Positions 1-57,662 of a DNA stretch of 57,662 nucleotides are shown piece after piece. How positions within the stretch are numbered: position 1 is the stretch's first letter; every line of letters begins with the position of its first letter. The position numbers and the translations under genes are program-made. The stretch covers positions 1-57,662 of the forward strand of contig JAKQLP010000140.1 in assembly GCA_029567095.1 (NCBI GenBank). Direction: 5' to 3'. Below the pieces are notes generated by a model. That model was not told the DNA's origin, did not search any database, and saw nothing but the letters and a program-made list of their open reading frames with translations. Origin of the DNA: a bacterium (GTDB lineage: Bacteria; Patescibacteriota; Dojkabacteria; B142; OLB20).

Positions 1-1
1 T

Positions 2-700
2 CTTTATTTATTTCTTTTCCTAGCATCAATTCTACTTGGTATTAAACAGAAATGGGTTATGGCAGGATGCACTGGAGCTTTGTTATCAGCCACAAGAAAT
101 ACGGGGATCATGATAATTCCCATCTTGATAGCAATATATATAGAAAAGAAGTATCAGGATAAAAAATTCCCAGGCATTAATTTAAAACTTTTAAAAAGGT
201 TGGATCTTAAAGTGATATTTTCAATATTAATTGCAGGAAGTGGCCTTCTTGCCTTTATGATCTATCTTTACAATCTAGTCGGAGATCCTCTTGCGTTTAT
301 TAATATTCAACGTTACTGGGATAAACCTGTGAACGGGATATCTCCCCTACTAGCTATACCCTATTCTTTTATCAATTGGCAATTAGAAACCTCTTTAAAG
401 ATACATATATACAATCTTGGATATTTTTTTCTAGTAACTGGTCTGGGATTATGGGGATTTTTAAAAAAGAAACTTCCTTTATCTCAATTAGCAGTTCTAA
501 CTATTGTATTTATCCCCATGCTATCTGGCAGCATGCTGGCCTTACCCAGATATATTAGTGTTCTTTACCCAATGTATATGCTGGCAGGAATTGTATTAGC
601 AAAGTATAGGAAGATAAGTGGTCTGTTGTTACTACTTAGCGCCATCATGAGCATTATCATGCTTAACGCCTATGTCCATGGGCTTTGGATCACGGTTTAA
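2..700 (+). CDS. Polytopic membrane protein, C-terminal part (GT-C / PIG-V- or PMT-like glycosyltransferase); 5' end lies outside the window
   Basis: The frame of ORF 59..700 stays open back to nt 2, so the gene is cut by the window edge. The product is a run of hydrophobic helices with ALPRYISVLYPMYML near the C-terminus. The family guess rests on that motif only. Confidence 0.55.
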   Translation, partial: LYLFLFLASILLGIKQKWVMAGCTGALLSATRNTGIMIIPILIAIYIEKKYQDKKFPGINLKLLKRLDLKVIFSILIAGSGLLAFMIYLYNLVGDPLAFINIQRYWDKPVNGISPLLAIPYSFINWQLETSLKIHIYNLGYFFLVTGLGLWGFLKKKLPLSQLAVLTIVFIPMLSGSMLALPRYISVLYPMYMLAGIVLAKYRKISGLLLLLSAIMSIIMLNAYVHGLWITV

Positions 701-717
701 ATTTTAATATCTAGATT

Positions 718-1080
718 ATGGCTAAAAAACCAGATTTAAATGAAACCATTGCTGCCATTGAGAAATTTAGGACTGAAAGAGATTGGAAGCAATTTCACAA
801 TCCTAAGAATTTGGCTATAGCCTTGATGTGTGAAGCAAGCGAGGTCGCAGAGCATTTTATGTGGCAGAACATGGAAGAATCAAGAGCATACATTAAGGAT
901 AAAAAGAAATTAGCTGAACTTCAAACAGAACTAGCTGATGTTGCTATCTATCTTCTATTTCTGTGTCAGGAAGCAGGGGTTGATCTAGTGCAGATCATTA
1001 ACGAGAAGATGGAATTAAATAGTAAAAAATATCCAGTAGAAAAATCCAAAGGCTCTGCTTTGAAGTACAATAAGTTGTAA
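718..1080 (+). CDS. MazG-like nucleotide pyrophosphohydrolase (dCTP pyrophosphatase-like, all-alpha NTP-PPase)
   Basis: 120 aa. RDWKQFHNPKNLAIALMCEASEVAEHFMW ... ELADVAIYLLFL matches the small MazG/DCTPP1-type domain, including its EXXE acidic motifs. Confidence 0.8.
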   Translation: MAKKPDLNETIAAIEKFRTERDWKQFHNPKNLAIALMCEASEVAEHFMWQNMEESRAYIKDKKKLAELQTELADVAIYLLFLCQEAGVDLVQIINEKMELNSKKYPVEKSKGSALKYNKL

Positions 1081-1083
1081 GGA

Positions 1084-1347
1084 TCAACGAAACCTCTGTT
1101 GCAAAAATTCTAAAGATCTTTGCAGATCATCCATTTTAAACTTCAGATTTCTTACCTGCCCAGCATTGAGATCGTTGGAAACCGATCGCACTGAAGTACT
1201 CAGAGTCTCCAATTGTCTGTATAGGGTTTGCCCTCTATTTACATTGAGATCCGTACAAATGGAATTGATGAGTTTGTAAAGCTCTTCAATCCTTTCATTG
1301 GTAGTATTTATCTGTTTTACCAGAAAACGATACTCCTCTGTTGTCAT
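1084..1347 (-). CDS. Hypothetical coiled-coil protein
   Basis: 87 aa ORF that exactly fills the gap between flanking genes. Heptad-like, charged sequence. No recognisable domain. Confidence 0.45.
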   Translation of the reverse strand: MTTEEYRFLVKQINTTNERIEELYKLINSICTDLNVNRGQTLYRQLETLSTSVRSVSNDLNAGQVRNLKFKMDDLQRSLEFLQQRFR

Positions 1348-1399
1348 TGTATGGTTTTGCTAAAATATGGAATGCTTCTACTTAACAAAACGCAAGATT

Positions 1400-2134
1400 A
1401 TGAAAAATTTACAAAAAGCTAATGAGGTAATTGGGAATTTAAAGAAATTGGGTAGTAAAGAAAAAGCCAAGATATTAATGAGATTTTTTAAAACTGGTAA
1501 GGGACAATATGCTGAGGGAGATATATTTTGGGGCATAAATGTCCCAAGTATCAGGGTCATTGCAAAGCAGGCTAAAGAGATTGAATTAGATGAGGCTGTT
1601 AAGCTCATAAAAGATCCTGTCCATGAGGTGAGGCTATGTGGTTTGTTGATATTTGTTTACAAATTTAATAAAGCTGATGAGGCCCTTAGAAATGAGATAT
1701 TCAGTATTTATCTAAATAATAGAAAATATATTAATAATTGGGATCTTGTTGGTGTTACCTGCCCCAATATTGTAGGGAACTATTTGTTAGATAAAGATCG
1801 GACAATCCTATATGATTTGGCACGAAGCAATGATCTATGGGAGCAAAGGATAGCAATAATATCTACATTCGCATTCATCAAAAGAAATGATTTTGCTGAT
1901 GCCATTAATATTTGTGAATTATTAATGTTTAATAAGCAGGATCTAATTCATAAGGCTACCGGCTGGATGTTAAGAGAGATCTATAAAAGGGATAAGGAAC
2001 CAGTTTTAAAAGTGCTTGATGAATATGCTGCAACTATGCCCCGAACTATGTTGCGCTATAGCATTGAGAAGATGGACAAGCCTTTAAGGCTTCACTATTT
2101 GCAACTTAGGGATAAAACGTCTAAACTAAATTAA
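1400..2134 (+). CDS. DNA alkylation repair protein (AlkD-like HEAT-repeat family)
   Basis: RFFKTGKGQYAEGDIFWGINVPSIRVIAKQ and NNWDLVG...WMLREI are typical of the DNA alkylation repair enzyme family. The track start 1367 is probably over-extended; ATG at 1400 (MKNLQK) gives the usual N-terminus. Confidence 0.8.
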   Translation: MKNLQKANEVIGNLKKLGSKEKAKILMRFFKTGKGQYAEGDIFWGINVPSIRVIAKQAKEIELDEAVKLIKDPVHEVRLCGLLIFVYKFNKADEALRNEIFSIYLNNRKYINNWDLVGVTCPNIVGNYLLDKDRTILYDLARSNDLWEQRIAIISTFAFIKRNDFADAINICELLMFNKQDLIHKATGWMLREIYKRDKEPVLKVLDEYAATMPRTMLRYSIEKMDKPLRLHYLQLRDKTSKLN

Positions 2135-2148
2135 TTGAATGTATAAAA

Positions 2149-3129
2149 ATGGTAATGCCTCCTGCTCAGACAACACCACAACCAATGGGGAATCCGGTTC
2201 CTGTACAACCAGCTCCTCCTACACCTTTACCTGTTGAGCCTGCAGTAAAGATTGAGTTCAAACCTCCTACTCCTGTGGTGAGTCCAGCACCTGCGGTTGT
2301 AAAGAGTGATAATAAGTTTCAAATAATAATCATACTGCTCTTATTAATTTTAATTTCGCTAGTCTTTGGTTTTGCTGTAATCTTCTATTACCAATTGCAG
2401 AAAGATTCATTGCCTTTAATTAAAAATGATGAGCAGTCTCAGGACCCACAACAAACATCACCAACTCCATCAACATCGAGTGTTGATGCTACGGGAGCAT
2501 TCTCTGTCGAGTTGCCAAGGGATAATGATTTAGTTAATGGAGAGATTAAAGTCCATTTTAAGTATTCAGGGCAGATCGATGCTTTAAAAGTATCTATTTA
2601 TGATGAGAACGATGTCTTATTAGGTAGTTCTGATCAGCAATTGGATGAAGTTAGTTCTGAAAATTTGAAACAAATTAATCTTGATATTGAAAAATCTCCT
2701 ACAGCAACCTCTGGTTCAATCAAATTGATACCTGTGTATAGGAATAGCGAACTAGCAAACTTAACTAAAGAAGTTAATGTAAGGTTTTTAACTCTGGAAG
2801 CTGGTGACAGAATTAAACTCTATTCCCCAATCTTAAGACAGATCATTTCCAAGACCAAACCAGAACTGCAATTGAGTGGCGAGATGCATAATTTCTTTGA
2901 GGGCTTGATGAATTATAGATTGGTAAGCTCAGCTGGAACTTTGCTTAAGCAGGGATATATCCAGGCTAGCGAAGATAATTATGCAGACTTTGTAGTGTTT
3001 CAGGAGCAATTGACAATAGATCCTTTCCCAGCAAATACTAGTGATAATGGCAGATTGGAGTTATACGAGGTAAGTATGCAGGATGGCAGTGAAAAAGTCT
3101 TGTTAAGTGTTCCTTTAAGATTCAAATGA
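2149..3129 (+). CDS. Membrane-anchored protein with Pro-rich N-terminus and C-terminal Gmad2-like Ig-fold domain
   Basis: A Pro/Thr-rich first 55 aa, one TM helix (FQIIIILLLLILISLVFGFAVIFYY), then a beta-rich ectodomain. Its tail (FFEGLMNYRLVSSAGTLL...LELYEVSMQDGSEKVLLSVPLRF) resembles Gmad2 domains. Confidence 0.55.
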   Translation: MVMPPAQTTPQPMGNPVPVQPAPPTPLPVEPAVKIEFKPPTPVVSPAPAVVKSDNKFQIIIILLLLILISLVFGFAVIFYYQLQKDSLPLIKNDEQSQDPQQTSPTPSTSSVDATGAFSVELPRDNDLVNGEIKVHFKYSGQIDALKVSIYDENDVLLGSSDQQLDEVSSENLKQINLDIEKSPTATSGSIKLIPVYRNSELANLTKEVNVRFLTLEAGDRIKLYSPILRQIISKTKPELQLSGEMHNFFEGLMNYRLVSSAGTLLKQGYIQASEDNYADFVVFQEQLTIDPFPANTSDNGRLELYEVSMQDGSEKVLLSVPLRFK

Positions 3130-3465
3130 TCAATCTATATAGCTTTTCCAGCTTTGAGACGCCACATCCATAGATATCCTTCTTTGTTCTTCTAAAGGTT
3201 TTGTGCAATTAGCCATGTCTCCTATTGTTTGGGTTAGATTAATGCTTTCAAAAGAGCGGTTAGGTTCTAGGTCCATGAATAGAGTGCGGAGTCTAGAAAG
3301 AGTCATGGTGGCTGTAGGTTTATTCCCCGCCAGTTTTCTTGAACAGAGTTTAATAAAGGGACAAGCTTGACACAATTGGATCCGATATTCAGGTTTGCTT
3401 AGAACCTCTTTAGGATGGATAACTATATTTTCACCTTGTTTTGAAACTTGTAACTGTCTTAACAT
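3130..3465 (-). CDS. Hypothetical small Cys-containing protein (CxxCPF motif)
   Basis: 111 aa on the same strand as pyrG and tightly packed. Contains LCQACPFIKLC. No domain recognised. Confidence 0.45.
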   Translation of the reverse strand: MLRQLQVSKQGENIVIHPKEVLSKPEYRIQLCQACPFIKLCSRKLAGNKPTATMTLSRLRTLFMDLEPNRSFESINLTQTIGDMANCTKPLEEQRRISMDVASQSWKSYID

Positions 3466-3489
3466 TAGTATAATTACTTAATATATTAA

Positions 3490-3744
3490 TTATATCACTG
3501 AACACTTTCTAATTCCATCAAGAGTTGATAGAGTATATTTGTCAACCATATTAGTAGGCATTGTTATATATGGAACTCCATTAGTTATTCCACTGCATAT
3601 TGCCCCTTCGCTTTTAAGTAATTGGGCACAGATATCGCAAAGCCCGAGCTTGATCAAGTCCTGTCTGGGGACGTTTTCAATATAGAATCGGGTTTCCAGA
3701 CAATTGAGCTGGAAGCGGCTATCTCTAATATATGATTGTCGCAT
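3490..3744 (-). CDS. Hypothetical small Cys-containing protein, translationally coupled to pyrG
   Basis: 84 aa. Its ATG (3744..3742) overlaps the pyrG TAA (3746..3744) as TAATG. Five Cys residues. No domain recognised. Confidence 0.45.
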   Translation of the reverse strand: MRQSYIRDSRFQLNCLETRFYIENVPRQDLIKLGLCDICAQLLKSEGAICSGITNGVPYITMPTNMVDKYTLSTLDGIRKCSVI

Positions 3745-5417
3745 TAAGCTTGTTTAAAAATTAAAGCTTGTTGTAGTAATTCCAGAAATAGTCCGTGAGG
3801 CTTCCAAGGGGTGGACTTGTATTCCGGATGAGCTTGAGTAGCTATAAAAAAGGGATGTATTGTTTTTGGTAATTCGATCATCTCCACAAAGAAATTATCT
3901 CTAGATGTCCCACTAATGATTAAACCCTGCTTCTCCAGCTCTTTACGATAATCATTATTAAATTCAAAACGATGCCTATGTCTTTCACTAATTACACCCT
4001 TTTTTCCCTGCCACTGATCATATTTATCATAAACTTGATAAGCTATAGTTCCCTTTTTAATCAAACAGTCGAAAGAACCTAATCTCATACTGGTACCGTC
4101 TCCCTTGATCCTTTGATATTTTTCATTGAAGGGAATACTGTGAATGATTTTATGCTTGCTTTTAGTATCTACTTCTTCACTATGTGCGTCTTTATAGCCT
4201 AATATGTTTCTGGCATATTCGACACAAGCTAATTGCATACCATAGCATAGTCCTAAATATGGGATTTTGTTCTCTCTAGCATATCTAATAGCAGTAATTT
4301 TCCCTTCAACTCCCCTACTGCCCCAGCCTATTGGCACTATAATCGCATGAGAGCCCTCAAGCAGTTTAGTCCCTTGGTTCTCAATATCTTCGGTGTTAAC
4401 ATATCTGAGATCGACTTCAATACCACTTTTCCATGAAGCATGTTTTATAGCTTCAATAAGAGCAAAATATGAATCTGCCAACTGATGGTCTCCGCTTTTA
4501 AAATATTTCCCGGCAATAGTTAATTGGATTTTATTACTTGGTTTTTGGTATAAAAATGAAAGATCGCTTTTTAATTTCTCGAGATCTAAATTTTTAACTG
4601 GTAATCCCAAATCCTTGATCAAAGTCTCATCAAACTTTTGTTTAGCAAATTCAATTGGCACTTTATATATATTATCCAGATCCTCAGCTCCGATACTGTG
4701 ATCTTTATCAAGATCGCTGAATCGAGCTAATAATTCTCTTCTTCTGCTATCAATTTTCTCTGACCCTCTAACTACTAGAAAATCAGGCATAATACCATGA
4801 CTCATTAGTAGTCTGATCGAGATCTGAACAGGCTTGGTTTTGGGCTCACCTAGATGTTTGGGGAAGATGATGTATCCTACATGTATATGTAGAACAGATC
4901 CTGGGAACATGCTTTTCATCTTCCTTATCGCTTCATAATAGATGGCATTCATGGAGTTCGTTGGCTCTCCTACTGTGCCTCCCAATTCTGTAAAAACAAT
5001 ATCCGCTTGATCCTTTTGACCTGCTTTAATTATTTCTGAGATGATCTCATCCCGAACATGAGGAATAGGCTCAACGTCCTCGCCTTTGTAATACATTGAT
5101 CTTTCTTTAATTAGAACATCATTTAAAACTTTTCCAAAGGTATAGAAATTGTGTTCCAGCATTTCCTGTCCCCAATATCTCTCGTATGTTCCTAGATCCA
5201 TATCGGCTTCTGTTCCATCTGCGCATAAGAAAGGATCCCCGTGTTCTATTGGGTTGATTGTGCCGGCATCAACATTTAAATATCCCTCATATTTTACTGC
5301 GCTTACTTTGTACCCTCTCTCCTTGAGTAGAAAGCCTAAGGAGGCTGTGGCTACGCCTTTCCCGACACTGGACATAACACCTCCAGTGACAAAGATGTAT
5401 TTACATTTGCTTTGCAT
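3744..5417 (-). CDS. pyrG: CTP synthase
   Basis: YIFVTGGVMSSVGKG P-loop-like N-terminus, and a C-terminal glutamine amidotransferase domain with GLCYGMQ and HRHRFEFN. The track ORF extends to 5462, but MQSKCKYIFVTGG at 5417 matches the canonical N-terminus. Confidence 0.96.
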   Translation of the reverse strand: MQSKCKYIFVTGGVMSSVGKGVATASLGFLLKERGYKVSAVKYEGYLNVDAGTINPIEHGDPFLCADGTEADMDLGTYERYWGQEMLEHNFYTFGKVLNDVLIKERSMYYKGEDVEPIPHVRDEIISEIIKAGQKDQADIVFTELGGTVGEPTNSMNAIYYEAIRKMKSMFPGSVLHIHVGYIIFPKHLGEPKTKPVQISIRLLMSHGIMPDFLVVRGSEKIDSRRRELLARFSDLDKDHSIGAEDLDNIYKVPIEFAKQKFDETLIKDLGLPVKNLDLEKLKSDLSFLYQKPSNKIQLTIAGKYFKSGDHQLADSYFALIEAIKHASWKSGIEVDLRYVNTEDIENQGTKLLEGSHAIIVPIGWGSRGVEGKITAIRYARENKIPYLGLCYGMQLACVEYARNILGYKDAHSEEVDTKSKHKIIHSIPFNEKYQRIKGDGTSMRLGSFDCLIKKGTIAYQVYDKYDQWQGKKGVISERHRHRFEFNNDYRKELEKQGLIISGTSRDNFFVEMIELPKTIHPFFIATQAHPEYKSTPWKPHGLFLELLQQALIFKQA

Positions 5418-5530
5418 GATTAAAGTGATAAATTTAGGGAAGACTTTTTTAGAGGTCTTCAATCATGCTATCACTAACCCTTTGTTCTGGCAAGATAAGA
5501 CTTGATTGAACAGGTATAATTAAAGAACAA

Positions 5531-5776
5531 ATGTTGTATAATTTAATTATTGAGATTAAATTCATGTTAAAAAAACTGATTGCCCCTCTTCAAAAGATAA
5601 TACTCCAAAAAAAATACTGTCCTGCCTGCACTAGGTCTTTAACAAGGGCCAAGATAATGGCCGAAAATGATGTCGAAAAACTGGTAGCATGTAAATGTAA
5701 AAGGATTTTTGTGCATGATCTGGAAACAGACACTTTCCATAGAGCCCTACTCTCTGATATTAGAAGGATTAAGTAA
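5531..5776 (+). CDS. Hypothetical small protein with CPAC...CKC zinc-ribbon-like spacing
   Basis: 81 aa ORF. An internal ATG at 5564 (MLKKLI) is a likelier start. Its stop overlaps the uvrC ATG by 1 nt. Confidence 0.4.
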   Translation: MLYNLIIEIKFMLKKLIAPLQKIILQKKYCPACTRSLTRAKIMAENDVEKLVACKCKRIFVHDLETDTFHRALLSDIRRIK

Positions 5777-7290
5777 TGTATCCCAGTACTACTCTCAAGA
5801 AAAAGATCGAGGAAGCTCCTCTTGCTCCCGGCTGCTATATCTACCGTGATCAGGAAAAAAATGTCATTTATGTCGGCAAAGCTTTGGTTTTAAGAGAGCG
5901 GGTCAAGCAGTATTTTGCTGCGGCAAGAGAGCTGGGGCCTCGTATTGAAAGGATGGTGAATAAGATCAAGGATGTGGAGTTCGTGATCACAGATTCAGAA
6001 CTGGAAGCTTTGGTACTAGAGACTAATCTTATTAAACGCTACAAACCCAAATACAATGTTTTAAGAAAAGACGATAAGAACTATATGTATCTACGCCTTG
6101 ATCACAAGCAGTCTTTCCCCAAATTTGAATACTTAAGAGAGAAGCCTCAGGATAAGGCTAAATACTGGGGACCATATATGAATGGAGGCCCTATTAAGAA
6201 AACATTAAAGCTACTTAGAGAGATATTCCCTTATCGTACCTGTAATAGAAAGATTGTTGAAAAGAACGGAAAAATTACCTCATCTGATCCAAAACCTTGT
6301 CTTTATTACTTTTTAGGTTTATGCCAGGCTCCCTGCGCAGGCTTTATTACTTCTAGTGAATACAAAGCCAGTATTAAAAATATTGAAAAATATTTAGATA
6401 ATAGACTCTCTCTAATTATCAAGCAATTAGAAGTAAAGATGAAGCATGCTGCTGGAGAGAAGGATTTTGAACTAGCGGCAGAGATTCGAGATAAGATTCA
6501 AGATTTGAAATACATCTCCCAGAAAGTTGATGTTGATCCTAGAACTGATGAGCATATCTTTAGGAAAATCAAATCAACTCAAAACTATTTAGCATTATCA
6601 CAATTATTAGATCTGATCGACAAGACAATTGAAAGCAAAAGTGGATTTAAGATCGAATGTTATGACATTTCCAATATACAAGGCACTAATGCTGTAGGTT
6701 CAATGGTTGTATTCATTGACGGCATGCCTCAGAAGAGACTGTATAGGAAGTTTAGGATCAAAACAAAGTCTACTCCAGATGATTTTGGAATGTTACAGGA
6801 AGTGTTAAAAAGAAGATTTAAAAAAGATAATAGTGAGTCCAAAGATGAATCGTTCAATAGAAAACCAGACCTGATAGTTATTGATGGAGGCAAGGGGCAA
6901 TTGTCTGCTGTAGATTCTGTTATGAAGGAATTAGGTATTGAATTACCTCTAGTAGGACTTGCTAAAAGAAATGAAGATATTTTTAAAATCGAAGCAGGTG
7001 AATTCATTAAAATAGAGCTCCCGAAAGGTAGTGAGGCTAGATTCTTAATGCAACGTATAAGAGATGAAACCCATCGTTTTGGGATTGATTATCACAGAAA
7101 GTTAAGGGAAAAGGCCCAAAAGTTTTCTCTTATCAATGAGATCCCTGGGGTAGGTAAAGTATTAGGTATAAAATTACTTAAAGCTTTCGGTAGCCTAGAG
7201 GGGCTACGTAAAGCCTCAAAGCAGGAAATTTATGCAGTAGTGCATAATAAAAGAACTGTGGACAATATTATTAAGCTTCTTTCAGCCTAA
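5776..7290 (+). CDS. uvrC: Excinuclease ABC subunit C (compact form)
   Basis: GIY-YIG N-terminus (GCYIYRDQEKNVIYVGKA...YNVLRKDDKNY), UVR motif (EKDFELAAEIRDKIQDLK), RNase H-like endonuclease domain (IECYDISN...VIDGGKGQL) and a C-terminal HhH pair. At 504 aa it is about 100 aa shorter than typical UvrC. Confidence 0.93.
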   Translation: MYPSTTLKKKIEEAPLAPGCYIYRDQEKNVIYVGKALVLRERVKQYFAAARELGPRIERMVNKIKDVEFVITDSELEALVLETNLIKRYKPKYNVLRKDDKNYMYLRLDHKQSFPKFEYLREKPQDKAKYWGPYMNGGPIKKTLKLLREIFPYRTCNRKIVEKNGKITSSDPKPCLYYFLGLCQAPCAGFITSSEYKASIKNIEKYLDNRLSLIIKQLEVKMKHAAGEKDFELAAEIRDKIQDLKYISQKVDVDPRTDEHIFRKIKSTQNYLALSQLLDLIDKTIESKSGFKIECYDISNIQGTNAVGSMVVFIDGMPQKRLYRKFRIKTKSTPDDFGMLQEVLKRRFKKDNSESKDESFNRKPDLIVIDGGKGQLSAVDSVMKELGIELPLVGLAKRNEDIFKIEAGEFIKIELPKGSEARFLMQRIRDETHRFGIDYHRKLREKAQKFSLINEIPGVGKVLGIKLLKAFGSLEGLRKASKQEIYAVVHNKRTVDNIIKLLSA

Positions 7291-8330
7291 CGATTAAGCA
7301 GTAAGTATTTAGTTCCTCTACCCCGCCCTTCTACTCTTAATAATTTTTTCTCCACTAGATCGGTTAAATCTCTAAAGGCGGTCATAGTAGAGACATCCAT
7401 CATTTGAACATAATCCTCTCTCTTAACCGTAGGGATAGTTTGTAAGTAACGTAAGATTTTCAATTGCCTACGATTTAGATCTAGAAAAGGCTGCTTGCTG
7501 GTATTCTTTGAAGTATTAACTAGGCCTAGGATCTTATCTTTATCTTCTTTAACTGCTGCGTTCAAATTGAGTATAAACCTTTCTAGCCAATTAGAACTAT
7601 CCTGATCTTCGATACATTTCTGCCATATCTTGATGTTCTCCTGATTATGCTGGTCCAATTCTCTAACTATAGGCAAGAATGTTTGGGTAAGATAACCGTA
7701 TTTGTACAATAGAAGATCGATTATAGCGATTATTGTGATTTGATTAAGGTGAGAAAATGGCGCCATTCTAACCAACTCTAGAAACAATACTCCAATCCTA
7801 ATAAGGTTATGGACGCGGCCTTGAGAAGTTTTGAACCAAAAGAGTATCTCATTTAATTTTGATTCCAGTTCAAACATGGTTATGGATTTATCCCTTATTT
7901 GTACCCACCCATCCATGCTGCTATCTACTTCATTGGAATCCAATCTTAATTTAGCCTCCCATACTTCTTTCCATTCTGTGATCAAGATCTTGTTCATATG
8001 TAAAAGCATATTCACATCAGGTTCAAGCTGAGATCTAGTTACATCAGAACGGACAAATTCCATGGCACTCCTAAAATTATTTAGGATCAGGCCTCTAGCA
8101 TCATTAGTTGTAATCTTTTTCCCTTCCACAGCTTTCTCGGCATCTTTAATTGTTAGATCAACTCCGATCATATGAGCTAAATGGAACATATTCACCGCTT
8201 TAGATTTTTTTAGTAGTTCTTTGGAAGTTTGGGCGGGAAATTCAGCATTATCTAATTTAGTCTTAGATTGCTCTAATTCACTTATCTCTAAAAGCAGGAC
8301 ATCACTGATTTTGTATTTGGGTTCATACAT
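7287..8330 (-). CDS. Fic-domain protein with degenerate active-site motif and C-terminal winged-helix domain
   Basis: Fido-like helical core and a C-terminal wHTH (LKILRYLQ...FRDLTDLVEKKLL...GRGRGTKY). The position of HPFxxGNGR reads APFSHLNQI. Confidence 0.7.
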   Translation of the reverse strand: MYEPKYKISDVLLLEISELEQSKTKLDNAEFPAQTSKELLKKSKAVNMFHLAHMIGVDLTIKDAEKAVEGKKITTNDARGLILNNFRSAMEFVRSDVTRSQLEPDVNMLLHMNKILITEWKEVWEAKLRLDSNEVDSSMDGWVQIRDKSITMFELESKLNEILFWFKTSQGRVHNLIRIGVLFLELVRMAPFSHLNQITIIAIIDLLLYKYGYLTQTFLPIVRELDQHNQENIKIWQKCIEDQDSSNWLERFILNLNAAVKEDKDKILGLVNTSKNTSKQPFLDLNRRQLKILRYLQTIPTVKREDYVQMMDVSTMTAFRDLTDLVEKKLLRVEGRGRGTKYLLLNR

Positions 8331-8370
8331 GATTTTTGAAGTTAAAAAGTATTGGAGCAGTTTTATTATA

Positions 8371-8443
8371 AGCCGACTGCGAGAATCGAACTCACAACCT
8401 ACGGTTTACGATACCGTTGCTCTACCAATTGAGCTAAGTCGGC
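8371..8443 (-). tRNA. tRNA-Thr (anticodon CGU)
   Basis: The reverse complement folds as a cloverleaf: GCCGACT/AGTCGGC acceptor, GCTC/GAGC D stem, ACGGT-ATCGTAA-ACCGT anticodon arm, GTGAG-TTCGATT-CTCGC T arm. CCA is not encoded. Confidence 0.9.
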
Positions 8444-8563
8444 AATAGATAATATTAATGTATCATTATTTGTTATGATTTGCAAATGCAAGGCATATAT
8501 ACTCCAGATATATTAAAATATAAATAGTAATGATATAATTGATCTGTTTAAAATGATTTCCAA

Positions 8564-9766
8564 ATGGGAATCTTAGAAGATACTGCTTTTCTTTTTGATC
8601 TAGATGGCACACTGGGAGAGCCAAAAAATATTATACCCAGAACTGATCGTGAGCCTACTTCCCCTTCCCTTTTATGTTGGGAATTAGCAGTTTCAGAATT
8701 TATTAGCGCCCATCAAATCCCTGTGGGATTCAATCGACATGGCATTTGGAGCCCAAGACATAAACATGTAGGAACTGATCTGGAAAGAGCTAGAAGCTGG
8801 GTGGAGGCTAATAATATTAGAAAAAAACTTCCAAGAGATTTTATTCCGGAACCAGAACTACTACAAAGAATGGAGTCACAATATCAGAGCCTGACTGATC
8901 AATGGGGCCCAGATTTTTCAATTTACAACGAAGTTCCTATCGCTTTGCAAATGATCCAAAACCAAGGAGGCCGAAGCTTTGCTTGGACAGGAAATACTAG
9001 AGGAAAAACAGAGATTAAGATTGCTCCCCTTTTAGATAAGGAATTAATAGCAAGAGAACCTATGTTTACAGGAGAAGATCCTCTTAAAGCAGGATTAATT
9101 CTATCGGCTAGAGAGATCTTAGCCACAGATTTTAATAGAATGATCATAGTGGGAGATACTATAGTTGATCAAAGAGCTTTTGAACACATGGTTGATAATC
9201 TTAAGGGCGCAAAAATTAAAAGAGAGGATATGGTTTTTGCCAGAAGGATCCCCAGCAGTTCCAGTGCCCCTATCCCTCAGGGATTAAGTTTACCGAAGCC
9301 TCACGATGATTATCAGGGTGGAGTGTTCTTTGAACTAGGTGATCCGTTATTTAATTTGCTGGCAATTGGACCTAAAACTTTAGCAGGATGGATTACTGAT
9401 AACAAATTAAATGAAGACGATATTGAGGCAATTGATCAGGAATTGAGAGCATATAATCCATTTAGGCCAAATTCCTTTAATTTGGAACAAATCAGGCCCG
9501 AATTAAGACCCTTACTTTCTTATGTTTTCTCAGGTACAAGTGCCAGAGATAGGGATCATCTTCCAGAAGCAACCCGATTCCAATACAATTCAATGTTATG
9601 GGATTATATCTTCTCACTTACTGTAGGTAGGGGTTTAAGCCATGATATGGCTATGGAATGTGTAAGGCGTCAAAAACAGTGGGGTGAAATGCTGCAGTGC
9701 CAATATCTCTTTGAACGTGCAGATAGTTTGATAAGACAAAAAAGAGGATGGTCTGTTGAAGTCTAA
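8564..9766 (+). CDS. HAD-superfamily hydrolase-like protein with a long C-terminal extension
   Basis: FLFDLDGTLG (motif I, DxDxT) and IIVGDTIVD (motif IV). The last roughly 200 aa have no recognisable domain. Confidence 0.55.
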   Translation: MGILEDTAFLFDLDGTLGEPKNIIPRTDREPTSPSLLCWELAVSEFISAHQIPVGFNRHGIWSPRHKHVGTDLERARSWVEANNIRKKLPRDFIPEPELLQRMESQYQSLTDQWGPDFSIYNEVPIALQMIQNQGGRSFAWTGNTRGKTEIKIAPLLDKELIAREPMFTGEDPLKAGLILSAREILATDFNRMIIVGDTIVDQRAFEHMVDNLKGAKIKREDMVFARRIPSSSSAPIPQGLSLPKPHDDYQGGVFFELGDPLFNLLAIGPKTLAGWITDNKLNEDDIEAIDQELRAYNPFRPNSFNLEQIRPELRPLLSYVFSGTSARDRDHLPEATRFQYNSMLWDYIFSLTVGRGLSHDMAMECVRRQKQWGEMLQCQYLFERADSLIRQKRGWSVEV

Positions 9767-9809
9767 TTCTAGCTGTATGATAAACTAGAATATATCATCT
9801 TCAATTATC

Positions 9810-10130
9810 ATGAATAACCCGGAAAGCACTAGTTCTGATTTAGAAAAGATCAGAGCATTAATTAGGGAACTTATCCCAAGCTACATAGAAGAAATCAAAT
9901 ACGGAATACCTACAGTGATATATAAAGGGAAGAATCTAATCCATTTTGCAGAGTATAAGGATCATATTGGAATATATCCAGGCCCCGAAGCGATCAATGC
10001 TTTTAAAGAGGAATTAAAGACGTTTGGTTTATCTAAAGGCACGATCAGAATCCCCAAAGAACTAGATTTACCAATTAATTTAATAAAGAAAATAGTCCAA
10101 TTTCGGATCAAAGCAATTGATCAGCAATGA
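9810..10130 (+). CDS. DUF1801 (YdhG-like) domain protein
   Basis: 106 aa. IKYGIPTVIYKGKNLIHFAEYKDHIGIYPG...SKGTIRIP matches the YdhG/DUF1801 pattern. Confidence 0.65.
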   Translation: MNNPESTSSDLEKIRALIRELIPSYIEEIKYGIPTVIYKGKNLIHFAEYKDHIGIYPGPEAINAFKEELKTFGLSKGTIRIPKELDLPINLIKKIVQFRIKAIDQQ

Positions 10131-10776
10131 TCGATTTAATTCTTGCAATGGCCTTGGGCATATTTCTCATGCCCTGCCCTACCGGATAATATGTTGGATA
10201 AACTTTGAATGCCCTATCCCCGACTATTATGCTCTCATATTGGTTATCAATATAGTCGGAGACGGAAATTGATTTTGATAATAAGATCGAGCTGACTTGA
10301 TTTCCAAAACTAATGATTGATTTTGGTTTAGTTAAATTTATTTCCTCAAGCATGCTGGGAATATATGCTTTGAATGTAGCATTTGGTAAGGCTCTGGCAT
10401 CTATTTGAGTACATTTAGCGATATTGGTGATATAGATGGAGTTTTGGGCGAGTTCAGTATAAAGTTCTTGTGCCAGTTCTTCATCCCAGTCACCAGGCTT
10501 AAGATCGAGGACCTTACTTAACACAATTGAGTCACTAATGATCCCTAATGAATTCAACATTTTCCATACTTCTTTGGTACCGATCCAGGGGGCTCTAATA
10601 CCATGCCAGTCTTGATGTGCAGATATATTACGTGCTGTAGGATTCATGAAGATTAGCATTACGTTCGGATTATTAATTTCCCCAGCACCATAGATCGCTT
10701 TTAGGTCAATATTTCCATATCTCTTATGAAGGGAATCAAAATTTTTATGGAGTGCACTGCATTGTAATGCTTTCAC
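10108..10776 (-). CDS. Uracil-DNA glycosylase superfamily protein
   Basis: MLIFMNPTA, YITNIAKC and a C-terminal YPTYYPVGQG follow the UDG-fold motif order. The subfamily is unclear. Convergent 23-nt overlap with 9810..10130. Confidence 0.55.
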   Translation of the reverse strand: MKALQCSALHKNFDSLHKRYGNIDLKAIYGAGEINNPNVMLIFMNPTARNISAHQDWHGIRAPWIGTKEVWKMLNSLGIISDSIVLSKVLDLKPGDWDEELAQELYTELAQNSIYITNIAKCTQIDARALPNATFKAYIPSMLEEINLTKPKSIISFGNQVSSILLSKSISVSDYIDNQYESIIVGDRAFKVYPTYYPVGQGMRNMPKAIARIKSIIADQLL

Positions 10777-10788
10777 TAGAATTTCTAT

Positions 10789-11217
10789 TTACTCGTTTTT
10801 ATTATTTGTTTTTCTGATTCTAGGTATTCTTGGTATTAAGGCTACAGCTAAAGTGACTATGATTGCTATTAAATGAAAATCAAAACCTAGAGCCATACCA
10901 ATTGCTCCTGACACCCAAAGACTGGCTGCTGTAGTTAAATTAACTACATTACTGCCCTCCTTGATAATTAAGCCAGCACCTAAAAATCCAATACCAGATA
11001 CAACCTGAGCCGCTATTCTGGATTTAGAGGCCGGATCAACTTCAGATGAGAGAAATGTAAAAAGCATGGCTCCAACTATTACCATGGTATGGGTACTGAT
11101 CCCTGCCGGTTTGCCTCGTAACTCCCTCTCACCACCTATTATAAAGCCGGCTAGTAAAGCCAAAAGCAGATCTATAATCAAACGACTTTCACTAGAACCT
11201 ATAAATTGTTCAAACAT
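10789..11217 (-). CDS. MgtC/SapB family membrane protein
   Basis: GGERELRGKPAGISTHTMVIVGAMLF...GIGFLGAGLI is the MgtC N-terminal membrane domain. Confidence 0.85.
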   Translation of the reverse strand: MFEQFIGSSESRLIIDLLLALLAGFIIGGERELRGKPAGISTHTMVIVGAMLFTFLSSEVDPASKSRIAAQVVSGIGFLGAGLIIKEGSNVVNLTTAASLWVSGAIGMALGFDFHLIAIIVTLAVALIPRIPRIRKTNNKNE

Positions 11218-11355
11218 AAAAAAGTGGTTAATAAAAATAAATGGGGGACGATGTTCTTTTTGTACAACCCCCGTCTAATTTAGAAAAAATATCATATATT
11301 AATTAACTAATTTAGCTAAATCCTTCCAATAGACATTTTGATTATTAAGTAGAAT

Positions 11356-11805
11356 CTATTTATTAGGTAATTTCTGACGTGTATAAGTATAAAAATTATA
11401 TACGGAAAGGTATATAAAAATAATTCCCGATGAAATAAGTAATATACTTAATACCTGGAAAGGTGCAAAGTTCTCATTTACTATCGAATTGTTAGGGTTT
11501 GTTGGATCGTAATATATTTCTTTAACAGTACCGATTTCAGGTTTGGAAATTGAAAAAAGTCCGGAAAATCCTGATTTACTCTCAACGTTATATGTTTTGT
11601 TATCAACGGTATATTTAATTACAGGTACATTGATATTTTCTTCAGCTTCAATAGTTTTGTAATCAACAATAACCCCAGACACCCTAATCCAAGTCCCATC
11701 GATAAGTGTAGATTTGAAAACAAAGCATCCCCACCCCACCAACATAACACCTAATATCAAAAATGAACCTGATAAAATGATGTATTTAAGCCCGTTTCTT
11801 TTCAT
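11356..11805 (-). CDS. DUF3592-like membrane protein
   Basis: TM helix, then a beta-rich domain (VSGVIVDY...VIKYTVDNKTYNV...IYYDPTNPNNS), then a second TM helix: the DUF3592 layout. Confidence 0.6.
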   Translation of the reverse strand: MKRNGLKYIILSGSFLILGVMLVGWGCFVFKSTLIDGTWIRVSGVIVDYKTIEAEENINVPVIKYTVDNKTYNVESKSGFSGLFSISKPEIGTVKEIYYDPTNPNNSIVNENFAPFQVLSILLISSGIIFIYLSVYNFYTYTRQKLPNK

Positions 11806-11865
11806 TATGTATTATTAAAAAGATTGATCCTCATTTCAACTAATTGGAGGAAAGTTGCTCATAAC

Positions 11866-11939
11866 TGGAGCGAGATACGGGAATCGAACCCGCGTTCCCT
11901 GCTTGGGAAGCAGGTGTACTACCGCTGTACTAATCTCGC
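11866..11939 (-). tRNA. tRNA-Gly (anticodon CCC), CCA encoded, discriminator U73
   Basis: Reverse complement: GCGAGAT TA GTAC AGCGGTA GTAC A CCTGC TTCCCAA GCAGG GAAC GCGGG TTCGATT CCCGT ATCTCGC T CCA. All stems pair. Confidence 0.9.
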
Positions 11940-12122
11940 TTATTTTTCTTCTTCAATAAGCTGTAATGTTACACCAGCCTCGTCTTTACCAGTAACTTCG
12001 TATTCTATTCCACAGTAGGGACATTCTACGATATCTCCCACTTTTTTCTCTGGATCTAGAACTACTTCATTCTGGCATTCCAGGCAAGTGAATTTATTAT
12101 CAAGTGCTTTGACTTGTTCCAT
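11940..12122 (-). CDS. LysW-like zinc-ribbon protein with acidic C-terminal tail (putative carrier or ligase substrate)
   Basis: 60 aa. CLEC-x17-CPYC with GDIVECPYCGIEYEV closely parallels LysW (GELVVCEDCGAELEV in Thermus, as I recall it). The tail is LIEEEK rather than EDWGE. Confidence 0.6.
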   Translation of the reverse strand: MEQVKALDNKFTCLECQNEVVLDPEKKVGDIVECPYCGIEYEVTGKDEAGVTLQLIEEEK

Positions 12123-12187
12123 AGCTTAAAATTGGAATTAATATTTGCTTTATTATACATTATAATTGTAAAAAGATAATAATAGTT

Positions 12188-13108
12188 ATGTCAATCTGGA
12201 AGGATCCACAATTAGCTAAATACAACGTTATACCTTCAATCCAGCTTACTTTAGATGAAGGTGCTACACCTTTGTATGAAGGTTTTTTTGATAATTACAA
12301 GGTATGGATTAAGAATGAAATGCTTAATCCTAATAATTCCTTCAAGGATAGAAGTCTTGCATATCAGCTCTCCTACTATATCTCAAATGGAGCTAAGAAA
12401 TTTGTAATCAGTTCCTCAGGCAATGCTGCAATAAGTGCTGCCAGCTACATTCCCTTAACTGCTGATGCCGAGATCGATGTTTTTGTAGGGTTTGGGATAA
12501 ATAATAATAAGCTTGAGAGATTAGAAAAGCTGAAATCAGATAGGATCAGGATTCATCAGGGACCCAAGCCTAAATCCGACGCTATAAAATTCGCTAGAAG
12601 TAATAATGCAGTTAATTTAAGAGGATCGATAGATGATCTGGCTTTAACTGGTTTTAAAACTATTGGTTATGAGCTAGCTAGAGAAGCTAAGCAAATAGAT
12701 TCTCTGTTCATTCCTACTAGTTCTGGTACCAGTGCTTTAGCTTTGCATTATGCCTTTGAGGAGATGGGTATGAAAGTCGCTTTATATATTTGTCAGAGCG
12801 AAAAAGTGCATCCCATTGCTTCAGAATTTGATAAGGATTTCAAAGAGAAGCCTGAATCCATGGCTGATGCTATAGTTGATAAAGTTGCACTTCGTAAGCC
12901 TAAGCTTCTGGCCGCTCTAAGGCAGAATGGCGGGGGAGGTTTTGTGCTGTCAGATCATGAAATATTTGAAGCGCAAGCTAAAGCGGGGCTGGCAGGTATT
13001 CCCATGCCTTCATATAATTCAGCATTGGCTTTTGCCGGATTAAGCAAGGCTTTACGTTCCAGTACTATAGATGTGAAAAGGCCATTGATCTTAGTAAGCG
13101 GAATATGA
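12188..13108 (+). CDS. Fold-type II PLP-dependent enzyme, threonine synthase-like (short form)
   Basis: EGATPL...KNEMLNPNNSFKDRSLAY (Lys of SFKDR as the PLP lysine) and SSGNAAISAASY match the ThrC/CysK-type pattern. Only 306 aa. Confidence 0.75.
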   Translation: MSIWKDPQLAKYNVIPSIQLTLDEGATPLYEGFFDNYKVWIKNEMLNPNNSFKDRSLAYQLSYYISNGAKKFVISSSGNAAISAASYIPLTADAEIDVFVGFGINNNKLERLEKLKSDRIRIHQGPKPKSDAIKFARSNNAVNLRGSIDDLALTGFKTIGYELAREAKQIDSLFIPTSSGTSALALHYAFEEMGMKVALYICQSEKVHPIASEFDKDFKEKPESMADAIVDKVALRKPKLLAALRQNGGGGFVLSDHEIFEAQAKAGLAGIPMPSYNSALAFAGLSKALRSSTIDVKRPLILVSGI

Positions 13109-13626
13109 TCCCAATACTCTATCTTTTAGCGCAAATATCCTGCCTATTTCTAATAATCCTCTTTGCTGTATTCTACCTCTGGGCTAATACGTTCGGGGTA
13201 CCTTTTGTCCCTTCAGATAGAAGGATCGTAAATAATATGGTTAATTTCCTAAAGAAGACCAAAGTTAAAAAAGTAGCTGAGCTTGGTGCAGGGGATGGCA
13301 GAGTAGCTTTTGCACTTGCCCGAGAGGGATTTGAAGTTTTAGCTGTTGAAGTTAATCCCTTATTAAGTCTCTGGATGCGATTAGTAAAGTTTGTAAGGAG
13401 ATATAATAAGGTGGAAATTGAGAATAAAGATTTGTTTAAGGTGGATATCAAGGGCATTGATGCTATCATTGTTTATCTCTATCCTGAACATCTTGAAAAA
13501 CTGGAAGAGCGATTCTTTAAGGAAATGCCAAGTGGCAGCTATATCTTGAGCAATACGTTCACTTTTAAAAATCATAAACCTATTGAAAATACCGGTAAAC
13601 TATATATCTATCAAGTAGCAAAATAG
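13105..13626 (+). CDS. Class I SAM-dependent methyltransferase with N-terminal TM helix (FAM173/ATPSCKMT-like layout)
   Basis: ATGA overlap with the upstream gene. TM helix, then GVPFVPS and VAELGAGDGRVAFALAREGFEVLAVEVNP (SAM motif I). Confidence 0.75.
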   Translation: MIPILYLLAQISCLFLIILFAVFYLWANTFGVPFVPSDRRIVNNMVNFLKKTKVKKVAELGAGDGRVAFALAREGFEVLAVEVNPLLSLWMRLVKFVRRYNKVEIENKDLFKVDIKGIDAIIVYLYPEHLEKLEERFFKEMPSGSYILSNTFTFKNHKPIENTGKLYIYQVAK

Positions 13627-13651
13627 TAGAATATATTGCGTTATTATTCTT

Positions 13652-15088
13652 ATGCAAGACAATATCTCAAGTTTAATAGAAAAATTTAAAAGTCATTTTG
13701 CAGATAGCAGATATATATATATTTGTAATGATCCAGAAAGAGCCTTGGGGCTTGAGAGAATAATACCGAACTTTCAAATAGCTCATATTGATCTATCTCA
13801 GTATCTTGATGACTTTCAACGAAATGGAATTAAATACTTCTGTTGGCAAGAGCATGAGGCAGAAATCCCTTTAAGAAGTTCCATAAAATTAATACGATCC
13901 AATCAATTCCTTAATTTCTTTAATCAGGAGAAAGATAAGAAAACATATATTCAAACTTTCAAGATCTCTCCAGCATTTCAACAAAGTGTATCTAATTTAG
14001 GTGCAACTCTGGTTAATACAAGTGCTGATTTAAATAGGATGTTTGAAGATAAGCTCTCACAGTATGAGAATCTATCAGCTCTGCCTATAACCCTTCCCAA
14101 AGGGGCGATTTATCAATTAGATCAAATAGATTATGCCGCCTTAGCATCCCAATTGGGATCGAAATTCGTCCTGCAGTTTAATAAAGGACATACAGGAATG
14201 GGTACGAAGTTTATTAATTCTGAACAGGAATTTAATGAAGTTAAAGCTCAATTCCCAGGCCGTCAGATAAGAGTGGCTCAATTTATTCAAGGGCAAGCCT
14301 ACACTCTAAATGCCTGTGTAGGATCCAAGGGAATATACTTGGGAGGTTTATCAAAACAAATCACTGGAGATCAAAATCTGACAGTTTATGCTGGAGCTAC
14401 TATTGGTAATGACTGGGAATATCGGAAGGAAATAAATAGCGATAACCTTAAACAGATCGAGAATGAAGTTATCATTATTGGAGAAGCAATGAGAACAAAG
14501 GGGTATAAAGGCTTGTTTGGTATTGATCTGATCATTGATATGGAGGGTAAAGCCTTTATCATTGAAATCAATGCCAGACAACCTGCTTCTATTCCTATGT
14601 ACACTAAAATGCAGCTTAAATTGGGACAGATCCCTTTATCCATGATACATGTAGCAGAATTTTGTGGTATAGATTATGAGATTGATCAAAACGAGTATAA
14701 TCAAATTAATTTAGCTCCCCTGCCCTATTCTCAGGTTTTTGTAAGATCTTTTCGAGACTATACTCTTGAATTCCCTTTACGATCGGGGGTGTATAGGCTG
14801 CAGGGAGACAATGCTGCTATAGATAGAATTAGTAGTGAAGTTAAGCCGGACACAATTTTTCTTGACGAGGAAAGAGATGTAGCCCTTCTATTCCAAAAAG
14901 ATGGTTACTGTATTGATGATATTGAACAAGGAGGCCTGTTAATCCTGACACCGGCTAAGAATCGAAAATTGGTAGTCAATGATGAGCTGGGAAGGATCCA
15001 AATTAATTCGAGTGCACACTTGCCTGATGGACAATTACTTTCTTGGATAAGACAGGCACTAATAGCTATTAAGAATTATCAAAGCTAG
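13652..15088 (+). CDS. ATP-grasp ligase (long form, unknown substrate)
   Basis: 478 aa. VLQFNKGHTGMGTKFI, a central domain, and GLFGIDLIIDMEGKAFIIEINARQ (the Mg-ATP E-x-N motif) are ATP-grasp signatures. It carries extra N- and C-terminal domains. Confidence 0.75.
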   Translation: MQDNISSLIEKFKSHFADSRYIYICNDPERALGLERIIPNFQIAHIDLSQYLDDFQRNGIKYFCWQEHEAEIPLRSSIKLIRSNQFLNFFNQEKDKKTYIQTFKISPAFQQSVSNLGATLVNTSADLNRMFEDKLSQYENLSALPITLPKGAIYQLDQIDYAALASQLGSKFVLQFNKGHTGMGTKFINSEQEFNEVKAQFPGRQIRVAQFIQGQAYTLNACVGSKGIYLGGLSKQITGDQNLTVYAGATIGNDWEYRKEINSDNLKQIENEVIIIGEAMRTKGYKGLFGIDLIIDMEGKAFIIEINARQPASIPMYTKMQLKLGQIPLSMIHVAEFCGIDYEIDQNEYNQINLAPLPYSQVFVRSFRDYTLEFPLRSGVYRLQGDNAAIDRISSEVKPDTIFLDEERDVALLFQKDGYCIDDIEQGGLLILTPAKNRKLVVNDELGRIQINSSAHLPDGQLLSWIRQALIAIKNYQS

Positions 15089-15089
15089 T

Positions 15090-15881
15090 ATGAAACAAAT
15101 ACAAATAATGCCCAAAACTGCACAGCAAATGGTATATGAATATCAGCATCTACCATTAGGTGGTAAGTCTGTTGTTTGCCCTTATCATATGAATATCAGG
15201 AAGGAAAGGGTCGGTTTGAGAGTATTAGTCGGGAAAGGTGATCCGGGAGAAATAGTAAAGGAGGTAAAAGTCTGGGCTAAATTAAAAGATTTTGATCTGT
15301 ACTTAGCTGATGAAAAACAGATCCGCGACTTTATGATCGAACGTAGTATTGGTATAGATTGTTCCGGCTTTGTTACCCATGTATTAGGATATTGGATCAA
15401 AAGTGAACATAGAAGAAGGTTGTGGGAATTAGTGGAATATAAAAACAATGATATCTTAAGTAGGATTAGGCGTTTTTTTAGACCTATAGAAAACTTAGGA
15501 GCTAATACCCTTACCAATCTAATTAATTGTGATCCTATCACTAATGTTAATGATATTCAGCCCGGTGATCTGATCAGGAGTAAAGGCAAAGTCAAGAACT
15601 CTCATCATGTTACCTTAATAAGTAAGGTCACAAAAGTGAACGGCAAGACAACAGAGATTGAATATGTGCATTCCCAAAGGTATTACGGGGATCAAAATGG
15701 AGTAAAATTTGGTTTGATAAAAATCACTGATCTAAAAAGGCCTTTGCATAAACAAGAATGGCTAGAGGTACTAGACGGGGTTAATTACACTTGGAACGGA
15801 TATATGAACCAAATAGAGGATAATGGCGTTAGAAGACTAAAAAGGGTTAGAATCCATTTCGATACTTACGAAGAAGAATAA
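15090..15881 (+). CDS. Cytoplasmic NlpC/P60-like cysteine amidase
   Basis: Starts 1 nt after the ATP-grasp stop. GIDCSGFV ... PGDLI...SHHVTLI ... EYVHS gives the canonical Cys-His-His order. No signal peptide. Confidence 0.6.
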   Translation: MKQIQIMPKTAQQMVYEYQHLPLGGKSVVCPYHMNIRKERVGLRVLVGKGDPGEIVKEVKVWAKLKDFDLYLADEKQIRDFMIERSIGIDCSGFVTHVLGYWIKSEHRRRLWELVEYKNNDILSRIRRFFRPIENLGANTLTNLINCDPITNVNDIQPGDLIRSKGKVKNSHHVTLISKVTKVNGKTTEIEYVHSQRYYGDQNGVKFGLIKITDLKRPLHKQEWLEVLDGVNYTWNGYMNQIEDNGVRRLKRVRIHFDTYEEE

Positions 15882-15897
15882 ATAATTTTCCCATGGT

Positions 15898-15924
15898 TTA
15901 GCACTTGACGCACTAGTTTGCTAA
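15898..15924 (+). promoter_or_regulatory. CIRCE-like HrcA operator
   Basis: TTAGCACTT-N9-GTTTGCTAA versus consensus TTAGCACTC-N9-GAGTGCTAA (8/9 and 7/9 matches). It sits 31 nt upstream of the hrcA ATG. Confidence 0.7.
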
Positions 15925-15954
15925 TGATATATTGTTAGCAATTGCAAGCTTACT

Positions 15955-16674
15955 ATGACAGACAGACAATTCAAATTACTACAAGCGATCATCAGAGAAT
16001 TCATCGAAAGTGCCGAAGCTGTGGGTTCTTTGAATCTAGTTAATAAATACAAGCTGAATGTTAGTCCGGCCACAATCAGAAATGAAATGGCCGAGCTTAT
16101 GAAACAAGGCTATATTGAAAAACCCCATACTTCAGCAGGAAGAGTTCCCACTACTAGAGGCTATAAGCTATTTGTGGAAAGTATTATGGATGAATTGGAG
16201 GAATTAGATGTGGCCGATGCTGCTGTGATTAGAGAAAAATTGTTTGCTTCCAGATTTGATCAGGATGAAGTTCTCTACAACGCATTAAATACTTTGTATG
16301 AATTCACAGGGAATGTGAGCATGGCTTTGATCGATAATAAGATATATCATGCTGGATTAGCTAGGATCCCTACTCTACCTGAGTTTAAGCAGGTTCAGGA
16401 ACTATGTAATCTTATTCAAGTTCTTGAAGATAGAATGCTACTTAAAAGATTATTGGAGTTCGATGATTCTCCCGATAATGTAAGGGTTCTATTTGGTCGC
16501 GATACAAACATAGATGTTTTTAAACAAATGTCTATCATTTACAGCCCAATAACAATGTATTCTAAGGACGGATATATTGGGGTGATCGGTCCCCAAAGGA
16601 TGAACTACAAGAAGGTTATCCCTGCTGTGGAATTTGTTGCTGACAATATTAACGAAATGGTCAGTGGCTGGTAA
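15955..16674 (+). CDS. hrcA: Heat-inducible transcription repressor HrcA (short form)
   Basis: SPATIRNEMAELMKQGYIEKPHTSAGRVPTTRGYKLFV is the HrcA wHTH signature. 239 aa versus about 340 typical. Confidence 0.85.
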   Translation: MTDRQFKLLQAIIREFIESAEAVGSLNLVNKYKLNVSPATIRNEMAELMKQGYIEKPHTSAGRVPTTRGYKLFVESIMDELEELDVADAAVIREKLFASRFDQDEVLYNALNTLYEFTGNVSMALIDNKIYHAGLARIPTLPEFKQVQELCNLIQVLEDRMLLKRLLEFDDSPDNVRVLFGRDTNIDVFKQMSIIYSPITMYSKDGYIGVIGPQRMNYKKVIPAVEFVADNINEMVSGW

Positions 16675-16701
16675 TTTTTCTATTAGATTTAATTAACTAT
16701 T

Positions 16702-17280
16702 ATGAGTAAAAACAAACAAGATAGTGAATTTCATAAAGACAAAGATAAGGAACACAATGTTGAAAATGAGGAGTGTTGTCATTGTGAATGTGAGTGTTGT
16801 GAAGATGGGGAATGTGAAGAGTGTGAGGACTGTAAAGAATGTCTAGATTGTAAGAAGTTGACTGAAGAATTGGAAAAGGAAAAACAATTAAAATTAATGG
16901 CTTTAGCAGATCTCATCAACTACAGAAAAAGAGTAGATAAAGAGCGAGAGGAAATGCATACTCAAGCTAATAGAAGAATCTTGCTACATATTATTGATGT
17001 AATTGATGATCTGTATAGAGCAATGGAAAATGAAAAGGAAAATAACGTGATGAGCATGCTGCTCAATAAATTGGGAACAATACTTAAAGATTATTCTTTA
17101 GAGGAGATCAAATGTGATAAAGGAGATGTATTCAATCCTGAAGTCATGGAGGCAATAACTGCAGTAAATGCCATAAAGGATGATGAGAAGAATAAAGTAG
17201 TGGATATTATCTCAAGAGGATATCGTAACAGTGTGAATGGACAGGTTTTTAAAAGCGTTAAAGTAATAATTGCTAGATAA
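16702..17280 (+). CDS. grpE: Nucleotide exchange factor GrpE with Cys/Glu-rich N-terminal insert
   Basis: LADLINYRKRVDKERE...IIDVIDDL...VFNPEVMEAI...SRGY...VFKSVKVIIA is GrpE. Residues 25-50 hold 11 Cys. Confidence 0.88.
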   Translation: MSKNKQDSEFHKDKDKEHNVENEECCHCECECCEDGECEECEDCKECLDCKKLTEELEKEKQLKLMALADLINYRKRVDKEREEMHTQANRRILLHIIDVIDDLYRAMENEKENNVMSMLLNKLGTILKDYSLEEIKCDKGDVFNPEVMEAITAVNAIKDDEKNKVVDIISRGYRNSVNGQVFKSVKVIIAR

Positions 17281-17312
17281 AAATTATTTAAATATTTATT
17301 AAAGTTTTCAAA

Positions 17313-19229
17313 ATGGGAAAAATCATAGGAATTGACCTGGGGACAACAAACTCCTGTGTTGCTTTTACAAGCGCAGGACAACCTGAGGTCATCTCTAACA
17401 AAGAGGGGTTTAGAACAACTCCATCAGTAATTGCAATTAATTTAGATAATGGAGAGGAAATAGTCGGGATCACTGCCAAAAATCAGATGGTAACAAATCC
17501 TGAACAGACCTTCTACTCCATTAAAAGACTTATTGGAAGACGCTGGGACGATGAAGAAGTTCAGCGAGATAAAAAATTATTGCCATTTGCAATTAGAAAG
17601 AGTGATAAGGGTGGTGTGGAAATTAAATTGGCAGATAAATGGGTTGCTCCAGAAGTGGTTTCAGCAAAGGTTTTAGCAAAATTAAAAGCAGATGCAGAGG
17701 CTTTCTTAGGTGAAACTGTCAAGGAAGCAGTAATAACAGTTCCTGCCTATTTTGATGATTCACAAAGGCAAGCCACCAAAAACGCCGGTAAGATAGCTGG
17801 CCTAGATGTGAAAAGGATCATTAATGAGCCAACAGCTGCTGCTTTAGCCTATGGTCTAGATAAAGAAGGAGAGAAAACAATTGCCGTATACGATTTAGGG
17901 GGAGGTACATTCGATATTTCCATATTGGAAATTGGAGAAGGTGTTTTCGAAGTTAAGGCAACTAATGGTGATACTCATCTAGGAGGAGATGATTTTGATC
18001 AAACCATAATTAATTGGCTTATGGATGAATTTAAAAAGGAAACAGGCATGGATCTAAGCGAAGATAAAGCAGCCATTCAAAGATTAAAGGAAGCTGCAGA
18101 AAAAGCTAAGATAACATTATCAAGTGCCGATTCAACAGAGATCAATCTACCCTATTTAACTGCTGACTCCAAAGGGCCTAAGCATTTGGTCAAGAAAATG
18201 ACCAGAGCAGATCTGGAAAAGTTAGTTAGTAAATTGGTTGATGCGACATTCGAACCAGTTAAGAAAGCTTTAAAAGATGCTAAGGTTGATATTAAAGAGC
18301 TGGATGATGTGGTGATGGTGGGTGGAATGACAAGAATGCCATTAGTAGTTAAGAAAGTTAAGGAGTTCTTTGGTAAAGATCCTCATCAGGGAGTGAACCC
18401 TGATGAAGTTGTAGCTGTTGGAGCTGCAATTCAAGGTTCTATTCTGCAGGGAGATAGCAATGTTAAAGACATTACCTTATTAGATGTTACTCCCCTGACA
18501 TTAGGTATTGAAACCTTGGGAGGGATAAGAACAGCTTTGATCGATCGCAACACAACGATTCCAACAGAAAAGACACAGGTATTTTCAACTGCTGCTGATA
18601 ATCAGCCTGCAGTAGAAGTACATATTCTGCAGGGTGAAAGAGAAATGGCTAAGGATAATAAGACACTGGGCAAATTCATTTTGGATGGTATTCCACCTGC
18701 ACCAAGAGGTATACCTCAAATTGAAGTAACTTACAAAATCGATGCTAATGGAATTTTGAATGTATCAGCTAAAGACAAAGCTACAGGTAAGGAGCAGTCA
18801 ATAACAATCACTGCTTCAACTCAATTAGATGAATCTGAAGTAGATGTTTTAGTTAAAGAGGCTGCTGCTCATGCTGCAGAGGATAAAAAGATCAAAGAAA
18901 GATCAGAGGCCAAGATCGAAGCAGAAAGCTTGAGTTTCCAAATAGAGAAATTCTTAGACGAAATGAAGGATAAGCTGGAGGAGAAAGATAAGGAGGATTT
19001 GAATAAGGCTGTTAAAGAGCTTAAAGAAATGGCTGCTAAGGATGATTTTGAGGTTGATAAGCTTAAAGAGCTTACTAAGGAAGTATCTAAGAAGCTGCAA
19101 GATGCAGGAGCTGCAATGTATAAAAAGGCGGCAGACGAAGTAGAGAAAGATAAAGCCTCAAGTAAGGAGGAAGAGAAAAAAGATGAGCCTGCAGAAGGTG
19201 AAGTAGTAGATAAAAAGGATAAGGAGTAA
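17313..19229 (+). CDS. dnaK: Molecular chaperone DnaK (Hsp70)
   Basis: [24 protein letters not shown] and [11 protein letters not shown] are Hsp70 signatures. Full length, 638 aa. Confidence 0.98.
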
Positions 19230-19240
19230 GAATTGTAGAA

Positions 19241-19269
19241 AAAGCGCCCTTGTTTGAGGGCGCTTTTTT
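19241..19269. terminator. Bidirectional intrinsic terminator between dnaK and the convergent 111-aa gene
   Basis: AAAGCGCCCT-tgtttg-AGGGCGCTTT hairpin flanked by an A-run upstream and a T-run downstream. Confidence 0.75.
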
Positions 19270-19273
19270 ATAT

Positions 19274-19609
19274 TTAAATCTCCGACTTAAACCCCTTATA
19301 TCCACCTAAATCTTCAAGAGCATTAACTGCTCCGGATTTGCAGCCTTTACCTAAGAAAGGGCAATTCTCACAAGTCGCTATGGGATTAGAATGGATGAGC
19401 ACTGTTGCAGCCTGTTGTTCCAAAGCCATTTGCATATTTCTCGCAGTGTAAATATCTAATGTTTCACCAACTTTCATCTTACATTCAGGATGAACTTCAA
19501 CCTTATATCTACCGATAGCAAGTATTTTGGATCCGTCTTGTTCTTGGACAGCATCTACTGTATGTGTTTCATATCCATGTATGTATTTAATTTTCATGAT
19601 TGAATACAT
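19274..19609 (-). CDS. Hypothetical small Cys-containing protein (CxxCPF motif)
   Basis: 111 aa. LIHSNPIATCENCPFLGKGC resembles VIHPKE...LCQACPFIKLC of the 3130..3465 product. Confidence 0.5.
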   Translation of the reverse strand: MYSIMKIKYIHGYETHTVDAVQEQDGSKILAIGRYKVEVHPECKMKVGETLDIYTARNMQMALEQQAATVLIHSNPIATCENCPFLGKGCKSGAVNALEDLGGYKGFKSEI

Positions 19610-19674
19610 ATCAAATTATGCCTGCTATTATATCACAATTCTATATATTGCTGTATAATCTCCTTTATTAACAA

Positions 19675-20325
19675 GTGATCTATATGTCACCTGAATTAGT
19701 TCTGCCAGGCACAACAATTAATATTGCAGGAGTAGATACTCTTAAACGAGGGTTATTTTGTTCCATCTGGCCCAATTTAACCACTCCCCTCCCCTATAAA
19801 AAGAAACCTGTATTTGATCCGGCAATAGCTACTAATGGATCTCTGCAAAGTTTAAATCTACCCTTTGAGTTTGTTGATTTAGGGCGAGATCTTGATGCAG
19901 CAGTATTAAGACTGGGTTTATTAGACGCAGCAGATATTGTATTAAGAAGTGGTAGAGAGGTAGATTTAAACTCAAGAGTCAGAGAGGTAATGAGTCAAGG
20001 TGTAGTGCAATTAAGACCTGGACGATCAAGTTGGGTTATTAAGGCAAGCCCCTTCCCTTTTGCTGTGACAGAAAATGCCACACATTTGTTTGTTGAGCCA
20101 TCTGATCTACCCCCTAATGTTTGGTATGGAAAAAGAAAGGGAGATGTATTGCAACCAACGGATGATCAGCCTATCATGAAAGTCGCCTTAGCTAAGGACA
20201 AGCCTGGCAAGAGAAGTTATATGAAACTATCATCAAGAGAAGACGGTCATTTTCATTATGAATTCGAAATCGATCAAGAAAATGGCTTGAGATATGCCCT
20301 TTTAGGGCTTGTGCCTGTTTATTAA
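19675..20325 (+). CDS. Hypothetical protein, compositionally atypical
   Basis: 216 aa. It is the only long ORF on either strand here. GTG start in the track; first ATG at 19684. Pro/Arg/Gly/Ala-richer than its neighbours. No domain recognised. Confidence 0.5.
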   Translation: MIYMSPELVLPGTTINIAGVDTLKRGLFCSIWPNLTTPLPYKKKPVFDPAIATNGSLQSLNLPFEFVDLGRDLDAAVLRLGLLDAADIVLRSGREVDLNSRVREVMSQGVVQLRPGRSSWVIKASPFPFAVTENATHLFVEPSDLPPNVWYGKRKGDVLQPTDDQPIMKVALAKDKPGKRSYMKLSSREDGHFHYEFEIDQENGLRYALLGLVPVY

Positions 20326-20607
20326 ATTTGCCGATCTTAAAGGACATTTCCCAGCATCTCTAATATCACACTGTTCTACTAGACATTTACCACTCAGTCT
20401 GAGCAAATGGGTGTAATACAGGTTGTTCCAGGGTCTTAAAACTCGATGAGCCTCAATACTTAAAGCTTCTTCTCCTCGTTTCTCGCCTAGAGGGTGACAG
20501 CCTTTTGGTAAATGCTTATGAGTCAGCTCGAATAAAGGATCTGTTATGATCCTGGTAGCTTCTTCATACCAGTTCAATTTGCTTATTAAGGAAATAGTCT
20601 CAGGCAT
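20302..20607 (-). CDS. Hypothetical 4-Cys protein, translationally coupled to glyQS
   Basis: Its ATG at 20607..20605 overlaps the glyQS TGA (20602..20600) within ATGCCTGA. 101 aa. No domain recognised. Confidence 0.5.
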   Translation of the reverse strand: MPETISLISKLNWYEEATRIITDPLFELTHKHLPKGCHPLGEKRGEEALSIEAHRVLRPWNNLYYTHLLRLSGKCLVEQCDIRDAGKCPLRSANLINRHKP

Positions 20608-22012
20608 TGATCTTATTCCAGATATATTGTTTTAGATCACCAATTGCAATCCTTTCCTGCTTCATAGAGTCTCTATCCCTAACAGTAACCATATTGTCCT
20701 CCAGACTTTGATAGTCAAGTGTAACACAAGCTGGGGTACCGATTTCATCCTGCCTTCTATACATTTTCCCGATATTGCCGGAATCATCAAATTCACTTTG
20801 AAATTCACTGCGAAGATCCAGGTAAATTTCTCTGGCTTTCCCTTGCAACTTTTCATCCTTTTGCAGAGGGAATATTGCCACTTTAACTGGAGCAAGTGCA
20901 GGTTTGATCTTTAATACTACCCTAGTTTTTCCTTCTCCGAGATCTTCATTTGTATAGGCAGCATCAAGTACAGCAAAAACCATACGGTTCAAGCCCCCTG
21001 ATGTTTCCATGATATGAGGAATAAATCGTTTATTTTGTTTTTGATCGAAGTATTCTAAATTTTGTCCTGAATATTTTGCATGCTGAGACAAATCCCAATC
21101 ACCACGCTGATGAATACCTTCAATTTCTGCAAATTCTCCAAGAGATCTATAGTTAAATTGAACATCATATGCTTCTTTAGCATAATGAGCTAATTTATCA
21201 TGTTTTTTCCATCTCAGTTTCTCTTCAGGAAGTCCTAATACTTCTAAGTACCAATTCCATCTTGTTTGTTTCCATTCCTCATATTTTTCCTGCATCATTT
21301 CAGGTGCTAGGAAATATTGCATCTCCATTTGTTCAAATTCTCTGGTTCTAAAGATGAATTGTCTGGCTATGACCTCGTTTCTGAAAGCCTTTCCAATTTG
21401 AGCTATTCCAAAAGGTAATTTGACTCGCATTGTGTCAATTACGTTTTTGTAGTTTAGATAAATACCCTGACAGGTTTCTCCTCTGGCATAAACAATATCT
21501 TCCTCGCTCATTTCCTGGAGTTGTTTTGTAGGAACTCCAAGGTTAGTCCTTACCAATTGATTTATTTGTCTAGCCTCAGTCAATTCCTTATTACCACAAA
21601 ACTGGCATTTTAATTGATTTTGATCTCTCAATTTATTCAGTTCTGCATTTATTTGATCTAAGGGCATGAAGTCTGCATTAATACTATATTTCTCAAGCAA
21701 ATGATCTGCCCTCATTCTCTGTTTACAGGATTTGCAATCTATTAAAGCTTCATTGAAGCTGTCGACATGACCACTGGCCTTCCAAGTTAGAGGATGCATG
21801 AATATTGCCGAATCTAAGCCTACAACATCATCTCTATCTCTTACCATGCTTTTCCACCAAGCATTGGCAATATTATTCTTTAATAGAATGCCGTAATGTC
21901 CATAGTCATAAATACCTGCTAAACCTCCATAGATTTCTGATGAGGGATAGATAAAACCACGCCTTTTAGCAAAAGCGGTAATGGTATCGAGAGTTAGATC
22001 GTTTTGGGCCAT
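20600..22012 (-). CDS. glyQS: Glycine--tRNA ligase (class II, alpha2 type)
   Basis: RRGFIYPSSEIYGG, FRNEVIARQFIFRTREFEQMEMQYF (motif 2) and a C-terminal anticodon-binding domain. The track start 22051 lies inside the leader terminator; MAQNDLTL at 22012 is the real start. Confidence 0.95.
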   Translation of the reverse strand: MAQNDLTLDTITAFAKRRGFIYPSSEIYGGLAGIYDYGHYGILLKNNIANAWWKSMVRDRDDVVGLDSAIFMHPLTWKASGHVDSFNEALIDCKSCKQRMRADHLLEKYSINADFMPLDQINAELNKLRDQNQLKCQFCGNKELTEARQINQLVRTNLGVPTKQLQEMSEEDIVYARGETCQGIYLNYKNVIDTMRVKLPFGIAQIGKAFRNEVIARQFIFRTREFEQMEMQYFLAPEMMQEKYEEWKQTRWNWYLEVLGLPEEKLRWKKHDKLAHYAKEAYDVQFNYRSLGEFAEIEGIHQRGDWDLSQHAKYSGQNLEYFDQKQNKRFIPHIMETSGGLNRMVFAVLDAAYTNEDLGEGKTRVVLKIKPALAPVKVAIFPLQKDEKLQGKAREIYLDLRSEFQSEFDDSGNIGKMYRRQDEIGTPACVTLDYQSLEDNMVTVRDRDSMKQERIAIGDLKQYIWNKINA

Positions 22013-22028
22013 GATGTGTAAAAATGGT

Positions 22029-22254
22029 AAAAAATAAAGGCCTCTGGTCAATATATATCATAAATAATATATACTAACCAGGGACCTTCATAATGCGGTG
22101 GTTCCACCCTGTTTCTTCAATAAATTGAAGCTCTTTTGATTATTATTCTTTTGTGGCCATTTGTTACCGGTTCTCACTGTTTCCGGTTCACTTAGAATTA
22201 TTATAGCATATTATTTTTCAAAAGATTGTTACCCTTTACCTGTTACAGCTTGTG
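22029..22254 (-). ncRNA. T-box riboswitch leader of glyQS (glyQS-type: Stem I, Stem III, antiterminator/terminator; no Stem II)
   Basis: On the minus strand: Stem I closed by CUUUUGA/UCAAAAG (22224..22218 with 22139..22133). Stem III is CUUCAA-UUUA-UUGAAG (22130..22115). The T-box sequence is CAGGG-UGGAACC-ACC...GGU-CCCUG. The terminator arms AAGGUCCCUGGUUAGUAUAUAU and AUAUAUAUUGACCAGAGGCCUU are followed by UAUUUUUU. Confidence 0.82.
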
Positions 22255-22324
22255 TCTACGATATATATCGGCTCCATACTATTTATCAATAAGGCCAGTT
22301 GGGATATAATGTTAAGGCAATTGA

Positions 22325-23398
22325 ATGATTATGGAAAAGTTAGCAAAAACCAAAACAATATATTTAGCCCTTTCAGGGGGTGTAGATAGTGCTGTAGCAG
22401 CTGTGCTATTACAAAAGCAGGGATATCAAGTTATTGGATGTTTTATGAAGAATTGGTCTGATGAATCAGGAGTTGGAGGGGATTGCCCTTGGGAGAGGGA
22501 TCAAAAAGATGCTCAAGCTGTTTGTGAGCATCTGGGTATAGAATTTAGATCGTACAATTTTGAAAAGCAATACCGAGCCAAAGTAATTTCATATTTCTTC
22601 ACTGAGATTAAAGCAGGAAGGACTCCTAATCCTGACGTGCTATGTAATAGTGAGATAAAGTTTGGGATATTTCTACAAAGAGCTCTTGAGGATGGAGCTG
22701 ATCTAATTGCCACCGGACATTATGCCAGAGTTAAGAAGGAAGATGGTGTATATAAATTACTAAAAGGTATTGATAGTAATAAAGATCAGAGCTATTTTCT
22801 ATGTGAACTAGATCAGGAGCAATTATCAAAAACACTATTTCCCATAGGTGAATTTACCAAACCTCAAATCAGACAAATTGCTTTAGATAATAAATTACCC
22901 GTAGCAGATAAAAAAGATTCTCAAGGCATTTGTTTTGTTGGGAAAATCAATGTGGGTAAATTTCTAAGGGATAATATCAAGGGGGAAATCGGGTTGATTA
23001 TGGATATGGATACAAAGGAAATTGTGGGTAAGCATGATGGTGTTGCTTTCTATACCATTGGCCAAAGGGAGGGGCTAAACATTGGAGGCTCTACTCTACC
23101 CTATTTTGTGTGTGGCAAAGACAAGATAAACAATATACTTTATGTTGCTAAAGGGAAGGATAATGCCAGATTGTTTAGTAGCGAGGTGGAGTTTGATAAG
23201 ATCCATTATGTAATACCTCAAAAATATTGGGATCCGGATAATCTCAGTGCCTCAATCCGTTATAGACAAAAAGCAGAGGTGGGTAAATTAATTGGTAATA
23301 AGTTTAGCTTTGCTAGTTTACAAAGAGCTATTGCTCAAGGACAAAAGATCGTTTTCTATAACGATGATGTCCTATTAGGTTCAGCTACGATCATATAA
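22325..23398 (+). CDS. mnmA: tRNA-specific 2-thiouridylase MnmA
   Basis: LALSGGVDSAVAA (PP-loop), NPDVLCN, ATGHYAR and KDQSYFL are MnmA signatures. Confidence 0.95.
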   Translation: MIMEKLAKTKTIYLALSGGVDSAVAAVLLQKQGYQVIGCFMKNWSDESGVGGDCPWERDQKDAQAVCEHLGIEFRSYNFEKQYRAKVISYFFTEIKAGRTPNPDVLCNSEIKFGIFLQRALEDGADLIATGHYARVKKEDGVYKLLKGIDSNKDQSYFLCELDQEQLSKTLFPIGEFTKPQIRQIALDNKLPVADKKDSQGICFVGKINVGKFLRDNIKGEIGLIMDMDTKEIVGKHDGVAFYTIGQREGLNIGGSTLPYFVCGKDKINNILYVAKGKDNARLFSSEVEFDKIHYVIPQKYWDPDNLSASIRYRQKAEVGKLIGNKFSFASLQRAIAQGQKIVFYNDDVLLGSATII

Positions 23399-23422
23399 AA
23401 AAGCCCGGTTGCCCGGGCTTTT
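23397..23422. terminator. Bidirectional intrinsic terminator between mnmA and ppa
   Basis: AAAAAGCCCGG-ttgc-CCGGGCTTTT hairpin between convergent genes. Confidence 0.75.
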
Positions 23423-23439
23423 ATCTCTTTACTAATTAT

Positions 23440-24039
23440 TTAATCAACTTTAAAAGTTTTCTTAAATAATTCACTAGACTCTTCGATTATCTTGTAAGCT
23501 TGCTCTACTCCACCCCAGCCTTCAACTACAACCTTCTTATCTGTTTGACCTTTGTATTTAAACTGCAGATCTTTGTATCTTTCAAAGAAGAAAGCAATCT
23601 CATCTTTCTGATGTGTAGATATATCCTCGATGGTTTTAATATGTTTGTATCTAATATCATCCACAGGCACAGCCAGGATCTTATCGTCTTTCTCTCCAGA
23701 GTCATTAAAAAGCATAACACCAATTGGTCTGACCGAGATTAAACAGCCTGGAAATGTTTTATAGGTAACTAGACACATTACGTCAAGTAAATCTTGATCT
23801 TCATCCCAAGTTTGGGGGATAGCTCCATATTCAATTGGGTAAGGAAGTTTTTCAAATAATACTCTATCTAGCTTGATAAGGCCGGTATTAGTATGGAATT
23901 CATATTTATTAATAGAACCCATAGGAGTCTCAACCAACATGTTGATTTCTCTGGGAGAATCATCACCAAGAGGTAGTCCAAACAAGGGATTCATCTTGTC
24001 AAAATATACTTTATCCTTTAGGTTTGCTATATCTGCCAT
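23440..24039 (-). CDS. ppa: Inorganic pyrophosphatase (family I)
   Basis: VETPMGSINKYEF, YPIEYGAIPQTW..DQDLLDV and DDKILAV are soluble PPase signatures. Confidence 0.93.
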   Translation of the reverse strand: MADIANLKDKVYFDKMNPLFGLPLGDDSPREINMLVETPMGSINKYEFHTNTGLIKLDRVLFEKLPYPIEYGAIPQTWDEDQDLLDVMCLVTYKTFPGCLISVRPIGVMLFNDSGEKDDKILAVPVDDIRYKHIKTIEDISTHQKDEIAFFFERYKDLQFKYKGQTDKKVVVEGWGGVEQAYKIIEESSELFKKTFKVD

Positions 24040-24069
24040 AATTGTAAAGAAATAAATTAAGATAAATAA

Positions 24070-25371
24070 TTAATCTTCTAAATTTTCATTCAGTAATATA
24101 TTTAAAGCGTCTGACAAGGGCATTATAGTCTGTTTTTTCTTTTTCATATCTTTAAGAGCCACGACCTTTAAAGAGATCTCATCCTCTCCAAGCACAATTA
24201 CATATGGTATGCCTTTTTTATCTGCATATTCAAATTGTTTTTTAAGAGGTCTGAACTGGGGATAAAGCAATGTGGGAATACCTCTATTACGTAAGTCTGC
24301 GGCCAGATCAAATGAGGCTTTAGCTAGATTTTCATTAAAAATGCTGACCATAACCGTGATATTAGTATCCTGCTGTTGTAGCATTTGTCTGTCCTCTAAC
24401 ACTTCCATAATCCTTTCTAAACCAAAAGAACCACCTGTTGCTGGTATATCCATGCCTGTAAAGCCACCCACTAGTTTATCGTAGCGTCCACATCCTCCAA
24501 CAGATCCGACCCTGCCTTCAATAATGCTCCATTCCCAAACAGGCCCTGTGTAATAACTAAGACCTCTGGCTATCGATAGATCAAAATCAAGCTTATCATT
24601 ATTTACTAGCGCAAAGATCTTTTTTAGTTCAGCGATCCCTTCTTGAGCTTCAGGAATTTCCTTCAATTTCTCTTGGAGTAAATCTAATCTGGTATTAGAA
24701 TCACCTGAAGTAAGTATTAGATCCACAATTCTTTCTACGTCAGCAATCGTAAACCCTCTTCTTAGTAATTCCGATTTATTCTGCTCCAAGTCTCTTTTCT
24801 CCCAATCATCAATAACATAGACCATATCATTGAACTTATCGGGCTTGCCTATAAAGGAAGCTATTCCATTTAATAATTTCCTGTTATTGATTCTTACCTT
24901 GAAATCTTTAAACCCTAATTTTGTAAGTATCTCTATACCCATAACTATAAACTCAGCATCAGCTACCATATCCTTAGCTCCAAATATATCAGCATCGCAT
25001 TGATAGAATTCCCTGAATCTCCCCTTTTGAGTATTATCGGCTCTCCAAACAGGTTGTATCTGATATCTTTTCCAGGGTAGGCTTAACTCAGACTGATACT
25101 GGGCCATTACCCTACTGGCTGGTACGGTCAGGTCATACTTTAAAGCTACTTTTCTGCCGCCAAAATCTTCAAAGTTATACACTAGCTTTTCCTGTTCCCC
25201 ATATTTCCCCATCAGAATATCAAAGTACTCCAAAGCTGGAGTCTCAAGTGGTTCATATCCATATTTTTCAAAGACCTCAATAAAAGTCTTTATTACTTTT
25301 CTTCTAAGCCATAACTGTTGTGGCAAAAAGTCTCTAAATCCTTTTAAGAGCCTAGGTTTGATTGTGCTCAT
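24070..25371 (-). CDS. hisS: Histidine--tRNA ligase
   Basis: GFRDFLP, RYQIQPVWRADNTQKGRFREFYQCDADIFG (motif 2), GGRYD and GGSFGLERI (motif 3). Confidence 0.95.
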   Translation of the reverse strand: MSTIKPRLLKGFRDFLPQQLWLRRKVIKTFIEVFEKYGYEPLETPALEYFDILMGKYGEQEKLVYNFEDFGGRKVALKYDLTVPASRVMAQYQSELSLPWKRYQIQPVWRADNTQKGRFREFYQCDADIFGAKDMVADAEFIVMGIEILTKLGFKDFKVRINNRKLLNGIASFIGKPDKFNDMVYVIDDWEKRDLEQNKSELLRRGFTIADVERIVDLILTSGDSNTRLDLLQEKLKEIPEAQEGIAELKKIFALVNNDKLDFDLSIARGLSYYTGPVWEWSIIEGRVGSVGGCGRYDKLVGGFTGMDIPATGGSFGLERIMEVLEDRQMLQQQDTNITVMVSIFNENLAKASFDLAADLRNRGIPTLLYPQFRPLKKQFEYADKKGIPYVIVLGEDEISLKVVALKDMKKKKQTIMPLSDALNILLNENLED

Positions 25372-25472
25372 ATTCTCTTGATCAATGAGAGTATTTTACC
25401 ATCTTTTAACAAACACTCCCAAATTGCTAATTCTTTTAGTTTTGGGGTAATATATATAAAGGATTAAAAGCT

Positions 25473-25679
25473 ATGGAAAAATATCAAAATCGAGGACAAG
25501 GGACATTAAATAGTATATTGATGCTTGTTTTATTATTCTTGATAGTGGATATCGTGATAGCAGCAATCATGTATTTTGATATTAAGCTGGATGCTATTAT
25601 ACCTGCAACTGACAATACTGCTCAGAACATTCAGGTAACTGTTATAACAGATAATTCCTCAAAGACGGATAATAATTAG
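25473..25679 (+). CDS. Hypothetical small membrane protein
   Basis: 68 aa with one TM helix (ILMLVLLFLIVDIVIAAIMYF). It sits in an otherwise empty gap. Confidence 0.4.
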   Translation: MEKYQNRGQGTLNSILMLVLLFLIVDIVIAAIMYFDIKLDAIIPATDNTAQNIQVTVITDNSSKTDNN

Positions 25680-25683
25680 AAGT

Positions 25684-25974
25684 TTATTTTCTTTTCAATC
25701 TTTCCAATATCAGCTTATATCCATCATTGCCATATTTGAGATTCTCACTCACCTTAGCAATTGTTGCCGAAGAAGCTCCGGTTTCTCTTTCTATCTGTGT
25801 ATAGGGTAAACCCTGCTCAAGCATTTGAGCGATCACAACCCTACTGGCAATACTTTCCTGTTCACTATTACTTAATAAATCTTTTAAGAAAATCTTTATC
25901 TCATCAATATTCCTTAATTTTAAAAAAGCCTGAGCTAGTAAGGCAAGATCGTCGTTTTGCATATACTTTATCAA
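25684..25974 (-). CDS. TrpR-like YerC/YecD family DNA-binding protein
   Basis: LLSNSEQESIASRVVIAQMLEQGLPYTQIERETGASSATIAKVSENLKYGNDGY matches the YerC/YecD pattern. Confidence 0.8.
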   Translation of the reverse strand: MIKYMQNDDLALLAQAFLKLRNIDEIKIFLKDLLSNSEQESIASRVVIAQMLEQGLPYTQIERETGASSATIAKVSENLKYGNDGYKLILERLKRK

Positions 25975-25995
25975 ATTAAATCAAATTAGCGGATA

Positions 25996-27129
25996 TTAGG
26001 AATATTGTATACTAAAATCTATTAACCTGGAAAGACCTATTTTGAATTTTTCAGGATCTTGAAGTAGTGAAATTATTACTTTCTTTGAATCGGGTGGGAA
26101 GTCATAAAAATATCCGGGATGAACTGCCAAATGATATTCTTCTAATAATTTTAAGGCGATCTTTTCATTTTCCCAAGCTAAAGCAGGAAAGTTTACTACG
26201 CAATGTATACCACCTTGAGGAATAATTATATTAACTAAGGTACTAGATATATTCTTTAATTGATTCCTATTTGTGTTTAGAATCTCAAGCCATTGCTCTC
26301 TCTTTACTTTGCCTTTGTTAAATAGGGAGGGTAATAAGGATTGGCTCAGATAGGAACAATTAAGATAAGTATCATTAGCAGTTTCCAGCTTATCTATCAA
26401 ACTTAATTCGCAATTATGTAAGGCTATCCATGCTAACTTTAGATCTGGACTAGCAAGTGCTTTGGAGATGCCATTTAGGATTATGACTTTATTTCCCTCG
26501 ACAATATTCTTAAGCAACTCACCATGATCATTACCTTCATATACATAGTCACTAAATACTTCATCTAGGATCAATAAAATATCTTTATCTCTAATTAAAT
26601 CCAGAATACTTTTTATTTGCTCTTTACTTATCATCATACCAGTTGGATTATTAGGGGAGATCAAAATCAGAGCCTTAGCCTTTGAAATGTTTTTCTTCAA
26701 ACTCAATAAATCAATCATCCATTTACCCTCCTCTTCTATTAAATCGTAGTAGAGTGGTTCAGTTCTTGCATAAGAGGCAAGGTATGAGAATAAGGGATAT
26801 GAAGGGTTGGGTAATAATATCTTGTCTTTACTTTGAAGAAGGCTGGAAAATATTAATGAATAGCTCTCAGATGTTGAAGCTGTAATTAATATATTCTCAG
26901 GATCAAGCTCTACATTCTTTGCTTTATAATATTCAGCTATAGCTTGACGGGCTTTTAATAATCCTTTGGACTCTGGTGCATAATCCCTATTATTGAGATA
27001 TGTTTCAAGTTCCAGTTTTAAGTCTGAGTAATCAATCAAAGGAGTTAGTGAGGTGAAGTTAGTATTTGTTAGATCTAGAAAATCAGCCTCACCTTTTATG
27101 CTTTCAAGTAGTTCGGAATAGGGATTCAT
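25996..27129 (-). CDS. Class I/II PLP-dependent aminotransferase
   Basis: SPNNPTG, LDEVFSDY and NGISKALASPDLKLAW (SK Schiff-base lysine) are the class I aminotransferase motifs. Confidence 0.8.
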   Translation of the reverse strand: MNPYSELLESIKGEADFLDLTNTNFTSLTPLIDYSDLKLELETYLNNRDYAPESKGLLKARQAIAEYYKAKNVELDPENILITASTSESYSLIFSSLLQSKDKILLPNPSYPLFSYLASYARTEPLYYDLIEEEGKWMIDLLSLKKNISKAKALILISPNNPTGMMISKEQIKSILDLIRDKDILLILDEVFSDYVYEGNDHGELLKNIVEGNKVIILNGISKALASPDLKLAWIALHNCELSLIDKLETANDTYLNCSYLSQSLLPSLFNKGKVKREQWLEILNTNRNQLKNISSTLVNIIIPQGGIHCVVNFPALAWENEKIALKLLEEYHLAVHPGYFYDFPPDSKKVIISLLQDPEKFKIGLSRLIDFSIQYS

Positions 27130-27836
27130 GCTTTCTTTAAAATCATATATATTTCATTATTGGCTTTGATCTTATCCAGCTCTATTCTAAAGCCGTGATC
27201 ATTAGCTATTGAAGATACTTCTTCAGATCCCCACCATTTCTGGATCAATTCAGCAGTGATTGTTTCAACAAGATCTCCCGAATATATTGTTAAACGCTCA
27301 ATTGATTTAGAAATATTATTTCTTCTATCAAACTCCTGAACCTTGAATTGATATTTGAAGCTCTGCCCCTCATATTCCCCTTTATATTCAAAGTCTAAAT
27401 TAATTGGGTCAATTTCTTTAATATCATCAAAATTTATAATGATTATGCCCTTCTCATTTAATATTGTTCTTGATTTTACAAAGAATTCATTAAGCTCATT
27501 ATTATCATGACAAATCTCATTTAATGAATTCCAAAATAGAAGCAGAGCATCGAACTTTTCTGAGATGACTGCTCTATTGAATTCTGCATTATAAAGCTGA
27601 ACTTTTCTATTTAATTTCTCTGACAGTAATTTAAGATGAATATTATTACTATCCAAACCTGAAAGGTCATAGCCAAGATGAAGCAAAGGAATTAAATGCC
27701 TACCGCTACCGCAGGCAATGTCTAAGATATGCCCTGATTTTAAGTGCTTTTGAATAAGTGCGATCTCCTGCCTGGTCACCTCATCATTTTTAGTGATGGA
27801 TGCTATCAGATCATAATATGAGGATAGATTTCCCAT
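27126..27836 (-). CDS. Class I SAM-dependent methyltransferase
   Basis: ILDIACGSGRH (motif I) and FDALLLFWNSLNEI. 4-nt overlap with the aminotransferase gene. Confidence 0.8.
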   Translation of the reverse strand: MGNLSSYYDLIASITKNDEVTRQEIALIQKHLKSGHILDIACGSGRHLIPLLHLGYDLSGLDSNNIHLKLLSEKLNRKVQLYNAEFNRAVISEKFDALLLFWNSLNEICHDNNELNEFFVKSRTILNEKGIIIINFDDIKEIDPINLDFEYKGEYEGQSFKYQFKVQEFDRRNNISKSIERLTIYSGDLVETITAELIQKWWGSEEVSSIANDHGFRIELDKIKANNEIYMILKKA

Positions 27837-27838
27837 TA

Positions 27839-28861
27839 TTAAAGTGAGGTCAGATTTACATCACTAAGATTTGCTTTATCAGCATATATCATAGCTAATC
27901 GATCAATTCCCATGCCTATTCCAGCTACGGTGGGCATACCCAGTTTCATTAATTCAATCATTTCTTTCTCCATATTTATTTGGGGCAATCCTAACTCCTT
28001 TCTTGCTTTTTGCTCTTCAATAAACCTTCTTTCCTGTTCCTGCCAGTCAGTTTGTTCAGTATACCCGTTGGCAATTTCCTTACCAGCCAAGTAAAGTTCG
28101 ACCTTCATTGCTACTAGAGGATCATTAGGATTAACCTTGGTTAAAGGGCAGAGCTGAACAGGATAGTCATAGACAAAGCAGGGCTTGTCTGCTGGTAGAT
28201 TGGGCTCGATCTCATTGGCAAAGATTAATTCAAATAAGCTTTGCCAATCGAATTCTTTAGCATTGTTGTAATGTTTTTTTAAGGCGATGTTTTGGAAATC
28301 GTGTAAAGTTTGGATCTCTTCCAGATCAATTGAGCAATATTGTTTCAAAGCTTGTCTTATTGAGAGCCTGGGGAAAGGGGCGGATAGATCAATATTTTGT
28401 CCCTGATAAGTCAATTTGGAGCTTACAGTCCTTTTTAACTTTCTATCGAGATAATTTTTAATATTTAACAATAATATTTCCGTACTCTCCATTAAATGAG
28501 TATAGTCATGATCAAGTTCATACCATTCCAGCATTGTAAACTCAGGTGCATGGTTGAGACTTAATTCCTCCATGCCTCTAAATACTTTAGAGATAACAAA
28601 GTGATTGCCTAAACCAGCACAAAGCACTAACTTATTGTAGCGCTCTGTTGAAGGAATAAGATAAATTTCCTGGTCCCCAATTTTTGTTGACAGCACATTC
28701 AAGTATCTTTCCTGAGGTAAGGTCGGTGCCAGAATGGGACTTTCCAATTCATGAAATCCTCTTTTATTAAAGAAATTCCTGATGCTTTTGAGTATAAGTT
28801 CTTTAATAAATATACCCTGCCATTTGGAAGGATCGTTTTTTAATTCAATTGCTCTAGGCAT
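27839..28861 (-). CDS. epmA: EF-P lysine aminoacylase (LysRS catalytic-domain paralogue, EpmA/GenX/PoxA)
   Basis: Class II aaRS motifs (GFHELESP; FRGMEELSLNHAPEFTMLEWY; GIGMGIDRLAM) with no anticodon-binding domain, 6 nt downstream of efp. Confidence 0.8.
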   Translation of the reverse strand: MPRAIELKNDPSKWQGIFIKELILKSIRNFFNKRGFHELESPILAPTLPQERYLNVLSTKIGDQEIYLIPSTERYNKLVLCAGLGNHFVISKVFRGMEELSLNHAPEFTMLEWYELDHDYTHLMESTEILLLNIKNYLDRKLKRTVSSKLTYQGQNIDLSAPFPRLSIRQALKQYCSIDLEEIQTLHDFQNIALKKHYNNAKEFDWQSLFELIFANEIEPNLPADKPCFVYDYPVQLCPLTKVNPNDPLVAMKVELYLAGKEIANGYTEQTDWQEQERRFIEEQKARKELGLPQINMEKEMIELMKLGMPTVAGIGMGIDRLAMIYADKANLSDVNLTSL

Positions 28862-28866
28862 GAGGA

Positions 28867-29427
28867 TTAGTTCTCTTTTGAAACGTAAAGTCCTGTCTCA
28901 GTATTGATGACTACTTTATCATCTTGCCTGATAAAAAGAGGGACAAAAACCTTGGCACCGGTTTCCAGAATAGCTTCTTTAGTGGCATTGCCGGAGGTGT
29001 TTCCTTTTACGGCTTCACTGGTTTCAACTACATTCAAAGCAATTTTGGCTGGTAACTGTACTGATATAGCAGCTCCTTCATAGATGATAATTATATACTT
29101 AGCTTCTGTATGAAGGTAATTAGTACCCCCATCAACCATCTCTAGAGGTACTGTTAATTGTTCGAAACTAATAGGATCCATAAAGTAGGCATCCTTTTCA
29201 TCAGCGTAAAGGTATTGCATGGATTTTGTCTCCACCTCTAATTCATCCAGTTTCTCTCCAGATTTAAAAACCTGATTAAGGATTTTACCAGTCTTGATAT
29301 TTTTAATCTTGGTCCTTGTGAAGGCCCCTCCTTTTCCTGGAGAATAAAATTCTTTGGCAATGACAATATAGGGCTCATTATTATAGCTGATTATCATGCC
29401 TTTTCTGATTTCTGTAGTAAATGCCAT
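28867..29427 (-). CDS. efp: Elongation factor P
   Basis: YSPGKGGAFTRTKIKN loop with the modifiable Lys (K32) and three OB/KOW-like domains; 186 aa. Confidence 0.95.
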   Translation of the reverse strand: MAFTTEIRKGMIISYNNEPYIVIAKEFYSPGKGGAFTRTKIKNIKTGKILNQVFKSGEKLDELEVETKSMQYLYADEKDAYFMDPISFEQLTVPLEMVDGGTNYLHTEAKYIIIIYEGAAISVQLPAKIALNVVETSEAVKGNTSGNATKEAILETGAKVFVPLFIRQDDKVVINTETGLYVSKEN

Positions 29428-29488
29428 GATTGATTAGAAAGTTAAAATAAAATCTTGTAATTATATAACAATATTGAAGATTAAAGAA

Positions 29489-30253
29489 TTACTTGGTCAG
29501 TATGATAGGTTCTTTCTCAGTCACAAGAACAGTATGTTCAAAGATGGCAAATTTCTTCCCATCTGCCATTTTAGTCTGCCAAGCATCAGGTCCAGGATAA
29601 TCAATATCAGGTTCTCCCTGGCAGGCCAGTGTTTCAATAGCTAAAGTCATTCCTGATTGCAATTTGAGTCCCTGTCCTTTTTTACCATAGCAAGGAATAT
29701 CCGGTGACTCATGCATGGAAAGACCAATACCATGACCAACAAAATCCCTTAACACATTAAAGCCTGCTAATTGCATTATGGTTTGAATAGCATAGGAAAT
29801 ATCACCTACATGATTACCGGCAATTGCCTGCTTTATACCGGCGCTGGAAGCCATTTGTGTTACTTCGATAAATCTCTCTGTTTCACTGTCTGCGGAGCCT
29901 GCTACACAAGTGAAAGCACTATCAACATGCATTCCTTTATACGAGATAACAGTATCCACAGCAATGGAATCACCCTCTTTTAAGTACTGTCCCTTATCAG
30001 GGTAACAATGAACAGCTTGATCATTGATACTGATACATAAGCCTGTAGGGAATGGAGGCAAGCCATGAGTCTGATAATTTTTGCACGAGGGAATTACTTT
30101 ATGCTCTTCACATAGTCTCAGAAATTCTAATTCCAGATCCATGGTCATGAGACCAGGTTTGATCATAGCTTTTAATTTTTTTAATATGCTCCTGAGGATT
30201 TTACCGCCCTCTTGCATAGCAATAATTTGTGGTTTATTTTTTATTAGATTCAT
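29489..30253 (-). CDS. map: Methionine aminopeptidase, type I
   Basis: HCYP...DSIAVD..., VGHGIG..HE and FEHTVLVT are pita-bread metal-ligand motifs. Confidence 0.93.
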   Translation of the reverse strand: MNLIKNKPQIIAMQEGGKILRSILKKLKAMIKPGLMTMDLELEFLRLCEEHKVIPSCKNYQTHGLPPFPTGLCISINDQAVHCYPDKGQYLKEGDSIAVDTVISYKGMHVDSAFTCVAGSADSETERFIEVTQMASSAGIKQAIAGNHVGDISYAIQTIMQLAGFNVLRDFVGHGIGLSMHESPDIPCYGKKGQGLKLQSGMTLAIETLACQGEPDIDYPGPDAWQTKMADGKKFAIFEHTVLVTEKEPIILTK

Positions 30254-30313
30254 GATTTCATACTTTCCATAAGGATTATACTAGATACGTACCTTAATTT
30301 ACAGGACTAGTTA

Positions 30314-30342
30314 TTGACACTTGCTTACATACCAGATAGGAT
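30314..30342 (+). promoter_or_regulatory. Sigma-70-like promoter of the exonuclease gene
   Basis: TTGACA (30314..30319), 17-nt spacer, TAGGAT (30337..30342), about 20 nt before the ATG at 30362. The TTG inside the -35 box is what the ORF track used as a start. Confidence 0.5.
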
Positions 30343-30361
30343 ATTAGACTTGCAGTTAATC

Positions 30362-30973
30362 ATGGATAAATTTATTAAGCGATACAAAAATCTGCTATTT
30401 GTTGATGTAGAGACTACAGGTCTCGATCCTATCAACGACAGGATCATCGAGATTGGGATAGTTAAAGTAGATAAGGATAATAATAAATCAACCTTTTCAA
30501 GACTAGTTAATCCAGGATATAAGATCAGTAAAGAGGTAAGACAATTGACTGGAATTAAATTGAAAGATTTAGCAACTGCCCCTCTTTTTGATGAATTGCT
30601 TAATGATCTTTTAGATTACTTCAAAGCTGATCTGTTTATTGCCCATAATGCCAAGTTCGACTTTGACTTTATCAGTGAAGAACTGACAAGGCATAATCAG
30701 GAACTCTTGGTTTCATACGTAGATACAATTAAACTTGCCAAGCATTTCTATCCAAATTATCTCACCTATTCCCTTGATAGCATTATAGCCAGATTAAAGT
30801 TAACAGTAGGTAAAAGACATCGCGGTCTAGATGATGCCGAGGTGTTATGGCAACTTTATCATAAGCTGATATTAGACTTTGGTGAAGAGCATGTCCAAAA
30901 TGCCATCCACAAATTCGTAATTACCCCTAAAAGGAGAAGGACAGGAGATAAAACCCAGGTAAGCTTGTTTTAA
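30362..30973 (+). CDS. DEDDh 3'-5' exonuclease (DNA polymerase III epsilon-like)
   Basis: FVDVETTGL (Exo I), IAHNAKFDFDF (Exo II) and HRGLDDAEVL (Exo III with His). Confidence 0.85.
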   Translation: MDKFIKRYKNLLFVDVETTGLDPINDRIIEIGIVKVDKDNNKSTFSRLVNPGYKISKEVRQLTGIKLKDLATAPLFDELLNDLLDYFKADLFIAHNAKFDFDFISEELTRHNQELLVSYVDTIKLAKHFYPNYLTYSLDSIIARLKLTVGKRHRGLDDAEVLWQLYHKLILDFGEEHVQNAIHKFVITPKRRRTGDKTQVSLF

Positions 30974-31500
30974 TTACGATTAGATTCAGGTTGTGCACCT
31001 TTTCCAAATAGAACTTCAGGATGTTCCCCTAGATCTATGAAATCATCAGCAATTTCCATTAATTCCTTATTAGTAGCTCCTTTAAACGACATTACCTCAA
31101 CCAGACAACCCAGAGATTGTTGCAGATAATTTACAACTGGCTTGAAATCGCCATCGCCTGATAGAAGTACTATAGAATCAACTTTATCACCAAGTCTAAC
31201 AGCATCCATGGCAATACCAACATCCCAGTCTCCTTTTTTAGCTCCTCCCACAAATACCTGCAGATCTTTTTCTTTTACTTCAAAACCGGCATTGTTTAGA
31301 GCTTCAAAAAAGTTTTGCTCCTTGGTCTCATCAGTCCTAATCGTGTAGGCTATTGCTCTGACTAAAATCCTACCCTGTACACATAAGTTTAGTAAATGCT
31401 TGTAATTGACTTTAGTTTTGTACATGGCCATTGAGGAATGATAGAGATTTTGTACATCTACTAAGACAGCAATTCTCTGATTGGGGTTACGAAAGATCAT
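30970..31500 (-). CDS. NYN-domain (LabA/DUF88-like) protein
   Basis: IAVLVDVQNLYHS ... VLLSGDGDFKPVV is the LabA-like NYN pattern. Confidence 0.8.
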   Translation of the reverse strand: MIFRNPNQRIAVLVDVQNLYHSSMAMYKTKVNYKHLLNLCVQGRILVRAIAYTIRTDETKEQNFFEALNNAGFEVKEKDLQVFVGGAKKGDWDVGIAMDAVRLGDKVDSIVLLSGDGDFKPVVNYLQQSLGCLVEVMSFKGATNKELMEIADDFIDLGEHPEVLFGKGAQPESNRN

Positions 31501-31517
31501 AAAATTAATTTAAAAAT

Positions 31518-32201
31518 TTAAATAAATATATTAAGAGATAAGAATAAAAGAAATTGTAGCATTAGTTGCAAAGGAACAATATTTGTATTGTTTTTTAATT
31601 TTAAATAATGAGCCAGGAAGCTAAGAACAAAGGAGATCATAAACCAGGCTAAATAGTTTTGGGCAGGCACTTTAACTTCCTGCCAGTTCCAAAAACCTAA
31701 AGCTATAGCTACTGGTTCCAGGATATAATCGAAAACAACACACGCTGCTCCTGTAATAAAAGCTTTAGCAATTTTATCTTTAGTCAAAAACGAAGCAAAC
31801 GAATAAGCTCCCCAGATTACCATGACCCAGTTTAGTCCAATGATTAGAGGGACTTGAGCTAATTTAATCCCTAATATGTCTCCATAAGTATAGGCTCCGA
31901 ATATATTGCCGGAACTAACACCATACGCTTCTAAATAGAAGGAAATAAGTCCTGCAGGTATTAGCCAAAGCCAGTAAGTGATATTTCTGGCTATGAATTC
32001 GGTATTAAAGACCATCAGGGCATTAAATAATAAGAAAAGAGGTGTTAATTGTAAAAATAGAGGTCGGCTTTGCTCCCAAGCCAGACCAATAGCACCAACT
32101 AGGTAACTCACAATTAAGATTGTGCTCAAGATTTTAAACTTGGGAGCTATTTCATTCTGATACTCCGATTTGGGCGAAATACTCGGCATATTTATGATCA
32201 T
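31518..32201 (-). CDS. DUF422 / carotenoid-biosynthesis-type membrane protein
   Basis: GNIFGAYTYGDILG...VPLIIGLNWVMVIW and FDYILEPVAIALGFWNW...PAQNYLAWF match the Caroten_synth (DUF422) pattern. The track start overlaps the hemerythrin gene by 50 nt, so the start is uncertain. Confidence 0.65.
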   Translation of the reverse strand: MIINMPSISPKSEYQNEIAPKFKILSTILIVSYLVGAIGLAWEQSRPLFLQLTPLFLLFNALMVFNTEFIARNITYWLWLIPAGLISFYLEAYGVSSGNIFGAYTYGDILGIKLAQVPLIIGLNWVMVIWGAYSFASFLTKDKIAKAFITGAACVVFDYILEPVAIALGFWNWQEVKVPAQNYLAWFMISFVLSFLAHYLKLKNNTNIVPLQLMLQFLLFLSLNIFI

Positions 32202-32571
32202 AAATATCTAAATGCTGGACCAGCCAATTTTCCAGGAAATCAAAGATCTCAGGCAGGATTTTCTTCCCTTCCAGATTATATTTTTCAATGAGCTTGGTTA
32301 GATCTGCTGTAAGCTGATCATGTATAGCTTTATGCTCTTGAAATTCAGGGAAATTGTATTTTTGCATATATCCTTCCTCAGTAGCAAAATGAGTTGAGGC
32401 GTAAGAAACCAGATCTGACATTAAGGGATCGATTTCCTCTTTAGATGCTAGATGTTCAAATTTATGATAGAGCAGATTTAAAATACTGACAAAATGTTTA
32501 TGCTGTTGATCAATAATAGTAATATTTGTAAGCAGGCGATCTTCCCAAATTATTAAATCCTTTTCTTCCAT
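32152..32571 (-). CDS. Bacteriohemerythrin-like protein
   Basis: IDQQHKHF, HFATEEGYM, EHKAIHDQL and WLVQHLDIYDHKY give the His/Glu/Asp di-iron ligand pattern. Confidence 0.85.
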   Translation of the reverse strand: MEEKDLIIWEDRLLTNITIIDQQHKHFVSILNLLYHKFEHLASKEEIDPLMSDLVSYASTHFATEEGYMQKYNFPEFQEHKAIHDQLTADLTKLIEKYNLEGKKILPEIFDFLENWLVQHLDIYDHKYAEYFAQIGVSE

Positions 32572-32637
32572 AATTATTCAGTGAAAATTATTTTGCTAGA
32601 ATTTATTGTATCATTATTAACATAGATTAATTAGAGG

Positions 32638-33654
32638 GTGAACAAAAAGCAATCGACCATCATTAAAGGTTTAGCAATACTAATGATAGTCCTTTATCAT
32701 GAGCAGTATAATCTGGCCTCGCTTATATACCTGATAGAACGAGGTGAAGGTCCCCTATCCTATTTCGAAAGGATTGCAGGATTAATCTCGCAAGACGCTA
32801 TAAATATCATTCCTTTTCTTTATTATCTGGGATTTGGAGCTGTTGGAGTATTTTTTATCCTATCAGGCCTTGGACTCGCTATTAAATATTCCAAGGAGAA
32901 ATTAACCTTAAGGAAATACTTAAAGCAGATCATTAAGCTCTTGATACCCTACTTTATTGCTATACCAGTTACTTTTATTATCAATTATGCATTGCAATAT
33001 CTTTGGCTCCAAAGTGGGATAATCTCACAAATGCCTCAACCGTTTGAGATTTATACTCCCAATCAATATATTGAAAGCTACCTTGTCTTTACAAGATGGT
33101 TCAGCGACAGATTGGCCTTAAATTTTGTAGGGACCTGGTGGTTTGTGGGAATAATTCTACAATTCTATCTACTTTTTCCATTATTATTTAATATTTCAAA
33201 AAAGCTGGGACCAAAGAATTTCTTAATAATTACACTGTTAATATCTTTCATATATCGAGCAATAGTAGCTTATGCCACCAATAGTTCACCTGTCGGGATC
33301 CAAGGTGCAGAACTGTTGTACTTTATCAATTTCCCGGCACGCTTGCCAGAGTTCGCTTTTGGCATATATTTAGCTAGTAATCAGGGGATTTTAAAATATA
33401 GATACATTACCCTTTTTGGGCTCTTGTTGTTCATGGGGGGATTGATTTTATCCACCACTACTATTGGTTTAGCTTTTAATGATTTCTTATTAGGACTTGG
33501 ATTATTATTAATTCTATTCAAGCTGGCAAATTGGATCAAAGGCTTAAAATTTAATATATTTGAAATTCTAGGTAAGTATTCCTATCAAATATATCTCTAT
33601 CATGAGCCAGCTTTAAAAATGATAGCTAAAATTGTATTTCCTGATATTTTCTAG
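32638..33654 (+). CDS. Acyltransferase family 3 membrane protein
   Basis: Ten or so TM helices. N-terminal IKGLAILMIVLYH and central FFILSGLGL are typical of acyltransferase-3/OafA-type enzymes. Confidence 0.7.
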   Translation: MNKKQSTIIKGLAILMIVLYHEQYNLASLIYLIERGEGPLSYFERIAGLISQDAINIIPFLYYLGFGAVGVFFILSGLGLAIKYSKEKLTLRKYLKQIIKLLIPYFIAIPVTFIINYALQYLWLQSGIISQMPQPFEIYTPNQYIESYLVFTRWFSDRLALNFVGTWWFVGIILQFYLLFPLLFNISKKLGPKNFLIITLLISFIYRAIVAYATNSSPVGIQGAELLYFINFPARLPEFAFGIYLASNQGILKYRYITLFGLLLFMGGLILSTTTIGLAFNDFLLGLGLLLILFKLANWIKGLKFNIFEILGKYSYQIYLYHEPALKMIAKIVFPDIF

Positions 33655-34824
33655 ATGAAGAAATTTTTATTAAAGATAATTAAAGAGAATTGGCTAATTA
33701 TTACCCTGATCACATTCCTTTCTTCCCTGTTTTTTCTCACATACCCTGCTGGATATCTTTCTATCGATGAGCATGATTATGTAGAGGGGGCAAAACTTAT
33801 CTGGCAGGGGAAATTAAGACAAGAATGCGATCCCCAAAACATTTCCCAGATCGATATAGGTGATTATTGTATCTATAAATACAATATTGGCACCTCTTTT
33901 TTTTTATTACCCATTAACCTTTTAGGTGAAAATGCAGTTTATGTGATAGCGCATCTAGCATTTATTGTTTCCCTAATATTTTTCTATCTTATTTTGAAGC
34001 AAATTAAATTACCCAAAGAGCTTATTGTTTTTTATGCATTATTCCCAGCAATTACTTATTATTCGAGAACTGCTTATTCTGAGATATATTCAATACTATT
34101 ATCACTGGCCTTCTTCTATTTCTACATTAAAAATAGAAGAAGCGATAATATTTTGGCTGGAGTAGCTATGGGCATCTCACTCTTCGTTAGGCCTACCAAC
34201 CTATTCTTTTATGCTGTATTTATTTTGGTTGAGGTCTTACGTAAGCCAAGGCCCCCAGTCTTTATTAATAATGTGATAAACCTATTTCTGGAATTACTAA
34301 TAGGATTCACTCCTTTTGTAATATTGTTTTTGCTTTTCAATGACTATTTGTATTTAAGTCCGTTTAAGAGTGGATATTCATATTCAGGAGATCTAAATAG
34401 CTTTGATCTTTCTTTATTACCGATGAATCTGCTTAATTATTTTATCCTTTTGAATTTGTTCCTGCCCGGTATGCTCATTGGAGCTTTCTTTAGTAAGAAT
34501 AGATTTAAATGGCCGATAATTCTGGGATTCTTAGTGTTATTGATATTTTATAGTGCTACATCAAATAACAATTGGAAGAGTGATATTAATCTAATCATTG
34601 GAATAAGATTTCTAATGCCGGCACTTCCATTAGTCTTGCTACTCTATCTTGATGTGATCAAAAACATTGTTAAAGGCAGACTTCTTGTTATTATTACAAT
34701 TGTTTTATCTTGCATCATGATCTTAATGCAGTATATGCATTTTCAATATCTTAATGAAAATGTGCCGCAATGGTTAGAAAACCATAAGAAAGGAATGCAG
34801 GATAATGAATTAAGCTGGTATTAA
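33655..34824 (+). CDS. GT-C fold membrane glycosyltransferase-like protein (ArnT/PMT-type)
   Basis: Starts 1 nt after the upstream stop. Polytopic. The first loop carries DEHDY, an acidic motif in the DE/DD position of GT-C enzymes. The assignment is tentative. Confidence 0.55.
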   Translation: MKKFLLKIIKENWLIITLITFLSSLFFLTYPAGYLSIDEHDYVEGAKLIWQGKLRQECDPQNISQIDIGDYCIYKYNIGTSFFLLPINLLGENAVYVIAHLAFIVSLIFFYLILKQIKLPKELIVFYALFPAITYYSRTAYSEIYSILLSLAFFYFYIKNRRSDNILAGVAMGISLFVRPTNLFFYAVFILVEVLRKPRPPVFINNVINLFLELLIGFTPFVILFLLFNDYLYLSPFKSGYSYSGDLNSFDLSLLPMNLLNYFILLNLFLPGMLIGAFFSKNRFKWPIILGFLVLLIFYSATSNNNWKSDINLIIGIRFLMPALPLVLLLYLDVIKNIVKGRLLVIITIVLSCIMILMQYMHFQYLNENVPQWLENHKKGMQDNELSWY

Positions 34825-35045
34825 TTTAAAGCGTTATCTGTTTGCGGTATGTAATACAGGATGTGATTAATCAGACCGTTATTGATATCACTCATGATGT
34901 AATACTTCTGTTGAGTCACCAGATAAAGGGACATAAAGATGAAGCTGGTGTAGATAAATATTAGAAGCAGGGCATAAGCAATGATCCTTTTAATAACCCA
35001 CTTCTTTTCAGACATGAGTTTTATCATTAACTCTTTTTCATTCAT
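34821..35045 (-). CDS. Hypothetical small membrane protein
   Basis: 74 aa with one TM helix (IIAYALLLIFIYTSFIFMSLYLV). Confidence 0.4.
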   Translation of the reverse strand: MNEKELMIKLMSEKKWVIKRIIAYALLLIFIYTSFIFMSLYLVTQQKYYIMSDINNGLINHILYYIPQTDNALN

Positions 35046-35063
35046 AGAATTTAATATTAACAG

Positions 35064-35612
35064 TTAATTGTCTTTGTAATACTTCGGCTCTCTTCCCAGT
35101 TCTTTTTGTAAAGCATCTACTTCTTGTTTTAATTCAATCATTCTTAATTCCCTATCCTTCATCATTTGGTTCATGAGTGCCAACTGCTCTTCATTGTCTT
35201 TGACTTTTGTTATATCAGTATGAGCTCCTAACATTCTATGAGGAACTCCTTCTGCATCTCTAATGGCAATTCCTCTGCATCTTACCCAGGAATAGCCTCC
35301 ATCTCCCCTTTTGTATTTAACAATTTGGTCATAAGGATGATCAGGATCTGCACAATGCATTTTTAAATTATCATCAACTATTTTTAAATGTTCCGGATCA
35401 ATTATTGATCTCCATTCTAGAGATTTATGCTCTTTTGTTTTTGGATCATATCCAAAATTTTCCCAGAATCTCGGGCTCATCCAGCGATTTTCCTGATTAT
35501 CAAGATCCCAATACCATAATCCATCTAGAGATCCAGCTTGAAGGAATTCAAATATTAGATCATCTTTTTTCATTAGCTCATAGAGCTCTTTCTTAAGATA
35601 ATTTTCTTCCAT
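35064..35612 (-). CDS. Stand-alone PAS-domain protein with C-terminal coiled coil
   Basis: GLWYWDLDNQENRWMSPRFWENFGY...YKRGDGGYSWVRCRGIAIRD is a PAS_3-type core. The tail is heptad-like. No output domain. Confidence 0.75.
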   Translation of the reverse strand: MEENYLKKELYELMKKDDLIFEFLQAGSLDGLWYWDLDNQENRWMSPRFWENFGYDPKTKEHKSLEWRSIIDPEHLKIVDDNLKMHCADPDHPYDQIVKYKRGDGGYSWVRCRGIAIRDAEGVPHRMLGAHTDITKVKDNEEQLALMNQMMKDRELRMIELKQEVDALQKELGREPKYYKDN

Positions 35613-35680
35613 AGAGAAATAGATAAGAATATTTCTATAAGTATATTCTTAAACAATTATTAAAGTCCAGAAGTGATCAA

Positions 35681-36211
35681 TTATTCATTTAGTGCGGGTA
35701 TATTACTCCACGAGGAGTTGAGTACACGGACAGTAAGGGCAAATAGAGGAAGTTTTAATTCAGATCGAATACTTAAGCATATAGCATTGATCTCTTCAGT
35801 TTTTGCATCTCTGGGCCAGGAGGCAATGATGGGGGTATTATTCGAGAGTACCCCAAGCACAGGAGGAGTAACAAGCATTAATTTACCATCCGGGAAAACC
35901 GCCAGTCCATTTCTCTCCTGATAAGCTTTATACATAACCCTTAGATATTGAGTTTCTTGTTCTAATAGATCTAAACGGGAATCGTCAGTAGTTTCCGGAT
36001 CATAGAAATGCAATACATGCATGGCTTGTTCGGCTATATGATCTGAACGAACACTTTGCCAGCGACCTTCAGCTTGCGGGCAATATGGAACAACGGCTCT
36101 GGTGCTTGATTCTAATGAATATTCAGGCATAAATGGATTAAGATCCTGAGGGACCCATCCTTTTTCTTTATATCCTGTTAATTGTTCTGTGCTTATTAAT
36201 GGTAAGCGCAT
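35681..36211 (-). CDS. Hypothetical protein, compositionally atypical
   Basis: 176 aa, and longer than the antisense 82-aa ORF. More G+C-rich than its surroundings. No domain recognised. Confidence 0.5.
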   Translation of the reverse strand: MRLPLISTEQLTGYKEKGWVPQDLNPFMPEYSLESSTRAVVPYCPQAEGRWQSVRSDHIAEQAMHVLHFYDPETTDDSRLDLLEQETQYLRVMYKAYQERNGLAVFPDGKLMLVTPPVLGVLSNNTPIIASWPRDAKTEEINAICLSIRSELKLPLFALTVRVLNSSWSNIPALNE

Positions 36212-36448
36212 ATATTGGCTTGATATGGAGCTATTATATCACTTATTAGGTTAGGATATAAACTTGAGGAGAGATTGCTAATATGAGAATAAATGGCGGG
36301 CGATAAGGTCGCTTATTCGCACCTTGATATTCAGTATGACACAAGATGTTTGTTCACTGTATAACAGCTCTGTTTTTCAAAATAAACTATTACTTACATA
36401 AATACATCATGATGTTGTATTTATGTTTTCAGCTATATATAATTAGTT

Positions 36449-36853
36449 ATGTGGAAATGTGATAAATGCTGTAGATCGTTTGCTAAAAATAATCAGTCTC
36501 ATTCGTGCAGGACTTCCACTCTTGATGAGCATTTTCAGAACAAAGAAGATCAAAGAGATCTTTTTAATTCGTATATTGATTTTGTTCGTGAGAATGTAGG
36601 TGATTTTAAAATTGAAGCTGTTTCTTGTTGTATTCACTTAGTAAATACTTTCACTTTTAGTGCTGTTTGGATATTAAAAGACAAAATTAGAATTGATTTT
36701 GCATCACCTGAAAAACTTTCAAACACAAGAATTTTCAAAACTGAACAACCCTCTGCAAATAGATATGTCCATTATCTTGATATTGAAACGAAAGATAATC
36801 TAAACGAAGAATTAATTAATTGGCTAAAACAAGCCTATTACTTAAAGTCTTAA
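36449..36853 (+). CDS. DUF5655-like protein
   Basis: MWKCDKCCRSFAKNNQSHSC N-terminus, then ...EAVSCCIHL...IRIDF...HYLDI...WLKQAY follows the DUF5655 pattern as I recall it. Confidence 0.55.
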   Translation: MWKCDKCCRSFAKNNQSHSCRTSTLDEHFQNKEDQRDLFNSYIDFVRENVGDFKIEAVSCCIHLVNTFTFSAVWILKDKIRIDFASPEKLSNTRIFKTEQPSANRYVHYLDIETKDNLNEELINWLKQAYYLKS

Positions 36854-37168
36854 TCAGATAACTGCATTAGTAATAAATCCAATTACTAAGCCTCCAATAA
36901 CCCCAATACCAATAATTGGTGGATAGATTCTTGTGATAATTGCAGTTGGCACGCTTAATCCAGTTCCTATTATCAAACCTGTTATCGCAGAATGAATACC
37001 AAGATCAAGATTTGGAATAATAAAACCTATCATAAATCTTTCAATAAATGCACTTATCATAGCCTCAGCCTTTTTTCTCTTGTCTTTTTCGGGCAGTGGA
37101 ATCATTACTAATACATCTAATACGCCGAAAACCACACCACAAATTATTCCTAAAGTAAGATTCGTCAT
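36854..37168 (-). CDS. Hypothetical small membrane protein
   Basis: 104 aa with three Gly-rich TM helices. Its stop abuts the stop of the convergent gene. Confidence 0.5.
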   Translation of the reverse strand: MTNLTLGIICGVVFGVLDVLVMIPLPEKDKRKKAEAMISAFIERFMIGFIIPNLDLGIHSAITGLIIGTGLSVPTAIITRIYPPIIGIGVIGGLVIGFITNAVI

Positions 37169-37434
37169 GTAATTTGCAATTAAATTAAGTTCTTTTAATA
37201 GTACACCTATAAGGGTTATGTTGCCAAATTAGATTTTGATCAAATCGATTTTTAATCTTCCAAACTTAATTCTCCGGGGCGTAAGGTCGCGGGTAATTTA
37301 TTGTAATGCAGATTTAAAAATCATAAAATATACCTTCATCATTTTTTCTAGTAAACTAGAGTATATTAATAGATACATAGCTTTTAACGGAAGTCTTTAC
37401 TCTATCGGTGTTTTTGGGGTTGATATGGGTATAC

Positions 37435-37525
37435 TGGCGGAGAGTGCGAGATTCGAACTCGCGACCCAGTTTCCTGGGTGCACGCTTTCCAAGCGTGTGC
37501 ACTAGACCAACTATGCGAACTCTCC
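37435..37525 (-). tRNA. tRNA-Ser (anticodon GGA), long variable arm, CCA encoded
   Basis: Reverse complement: GGAGAGT...CACGC-TTGGAAA-GCGTG, variable arm CACCCAGGAAACTGGGTC, T arm GCGAG-TTCGAAT-CTCGC, then ACTCTCC-G-CCA. Confidence 0.9.
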
Positions 37526-37549
37526 TTTATGTGTTGAATTATACTACAT

Positions 37550-39073
37550 TTATTCAGTTGGAGTAACCTCTGTTGTTGCTGTAGGAGTAGGTTCTATCGG
37601 GCCAACAACAATTAGGAAATCTTCATTCTTATTACTCCTTGTAATTCCATATTTCTCAGGTAATTCTTCAACTTGATCTATGGGAATAAATTGTTTAATT
37701 ATTTCTAAACTTTTTGGTTTAGCTCCAGCAGTAAAATCAAATACCTTGATGCCATAGAATTTATCAGTTTTAGCCTCATTAATGGTATTGAAAGCTGAAT
37801 AGTATGCAGTTTCCTTCCTTAATTTCTCAACTACATGGTCTGCAGCCAAGGTCTTATCCCCACTTTGGTTCCTGACTAAGATATTAGGTGATTCTTTATA
37901 GAAGCCGGAGTAGAGATAGATTTTACTTATCTCAGCATTGATAGCTTTGTAGCTTTTATCTTTTGGTTTTATGGTATAAAGACCTGTCGAAGAATCAGTA
38001 TAGATGAATTTATTTAGTCCTCCAAAATTGGGATCAAGTACAATTTCAACTGGTACCCTATCGAAGGTATTCAGGTAGTATAGAGCTGCCAACATATCCT
38101 CAAGAGAGATATCAATACTTATTGTATCTCCCATGGATTGGAATAAGCCCCAATAAGTTTCAGCTTTTTGTTCAAGAGGAACATTATCTGAAAGCATTTT
38201 ATCCTTAATTGCGCCAATAATTTCTTGTTGCCTGTGAGCTCTTGAAAAGTCACTAGCTAAATAGCTAGGTCCCTTTGTAATGTATCTAAACCTTGAATAG
38301 ACTAGCGCCATGTTACCATCTAACTGCTGGCAACCTTTAGGGAAATCATAGTAGAACCAACCCCCTAATTTATTGATCTTGGCATCATCATTAGGATATT
38401 TAGCTGTAAAGGCTTGATCAACACAAACCTCAATTCCACCGATTTTATCCACCAGATCAATTACTCCATCTAATTTGATCAATGCAGTATATTGGATTGG
38501 ATACCCAGTGACTTTGCTGACTTCTTCTTTTAAGTAATAGAAAGCATCCTGCTTTTCATTTTGTCCCTTCTTGTATGTAATAGCATAAACAGCGTTTATC
38601 TTGGTATTGTAACCTGTGGACCAGAAATCCCTTGGAATACTAACCATCATGATCTCCTGGGTATCATGTTTGAATATTACCTGCATGATGGAATCTGTGT
38701 TCATCAAAGAACTCGTTCCTCTCCTTGTATCTACGCCAACAACTAGTGCCGAAGTATAGCCATTGCTTTGTTTTAGATTGGGTTTAAATGCATCTGTCCA
38801 GCATTTGGGATTTAAGATGTTGTCACAAGTGGCAACTTCATTTCCATTTTCATCAAGTATGGAAACTCTTGATCTGTAACTAGCCAGTCTGTCATAGAAA
38901 AAAGCTGCCAAGAATACCACCACGAATATCCCTAGGAGTAGGAATATCATCTTTTTATTAAATCTTGATTTTGTCTTTACCTTAGGATCAGCAGTATTGG
39001 ATTCTGTTTTAGAAATAGGCTCTACAACAGCAACTTTATTACCTTCCTGTTTCAGATTGGCTCTATATATCAT
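37550..39073 (-). CDS. LytR-CpsA-Psr (LCP) family protein with C-terminal LytR_C-like domain
   Basis: N-terminal TM helix, then ALVVGVDTR, MVSIPRDFW, NKINAVYA, LDGNMALVYSRFRY and DFSRAHRQQE, all LCP motifs. Confidence 0.88.
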   Translation of the reverse strand: MIYRANLKQEGNKVAVVEPISKTESNTADPKVKTKSRFNKKMIFLLLGIFVVVFLAAFFYDRLASYRSRVSILDENGNEVATCDNILNPKCWTDAFKPNLKQSNGYTSALVVGVDTRRGTSSLMNTDSIMQVIFKHDTQEIMMVSIPRDFWSTGYNTKINAVYAITYKKGQNEKQDAFYYLKEEVSKVTGYPIQYTALIKLDGVIDLVDKIGGIEVCVDQAFTAKYPNDDAKINKLGGWFYYDFPKGCQQLDGNMALVYSRFRYITKGPSYLASDFSRAHRQQEIIGAIKDKMLSDNVPLEQKAETYWGLFQSMGDTISIDISLEDMLAALYYLNTFDRVPVEIVLDPNFGGLNKFIYTDSSTGLYTIKPKDKSYKAINAEISKIYLYSGFYKESPNILVRNQSGDKTLAADHVVEKLRKETAYYSAFNTINEAKTDKFYGIKVFDFTAGAKPKSLEIIKQFIPIDQVEELPEKYGITRSNKNEDFLIVVGPIEPTPTATTEVTPTE

Positions 39074-39474
39074 CTTTGGTGTTCATCCAAAATTAAATTT
39101 ACTAATCTATCTGCCAATCTATTCTCCTCTCGGGGTATATGAGTAAAAGTTATGATTTTGAACCCGGGCAGAAGGGTGTCAATTTTTAGTTTGATTTTTT
39201 TAATATTCTCATCTTTTATCTTATACTCTCCATTTAGCTGTTTAACTATTAATTCACTATCAAGATAACAAGCTAATTCTGTTACTCCAGCCTTTAAAGC
39301 CATTTTTAATCCTATTACCAGGGCTTGATATTCAGCATTATTATTCGTGGTATTAGCTAAATATTCTCCATTAAAATTTAGCAGCTCGTTGTTAGTATTG
39401 AATAATAAGGCACCAGCAGCACCTTCGCCAGGATTGCCTCTAGATCCTCCGTCTGTTTTTAAGATTGCTTTCAT
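39070..39474 (-). CDS. rnhA: Ribonuclease HI family protein
   Basis: TDGGSRGNPG, NNAEYQAL, DSELIV and NRLADRL give the DEDD catalytic pattern. 4-nt overlap with the LCP gene. Confidence 0.85.
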   Translation of the reverse strand: MKAILKTDGGSRGNPGEGAAGALLFNTNNELLNFNGEYLANTTNNNAEYQALVIGLKMALKAGVTELACYLDSELIVKQLNGEYKIKDENIKKIKLKIDTLLPGFKIITFTHIPREENRLADRLVNLILDEHQR

Positions 39475-39517
39475 AGTCTTTTTTAAAAACTAATCTATAT
39501 TATATTCCCCTCTACTC

Positions 39518-41206
39518 TTATTGCAAAGCTTTTTTTTGACGCCTGACCCAATTTAGAACACTTTTATCTCTATGACGCATTAGATGAAGCAGCTTCTCAA
39601 GCATCTTCATAGTAGCCTCAAATTCAGGCTCAATTACCGCAAATATCTCGCTTTCATCGATTTCATCGCCACTGTGATGCTTACGTATAATTATTTCAAT
39701 TTGGGGATTCAAGGCTTTTGATATCCTCACGATCTCTCCACTATCAATTTCTTTAGGAAGGGTTATCACTAACACTTTTGCTTTCTCTACTCCAGCATTT
39801 TTAAGGATCTCCATATTTGTTGAATCTCCTACAATAAAGGGGAGATCTTTTTGAAAACTCTCTAATTCCTCTATTTGATTCATCTCGATCACTACATATT
39901 TTTTACCAAGTTTTTTTAGGGCTAGTGCTAAATATTTACCTACCCTTCCATATCCGCAAATTATTATATGATCATTTAGAACATCATCATCAATATTTTC
40001 GCTTTCAGTCTTTGTAAAAAGTCTTCTATATATCCCCGGATTATATTTCCTAGTTACATTCCCCAAAAACTTATATATCTTTTCAGAATTCAATATCAAA
40101 ACCGGAGTGATCAACATACTGATCAAAGTCACTGCTGATATAGTTGCTGCCAATTCCTCACTGATCCATTTACTATTGGATGCTATTTGAGAAATTAAAA
40201 ATGCAAACTCCCCTATTTGAGATAGATTAAGTCCCACCTCAAATGCTGATTTGAAATGCATCTTTAAAGCCAGATTAATTACGATAACAATGATAAATTT
40301 CAAAAGCATTACCCCAATAACTAGTAATAAGATCAGTCCCAAATTGGAGATCAAATAGCTGAATGATAGAAGCGAGCCTAAGGTAGTAAAAAATATCAGA
40401 CTGAATATTGCTTGTAAGGGATTGATTTCAGTAATTATCTCATGATTAAGTACAGATTCTGAGATCATCAATCCTGCTAAGAAGGCCCCCAATGTGGAAG
40501 ATACTCCCATTTCCCGGGCAATTAGGGCAAAGCCAAGACTGAATCCAAAGGCTGAGATAGTTACTAATTCTTTATTACCTATCTGGGCTATGGTTTTTAA
40601 CACTCTAGGCAGTACTTGTCTGCCTATTACTAAACTGCCGGCAATTAGGATGAAGCTTTTTACTAAAGAATCGAAAAGATTACTTTCATTATTCTCAATA
40701 GGAGCAAAATTTGATAAAAGAATGATCATAAAAACTACAGCAATATCCTGCAAGATCAACCAGCCAATACTGACCTGACTGCTGAATTGATCTAATTGAT
40801 CCCTGTCTTCAAGAATTTGAGCCACAATTGCAGTTGAACTGAATGAAAATACAGCTCCAATGAAGAAGGAATCGTAAGTTGAGAAACCAAGTGCTGGAAG
40901 AATTAGATATCCTAAAAGCACAATTAATATTATCTGAATTATTCCTCCTAATACTGCAAACTTTTTTACTGCTAATAATTTATCCAGAGAAAATTCAATT
41001 CCGATTGAGAATAGTAAAAGAGTCACTCCTATTTCAGCTAATTGGCTGATACCCTCTTCTTGGGCTTGTAGTCCCGAACTAAAATTACTGACTATGGCGC
41101 TAGCTAATATATATCCAATAGCAACTGGCATTTTGAACTTTTTAGCAATAAGTCCGCCAACAATGCCGATCAGAATTAGGAGGATTAATTGTGTAAATAA
41201 GTCCAT
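39518..41206 (-). CDS. CPA2-type cation:proton antiporter with C-terminal RCK/TrkA-N domain
   Basis: A Na+/H+-exchanger-like membrane domain of about 380 aa, followed by IIICGYGRVGKYLA (Rossmann GxGxxG). Confidence 0.88.
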   Translation of the reverse strand: MDLFTQLILLILIGIVGGLIAKKFKMPVAIGYILASAIVSNFSSGLQAQEEGISQLAEIGVTLLLFSIGIEFSLDKLLAVKKFAVLGGIIQIILIVLLGYLILPALGFSTYDSFFIGAVFSFSSTAIVAQILEDRDQLDQFSSQVSIGWLILQDIAVVFMIILLSNFAPIENNESNLFDSLVKSFILIAGSLVIGRQVLPRVLKTIAQIGNKELVTISAFGFSLGFALIAREMGVSSTLGAFLAGLMISESVLNHEIITEINPLQAIFSLIFFTTLGSLLSFSYLISNLGLILLLVIGVMLLKFIIVIVINLALKMHFKSAFEVGLNLSQIGEFAFLISQIASNSKWISEELAATISAVTLISMLITPVLILNSEKIYKFLGNVTRKYNPGIYRRLFTKTESENIDDDVLNDHIIICGYGRVGKYLALALKKLGKKYVVIEMNQIEELESFQKDLPFIVGDSTNMEILKNAGVEKAKVLVITLPKEIDSGEIVRISKALNPQIEIIIRKHHSGDEIDESEIFAVIEPEFEATMKMLEKLLHLMRHRDKSVLNWVRRQKKALQ

Positions 41207-41308
41207 AATAAATTAGTCTAGCCAAAATATGGCTCTATGACAATGCCATACATTGTCTTTCCTGCTAATTTCATCTATATTCATATTATTAATTATTAAT
41301 ATACTTTT

Positions 41309-42331
41309 ATGTCTGCACCTCAAGCTGAAACAACTCCGACACCCGAAGTCGAAGTTAAGAAAGGACCTGAACTTGAAGTAAAAGCTCAGGAGCCTGTTGT
41401 TCAACCAGTTACAACACCAGTTCAAGCTGAACCTAAAAAAGGTGGTATGGGCTGTTTTGCAAAATTCATGATAATAGGTTGTCTCGGGTTATTACTATGC
41501 TGTTGTGTAACCGTGGTATTAAGTTTTGCTGCACCATCAGTGATCCTACCCACAGCCATGAACTATATCGCTGCTGGTAATCAGGGACCTGATAAGGATT
41601 TAACAAGAGTAGGAACTGAAGAGGTCGAAAAATATATTGATCAGGTAGAGAGTAAATCAGGTGAAATGAATGAAGATGGTACATTGAAGGTTCAATATTC
41701 TGAAGAAGAATTCGTAGCTTCTCTATTATCAGCTTTCAATGCTGTAGACAAACCATTAGCTATTGGAGTCGATTTTGAGGAAGCATATATGAAAGTCCAA
41801 TTTGATATTGGAGTGATCATGAGCTCAATGCAGGAGGCTGATACAGCAGCTGAGGAGCAAGCCGACTTCTCAGGGCTTGAAGGCTATTATGCCACATTAG
41901 AATTTACGACCAGTGAAGATGGCAGTAAATTAATTTTTGAGAATTTCTCTCTTGGTAATACTGTTCTAGATCCTTTCATCAATTCAATGCTAACTCAAGA
42001 GAATAAGGATTCAATTTCTGAAAGTATTCAGGAGAGTATGGGAGCAAGTTCAGAAGATGGATCTGGTAGTATAAAGAGTATTAAGTTCCTCAAGGATGCA
42101 ATAGAGATTGTTCTTTATGGTGGAGAAGAGGGTGGCAGTACTACCGATGGTTCCCTCGATCTAAGTAATTGCCTTGATGAGGCTCAGACAACATATATGA
42201 ACGAATGGAACGATGCCTGTTTAGATCTTGGCGAGCCTGAGGAATGTCGTTTATCTACTACTCAAGCAGATCTATTAGATCAAAGATTAGAGGATTACAA
42301 AAATGATTGTTATGAGTTATACAATCGATAA
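41309..42331 (+). CDS. Hypothetical membrane-anchored acidic protein
   Basis: Pro/Thr/Val-rich N-terminus, a TM helix (FMIIGCLGLLLCCCVTVVLSFAA), then an acidic ectodomain with a C-terminal 4-Cys region. Confidence 0.55.
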   Translation: MSAPQAETTPTPEVEVKKGPELEVKAQEPVVQPVTTPVQAEPKKGGMGCFAKFMIIGCLGLLLCCCVTVVLSFAAPSVILPTAMNYIAAGNQGPDKDLTRVGTEEVEKYIDQVESKSGEMNEDGTLKVQYSEEEFVASLLSAFNAVDKPLAIGVDFEEAYMKVQFDIGVIMSSMQEADTAAEEQADFSGLEGYYATLEFTTSEDGSKLIFENFSLGNTVLDPFINSMLTQENKDSISESIQESMGASSEDGSGSIKSIKFLKDAIEIVLYGGEEGGSTTDGSLDLSNCLDEAQTTYMNEWNDACLDLGEPEECRLSTTQADLLDQRLEDYKNDCYELYNR

Positions 42332-42348
42332 GGTTTAGTAGGTAAATT

Positions 42349-42378
42349 AAAGCCCTCCCAAAGTGGAGGGCTTTTTTT
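42349..42378. terminator. Bidirectional intrinsic terminator
   Basis: AAAGCCCTCC-caaagt-GGAGGGCTTTTTTT hairpin between convergent genes. Confidence 0.75.
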
Positions 42379-44518
42379 ATTGTTTCAGATAGATCTTGAT
42401 GTCTACAGCAACAGCCCTATCTTGTGTTACTAAAAGAGGGTTGATATCTAGTGAAGCAATTTTGGGATAAAGAGCCACTAGTTTTTGAACGGCCATTAAG
42501 GCATCAATGACCTTATCTTTAGCCAAGGGCTCTAAACCTCTAGCACCATTCAAGATCTTATCAATTTTAGTTTTGGCAAGCTTGGCTTCGAACATAGTTC
42601 TTGAGGCAGGAACTAGTGTATGTGTCAGATCTTTGAATATTTCTGTATAAATTCCACCTTGGCCATAAACAATTAGATGCCCAAAACCACTCTTGCCTCC
42701 ATTATATACAGTAGAATCACCATCTCTATTACTTCCAATAAAGAATTCCTGCTCCGCTTTGATCATTTCCTGAACTAGTAAGGGTTTTCCACTCTGCCCT
42801 ATTTTATCTAGTGTGGCATGCAATTCAGAAAAAGCTGTTGCTAATTCTTCTTCATCTTTAATATTTACTTTCAACGCCTTTTCCTCAGTTTTATGAGCAA
42901 GGAATTCATTAGGGATCTTAACAACTACAGGAAAATGCGCTCCTGCAAAAAGTTTAGCCTGATCTAGGTTTGTACAAAGTTCTTGTGCAGGCATATCCAA
43001 ACCAGACTCTTTGGCCATTTTAAAAGCCAAAGTGTCTGGAACAGAGACCCCATCTCCTTTACTGGCGTGATGTTCAATTTCCTGATTGTATATCCCTTTA
43101 TTAATTAGTGATTCAAAATCATTGAATATTTTGCTATTTGTATCCAGATCTCTGGAATTTAACATTTGATGAAATCCATATAGATCAGAGATAGCTTTTG
43201 CTGCAAATTCGATCTCATTAAATACAGGAACATGGGCATCAAACAATCTTTCAATCCCGATATCTACATATTTTTGTCCTAAAAAGACTGCAAAAAGTGG
43301 TTTTGCTGAAAATCTTTTAAGCCTTATTATGGTTTTAGCTGTATCTTCAATTTCAGTAATATATTGAGGGGTAAGTATAAACATGACTGCGTCTACGTTC
43401 TCATCTTTTAGAACAATATCACTTGCTTGCTGATATCTGTCTGCCGAGGCATCTCCCAGCACATCAACCGGATTATGCACGCTGGCGGCTGCTGGAAGTA
43501 TTTTTTTTAGCTCTTCTTTTGTAGTTTCACTTAATTGAGCCATTTCTAAACCATTACCGACTATAGCATCGGTAGCCATAATCCCTGGCCCTCCCGCATT
43601 GGTTATTACTGCCACGCGATTTCCTTTTACTTGTTTACTCCAGGAAAAACTCATCAAATCATCAAGCAATTCATTGCTACTTTCAGTATAAACAATATTT
43701 GTTTGCGATACTAAAGCATCGATTATTTCTGAAGTCCCAGCTAAAGATCCTGTATGTGAAGCAATTGCTTTAACTGCTTCTTCGCTTCTACCTGGTTTAA
43801 GTAGAATAATTGGTTTAATAGGATCAGTTATTGATAAATACTTATGCAGATCATAGCCATGCGCGATCTCTTCTAAATATGCGCCAATAACTTTTGCCTT
43901 TTCATCTTTATACCAGTGATTGATCAAATCTAATTCATTAATATCGGCTTTATTGCCAACAGAACAGAAATTATAGAAGCCGAGATTGCGTCTTAAGGAA
44001 ATATCTAGTATTGCCGTACAAAAAGCTCCTGATTGGGATAAAAAAGAGATATTTCCTTCTTTGGGGAATAACTGCATCCAGGATGAATTAAGTTTGAAAG
44101 CAGTATTAACTACGCCAATAATATTTGGTCCTAAGATGCGTATTCCTGCCTCTTTAGCTACTTTTACCACTTCTTGCTCTAATGCTTCACCCTCGGGTCC
44201 CGATTCTCCGAAGCCTGCTGAAATGATCATAATGCTTTTAACTCCTTTTGCTGCGCAATCTTTAACCACATCTAAGACAAATTGAGAAGGAATCAAGATA
44301 GCTACTTGATCTACCTCATTTGGTATGGAACTGACGGATTTATAGCATTGATAGCCAAACAGATTGTCATATTTAGGGTTTACGGGATAAAGTCCTCCCT
44401 TGTATCCGGCATCAATCAGATTAGTAAAAAAGATCGAGGAAAGTTTTCTTGGGTCGCTACTTACACCGACAACGGCAATTGAATTTGGGTAAAATAGTGT
44501 TGTTAGATCCGAGTTCAT
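42377..44518 (-). CDS. ADP-forming acetyl-CoA synthetase (acetate--CoA ligase, fused alpha/beta)
   Basis: N-terminal CoA-binding domain (SIAVVGVS), ligase-CoA domain (SQSGAF, NAGGPG) and a C-terminal ATP-grasp_5 domain. 713 aa. Confidence 0.88.
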   Translation of the reverse strand: MNSDLTTLFYPNSIAVVGVSSDPRKLSSIFFTNLIDAGYKGGLYPVNPKYDNLFGYQCYKSVSSIPNEVDQVAILIPSQFVLDVVKDCAAKGVKSIMIISAGFGESGPEGEALEQEVVKVAKEAGIRILGPNIIGVVNTAFKLNSSWMQLFPKEGNISFLSQSGAFCTAILDISLRRNLGFYNFCSVGNKADINELDLINHWYKDEKAKVIGAYLEEIAHGYDLHKYLSITDPIKPIILLKPGRSEEAVKAIASHTGSLAGTSEIIDALVSQTNIVYTESSNELLDDLMSFSWSKQVKGNRVAVITNAGGPGIMATDAIVGNGLEMAQLSETTKEELKKILPAAASVHNPVDVLGDASADRYQQASDIVLKDENVDAVMFILTPQYITEIEDTAKTIIRLKRFSAKPLFAVFLGQKYVDIGIERLFDAHVPVFNEIEFAAKAISDLYGFHQMLNSRDLDTNSKIFNDFESLINKGIYNQEIEHHASKGDGVSVPDTLAFKMAKESGLDMPAQELCTNLDQAKLFAGAHFPVVVKIPNEFLAHKTEEKALKVNIKDEEELATAFSELHATLDKIGQSGKPLLVQEMIKAEQEFFIGSNRDGDSTVYNGGKSGFGHLIVYGQGGIYTEIFKDLTHTLVPASRTMFEAKLAKTKIDKILNGARGLEPLAKDKVIDALMAVQKLVALYPKIASLDINPLLVTQDRAVAVDIKIYLKQ

Positions 44519-44581
44519 GGGCAGAATAATATTTAAATAAACTTTAACAGTAATTAAACTAAAAATGAAGATGGATTAATT

Positions 44582-44785
44582 TTATTCAGACAGCTCAAAT
44601 CCCCATTGATATTTATCGTATTCGATCTGAACATTATCAGTACCTAGCACTTTGGGCTCACTAAAGTTATTTGAATATATGGAATAACCTAATAAGGCCC
44701 CTCCTACTACTAGTAATACTAGAGCTACTTCAATAAAAAGATAGGATTGTATTAATTGAGTAAAGGCTAATCTAAAATTTTCCAT
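44582..44785 (-). CDS. Hypothetical small membrane protein
   Basis: 67 aa with one TM helix. It starts 2 nt after the UbiA gene stop. Confidence 0.4.
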   Translation of the reverse strand: MENFRLAFTQLIQSYLFIEVALVLLVVGGALLGYSIYSNNFSEPKVLGTDNVQIEYDKYQWGFELSE

Positions 44786-44786
44786 G

Positions 44787-45680
44787 TTATTTTATCATCC
44801 TGATGCCATCTGCCAATACCCAAAGTGAGGCAGCCGCTGCTGCTAAGACTAAGCTCCTGTGCAACCAGGTTTTGTAGTTCTTTTCTTTGGTTTTGAAATA
44901 TGTGAGAGCATTAAGTAAAAAGATTGGGACAAAAGAGATAAGATATCTTAATAAAAATCCTGATATATCATTAAGTAAAGTGGCAATATACAGAAAGCCA
45001 ATCCCCGCAATGATTATTAGTACTGTCTGAAGAGCAATAGCAGGCTTTTTACCCATAATTGTAGCAGTAGTTTTTATCTTGGTTTTAACATCGGTTTCAA
45101 AATCTCTTATCTCATTATCTAGTTGTCCATAGCCAGAAACTATCATTACTGCGATCAAAGCAGCCCAACCTGCTAATGATAAATTGTTGGAAAAAGCTAG
45201 ATATGATGTTAAGAAAATTGAACCTGAAAGCATATACATATGTGTTAAAACATCTATTACAGGCATTGCTTTGAGGCGTACTTTCCTCCAGGAATATAAT
45301 AAGGAGATCACTAAAGCCGCCAGGCCAGCCCAGAAAACATTTATTAGACCAGTAGTATAAGCAATATAGGCGTATATGATTAGACTAAGCAGAAATGTGA
45401 TGTTAGAAACTAACCAGCCTTCTTTTTTTGTTAATGAGCCATTACTTATGGGATTACGCTTCTTCTTCTTGGGGTTTTCTGAATCCTCTTCTGCATCTTC
45501 AGTATCATTGATCATAAAAGCATAGGTCATGGCTAGGAAGTTGGCAAATGCTATTGCTAATAATCTGGTACCAGCCCAGCCTTGAGCAAATATGACACTT
45601 ATTAAGGTCAAGGCCAAAGTAAAATCGTAAACTTCTATCCATCTACTTAGTGCAATAATCCCTTTGATTTTTTTAGTCAT
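44787..45680 (-). CDS. UbiA-family prenyltransferase
   Basis: NDTEDAEED (NDxxDxxxD) and a second Asp-rich motif (DNEIRDFETD), with 8-9 TM helices. Confidence 0.8.
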   Translation of the reverse strand: MTKKIKGIIALSRWIEVYDFTLALTLISVIFAQGWAGTRLLAIAFANFLAMTYAFMINDTEDAEEDSENPKKKKRNPISNGSLTKKEGWLVSNITFLLSLIIYAYIAYTTGLINVFWAGLAALVISLLYSWRKVRLKAMPVIDVLTHMYMLSGSIFLTSYLAFSNNLSLAGWAALIAVMIVSGYGQLDNEIRDFETDVKTKIKTTATIMGKKPAIALQTVLIIIAGIGFLYIATLLNDISGFLLRYLISFVPIFLLNALTYFKTKEKNYKTWLHRSLVLAAAAASLWVLADGIRMIK

Positions 45681-45685
45681 TATTA

Positions 45686-48052
45686 CTAATTAAGATTTAA
45701 AAACTGTCTAATAAATTTTCTTATAATTATTAATACAATAGCATAGGCAAGCCCCGAAATTAAAGCAATTATATGAAGTTCTATGGGAGAAGATGTCCCT
45801 GTATACATAGGGAAAATAAAGATTGCAGGAATTAAAAGCATAGCAATAAAAAGAACAAGTTTTAATAGTTCAAGAATCATTGTTTTAATTCCCTGCTGAG
45901 ATTTGTTAATAAGCTGTACAAAAATGATGTTTCTAACTCCTAGAGTTAGAAACCAGAAGTCTTTGAAATATGATAGGTTCCAGTTTTGGATTAGGAGATA
46001 ACTGATGATGTCTAAACAAATTCCTATAAATACAAGAGTAAATAAGACCATCTTCCCTTCCCTAATTCCAAAATTGGGACTTACAAATGGGATCCCTTTG
46101 TTATTTGGCTTGCTGATAAATTGCAAAGCAGCTATAAAGAAAATTATTTCCAGGACTAAGATTTGGGAAGGATTTATTGGTATGGTTTTTGATAGTAAAA
46201 GTAATGTGAATGTACTAAATAGTAGAGAAAAACCACTGACCAGCGCTATTTCTATATATTTTCTAAGAGATATTATCAGACCACGCATACTGAAAATTGC
46301 CTGAAGAATTAAAGACAGGTCTTTTTTATCTACCAGGATATCACTGTATTTTTTAATTAACTCGTTACTTTGCTCATTGACTATTGCGATATGAGAAATT
46401 TTCAAGCAAGGTATGTCATTAATACCTTCTCCTAAAAAAGCTAGATTATGATCAGTTTCTAGTACTTCCAATATTTTGTATTTATCAATTGGGTTAGCCC
46501 TCGCAATCACTTTGTACTTTTCAAGCTGACTTTTCAGGATCTTTGGGGAGTCATATTGCAGTTGAGATGCCTCTATTGCTTGATCTGTAGATTCAATAAG
46601 CCCTGTTTTCATTCCGACATAAATACAGGTATTAAGATTATCCCCTGAGATCATGATGCCATTTACGCCCATATCCTTGCCAAGTTCAATTTCCTCTTTA
46701 ACAGAGTGTTTAATCTCATCCTTAAAAAAAACTGTGCCTAAATATTCAACCTTTTTGCCTTTGATCTCAATTAAAGAAATTATTCTCTCCCCGATTTGAG
46801 TTCTTGTTTTAATTTTTAATGCCAGATCTAGATTGTCTTTGATTTGAAGTTCTGAAAGTACTTGTTCAGGAGATCCTTTTACAATAGTGTAATTGCTAAA
46901 TTTCCGGCTGGAGTTTTTTAAATATGGATCGAAAGAGTGATCAATGTAATCAAGATCTCTATTAAAATCTATCTTTTTGGTTTGAAGCAGTCTTTGAATG
47001 GCTAGGTCGAAGGCATCACTACTTCCTATGGAGCTTTCATTCAATTTGATTAGGAACAGTTCTTCTTTTATGGGAGTATCATAATCAATGACTTCTAATT
47101 GATTAGTTGTTAAGGTCCCGCTTTTATCAAAACAGAGCATATCTACCTGAGCTAGTTTCTCAAAAGAGTTCAGATCAAGCGTGGTAAAGCCCTGCTTATT
47201 GAGTGCTAAGATCAAGCGTAGTAAAGATAGGGAGCTTAATAATGGGAATAGGGTTGGGATAGTAGAAATTATGAGGGACATAATTAGTAATAATGAAATT
47301 GTATTGAATTCAGTTCCAGCTATAAGCAGTAATAAGATGAATAACATTATTAGAAGTAACATGAATAGCATGATCAGATTCAGAGTGCGGTTTGACCTTA
47401 AGTCCAATTCGCTTAATTGTTTCTGGTATAGCTTCTTACTTATTAAACCTGCATATTTAACCTTTGATCCGATTTTAATGATCCTAACTACAGCATTTCC
47501 GGAAACAAGGTAGGTATGAGCATAAAGCTTGTTTGTCTCATTATGTCTTTTGGGATTTTTAGGAGCAACCTTTATGACAGGGAATGAATTACCACTAATC
47601 AGAGATTCATCGATGCTTAGATCTTCGGCTTTAATGATTTCACAATCAGCAGGCACCATATCTCCGGCTTTTAAAATCACAATATCTCCCTCGACCAGAT
47701 CCTGCTTTTTAATTTGCTGAGTCTGATCTTCTCTAAGACTCTTATACAAGGGAGGATTGAATTTATCTCTTTTAAATAGGTATTTGCTTAAGAGAGACAT
47801 ATCAAAAATAGAAAGAATGAATTGCAGCATAATCAAAATTGATATCAGGAATGCTTCGAAATATGCTTGAAGTATTAAGCTGATGATAAGGATTGACAGA
47901 TCAATCAAAATTATCGGGGTCCGTAAATTCTTAATGCTCATCAAAATTAGATCCCAGATATGTAATGGGATTGTATTTGGACCATCTTTATGAAGTTTTA
48001 TCCTTACCTCTTCAAATGATAGAGTTTTGATTGTGGAATATTTTTGTTCCAT
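45686..48052 (-). CDS. P-type ATPase, divergent (P2-like cation pump)
   Basis: PADCEII, CFDKSGTLT (phosphorylation site) and GEGINDIPCL (hinge). The A-domain reads DESLISGNSFPVIK where TGES is expected. Confidence 0.85.
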   Translation of the reverse strand: MEQKYSTIKTLSFEEVRIKLHKDGPNTIPLHIWDLILMSIKNLRTPIILIDLSILIISLILQAYFEAFLISILIMLQFILSIFDMSLLSKYLFKRDKFNPPLYKSLREDQTQQIKKQDLVEGDIVILKAGDMVPADCEIIKAEDLSIDESLISGNSFPVIKVAPKNPKRHNETNKLYAHTYLVSGNAVVRIIKIGSKVKYAGLISKKLYQKQLSELDLRSNRTLNLIMLFMLLLIMLFILLLLIAGTEFNTISLLLIMSLIISTIPTLFPLLSSLSLLRLILALNKQGFTTLDLNSFEKLAQVDMLCFDKSGTLTTNQLEVIDYDTPIKEELFLIKLNESSIGSSDAFDLAIQRLLQTKKIDFNRDLDYIDHSFDPYLKNSSRKFSNYTIVKGSPEQVLSELQIKDNLDLALKIKTRTQIGERIISLIEIKGKKVEYLGTVFFKDEIKHSVKEEIELGKDMGVNGIMISGDNLNTCIYVGMKTGLIESTDQAIEASQLQYDSPKILKSQLEKYKVIARANPIDKYKILEVLETDHNLAFLGEGINDIPCLKISHIAIVNEQSNELIKKYSDILVDKKDLSLILQAIFSMRGLIISLRKYIEIALVSGFSLLFSTFTLLLLSKTIPINPSQILVLEIIFFIAALQFISKPNNKGIPFVSPNFGIREGKMVLFTLVFIGICLDIISYLLIQNWNLSYFKDFWFLTLGVRNIIFVQLINKSQQGIKTMILELLKLVLFIAMLLIPAIFIFPMYTGTSSPIELHIIALISGLAYAIVLIIIRKFIRQFLNLN

Positions 48053-48105
48053 TGCTTAGGTAAATTATAATAAATATAATGTGTTACAGGAACAACATAA
48101 TTTCT

Positions 48106-49623
48106 ATGAGACGTATTCTTCTCTTTTTACTAATTACTATTACTCTCCTACTTAGTTTGGCTTTCCTATTCAAAGTATCTACCACTCACACAGATAATAT
48201 TGTTATCCCTGTTGAGGAAAGCATAGAAATAAAATCATATTTGATTCCAGTTAGTTCCTTTAATTACTACCCTAATTCCATTTCCATGGAGGAATTAGTA
48301 GCTGAAAAGCTAGTAGCCCTTCCAAGATCCAAAGATGTTTTGGATAAGATATTACCGGAAACAACGATTGAGTATGTTAGTCAGGAAGAACTTAAAGTAA
48401 GAATAGATGATGGGGTTCTAGCCTTATTAGATGAGCAGGGTGTGACTCCGGATCTGAAAAGCCTCAGTATTAATGGGGATCTGTTCTGGAGTAAATCTTT
48501 CAATACTGATAACACTTATCCTCTGGTTTATGTTGAGCAGAAACCAATATCTCAAGTGAGTAATAAAGAATTGCTAGAGCATAAAAGAGTAGAACTGTTT
48601 TTTACTGGAGAGATAATCCCAGCTAGAGCAGTAGATAGATTAGCGCTAAATAAGAATAATAACTATACATATATGTATGATTTCTTTAAAGATGAATTAA
48701 ATAGTGCTGATATTAGTATTGGATTGTTAGAAAATCCCATTAGTGGTGATCCTTTCCCCTGTACCGGCTGTATGAGTTTTGTGGGAGATGCTAGAAATGC
48801 CTTGGGATTAAAAGAGGTGGGTTTCGATATTTTAAGTCTGGCCGGGAATCATGCCGGAGATGGTGGCCAATCAGCCTTTGCAGCTACTATCAAGAATTTA
48901 GATGAACAGGGAATAAAACATACCGGTGTGGGAAATAGTGATGAGACTAAATTAGCCCCAGCAATTATTGATTTAGATGGCTGGCGGATCGGGATGGTCT
49001 CGGCTGATACAGTTGCTTCCTATTATTGGAACCCTGGTACCAATTATTACGGTACAAATTGGTTCAGTAAGAAAAGCAATGCCGAGATAGATATGGATAG
49101 AGTTCAATTATTAAGACAATTGAAAGAAGACAATGATATTGACTATTTAATTGCGTATATGAGCTGGGGAGTTGAGTACACTAATAAGGCAACTAAGTTT
49201 CAGCAAGATCTAGCGCATGCCTTGATAGATAATGGCGTGGATCTGATTGTTGGATCTCATCCTCATTGGGTTCAAAATATTGAGTTTTATGAAGAAACAC
49301 CCATAATTTACTCTTTAGGTAATTTTCTATTTGATCAAAATCATACTGATCCTACCCGTCAGGCTATGAATGTAATGCTCTACTATTATGATAATGAATT
49401 AAAAAGTATTGAATTACTTCCTCATCTATCCTGTGGTCCATTTATTAGCAGTAGAAATATAACCGATGATTATTTAGCAGGTAATATATCTATGGAGGAT
49501 TTAATGGTTAATAATGAAAGAAATGGCTGTGTATATTTTCAGCCTCTACAATTAGATCAAGTTAGTCCTGTTTACAAGACAATTCTTGATCGGGTTATGC
49601 AGCATTCCAGTTTTAATTATTAA
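48106..49623 (+). CDS. CapA/PGA_cap-family metallophosphatase-like protein, membrane anchored
   Basis: ADISIGLLENP, LSLAGNHAGDGG, YMSWGVEY, GSHPHWVQ and YSLGNFLFDQ are CapA motifs. ATG at 48106 (MRRILLF) is preferred over the track start 48079. Confidence 0.82.
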   Translation: MRRILLFLLITITLLLSLAFLFKVSTTHTDNIVIPVEESIEIKSYLIPVSSFNYYPNSISMEELVAEKLVALPRSKDVLDKILPETTIEYVSQEELKVRIDDGVLALLDEQGVTPDLKSLSINGDLFWSKSFNTDNTYPLVYVEQKPISQVSNKELLEHKRVELFFTGEIIPARAVDRLALNKNNNYTYMYDFFKDELNSADISIGLLENPISGDPFPCTGCMSFVGDARNALGLKEVGFDILSLAGNHAGDGGQSAFAATIKNLDEQGIKHTGVGNSDETKLAPAIIDLDGWRIGMVSADTVASYYWNPGTNYYGTNWFSKKSNAEIDMDRVQLLRQLKEDNDIDYLIAYMSWGVEYTNKATKFQQDLAHALIDNGVDLIVGSHPHWVQNIEFYEETPIIYSLGNFLFDQNHTDPTRQAMNVMLYYYDNELKSIELLPHLSCGPFISSRNITDDYLAGNISMEDLMVNNERNGCVYFQPLQLDQVSPVYKTILDRVMQHSSFNY

Positions 49624-49950
49624 TTGCATTTTATGGGATACAAAATTGAGCATAATACAATGCTGAGGCTAACAAATGTAGACGAAATTGATATTACCTC
49701 CTTAGAACCCAATAAGATTTATGAGATTAAAAGAGATAATGCCAGGATCTATCCTGTTGATATCCCGATATTGCTTCTAAGCGAGGACTGGAGAGTTCTG
49801 GGGTATATAGCAATTAGAGAATTGGAATTATCTAAGACTGGAAGTGAAATAGAATTTGAGATCATAAAATTATTCCCAAATGAAGTTCAGGAAATCTATA
49901 CTATAGATCTTAAGGAGGTGCTTGTTAAAACAGGGTATCTAAGCTCCTAG
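49624..49950 (+). CDS. Hypothetical protein
   Basis: 108 aa. TTG start in the track; first ATG at 49633. It abuts the CapA gene stop. No domain recognised. Confidence 0.45.
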   Translation: MHFMGYKIEHNTMLRLTNVDEIDITSLEPNKIYEIKRDNARIYPVDIPILLLSEDWRVLGYIAIRELELSKTGSEIEFEIIKLFPNEVQEIYTIDLKEVLVKTGYLSS

Positions 49951-49996
49951 ATTGTCTTGACTTAGCGCAGTATAATCAAGGTGTAGTTATTCGTGA

Positions 49997-50644
49997 ATGA
50001 TGAAAAAATCTAAAGTATTAATAGCCATCATTCTTATCTTCCTAATTCTTCTTTGTTTAATAGTTTATCTGCTCACAAGGCCAGCTCCAGAAATCAATAA
50101 CAGCGATCAGGAAGCAAATATTACTGTTACAGTACAAGAGGATCTTGATAAAGAAGAAGAAAGGAATCTAACTCTTAACTTCAATTCTACTCAAGTTATA
50201 ATTCATCTTTATCCTTATGCAAATAAGAATAGGGAGGATTACAAATACCGATTATTCGAAATTGTTTATGTTGCTTCTGTTAATTCAAATGAGCAGTTTA
50301 TCAGTAAATACATAAGTACGGGAGAAGATTGGACTGGAAGCTATATTTCCTCTACGGAAACAGACACTATCTATATGGCTATGAGTAAACAGATCTGGCA
50401 TAAGATGGAATTGAAATCCAGAGATGATCTTAACAGTGCTTGTACTAAAAATCCTGTTGAATTAGCCGATGGTTATATTGCTGAATCATATAATTGTGAT
50501 GATTCAATCTCATTTTGCTATTTGCCAATAGATCAAGAACAAGGCCTTGTATATTCAACAAATCCAGGAAGTAATGAACCTTTGGATTTTTGTACGATAG
50601 CCAAACAGAATTCAATCAGTGGAATTAGCTTGAAAAGTTATTGA
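49997..50644 (+). CDS. Hypothetical membrane-anchored protein
   Basis: N-terminal TM helix (VLIAIILIFLILLCLIVYLL), then an ectodomain with 4 Cys. Confidence 0.5.
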   Translation: MMKKSKVLIAIILIFLILLCLIVYLLTRPAPEINNSDQEANITVTVQEDLDKEEERNLTLNFNSTQVIIHLYPYANKNREDYKYRLFEIVYVASVNSNEQFISKYISTGEDWTGSYISSTETDTIYMAMSKQIWHKMELKSRDDLNSACTKNPVELADGYIAESYNCDDSISFCYLPIDQEQGLVYSTNPGSNEPLDFCTIAKQNSISGISLKSY

Positions 50645-50655
50645 GGATTATTTTA

Positions 50656-50727
50656 TGACCTCACGGAGAATCGAACTCCGATTGTCGGGATGAAAACCCG
50701 ATGTCCTAACCGTTAGACGATGAGGCC
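50656..50727 (-). tRNA. tRNA-Glu (anticodon UUC)
   Basis: Reverse complement: GGCCTCA TC GTCT AACGGTTA GGAC A TCGGG TTTTCAT CCCGA CAAT CGGAG TTCGATT CTCCG TGAGGTC A. CCA is not encoded. Confidence 0.9.
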
Positions 50728-50769
50728 AATCAACTTTGGCACGCTTATTATATCAGTTCCCTAAATTCC

Positions 50770-51327
50770 TTACAATTGTAAAAATGACATTGTCATATGT
50801 TGGGGTAAATTGTTTTCGATTACACTCGATAAGCCTTCTTCATAAGTCAAATCCCCTATTATTAACATCTCAGTGATACCCAGATCCAGGGATTTAGTGA
50901 TCATGTTGTAGAGAATGGAACTATAAATACATTTTAAAGCAGATGCTGCCAGATCATATTTATGATTATTTAAGATCTCATCTAAAACCTGTTTTTGGAG
51001 ATCTTTAATTTCAATAGATTTTTCTAATTCAGCTTTAATATCAGTTTTTAAATTATCCCAGTTAGGCTTAGATTCGGGGAATTCATTTATGGTAAATGAG
51101 TGTATTGAATCATCCCCTTTAGTGGCAGACTCCAGTAGATCTTGAACCTGGAGCATCTCTTTTAGATCCAGATAGAGTTTAGAGAGATTACTTGGGAATG
51201 TTGAAATTGTTTTGTATTGCCCAGGTTTTGAAATTATTAAGATCTGACTTTGATCAGCATTTTCATACCAGGCCAATATTGGATAATTCCTTTTATCATT
51301 ATTAAGTTTTTCAGTTAATTTCTTCAT
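50770..51327 (-). CDS. Hypothetical protein
   Basis: 185 aa. Overlaps the 3' end of the GT4 gene by 17 nt. No domain recognised. Confidence 0.5.
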   Translation of the reverse strand: MKKLTEKLNNDKRNYPILAWYENADQSQILIISKPGQYKTISTFPSNLSKLYLDLKEMLQVQDLLESATKGDDSIHSFTINEFPESKPNWDNLKTDIKAELEKSIEIKDLQKQVLDEILNNHKYDLAASALKCIYSSILYNMITKSLDLGITEMLIIGDLTYEEGLSSVIENNLPQHMTMSFLQL

Positions 51328-52453
51328 ATACTTTTAATATCTTTTGAGTTAATAGATCCCAGCGGTATTTTTTTAAAAAGTTGCCTTTGTTTTCAAGTAA
51401 TTTTTCTTTTTTAGAAGGATTAGATAATAGATTGGTGATCTCTCTTAGCCATGCTTCCTGATCTTTTGGATCTATAAAAATACCGTGTTTATGTGTTAAA
51501 TATTCAATAGTTCCTCCTTTATCGCTGGAAATTATACCACATCCTTGAGCTAGGGCTTCTAAGAGCACACCTCCTGTAGCCTCATGGATGCTAGGAAGTA
51601 CAAAAATATCCCCTGCTGCATAAATATCCCTTAATTTTTCCTGAGGGATGTATTTAGCATTGAAAATGATATTACTATTAGCATAGTAGATCCTTTTCAA
51701 TTCTTCATAGTAGCCATCATCGCCACCTGCGATGAAAAAGAGGACTTTGGGAAGTGAGGCTACTGCTTTTTGAAGGAATTGAAAGCCCTTTGCATAATTT
51801 AATCTACCACATCCAATTACTACAGCATCCCATTGGGATTTATCGATCTCATATTCTTTATAGAAATTGTCTGCGTTGCCCTGCTCAAGCATTAAAGGAT
51901 TAATGCCATTGAATATGGTAGTAAGTTTTGTGGGAGTCACATGGAATTTATTGATAAATATTTCCTGTTCCGAGGGTAAGATGGTAATGATCTTATCCAG
52001 TTTATTCAACAGAAATTTCCCGAATGTAACATCATGTAATTTGATCAAAAACTCGCTCCATTTACTTCTGGTTGTTGTAGGGAAAGGATTATGAGAAGTC
52101 AGGACTATTCTTTTTCTTTTTAATTTTGCAGCTAATAGGGCTAGATAGGTTTCAAATTTCCTAAAGCCATGCACGTGAGCAATATCGAAATCATTTTTTA
52201 AAAGATAGAAAAACAACCCTGGAAAGAATCTATGATATTCGCTTAATGCAAAAAGCGTTAAAAAGCGTTTAATGGGAATGCCTTCAAAGCTTCCCACCTT
52301 ATTTGCAATTCTTTGCCCTATTTTACTAGAGTCGCTTGTCAGTACAGTGACTTCATGCCCTTCTTCTTTAAGGTATTTTGATAAGACAGCCACATGAGAT
52401 TCTACTCCCCCTGTTATGGGGTGAAAAAAGGTTGAGATCTGGAATATTTTCAT
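51311..52453 (-). CDS. GT4-family (GT-B fold) glycosyltransferase
   Basis: N-terminal FHPITGGVESHV, and C-terminal PSIHEATGGVLLEALAQG (the EX7E region). Confidence 0.85.
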   Translation of the reverse strand: MKIFQISTFFHPITGGVESHVAVLSKYLKEEGHEVTVLTSDSSKIGQRIANKVGSFEGIPIKRFLTLFALSEYHRFFPGLFFYLLKNDFDIAHVHGFRKFETYLALLAAKLKRKRIVLTSHNPFPTTTRSKWSEFLIKLHDVTFGKFLLNKLDKIITILPSEQEIFINKFHVTPTKLTTIFNGINPLMLEQGNADNFYKEYEIDKSQWDAVVIGCGRLNYAKGFQFLQKAVASLPKVLFFIAGGDDGYYEELKRIYYANSNIIFNAKYIPQEKLRDIYAAGDIFVLPSIHEATGGVLLEALAQGCGIISSDKGGTIEYLTHKHGIFIDPKDQEAWLREITNLLSNPSKKEKLLENKGNFLKKYRWDLLTQKILKVYEEIN

Positions 52454-55047
52454 ACCTCAAAACTAAAATCGTTTAATTTATAGTCAACCTTGATTATACT
52501 CCCCGACTTATACTTATTCTCTAAAATCCCAACTGAGATCGGATTTTCAATCAGTCTTTGGATGATCCTTCTTAAAGGTCTAGCACCATATTGAGGATCA
52601 AAGCCTCTTTTGGCAATCTCTTCTATTGCTCTGTCAGAAACAACCATATCCATATTCTGAGCTTTGAGAAGTCTTCTGGTTTTATCAAGTAAAAGTCTAA
52701 CTATTGAAATCAGATCAGCTGGCTCTAGAGGCTTAAATGTAATGATGTCATCTATCCTGTTCAAAAACTCGGGTTTAAAGGTTTGCTTTAGAAGTTCATC
52801 CAATTTTACCTGGACGTCTTTCCATTTTCGCGATCCATTTAATATATTAGGCTGCAATGGTTCGTTGCGCATTTTAATTAAACTGGATGTCGTTTCTTTA
52901 ATTTGAGGTCTATTCCCTTTCTTTTCTAGACTCAAGGCTTCTAAGATCACATTAGATCCAATATTACTAGTAGCTATTATTATGGTATTTTTAAAATCAA
53001 CAGTACGTCCCTTGGCATCGGTTAAGCGGCCATCATCTAGGATTTGAAGTAGGATATTAAATACATCTGGATGAGCCTTTTCAATTTCATCAAGTAAGAT
53101 CACACTATAAGGGTGTCTTCTGATCTTTTCAGTTAATTGACCTCCTTCTTCATAACCTACATAGCCTGGAGGGGAGCCTATTAGTTTGGCAATTGCATGT
53201 TTTTCCATATATTCGCTCATATCTAGTCTAATTAGGACCGATTCATCTCCAAATACTAGTTCGGCTAAAGCCTTAGCAAGTTCTGTTTTGCCAACCCCTG
53301 TGGGGCCGAGGAAAAGGAAGGAAGCAATTGGTCTATTAGGATTTTTAAGACCTACTCTAGATCGTCTTATGGCTTCGGCAACTAGTTTAATGGCTTCATC
53401 CTGGGAAATTACTCTTTCATGTAATTTCCCTTCAAGATTTAATAGTTGCTGTCTTTCTTGAGAAGAGATCTCGCTTAAGGGTATACCTGTCATTTTGGAA
53501 ATAACTAGATAAACATCAGCTGTAGTTACTTCAGGATTACCAGTACCAACCTCTCTTTTCCATTTGTCTTCCAGAGGCTGCATTTGTTCCTTTTTCTTTT
53601 CGATATCAACTTTAACTGCAGCAGCTTTTTCATGCCGATTAGCCCTGGTTAGAGACTCCCTTTCTCTTTCCAATTTCGATATTTCCATTTTTAAAGAGCG
53701 AAGCTCTTCTGGTTCGGCTGTTGCTCTGAGTCTTACCTTGCTTGAAGCTTCATCAATCACATCTATAGCTTTATCAGGAAGGAATCTATCTTTGATGTAT
53801 CTATCGCTCAATTGTGCAGCTGCCACCAATGCTTCGTCAGTAATTTTTAACCTGTGGTGTTCTTCATAGCGATCTCTTATACCACGCAAGATCTCAATGC
53901 TTTGTTCAACAGACGGCTCCTCGATCAATACAGGCTGAAAGCGTCTTTCCAGTGCTGCATCTTTCTCAATATATTTCTTGTATTCATTGATCGTTGTTGC
54001 TCCAATTACCTGCAGATCACCCCTTGCTAAAGCTGGTTTGATCATGTTTGCCAAGTCCATTTCTCCTTCCTGAGCTCCTGATCCAACTATGGTATGCAGC
54101 TCGTCAATAAAGAGAATGACTTCTCTATTACTTTTTTCTAATTCATTAATTAATTTTTTTGCTCTTTCTTCAAATTCACCACGGAATTTACTTCCGGCAA
54201 CCAATAATCCAATATCTAAGGCCTTTACCTGCTTGTCCTTTAATACATCGGGTACATTGCCTGTTAAGATCCTTTGGGCTAATCCCTCCACTATGGCGGT
54301 TTTACCTACACCAGGTTCGCCGATCAGAACAGGATTGTTTTTTTTACGTCTAGCTAGAATCTCAATTACTCTAGTGATTTCATCCGCTCTACCAACAACG
54401 GGGTCTATCTTGCCTTCTCTGGCTGATTGAGTTAGATCTTTAGAATATTTATCTAGTTCGGGAGTTAATGTTCTGATTTTCCCTGCAGTGCCTTCTTTGT
54501 CCCCCTCGCCTACTACTTTAATTACAGCTTGTCTTAGTTTGGGGTGGGAGACCCCGTGTTTTTTTAGGATTTGTGCAGCTAAACCTTCATTCTCCCTAAG
54601 CAGGCCTAATAAAAGATGCTCTGTCCCTATATAGTTATGGTTAAGTTGTAAGGCTTCCTGAAAGGCAAGTTGTAAAACTAGTTTAGCTCTGGGCGTTATT
54701 CCAATATTATTACCTTGGAAATCTCCTATTTGCATTTGAGCATCAACAAATTCCTTTAATTCTTTGGGGTCAAGATCAATACTTTTAAAGATATTACTGA
54801 TCAATTCGCCACTAGATAATAATGAGCTTAGTAGATGTTCAGTATCAATGTTCTTTTGCTTATGATCAAGGGTTATCTTGGCAGCTTCCTGGATAGCCTC
54901 TTTTGTTCTTTCCGAAAATAACTCAGTTATATCAGTTTTTTCCGAAGGTCCCTGATAATCTGAGAACTTATTAAAAGGATCGAAATCATCATTATATGGA
55001 TTGTCTGGGTCGTATGGAAAACCGGACATAGTTTTAAAAGCTAACAA
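52450..55047 (-). CDS. clpC: AAA+ chaperone ClpC-like (double Clp_N repeat, two NBDs, short middle domain)
   Basis: GTEHLLLGLL (Clp_N), GEPGVGKTA and FIDELH (NBD1), a coiled-coil linker of about 55 aa, then GPTGVGKTE, LLDEIEKAH and a sensor-2 region (NBD2). Confidence 0.9.
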   Translation of the reverse strand: MLAFKTMSGFPYDPDNPYNDDFDPFNKFSDYQGPSEKTDITELFSERTKEAIQEAAKITLDHKQKNIDTEHLLSSLLSSGELISNIFKSIDLDPKELKEFVDAQMQIGDFQGNNIGITPRAKLVLQLAFQEALQLNHNYIGTEHLLLGLLRENEGLAAQILKKHGVSHPKLRQAVIKVVGEGDKEGTAGKIRTLTPELDKYSKDLTQSAREGKIDPVVGRADEITRVIEILARRKKNNPVLIGEPGVGKTAIVEGLAQRILTGNVPDVLKDKQVKALDIGLLVAGSKFRGEFEERAKKLINELEKSNREVILFIDELHTIVGSGAQEGEMDLANMIKPALARGDLQVIGATTINEYKKYIEKDAALERRFQPVLIEEPSVEQSIEILRGIRDRYEEHHRLKITDEALVAAAQLSDRYIKDRFLPDKAIDVIDEASSKVRLRATAEPEELRSLKMEISKLERERESLTRANRHEKAAAVKVDIEKKKEQMQPLEDKWKREVGTGNPEVTTADVYLVISKMTGIPLSEISSQERQQLLNLEGKLHERVISQDEAIKLVAEAIRRSRVGLKNPNRPIASFLFLGPTGVGKTELAKALAELVFGDESVLIRLDMSEYMEKHAIAKLIGSPPGYVGYEEGGQLTEKIRRHPYSVILLDEIEKAHPDVFNILLQILDDGRLTDAKGRTVDFKNTIIIATSNIGSNVILEALSLEKKGNRPQIKETTSSLIKMRNEPLQPNILNGSRKWKDVQVKLDELLKQTFKPEFLNRIDDIITFKPLEPADLISIVRLLLDKTRRLLKAQNMDMVVSDRAIEEIAKRGFDPQYGARPLRRIIQRLIENPISVGILENKYKSGSIIKVDYKLNDFSFEV

Positions 55048-55050
55048 TTA

Positions 55051-55725
55051 TTATGCTATTCCTGTGCTAATTTTAGCAAAAAAGAAGCTTTTATGCAGAG
55101 TCTGTTTAAATGTACTGACACTCCTCCTCTCAATTAATACCAGAGAGTCCGGGTCTTGAGGTGCGATCAACCTGCCACCAATTTTTAATTGAATCTTAAT
55201 TTCTTCAGGAATAGAATTAAAACTGGCTGCAACATGTATCCCATCATAGGGAGCCTGCTGTTTATATCCATTTGCTCCATCAGCTAAATGCATGCTTAAA
55301 TTTTTAATGAATGGGTATTTAGCCAAATTGATTCTGGCGATCTCTAGTAAGAATTGTTTTCTTTCTATACTTATTACTTGCCCCCTTTTGCCTGTAGCAG
55401 TAGCCATTAGAGCAGCTACATAGCCAGTACCAGTCCCAATATCCAGATATCTTCCACCCTTTTTAATATCAAGCAGCTGCAGCATTAAGGCGATTGTTGT
55501 TGGTTTATCAAGTGTCTCATTCCAGCCAATATCAATAACGGCATCGTTATAGGCAAGATCAATAAGATCTGGTGGGATAAAATCTGCTCGGTCAACTTCA
55601 GCAAAAGCTTTTTGGAGCTGTTTATTTATTAGGATCTTATCTTTTGAATTCGAAAGGATCTCGTTCAAATACTCATGGGTCCATTTGAACGGTCTTGCTA
55701 AATCATTTATAGAAGATGCACTCAT
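55051..55725 (-). CDS. pcm: Protein-L-isoaspartate O-methyltransferase
   Basis: RADFIPP, YNDAVIDIG, YLDIGTGTGYVAALMA, YDGIHVAAS and GGRLIAP follow the PCMT motif order. Confidence 0.87.
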   Translation of the reverse strand: MSASSINDLARPFKWTHEYLNEILSNSKDKILINKQLQKAFAEVDRADFIPPDLIDLAYNDAVIDIGWNETLDKPTTIALMLQLLDIKKGGRYLDIGTGTGYVAALMATATGKRGQVISIERKQFLLEIARINLAKYPFIKNLSMHLADGANGYKQQAPYDGIHVAASFNSIPEEIKIQLKIGGRLIAPQDPDSLVLIERRSVSTFKQTLHKSFFFAKISTGIA

Positions 55726-55797
55726 ACCCTTTAATTTTTTTCTAGAATCTTTATACTGATTATAGAGCTAATTGAAGAATAAGTTAAGAATATCTAA

Positions 55798-57662
55798 ATG
55801 AGGTTGAAATATCTGCTATTTATTCTAATTGCCGTTACATCGGTATTTTCCGTTTTTGCTGAAGAGCCCACTCCTACACCAGTAGGTTTTGATGACATTG
55901 GCACTTACTACTACGACATCCCTGATAATTACAATATGAAAAGCTGCGAGAAGATCGTGGCTGACGACAGTAATGATGTTATTACAGCTGATCTACCATT
56001 ATGGAGATGTGTGGGAGGGAAAAGTAGTGGAAATAATACAATTGATTGTAATAAGGATTGGGTGGGAGCGTATGCTGAAACTGTATCTATATTAAATTTC
56101 CCATTACTTAAATTCTTTTCTGCGGCATCTGCAGCTGGAACCGAGGCTAATCCAGTACAGCCCATGTGCTATTACGATATCCAGGCAAATATCTCCGATT
56201 ATAAGGAAGGTGGAGATGTTCTTAATTTTAGTGGTGAATATCCAGGCTTATTAAAATTAACAGGCAGTGCACCAGAGACAAATGTAAAATATCCCAGGTT
56301 AGGAACAGCATCTTCCTGTTCTGTTGTGGAGTGGAGAAACAATTTAAATCCTTTCATGCTGGATATCATGACCTTCGAAAATCTGCCTCAGATCCCAGAT
56401 CAGGCAGTGGATAATGAAGATGATGGGATTTTCAGCTTCCTTCTTAACTTGATAAAAATATTCAATATTTTTGAACTGTCTTTGGAGAGTCGTGAGCAAA
56501 GCAATATTATTACTGTCAAAGATGAATTAGCCAAAATTGGTATTGATCGTGAGGAGGTTTGTAAGGATATGGAGGTCCCCGTAACTAAATTGAACCAATC
56601 AGATGTTGTGACTCCAACTCCAGGTCGTGACAAGTTCGTGGTAAATCAGGAAGAGGAGATCTTAAATTTTACTAATACCGAAGTTTGTGATCTGCAGTTT
56701 AGATCAGGAAGAGTTAAGGGTGCTATTTGTACCTTCCCTGACGGGACTGTATTTAAAGGAGATAGGAATACTGGGCTACGCTCTGCTGGATTTCCAGTTG
56801 TTATTGAGTGTACTACCGATTATTGGGGATATACAACTTGTTCTTGCGTAGAAACCGAGCCTATTTGCGGAGCTACTTTTGCTTGCGATGCTCCTCAATC
56901 GCAAGCTTATGAACAATGCCGTTCCCAGCAAGGAGATGTTGCCAGGACGGACGGTGATCCACTATTGATGATGAGTCTTCCAGGTTTTTCAGAAATGTCA
57001 CTAACTGGTGGGAATATGATGCTTGCTAATACTGTTAATGTTCTTGAGCAATTGCATTCACCATGGGAAATATCTTATGGAGAGAATTGGGGAATTAAAA
57101 TGGATGTTAAAAGGATTGCTTATGATCTGAACACCAAAGATCAGGAATACGAGCCTTTAACATCTCCTCAAAATACCAAGTCACCAGATCTGGTAAGTTC
57201 TCCGTTAAGTCCATATATTGCTTATGGTGAAGAAGACTACAACTATATCTATAAAAAGGAATTTAAATTTGATCAATTAGGGAATATTGCCCAAACACAA
57301 TACTATTTCCCATATTTAGGCAGGTTACCATATTTACTTGAAAGGATAAGTACAATTCATGCTAATTCTTTAAATCCGGAAACTGCATATACACTTACTA
57401 AACAGGATCAAGCACTGGCTCAAGCTCAAGCTCAAGGAAGAAGTAATGTTTTAGGCCTAAGTAGTGAGCTTTCCTCAGAACTATTAAAACCCCAATTAAG
57501 CTATTGTGCTGATCTAACTGAAGAAGAACAAAAAATATTGGATTGCTATGGAGAAAGAGATAATGATCATTTATTAGGCTATCTTTGCGAAAATGAATTA
57601 GCAAGTCCCTGGGAATGCGGAGAGCTTTGTATCGAGCCTGGTGATGATTCAGGTGGTGTTGG
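55798..57662 (+). CDS. Large secreted Cys-rich protein, N-terminal 621+ codons (3' end outside the window); absent from the supplied ORF track
   Basis: I read every codon from ATG 55798 to the window end and found no stop. The N-terminus MRLKYLLFILIAVTSVFSVFA-EEPTPTP is a signal peptide. About 19 Cys. The track lists only three short antisense ORFs here. Confidence 0.8.
   Translation, partial: MRLKYLLFILIAVTSVFSVFAEEPTPTPVGFDDIGTYYYDIPDNYNMKSCEKIVADDSNDVITADLPLWRCVGGKSSGNNTIDCNKDWVGAYAETVSILNFPLLKFFSAASAAGTEANPVQPMCYYDIQANISDYKEGGDVLNFSGEYPGLLKLTGSAPETNVKYPRLGTASSCSVVEWRNNLNPFMLDIMTFENLPQIPDQAVDNEDDGIFSFLLNLIKIFNIFELSLESREQSNIITVKDELAKIGIDREEVCKDMEVPVTKLNQSDVVTPTPGRDKFVVNQEEEILNFTNTEVCDLQFRSGRVKGAICTFPDGTVFKGDRNTGLRSAGFPVVIECTTDYWGYTTCSCVETEPICGATFACDAPQSQAYEQCRSQQGDVARTDGDPLLMMSLPGFSEMSLTGGNMMLANTVNVLEQLHSPWEISYGENWGIKMDVKRIAYDLNTKDQEYEPLTSPQNTKSPDLVSSPLSPYIAYGEEDYNYIYKKEFKFDQLGNIAQTQYYFPYLGRLPYLLERISTIHANSLNPETAYTLTKQDQALAQAQAQGRSNVLGLSSELSSELLKPQLSYCADLTEEEQKILDCYGERDNDHLLGYLCENELASPWECGELCIEPGDDSGGV

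What the first reader, a model, noticed from the sequence alone, without database searches (positions are those of the whole stretch)
11940..15881. LysW-like zinc-ribbon protein beside a PLP enzyme / TM-methyltransferase / long ATP-grasp ligase / cytoplasmic NlpC-P60 amidase operon: possible carrier-protein or C-terminal tail modification system
**The small protein (seen).** The 60-aa protein (11940..12122, minus strand) has CxxC-x17-CxxC with GDIVECPYCGIEYEV and an acidic tail, IEEEK. This is the LysW/ArgW amino-group carrier architecture, except that the terminal EDWGE recognition motif is absent.

**The operon (seen).** Sixty-five nt away, transcribed divergently, sits a tightly coupled four-gene operon:
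- A ThrC-like fold-type II PLP enzyme (SFKDR lysine).
- A methyltransferase with an N-terminal TM helix, joined by an ATGA overlap.
- A 478-aa ATP-grasp ligase.
- Starting 1 nt after the ligase stop, an NlpC/P60 Cys-His-His amidase with no signal peptide.

**Established background.** LysW is loaded on its C-terminal Glu by an ATP-grasp (LysX), the cargo is modified while tethered, and a hydrolase then releases it. RimK-type ATP-grasps extend acidic protein tails. NlpC/P60 enzymes cut gamma-glutamyl or isopeptide bonds.

**Inference.** The gene set supplies a load (ATP-grasp), modify (PLP enzyme, methyltransferase) and release (amidase) logic around a LysW-like tail. None of the canonical LysZ/Y/J/K enzymes is present, and the genome otherwise looks poor in biosynthetic genes. 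It could therefore be a non-canonical carrier-protein pathway or a reversible tail-ligation switch.
Basis: partly seen in the sequence, partly recalled or inferred. Interest (0 to 1): 0.75.

Follow-up and report, generated by a model that had tools for sequence, protein, structure and literature searches.

The report
LysW-like protein in cell-wall module
A tiny acidic zinc-ribbon protein that always ends in Glu-x-Lys is conserved across the ultra-small Patescibacteria beside a threonine-synthase-like enzyme, an ATP-dependent ligase, a cytoplasmic amidase and core cell-wall precursor genes, which points to an undescribed, probably carrier-protein-assisted step in making or recycling their cell wall.

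Summary
The window is from a Candidatus Dojkabacteria (Patescibacteria) genome.

- **Small protein.** The 60-aa protein has a LysW-type zinc ribbon (Pfam PF21344, above threshold). It belongs to a separate family of at least 1131 proteins. All 120 relatives examined end in [E/D]-E-[E/G]-K, never in LysW's terminal Glu.
- **Co-occurrence.** The small gene and the PLP gene lie within 10 kb of the ATP-grasp in 33 of 37 well-flanked genome loci.
- **Two sub-units.** The zinc-ribbon gene and the ThrC-like PLP gene form an almost obligatory divergent pair. The ATP-grasp and the NlpC/P60-like gene form a second pair, fused in one assembly.
In other Patescibacteria both pairs sit inside a murein-precursor cluster: MurB, MraY, an extra MurC/Mpl-like ligase and a Bpt/Fem-like transferase. 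Starting from the zinc-ribbon side, 23 of 23 well-flanked loci carry MraY, the transferase and the ligase.
- **Family status.** None of the enzymes reaches a characterised family's cut-off. The PLP enzyme lacks the ThrC signature.
- **Reading.** I read this as a carrier-protein-assisted branch of cell-wall precursor synthesis or salvage (confidence about 0.4). Canonical LysW amino-acid biosynthesis is excluded.
- **Literature.** No paper in the held library describes the module.

The parts
11866..11939 (-). tRNA-Gly(CCC), starting directly after the ZnR stop codon. This is a lineage-specific companion gene, probably co-transcribed with ZnR.
   Evidence: Found by ARAGORN and by Rfam as tRNA at 68 bits. 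A tRNA-Gly(CCC) or tRNA-Thr(CGT) follows ZnR on the same strand in Dojkabacteria loci L001-L004, L007-L009, L012 and L046, but not in distant Patescibacteria.
11940..12122 (-). ZnR: a 60-aa acidic LysW-fold zinc-ribbon protein with the conserved tail [E/D]-E-[E/G]-K-COOH. It is the proposed carrier or tail substrate.
   Evidence: It matches PF21344 at 38.2 bits against a gathering score of 27, and solved LysW chains 5k2m and 3wwl at E of about 1e-3. The four Cys, N18, G38 and the C-terminal K60 are invariant. All 120 relatives end in K, with E at position -3 in all 120. Median net charge is -9.
12123..12187 (.). 65-nt divergent intergenic region between ZnR and the PLP operon.
   Evidence: It holds promoter-like hexamers on both strands: the minus strand at 12194..12165 (TTGACA-18-TACAAT, 11 of 12) and the plus strand at 12138..12166 (10 of 12). 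The region as a whole has no more such sites than shuffled sequence. No Rfam element was found.
12188..13108 (+). ThrC-like fold-type II PLP enzyme. It is the obligatory divergent neighbour of ZnR.
   Evidence: It matches PALP at 1e-33. Its closest solved relatives are threonine synthases (6cgq at 1.5e-31), followed by Thr dehydratase, Asp and Ser racemases, SbnA and CysK/M. The ThrC signature NSVNPxRxEGQKT is replaced by LRGSxDDxAxxGxKT, and TGNT by SGNA. All ThrC models score far below their cut-offs. ZnR accompanies the PLP gene in 56 of 59 loci, and is adjacent on the opposite strand in 52 of those 56.
13105..13626 (+). Small class I SAM methyltransferase with an N-terminal TM helix, related to aKMT and FAM173-type N-methyltransferases.
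   Evidence: ATGA overlap with the PLP gene. NCBIfam gives archaeal protein-lysine N-methyltransferase at 6.6e-7 and Erm/KsgA at 1e-8. PDB gives 5bxy at 3e-11 and the aKMT chains 5fa8 and 5jwj at 2.5e-8. The gene is present in 19 of 37 well-flanked loci. It follows the P60 gene in L058, L065 and L067.
13652..15088 (+). 478-aa ATP-grasp amide ligase from an uncharacterised deep branch.
   Evidence: It matches ATP-grasp_3 at 39.6 bits. The best NCBIfam model is PRK06524 at 107 bits against a cut-off of 684. RimK family scores 16.6 against 143, and Ddl 15.7 against 243. The AF2 model has pLDDT 92. The best folds are biotin carboxylase, PurK and BacD at TM of about 0.6. The profile against PDB gives only 7r8p and BesA at E of about 5e-4.
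15090..15881 (+). 263-aa cytoplasmic papain-like (NlpC/P60-type) Cys-His amidase, translationally coupled to the ligase.
   Evidence: Its start codon is 1 nt after the ligase stop. C91 and H173 are invariant, and H194 is His or Asn. The orthologue in L077 reaches the NLPC_P60 gathering score, 23.8 against 23. The AF2 model has pLDDT 91.5. The best folds are MepS (probability 0.96), IdeS and Gsp amidase, all weak. The gene is adjacent to the ATP-grasp in 35 of 37 well-flanked loci and fused to it in L080.

Best explanation
**What it is.** The five genes are the Dojkabacteria arrangement of a gene module conserved across Patescibacteria. The other constant members of the module are murein-precursor genes: MraY, an extra MurC/Mpl-like UDP-MurNAc ligase, a Bpt/Fem-like aminoacyl transferase and MurB.

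**Shown.**
- The small protein has a LysW-type zinc ribbon and is strongly acidic.
- Its tail is invariably [E/D]-E-[E/G]-K-COOH.
- It is locked next to a ThrC-like PLP enzyme whose substrate pocket is not that of threonine synthase.
- The ATP-grasp and a cytoplasmic Cys-His papain-like hydrolase form a coupled pair, occasionally fused.

**Inferred.**
- The small protein is a carrier, built like lysine-loaded LysW.
- The ATP-grasp makes an ATP-dependent amide bond at the tail. The site would be the gamma-carboxyl of the invariant Glu at -3, or the terminal Lys.
- The PLP enzyme, and where present the membrane-anchored aKMT-like methyltransferase, act on the tethered amino-acid moiety or on the Lys amine.
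- The P60 amidase releases the product and regenerates the carrier.
- The released amino acid or short peptide is handed to the MurC/Mpl-like ligase and MraY for lipid I synthesis.

**Confidence by layer.**
- The module is real and linked to the cell wall: about 0.8.
- The small protein is the tail substrate or carrier of these enzymes: about 0.4.
- Any specific chemistry: below 0.15.
For: - **Fold and tail.** LysW-type fold and conserved tail.
- **ZnR-PLP pair.** ZnR accompanies the PLP gene in 56 of 59 loci. The pair is moved or inverted as a unit in L010, L013, L026, L057, L062, L068, L075, L077 and L079.
- **Ligase-amidase pair.** The P60 gene is present in 35 of 37 well-flanked loci. The two genes are 1 nt apart in the window and fused in L080.
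- **Both pairs together.** 33 of 37 well-flanked loci found from the ligase side, and 18 of 23 found from the ZnR side.
- **Cell-wall context.** MraY, MurB, FtsW, MurG, MurF, FtsI and the extra MurC/Mpl-like ligase. From the ZnR side, MraY, the transferase and the Mpl-like ligase are each present in 23 of 23 well-flanked loci.
- **Replacement by a tail ligase.** The organism of L154 and L158 has no copy of this ATP-grasp within 10 kb. It carries a RimK/LysX-family ATP-grasp (TIGR00768 at 118.6 bits) and another methyltransferase inside the cluster. RimK and LysX are the ATP-grasps known to work on acidic protein C-termini.
- **PLP enzyme.** It is not a genuine ThrC. Its next-nearest relatives include amine- and carrier-using beta-replacement enzymes (SbnA, CysM) and racemases.
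- **Methyltransferase.** Its nearest relatives include protein-lysine N-methyltransferases.
- **Electrostatics.** ZnR has pI 4.2, against PLP 8.9, MT 9.5 and P60 9.3.
Against: - **No direct evidence.** No modification of the tail has been observed.
- **Short tail.** Only 4 to 5 residues extend past the last predicted strand, against about 10 in LysW as I recall it.
- **Lys terminus.** The tail ends in Lys, so LysX chemistry does not transfer directly.
- **Ligase family and charge.** The ATP-grasp is not of the RimK/LysX family (16.6 bits against 143). It is acidic overall, pI 5.5.
- **Incomplete linkage.** Five of 23 ZnR-side loci lack the ligase-amidase pair within 10 kb. Several Magasanikbacteria loci have the ligase, the amidase and in some cases the MT with no ZnR or PLP gene nearby. 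The two pairs can therefore be uncoupled, at least physically.
- **No fusions.** No ZnR fusion to any enzyme was found.
- **Single assemblies.** The RimK-like replacement and the ligase-amidase fusion are each seen in one organism or assembly only.
- **Simpler reading.** The cell-wall context is also explained by a carrier-free pathway.
Confidence: 0.4

Rival explanations
1. **Carrier-free cell-wall peptide salvage or tailoring.**
- The cytoplasmic P60 enzyme trims imported or turned-over murein peptides, as YkfC does.
- The ATP-grasp re-ligates or adds an amino acid, as Ddl, the D-Asp ligase or L-amino-acid ligases do.
- The PLP enzyme supplies an unusual or D-amino acid.
- The Mpl-like ligase puts the peptide back on UDP-MurNAc for MraY.
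- The zinc-ribbon protein is only an accessory or regulatory subunit of the PLP enzyme or the Mpl-like ligase.
For: - The cell-wall gene context is dense and conserved.
- The ligase next to ZnR scores almost equally as MurC and as Mpl (253 against 233 bits, and 273 against 266). A clear MurC is also present in the same locus, L061.
- Cytoplasmic NlpC/P60 peptidases working with Mpl in murein peptide recycling are documented in Bacillus and in the reduced-genome Chlamydia (PMC9928106).
- Bacteroides proteins deposited as putative dipeptidyl-peptidase VI (3npf, 3pvq, 4r0k), which I recall as YkfC-type enzymes, appear among the weak fold matches.
- Asp and Ser racemases are among the nearer relatives of the PLP enzyme.
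- Patescibacteria are thought to depend on hosts for building blocks (general knowledge).
Against: - It gives no reason for the invariance of the Glu-x-Lys C-terminus, the most conserved part of the small protein.
- It gives no reason for the LysW-type fold and charge.
- It does not explain the RimK/LysX-type ligase that appears in the cluster in L154.
- The ATP-grasp is not Ddl-like or Asl-like at family level.
- The P60 protein is only distantly like YkfC.
Confidence: 0.25
2. **Reversible tail-ligation switch.** The ATP-grasp and the P60 enzyme add and remove a residue at the acidic C-terminus of the zinc-ribbon protein. The genome-encoded terminal Lys is the starting state. This parallels the tubulin tyrosine ligase / vasohibin cycle and RimK acting on ribosomal protein S6. 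The state of the tail would regulate the PLP enzyme or murein-precursor flux. The protein would not carry an intermediate.
For: - The ligase plus papain-like hydrolase pair is sometimes fused, like the bifunctional glutathionylspermidine synthetase/amidase, which appears among the fold matches.
- The tail is acidic with an encoded terminal residue.
- ZnR is transcribed separately, on the opposite strand from the enzymes, in almost all loci.
Against: - There is no evidence for a regulatory target.
- The tight pairing with a PLP enzyme and a methyltransferase fits a biosynthetic logic better.
- A switch does not need the LysW carrier architecture.
Confidence: 0.12
3. **Two-component amidotransferase.** The P60 enzyme hydrolyses a gamma-glutamyl amide, for example glutamine, to supply ammonia. 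The ATP-grasp uses the ammonia to amidate a carboxylate of the murein precursor. This is analogous to MurT/GatD or to CarA/CarB. The zinc-ribbon protein and the PLP enzyme would be a separate function.
For: - The ATP-grasp resembles biotin carboxylase and carbamoyl-phosphate synthetase large-subunit domains in fold and in weak profile hits.
- The pairing with a Cys-His hydrolase is obligatory, with one fusion.
- The pair is located between MurB and MraY.
Against: - As far as I know, no papain-like or NlpC/P60 glutaminase subunit has been described.
- The frequent adjacency to ZnR and PLP is left unexplained.
- The closest sequence matches of the ligase are amino-acid ligases: BesA, MfnD and LdmS.
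Confidence: 0.08
4. **Canonical LysW/ArgW pathway.** Lysine or arginine is made through the alpha-aminoadipate/glutamate carrier route.
For: The Pfam LysW globular-domain hit. Some sources name relatives 'lysine biosynthesis protein LysW'.
Against: - Both NCBIfam LysW models score far below their cut-offs.
- No relative ends in Glu.
- No LysX, LysZ, LysY, LysJ or LysK-type genes appear among the conserved neighbours or in the annotated contigs.
- The ATP-grasp fails the RimK/LysX family model.
Confidence: 0.02
5. **Unrelated neighbours.** The five genes share no function and lie together by chance in a compact genome.
For: Small genomes are gene-dense. In the window itself the flanking genes are unrelated housekeeping genes.
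Against: Linkage persists over protein identities down to 30-35%, through inversions and transpositions of sub-units, and in several Patescibacteria lineages.
Confidence: 0.03

Closest known systems
LysW/ArgW amino-group carrier protein systems (LysW with LysX, LysZ, LysY, LysJ, LysK), and AmCP pathways of Streptomyces
   Same: A small acidic zinc-ribbon protein of the same Pfam domain, with a short acidic C-terminal tail. It is encoded next to an ATP-grasp ligase, modifying enzymes and a hydrolase. The tail positions D(-4) and G(-2) of the DEGK variant match EDWGE.
   Different: - The tail ends in an invariant Lys, not Glu.
- The NCBIfam LysW cut-offs are not met.
- The ligase is not of the RimK/LysX family.
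- No kinase, reductase, aminotransferase or M20 hydrolase is present.
- The partners are a ThrC-like PLP enzyme, a papain-like amidase and murein-precursor genes.
CysO-CysM-Mec+ (carrier-protein-dependent cysteine synthesis), and SbnA
   Same: A fold-type II PLP beta-replacement enzyme is encoded beside a small carrier protein whose C-terminus is the nucleophile, and a dedicated hydrolase releases the product. SbnA shows that this fold can use an amine nucleophile. CysM and SbnA are among the relatives of the PLP enzyme.
   Different: - The carrier here is a zinc ribbon, not a ubiquitin-like beta-grasp protein.
- It has no GG terminus, and no adenylating or sulfur-transfer enzyme is present.
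- The hydrolase is papain-like, not a JAMM metalloprotease.
- The PLP enzyme is nearer to ThrC than to CysM.
Glutathionylspermidine synthetase/amidase (GspSA), and the tubulin tyrosine ligase / vasohibin cycle
   Same: An ATP-grasp-type amide ligase is coupled, and in GspSA fused, to a cytoplasmic papain-like or CHAP Cys-His amidase that undoes the same bond. TTL acts on an acidic protein C-terminus whose last residue is genome-encoded.
   Different: There is no sequence-level membership. The Gsp amidase is only a weak fold match (E 0.03). The substrate here is unknown.
Murein peptide recycling: Mpl with cytoplasmic YkfC-type NlpC/P60 peptidases
   Same: A cytoplasmic NlpC/P60-type peptidase and a MurC/Mpl-like UDP-MurNAc ligase are encoded together with MraY and MurB. 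There is a precedent in a reduced-genome bacterium (PMC9928106).
   Different: - The P60 protein here has no SH3b domains and is very divergent.
- The ligase is below both the MurC and the Mpl cut-offs.
- Known recycling pathways contain no ATP-grasp, no ThrC-like enzyme and no zinc-ribbon protein.
RimK acting on ribosomal protein S6
   Same: An ATP-grasp acts on an acidic protein C-terminus. A RimK-family ligase sits inside this cluster in one lineage (L154).
   Different: The window's ligase is not a RimK family member (16.6 bits against 143.4). The target is not a ribosomal protein.

Membership tests
LysW/ArgW carrier protein | LysW-type zinc-ribbon globular domain | tested here: met
   PF21344 at 38.2 bits against a gathering score of 27. 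All 120 listed relatives carry PF21344. Solved LysW chains match at E of about 1e-3.
LysW/ArgW carrier protein | Reaches the curated NCBIfam LysW scores | tested here: not met
   TIGR01206 at 24.8 bits against 53.2. NF041070 at 37 bits against 75.
LysW/ArgW carrier protein | C-terminal EDWGE-type tail ending in Glu, the attachment residue | tested here: not met
   None of 120 relatives ends in Glu; all 120 end in Lys. The consensus is [ED]-E-[EG]-K. The LysW motif itself is recalled from the literature.
LysW/ArgW carrier protein | Encoded with LysX/ArgX and LysZ/Y/J/K-type enzymes | tested here: not met
   The conserved neighbour families are a PLP enzyme, an ATP-grasp of another branch, P60, MT, MraY, a Mur ligase, an ATE_C-like protein and MurB. 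None of the Lys/Arg enzymes appears in the annotated contigs.
LysW/ArgW carrier protein | Covalent loading of a substrate on the tail | not testable with these tools
   Needs intact-mass spectrometry or enzymology.
RimK/LysX ATP-grasp ligases | Family model score | tested here: not met
   TIGR00768 at 16.6 bits against 143.4, covering residues 111-201 only. The unrelated 304-aa ligase of L154 scores 118.6.
D-Ala-D-Ala ligase (Ddl) | Family model score | tested here: not met
   NF002378 at 15.7 bits against 243. No Ddl structure appears among the top 50 fold matches listed.
ATP-grasp superfamily | ATP-grasp domain and three-domain fold | tested here: met
   PF02655 at 39.6 bits against 23.2. 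The AF2 model has pLDDT 92. Foldseek gives E of about 1e-17 to biotin carboxylase, PurK and BacD.
NlpC/P60 (C40) peptidases | Pfam gathering score | tested here: inconclusive
   The window protein scores 16.5 bits against 23. The orthologue in L077 scores 23.8 against 23. A few relatives are precomputed as PF00877 or PF12671.
NlpC/P60 (C40) peptidases | Catalytic Cys (in DCSG) and His, plus a third polar residue, on a papain-like fold | tested here: met
   C91 and H173 are invariant, and H194 is His or Asn. The best fold match is MepS at probability 0.96, with low TM scores.
Threonine synthase (ThrC) | Curated family scores | tested here: not met
   The best model, NF004170, scores 98.7 bits against 421. 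TIGR00260 scores 48.6 against 167.
Threonine synthase (ThrC) | Signature NSxNPxRxEGQKT and TGNT loops. Their role in binding the substrate phosphate is recalled from the literature. | tested here: not met
   The three solved ThrCs aligned here all have (L/I)VNSVNPxR(L/I)EGQKT and STGNT. This family has LRGSxDDxAxxGxKT and SSGNA.
Fold-type II PLP enzymes | PALP domain with the Schiff-base Lys | tested here: met
   PF00291 at 117.5 bits. K53 in SFKDR is invariant.
aKMT / FAM173-type protein-lysine N-methyltransferases | Family model score, and similarity to solved members | tested here: inconclusive
   NF041081 at 29.5 bits against 200. The aKMT chains 5fa8 and 5jwj match at E 2.5e-8, and 5bxy at 3e-11. 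The substrate is unknown.
MurC / Mpl (the ligase next to ZnR in other lineages) | Curated family scores | tested here: inconclusive
   MurC scores 253-273 bits against 335, and Mpl 233-266 against 389. The second ligase of L061 scores MurC 288 and Mpl 135.

The most novel reading that the evidence does not exclude
Patescibacteria build or edit a murein stem-peptide building block while it is tethered to a LysW-like protein that is genetically pre-loaded with lysine.
- One possible chemistry: the ThrC-like PLP enzyme adds an aminocarboxy-alkyl group to the carrier's Lys epsilon-amine, making a DAP-like diamino-dicarboxylic acid.
- Another: the PLP enzyme inverts the configuration of a Glu or Asp that the ATP-grasp has tethered.
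- The P60 amidase then releases the product.
- A dedicated MurC/Mpl-like ligase puts it on UDP-MurNAc for MraY.

This would be the first carrier-protein-dependent step in peptidoglycan precursor synthesis.
Probability: 0.15. Interest if true: 0.9.

Novelty: new variant of a known kind. Interest (0 to 1): 0.7.

Why it matters
- **Cell-wall biology.** Patescibacteria are a very large, mostly uncultured branch of bacteria. They have minimal biosynthetic capacity yet possess a peptidoglycan wall, and how they obtain and assemble its unusual building blocks is poorly known.
- **A new pathway component.** A conserved module that joins a LysW-type carrier-like protein to MraY, MurB and an extra UDP-MurNAc ligase would add a new kind of component to one of the best-studied bacterial pathways.
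- **Wider use of carriers.** It would extend amino-group carrier proteins beyond Lys/Arg and natural-product biosynthesis.
- **Practical value.** It could offer lineage-specific targets or markers.
- **Testability.** The small protein, with its invariant Glu-x-Lys end, is a simple handle for intact-mass assays.
- **If no carrier is involved.** The module would still define an uncharacterised ATP-grasp/amidase pair and a non-ThrC branch of ThrC-like enzymes tied to cell-wall synthesis.

Tried and rejected
- **Solved-structure searches.**
  - The ATP-grasp gave only generic or marginal matches by sequence and by profile.
  - By fold it gave biotin carboxylase, PurK and BacD at TM of about 0.6. 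No substrate could be inferred.
  - The P60 model matched papain-like and NlpC/P60 structures only weakly.
- **Fusions.** I looked for ZnR fused to the PLP enzyme or to other enzymes.
  - All 120 best ZnR relatives are 52-71 aa.
  - The few long PLP representatives have N-terminal extensions without a CxxC zinc-ribbon motif, which I take to be mis-called starts.
- **RNA elements.** Rfam found only tRNAs and no riboswitch in the window and four loci.
- **Promoters and terminators.** The scan gave no more sites than shuffled sequence.
- **Cell-wall genes in the window.** Of the ORFs scanned, only an LCP-family protein and a PGA_cap protein, far from the operon, relate to the cell envelope. The cell-wall link therefore rests on relatives, not on this window.
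- **Literature.**
  - Six full-text searches found nothing on this module.
  - The one hit that I read was unrelated.
  - The Iyer et al. 2009 amidoligase survey is not held.
A scan restricted to the DEGK subfamily worked.
  - One Rfam call exceeded the size limit.
- **Readings rejected.**
  - ZnR as a ribosomal protein, RpoP or Elf1, as some sources name it. It is acidic, and its best hit is the LysW domain.
  - The PLP enzyme as a genuine threonine synthase.
  - The ATP-grasp as Ddl or RimK.
  - Genome-wide presence/absence profiles.

Full report
**1. Observation.**

- The zinc-ribbon protein, ZnR, 11940..12122 (-).
- The PLP enzyme, 12188..13108 (+).
- The methyltransferase, MT, 13105..13626 (+).
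- The ATP-grasp, AG, 13652..15088 (+).
- The P60-like protein, 15090..15881 (+).

The spacing is as described: a 65-nt divergent gap, an ATGA overlap, and a 1-nt gap between the AG stop and the P60 start. HrcA, GrpE and DnaK follow downstream. The closest relatives of AG are from Candidatus Dojkabacteria (WS6) and other Patescibacteria.

**2. What each protein is.**

*ZnR.*
- It matches Pfam Zn_ribbon_LysW above threshold, 38.2 bits against 27.
- It matches solved LysW chains weakly.
- It fails both NCBIfam LysW models.

*PLP enzyme.*
- It is a fold-type II enzyme nearest to threonine synthases.
- It is far below every ThrC cut-off.
- The three solved ThrCs aligned here all read (L/I)VNSVNPxR(L/I)EGQKT and STGNT. 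This family reads LRGSxDDxAxxGxKT and SSGNA.
- I recall those ThrC loops as the phosphate-binding site for phosphohomoserine.
- The enzyme is therefore ThrC-like but not a threonine synthase.
- Its next relatives are Thr dehydratases, Asp and Ser racemases, SbnA and CysK/CysM.

*MT.*
- It has an N-terminal hydrophobic helix.
- It is nearest to small seven-beta-strand N-methyltransferases. These include the archaeal protein-lysine methyltransferase aKMT.

*AG.*
- It is a bona fide ATP-grasp from an uncharacterised branch.
- RimK, LysX and Ddl models are not met.
- The confident AF2 model (pLDDT 92) resembles biotin carboxylase, PurK and BacD only generically.
- The nearest sequence-level solved relatives are amino-acid ligases at marginal E-values.

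*P60.*
- It is a divergent papain-like protein.
- The DCSG Cys and one His are invariant, and the third residue is His or Asn.
- An orthologue reaches the NLPC_P60 threshold.
- The AF2 model (pLDDT 91.5) matches MepS, IdeS and the glutathionylspermidine amidase only weakly.
- It has no signal peptide.

**3. The small protein defines its own family.**
- A profile search found 1131 proteins at E of 1e-3 or better.
- The 120 best are 52-71 aa, and all carry PF21344.
- Every one ends in Lys. Tail position -4 is E or D, -3 is E (120 of 120), -2 is E or G, and -1 is K (120 of 120).
- In a 22-sequence alignment spanning the family, the only invariant positions are the four Cys, N18, G38 and the C-terminal Lys.
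- Median net charge is -9 and median pI is 4.2.
- The architecture is that of LysW: zinc ribbon, short strand, acidic tail.
- The business end differs, and it resembles LysW already carrying lysine.
- The DEGK variant shares D(-4) and G(-2) with LysW's EDWGE, a motif I recall from the literature.

**4.

A scan of one genome per species returned 80 loci that contain AG. Thirty-seven of the AG-containing loci analysed have at least 8 kb on both sides of AG. Counts among those 37 are:

| Gene | Loci out of 37 |
|---|---|
| P60 | 35 |
| ZnR | 33 |
| PLP | 33 |
| MT | 19 |

The genes fall into two sub-units:
- **ZnR and PLP are an almost obligatory divergent pair.**
  - ZnR accompanies the PLP gene in 56 of 59 loci. 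The three exceptions are contig ends.
  - ZnR is adjacent on the opposite strand in 52 of those 56.
  - The pair is inverted or displaced as a unit.
- **AG and P60 are a second unit.** They are fused into one 676-aa ORF in L080 (one assembly only).

No ZnR fusion to any enzyme was seen.

**5. The wider context is cell-wall precursor synthesis.**

*Neighbour families.* Clustering all neighbouring ORFs and annotating the recurrent families gave these:
- MraY.
- MurB.
- FtsW/RodA.
- MurG.
- A three-domain Mur ligase.
- An ATE_C/arginyltransferase (Bpt)-like protein of about 220 aa.

*Gene order.*
- In non-Dojkabacteria lineages the order is typically HPF< MurB< AG> P60> MraY> Bpt-like> Mur ligase> ZnR< PLP>.
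- Contigs retrieved from the ZnR side show the same order.

*The extra ligase.*
- The ligase next to ZnR scores almost equally as MurC and as Mpl. The scores are 253 against 233 bits and 273 against 266, below both cut-offs.
- The same locus, L061, also has an unambiguous MurC after MurG.
- The ZnR-adjacent enzyme is therefore an extra MurC/Mpl-like paralogue.

*Scan from the ZnR side.* An independent metagenome scan used the DEGK-type ZnR subfamily. It gave 23 loci with at least 7.5 kb on each side:

| Gene | Loci out of 23 |
|---|---|
| MraY | 23 |
| Bpt-like transferase | 23 |
| Mpl-like ligase | 23 |
| PLP | 22 |
| AG | 18 |
| P60 | 18 |
| MurB | 14 |

*Variations on the cluster.*
- A NUDIX gene often sits between ZnR and the ligase.
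- In L055, L057 and L079 the Bpt-like gene is replaced at the same position by a DgcN-like N-acetyltransferase.
- Where AG and P60 are missing, L136 has MurF and FtsI next to MraY.

*The Dojkabacteria arrangement.*
- The module is rearranged to MraY< x> UvrC> HTH< ZnR< PLP> MT> AG> P60>.
- The Mpl-like ligase follows directly after P60 in L004, L005, L007 and L011.
- In the window and its two closest relatives MraY is no longer nearby.

**6. A telling substitution.**
- The organism of L154 and L158 has MraY, the Bpt-like gene, the Mpl-like ligase, ZnR and PLP, but no copy of this AG or P60 within 10 kb.
- Between the Bpt-like gene and the ligase it carries a 304-aa RimK-family ATP-grasp. That protein scores 118.6 bits on TIGR00768 and 79 bits on LysX_arch.
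- It also carries a different 230-aa methyltransferase.
- RimK and LysX are the ATP-grasps known to act on acidic protein C-termini. Their appearance at this place is the best indirect support for the idea that an ATP-grasp works on the ZnR tail.
- It is a single lineage.

**7. Mechanism.**

*Shown.* The points in sections 2 to 6.

*Inferred.*
- ZnR is a carrier-like partner, and its Glu(-3)-x-Lys(-1) end is the functional site.
- AG forms an amide there, either at the gamma-carboxyl of the invariant Glu, as in LysW, or at the Lys.
- The PLP enzyme, and the lysine-methyltransferase-like MT where present, act on the tethered group or on the Lys amine.
- P60 hydrolyses the link.
- The product enters murein synthesis through the MurC/Mpl-like ligase and MraY.

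*Precedents for the individual steps.*
- LysW with LysX and LysK.
- CysO, CysM and Mec+, where a carrier C-terminus enters a fold-type II PLP enzyme.
- SbnA, which uses an amine nucleophile.
- Glutathionylspermidine synthetase/amidase, and TTL with vasohibin, as ligase-amidase pairs.

*Electrostatics.* These are compatible but not discriminating. ZnR has pI 4.2, against PLP 8.9, MT 9.5, P60 9.3 and AG 5.5.

**8. Rivals.**
- **Carrier-free salvage or tailoring.**
  - This is the strongest rival.
  - A YkfC-like cytoplasmic peptidase would work with an Mpl-like ligase. This is documented in Bacillus and Chlamydia (PMC9928106).
  - It explains the context but not the invariant tail.
- **Regulatory tail switch.**
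- **AG plus P60 amidotransferase.**
- **Canonical LysW biosynthesis.** This is excluded by the tail, the curated scores and the neighbours.
- **Chance adjacency.** This is excluded by the synteny.

**9. Novelty and limits.**
- Full-text searches found no description of this module.
- I class it as a new variant of a known kind: a carrier-protein or ligase-amidase system, relocated into murein precursor synthesis.
- There is no biochemical evidence.
- I could run no genome-wide presence/absence analysis and no complex modelling.
- The fusion and the RimK-like replacement each rest on one assembly.
- Several record titles ('uncultured Gammaproteobacteria' or 'Saccharibacteria') are doubtful labels for contigs whose gene content is Patescibacteria-like.

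Noticed in passing
window 11866-11939 (-); L001-L004, L007-L009, L012, L046: A tRNA-Gly(CCC) starts directly after the ZnR stop codon. In Dojkabacteria relatives a tRNA-Gly(CCC) and/or tRNA-Thr(CGT) follows ZnR on the same strand, but not in distant Patescibacteria. This could simply mean co-transcription. Since a Bpt/Fem-like aminoacyl-tRNA transferase homologue belongs to the module, a donor-tRNA role is conceivable but untested.
   Followed up: partly
L154 and L158, 11607-13249 (-): A RimK/LysX-family ATP-grasp (304 aa) and a 230-aa class I methyltransferase sit between the Bpt-like gene and the Mpl-like ligase. This organism has no copy of the window-type ATP-grasp/P60 pair within 10 kb.
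   Followed up: partly
L080, the 676-aa ORF beginning near 10001 (+): The ATP-grasp and the P60-like amidase form one open reading frame, an apparent fusion. It is seen in a single assembly, so an assembly indel cannot be excluded.
   Followed up: no
L083-L162 (for example L136 10224-10772) and L081 14151-14570: A NUDIX hydrolase gene recurs inside the module. It lies between ZnR and the Mpl-like ligase in many DEGK-type loci, and between the ATP-grasp and P60 in L081. Its substrate could be a UDP-linked precursor, but this is unexplained.
   Followed up: no
L055, L057, L079 (for example L079 6720-7871): A DgcN-like N-acetyltransferase (E 2e-62) takes the position that the Bpt/ATE_C-like gene holds elsewhere, between MraY and the Mpl-like ligase. 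I recall DgcN as an enzyme of D-glutamate metabolism.
   Followed up: no
L017, L043, L049, L052 and relatives (family f2), upstream of the PLP gene: One Dojkabacteria subclade has longer ZnR variants of 80-126 aa, with an insertion of about 20-60 residues between the two CxxC knuckles. Their tails are PSEEEK, HEEEK, TVLEK or SDMIK, and the terminal Lys is kept.
   Followed up: no
window 16702-17280 (+): GrpE carries an unusual N-terminal extension of about 49 aa, outside the Pfam GrpE domain. It is very rich in Cys and Glu (EECCHCECECCEDGECEECEDCKECLDCKK), so a metal- or redox-sensing role is possible.
   Followed up: no
window 27839-29427 (-): A truncated class II Lys/Asp/Asn-type tRNA-synthetase paralogue (340 aa), which I read as EpmA/PoxA-like, lies directly next to EF-P. 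This suggests EF-P lysylation in this reduced genome.
   Followed up: no
window 5531-5776 (+), and family f9 in Dojkabacteria loci: A conserved small ORF of 67-81 aa, with Cys pairs and no Pfam match, sits immediately upstream of UvrC, with MraY on its other side in most of these loci.
   Followed up: no
L055, L057, L060, L062, L063, L067, L070-L080 (record titles): The records are titled 'uncultured Gammaproteobacteria' or 'Saccharibacteria'. They carry the same module and gene order as contigs labelled Patescibacteria, Magasanikbacteria or Dojkabacteria, so the taxonomic labels of these TPA MAGs look unreliable.
   Followed up: no
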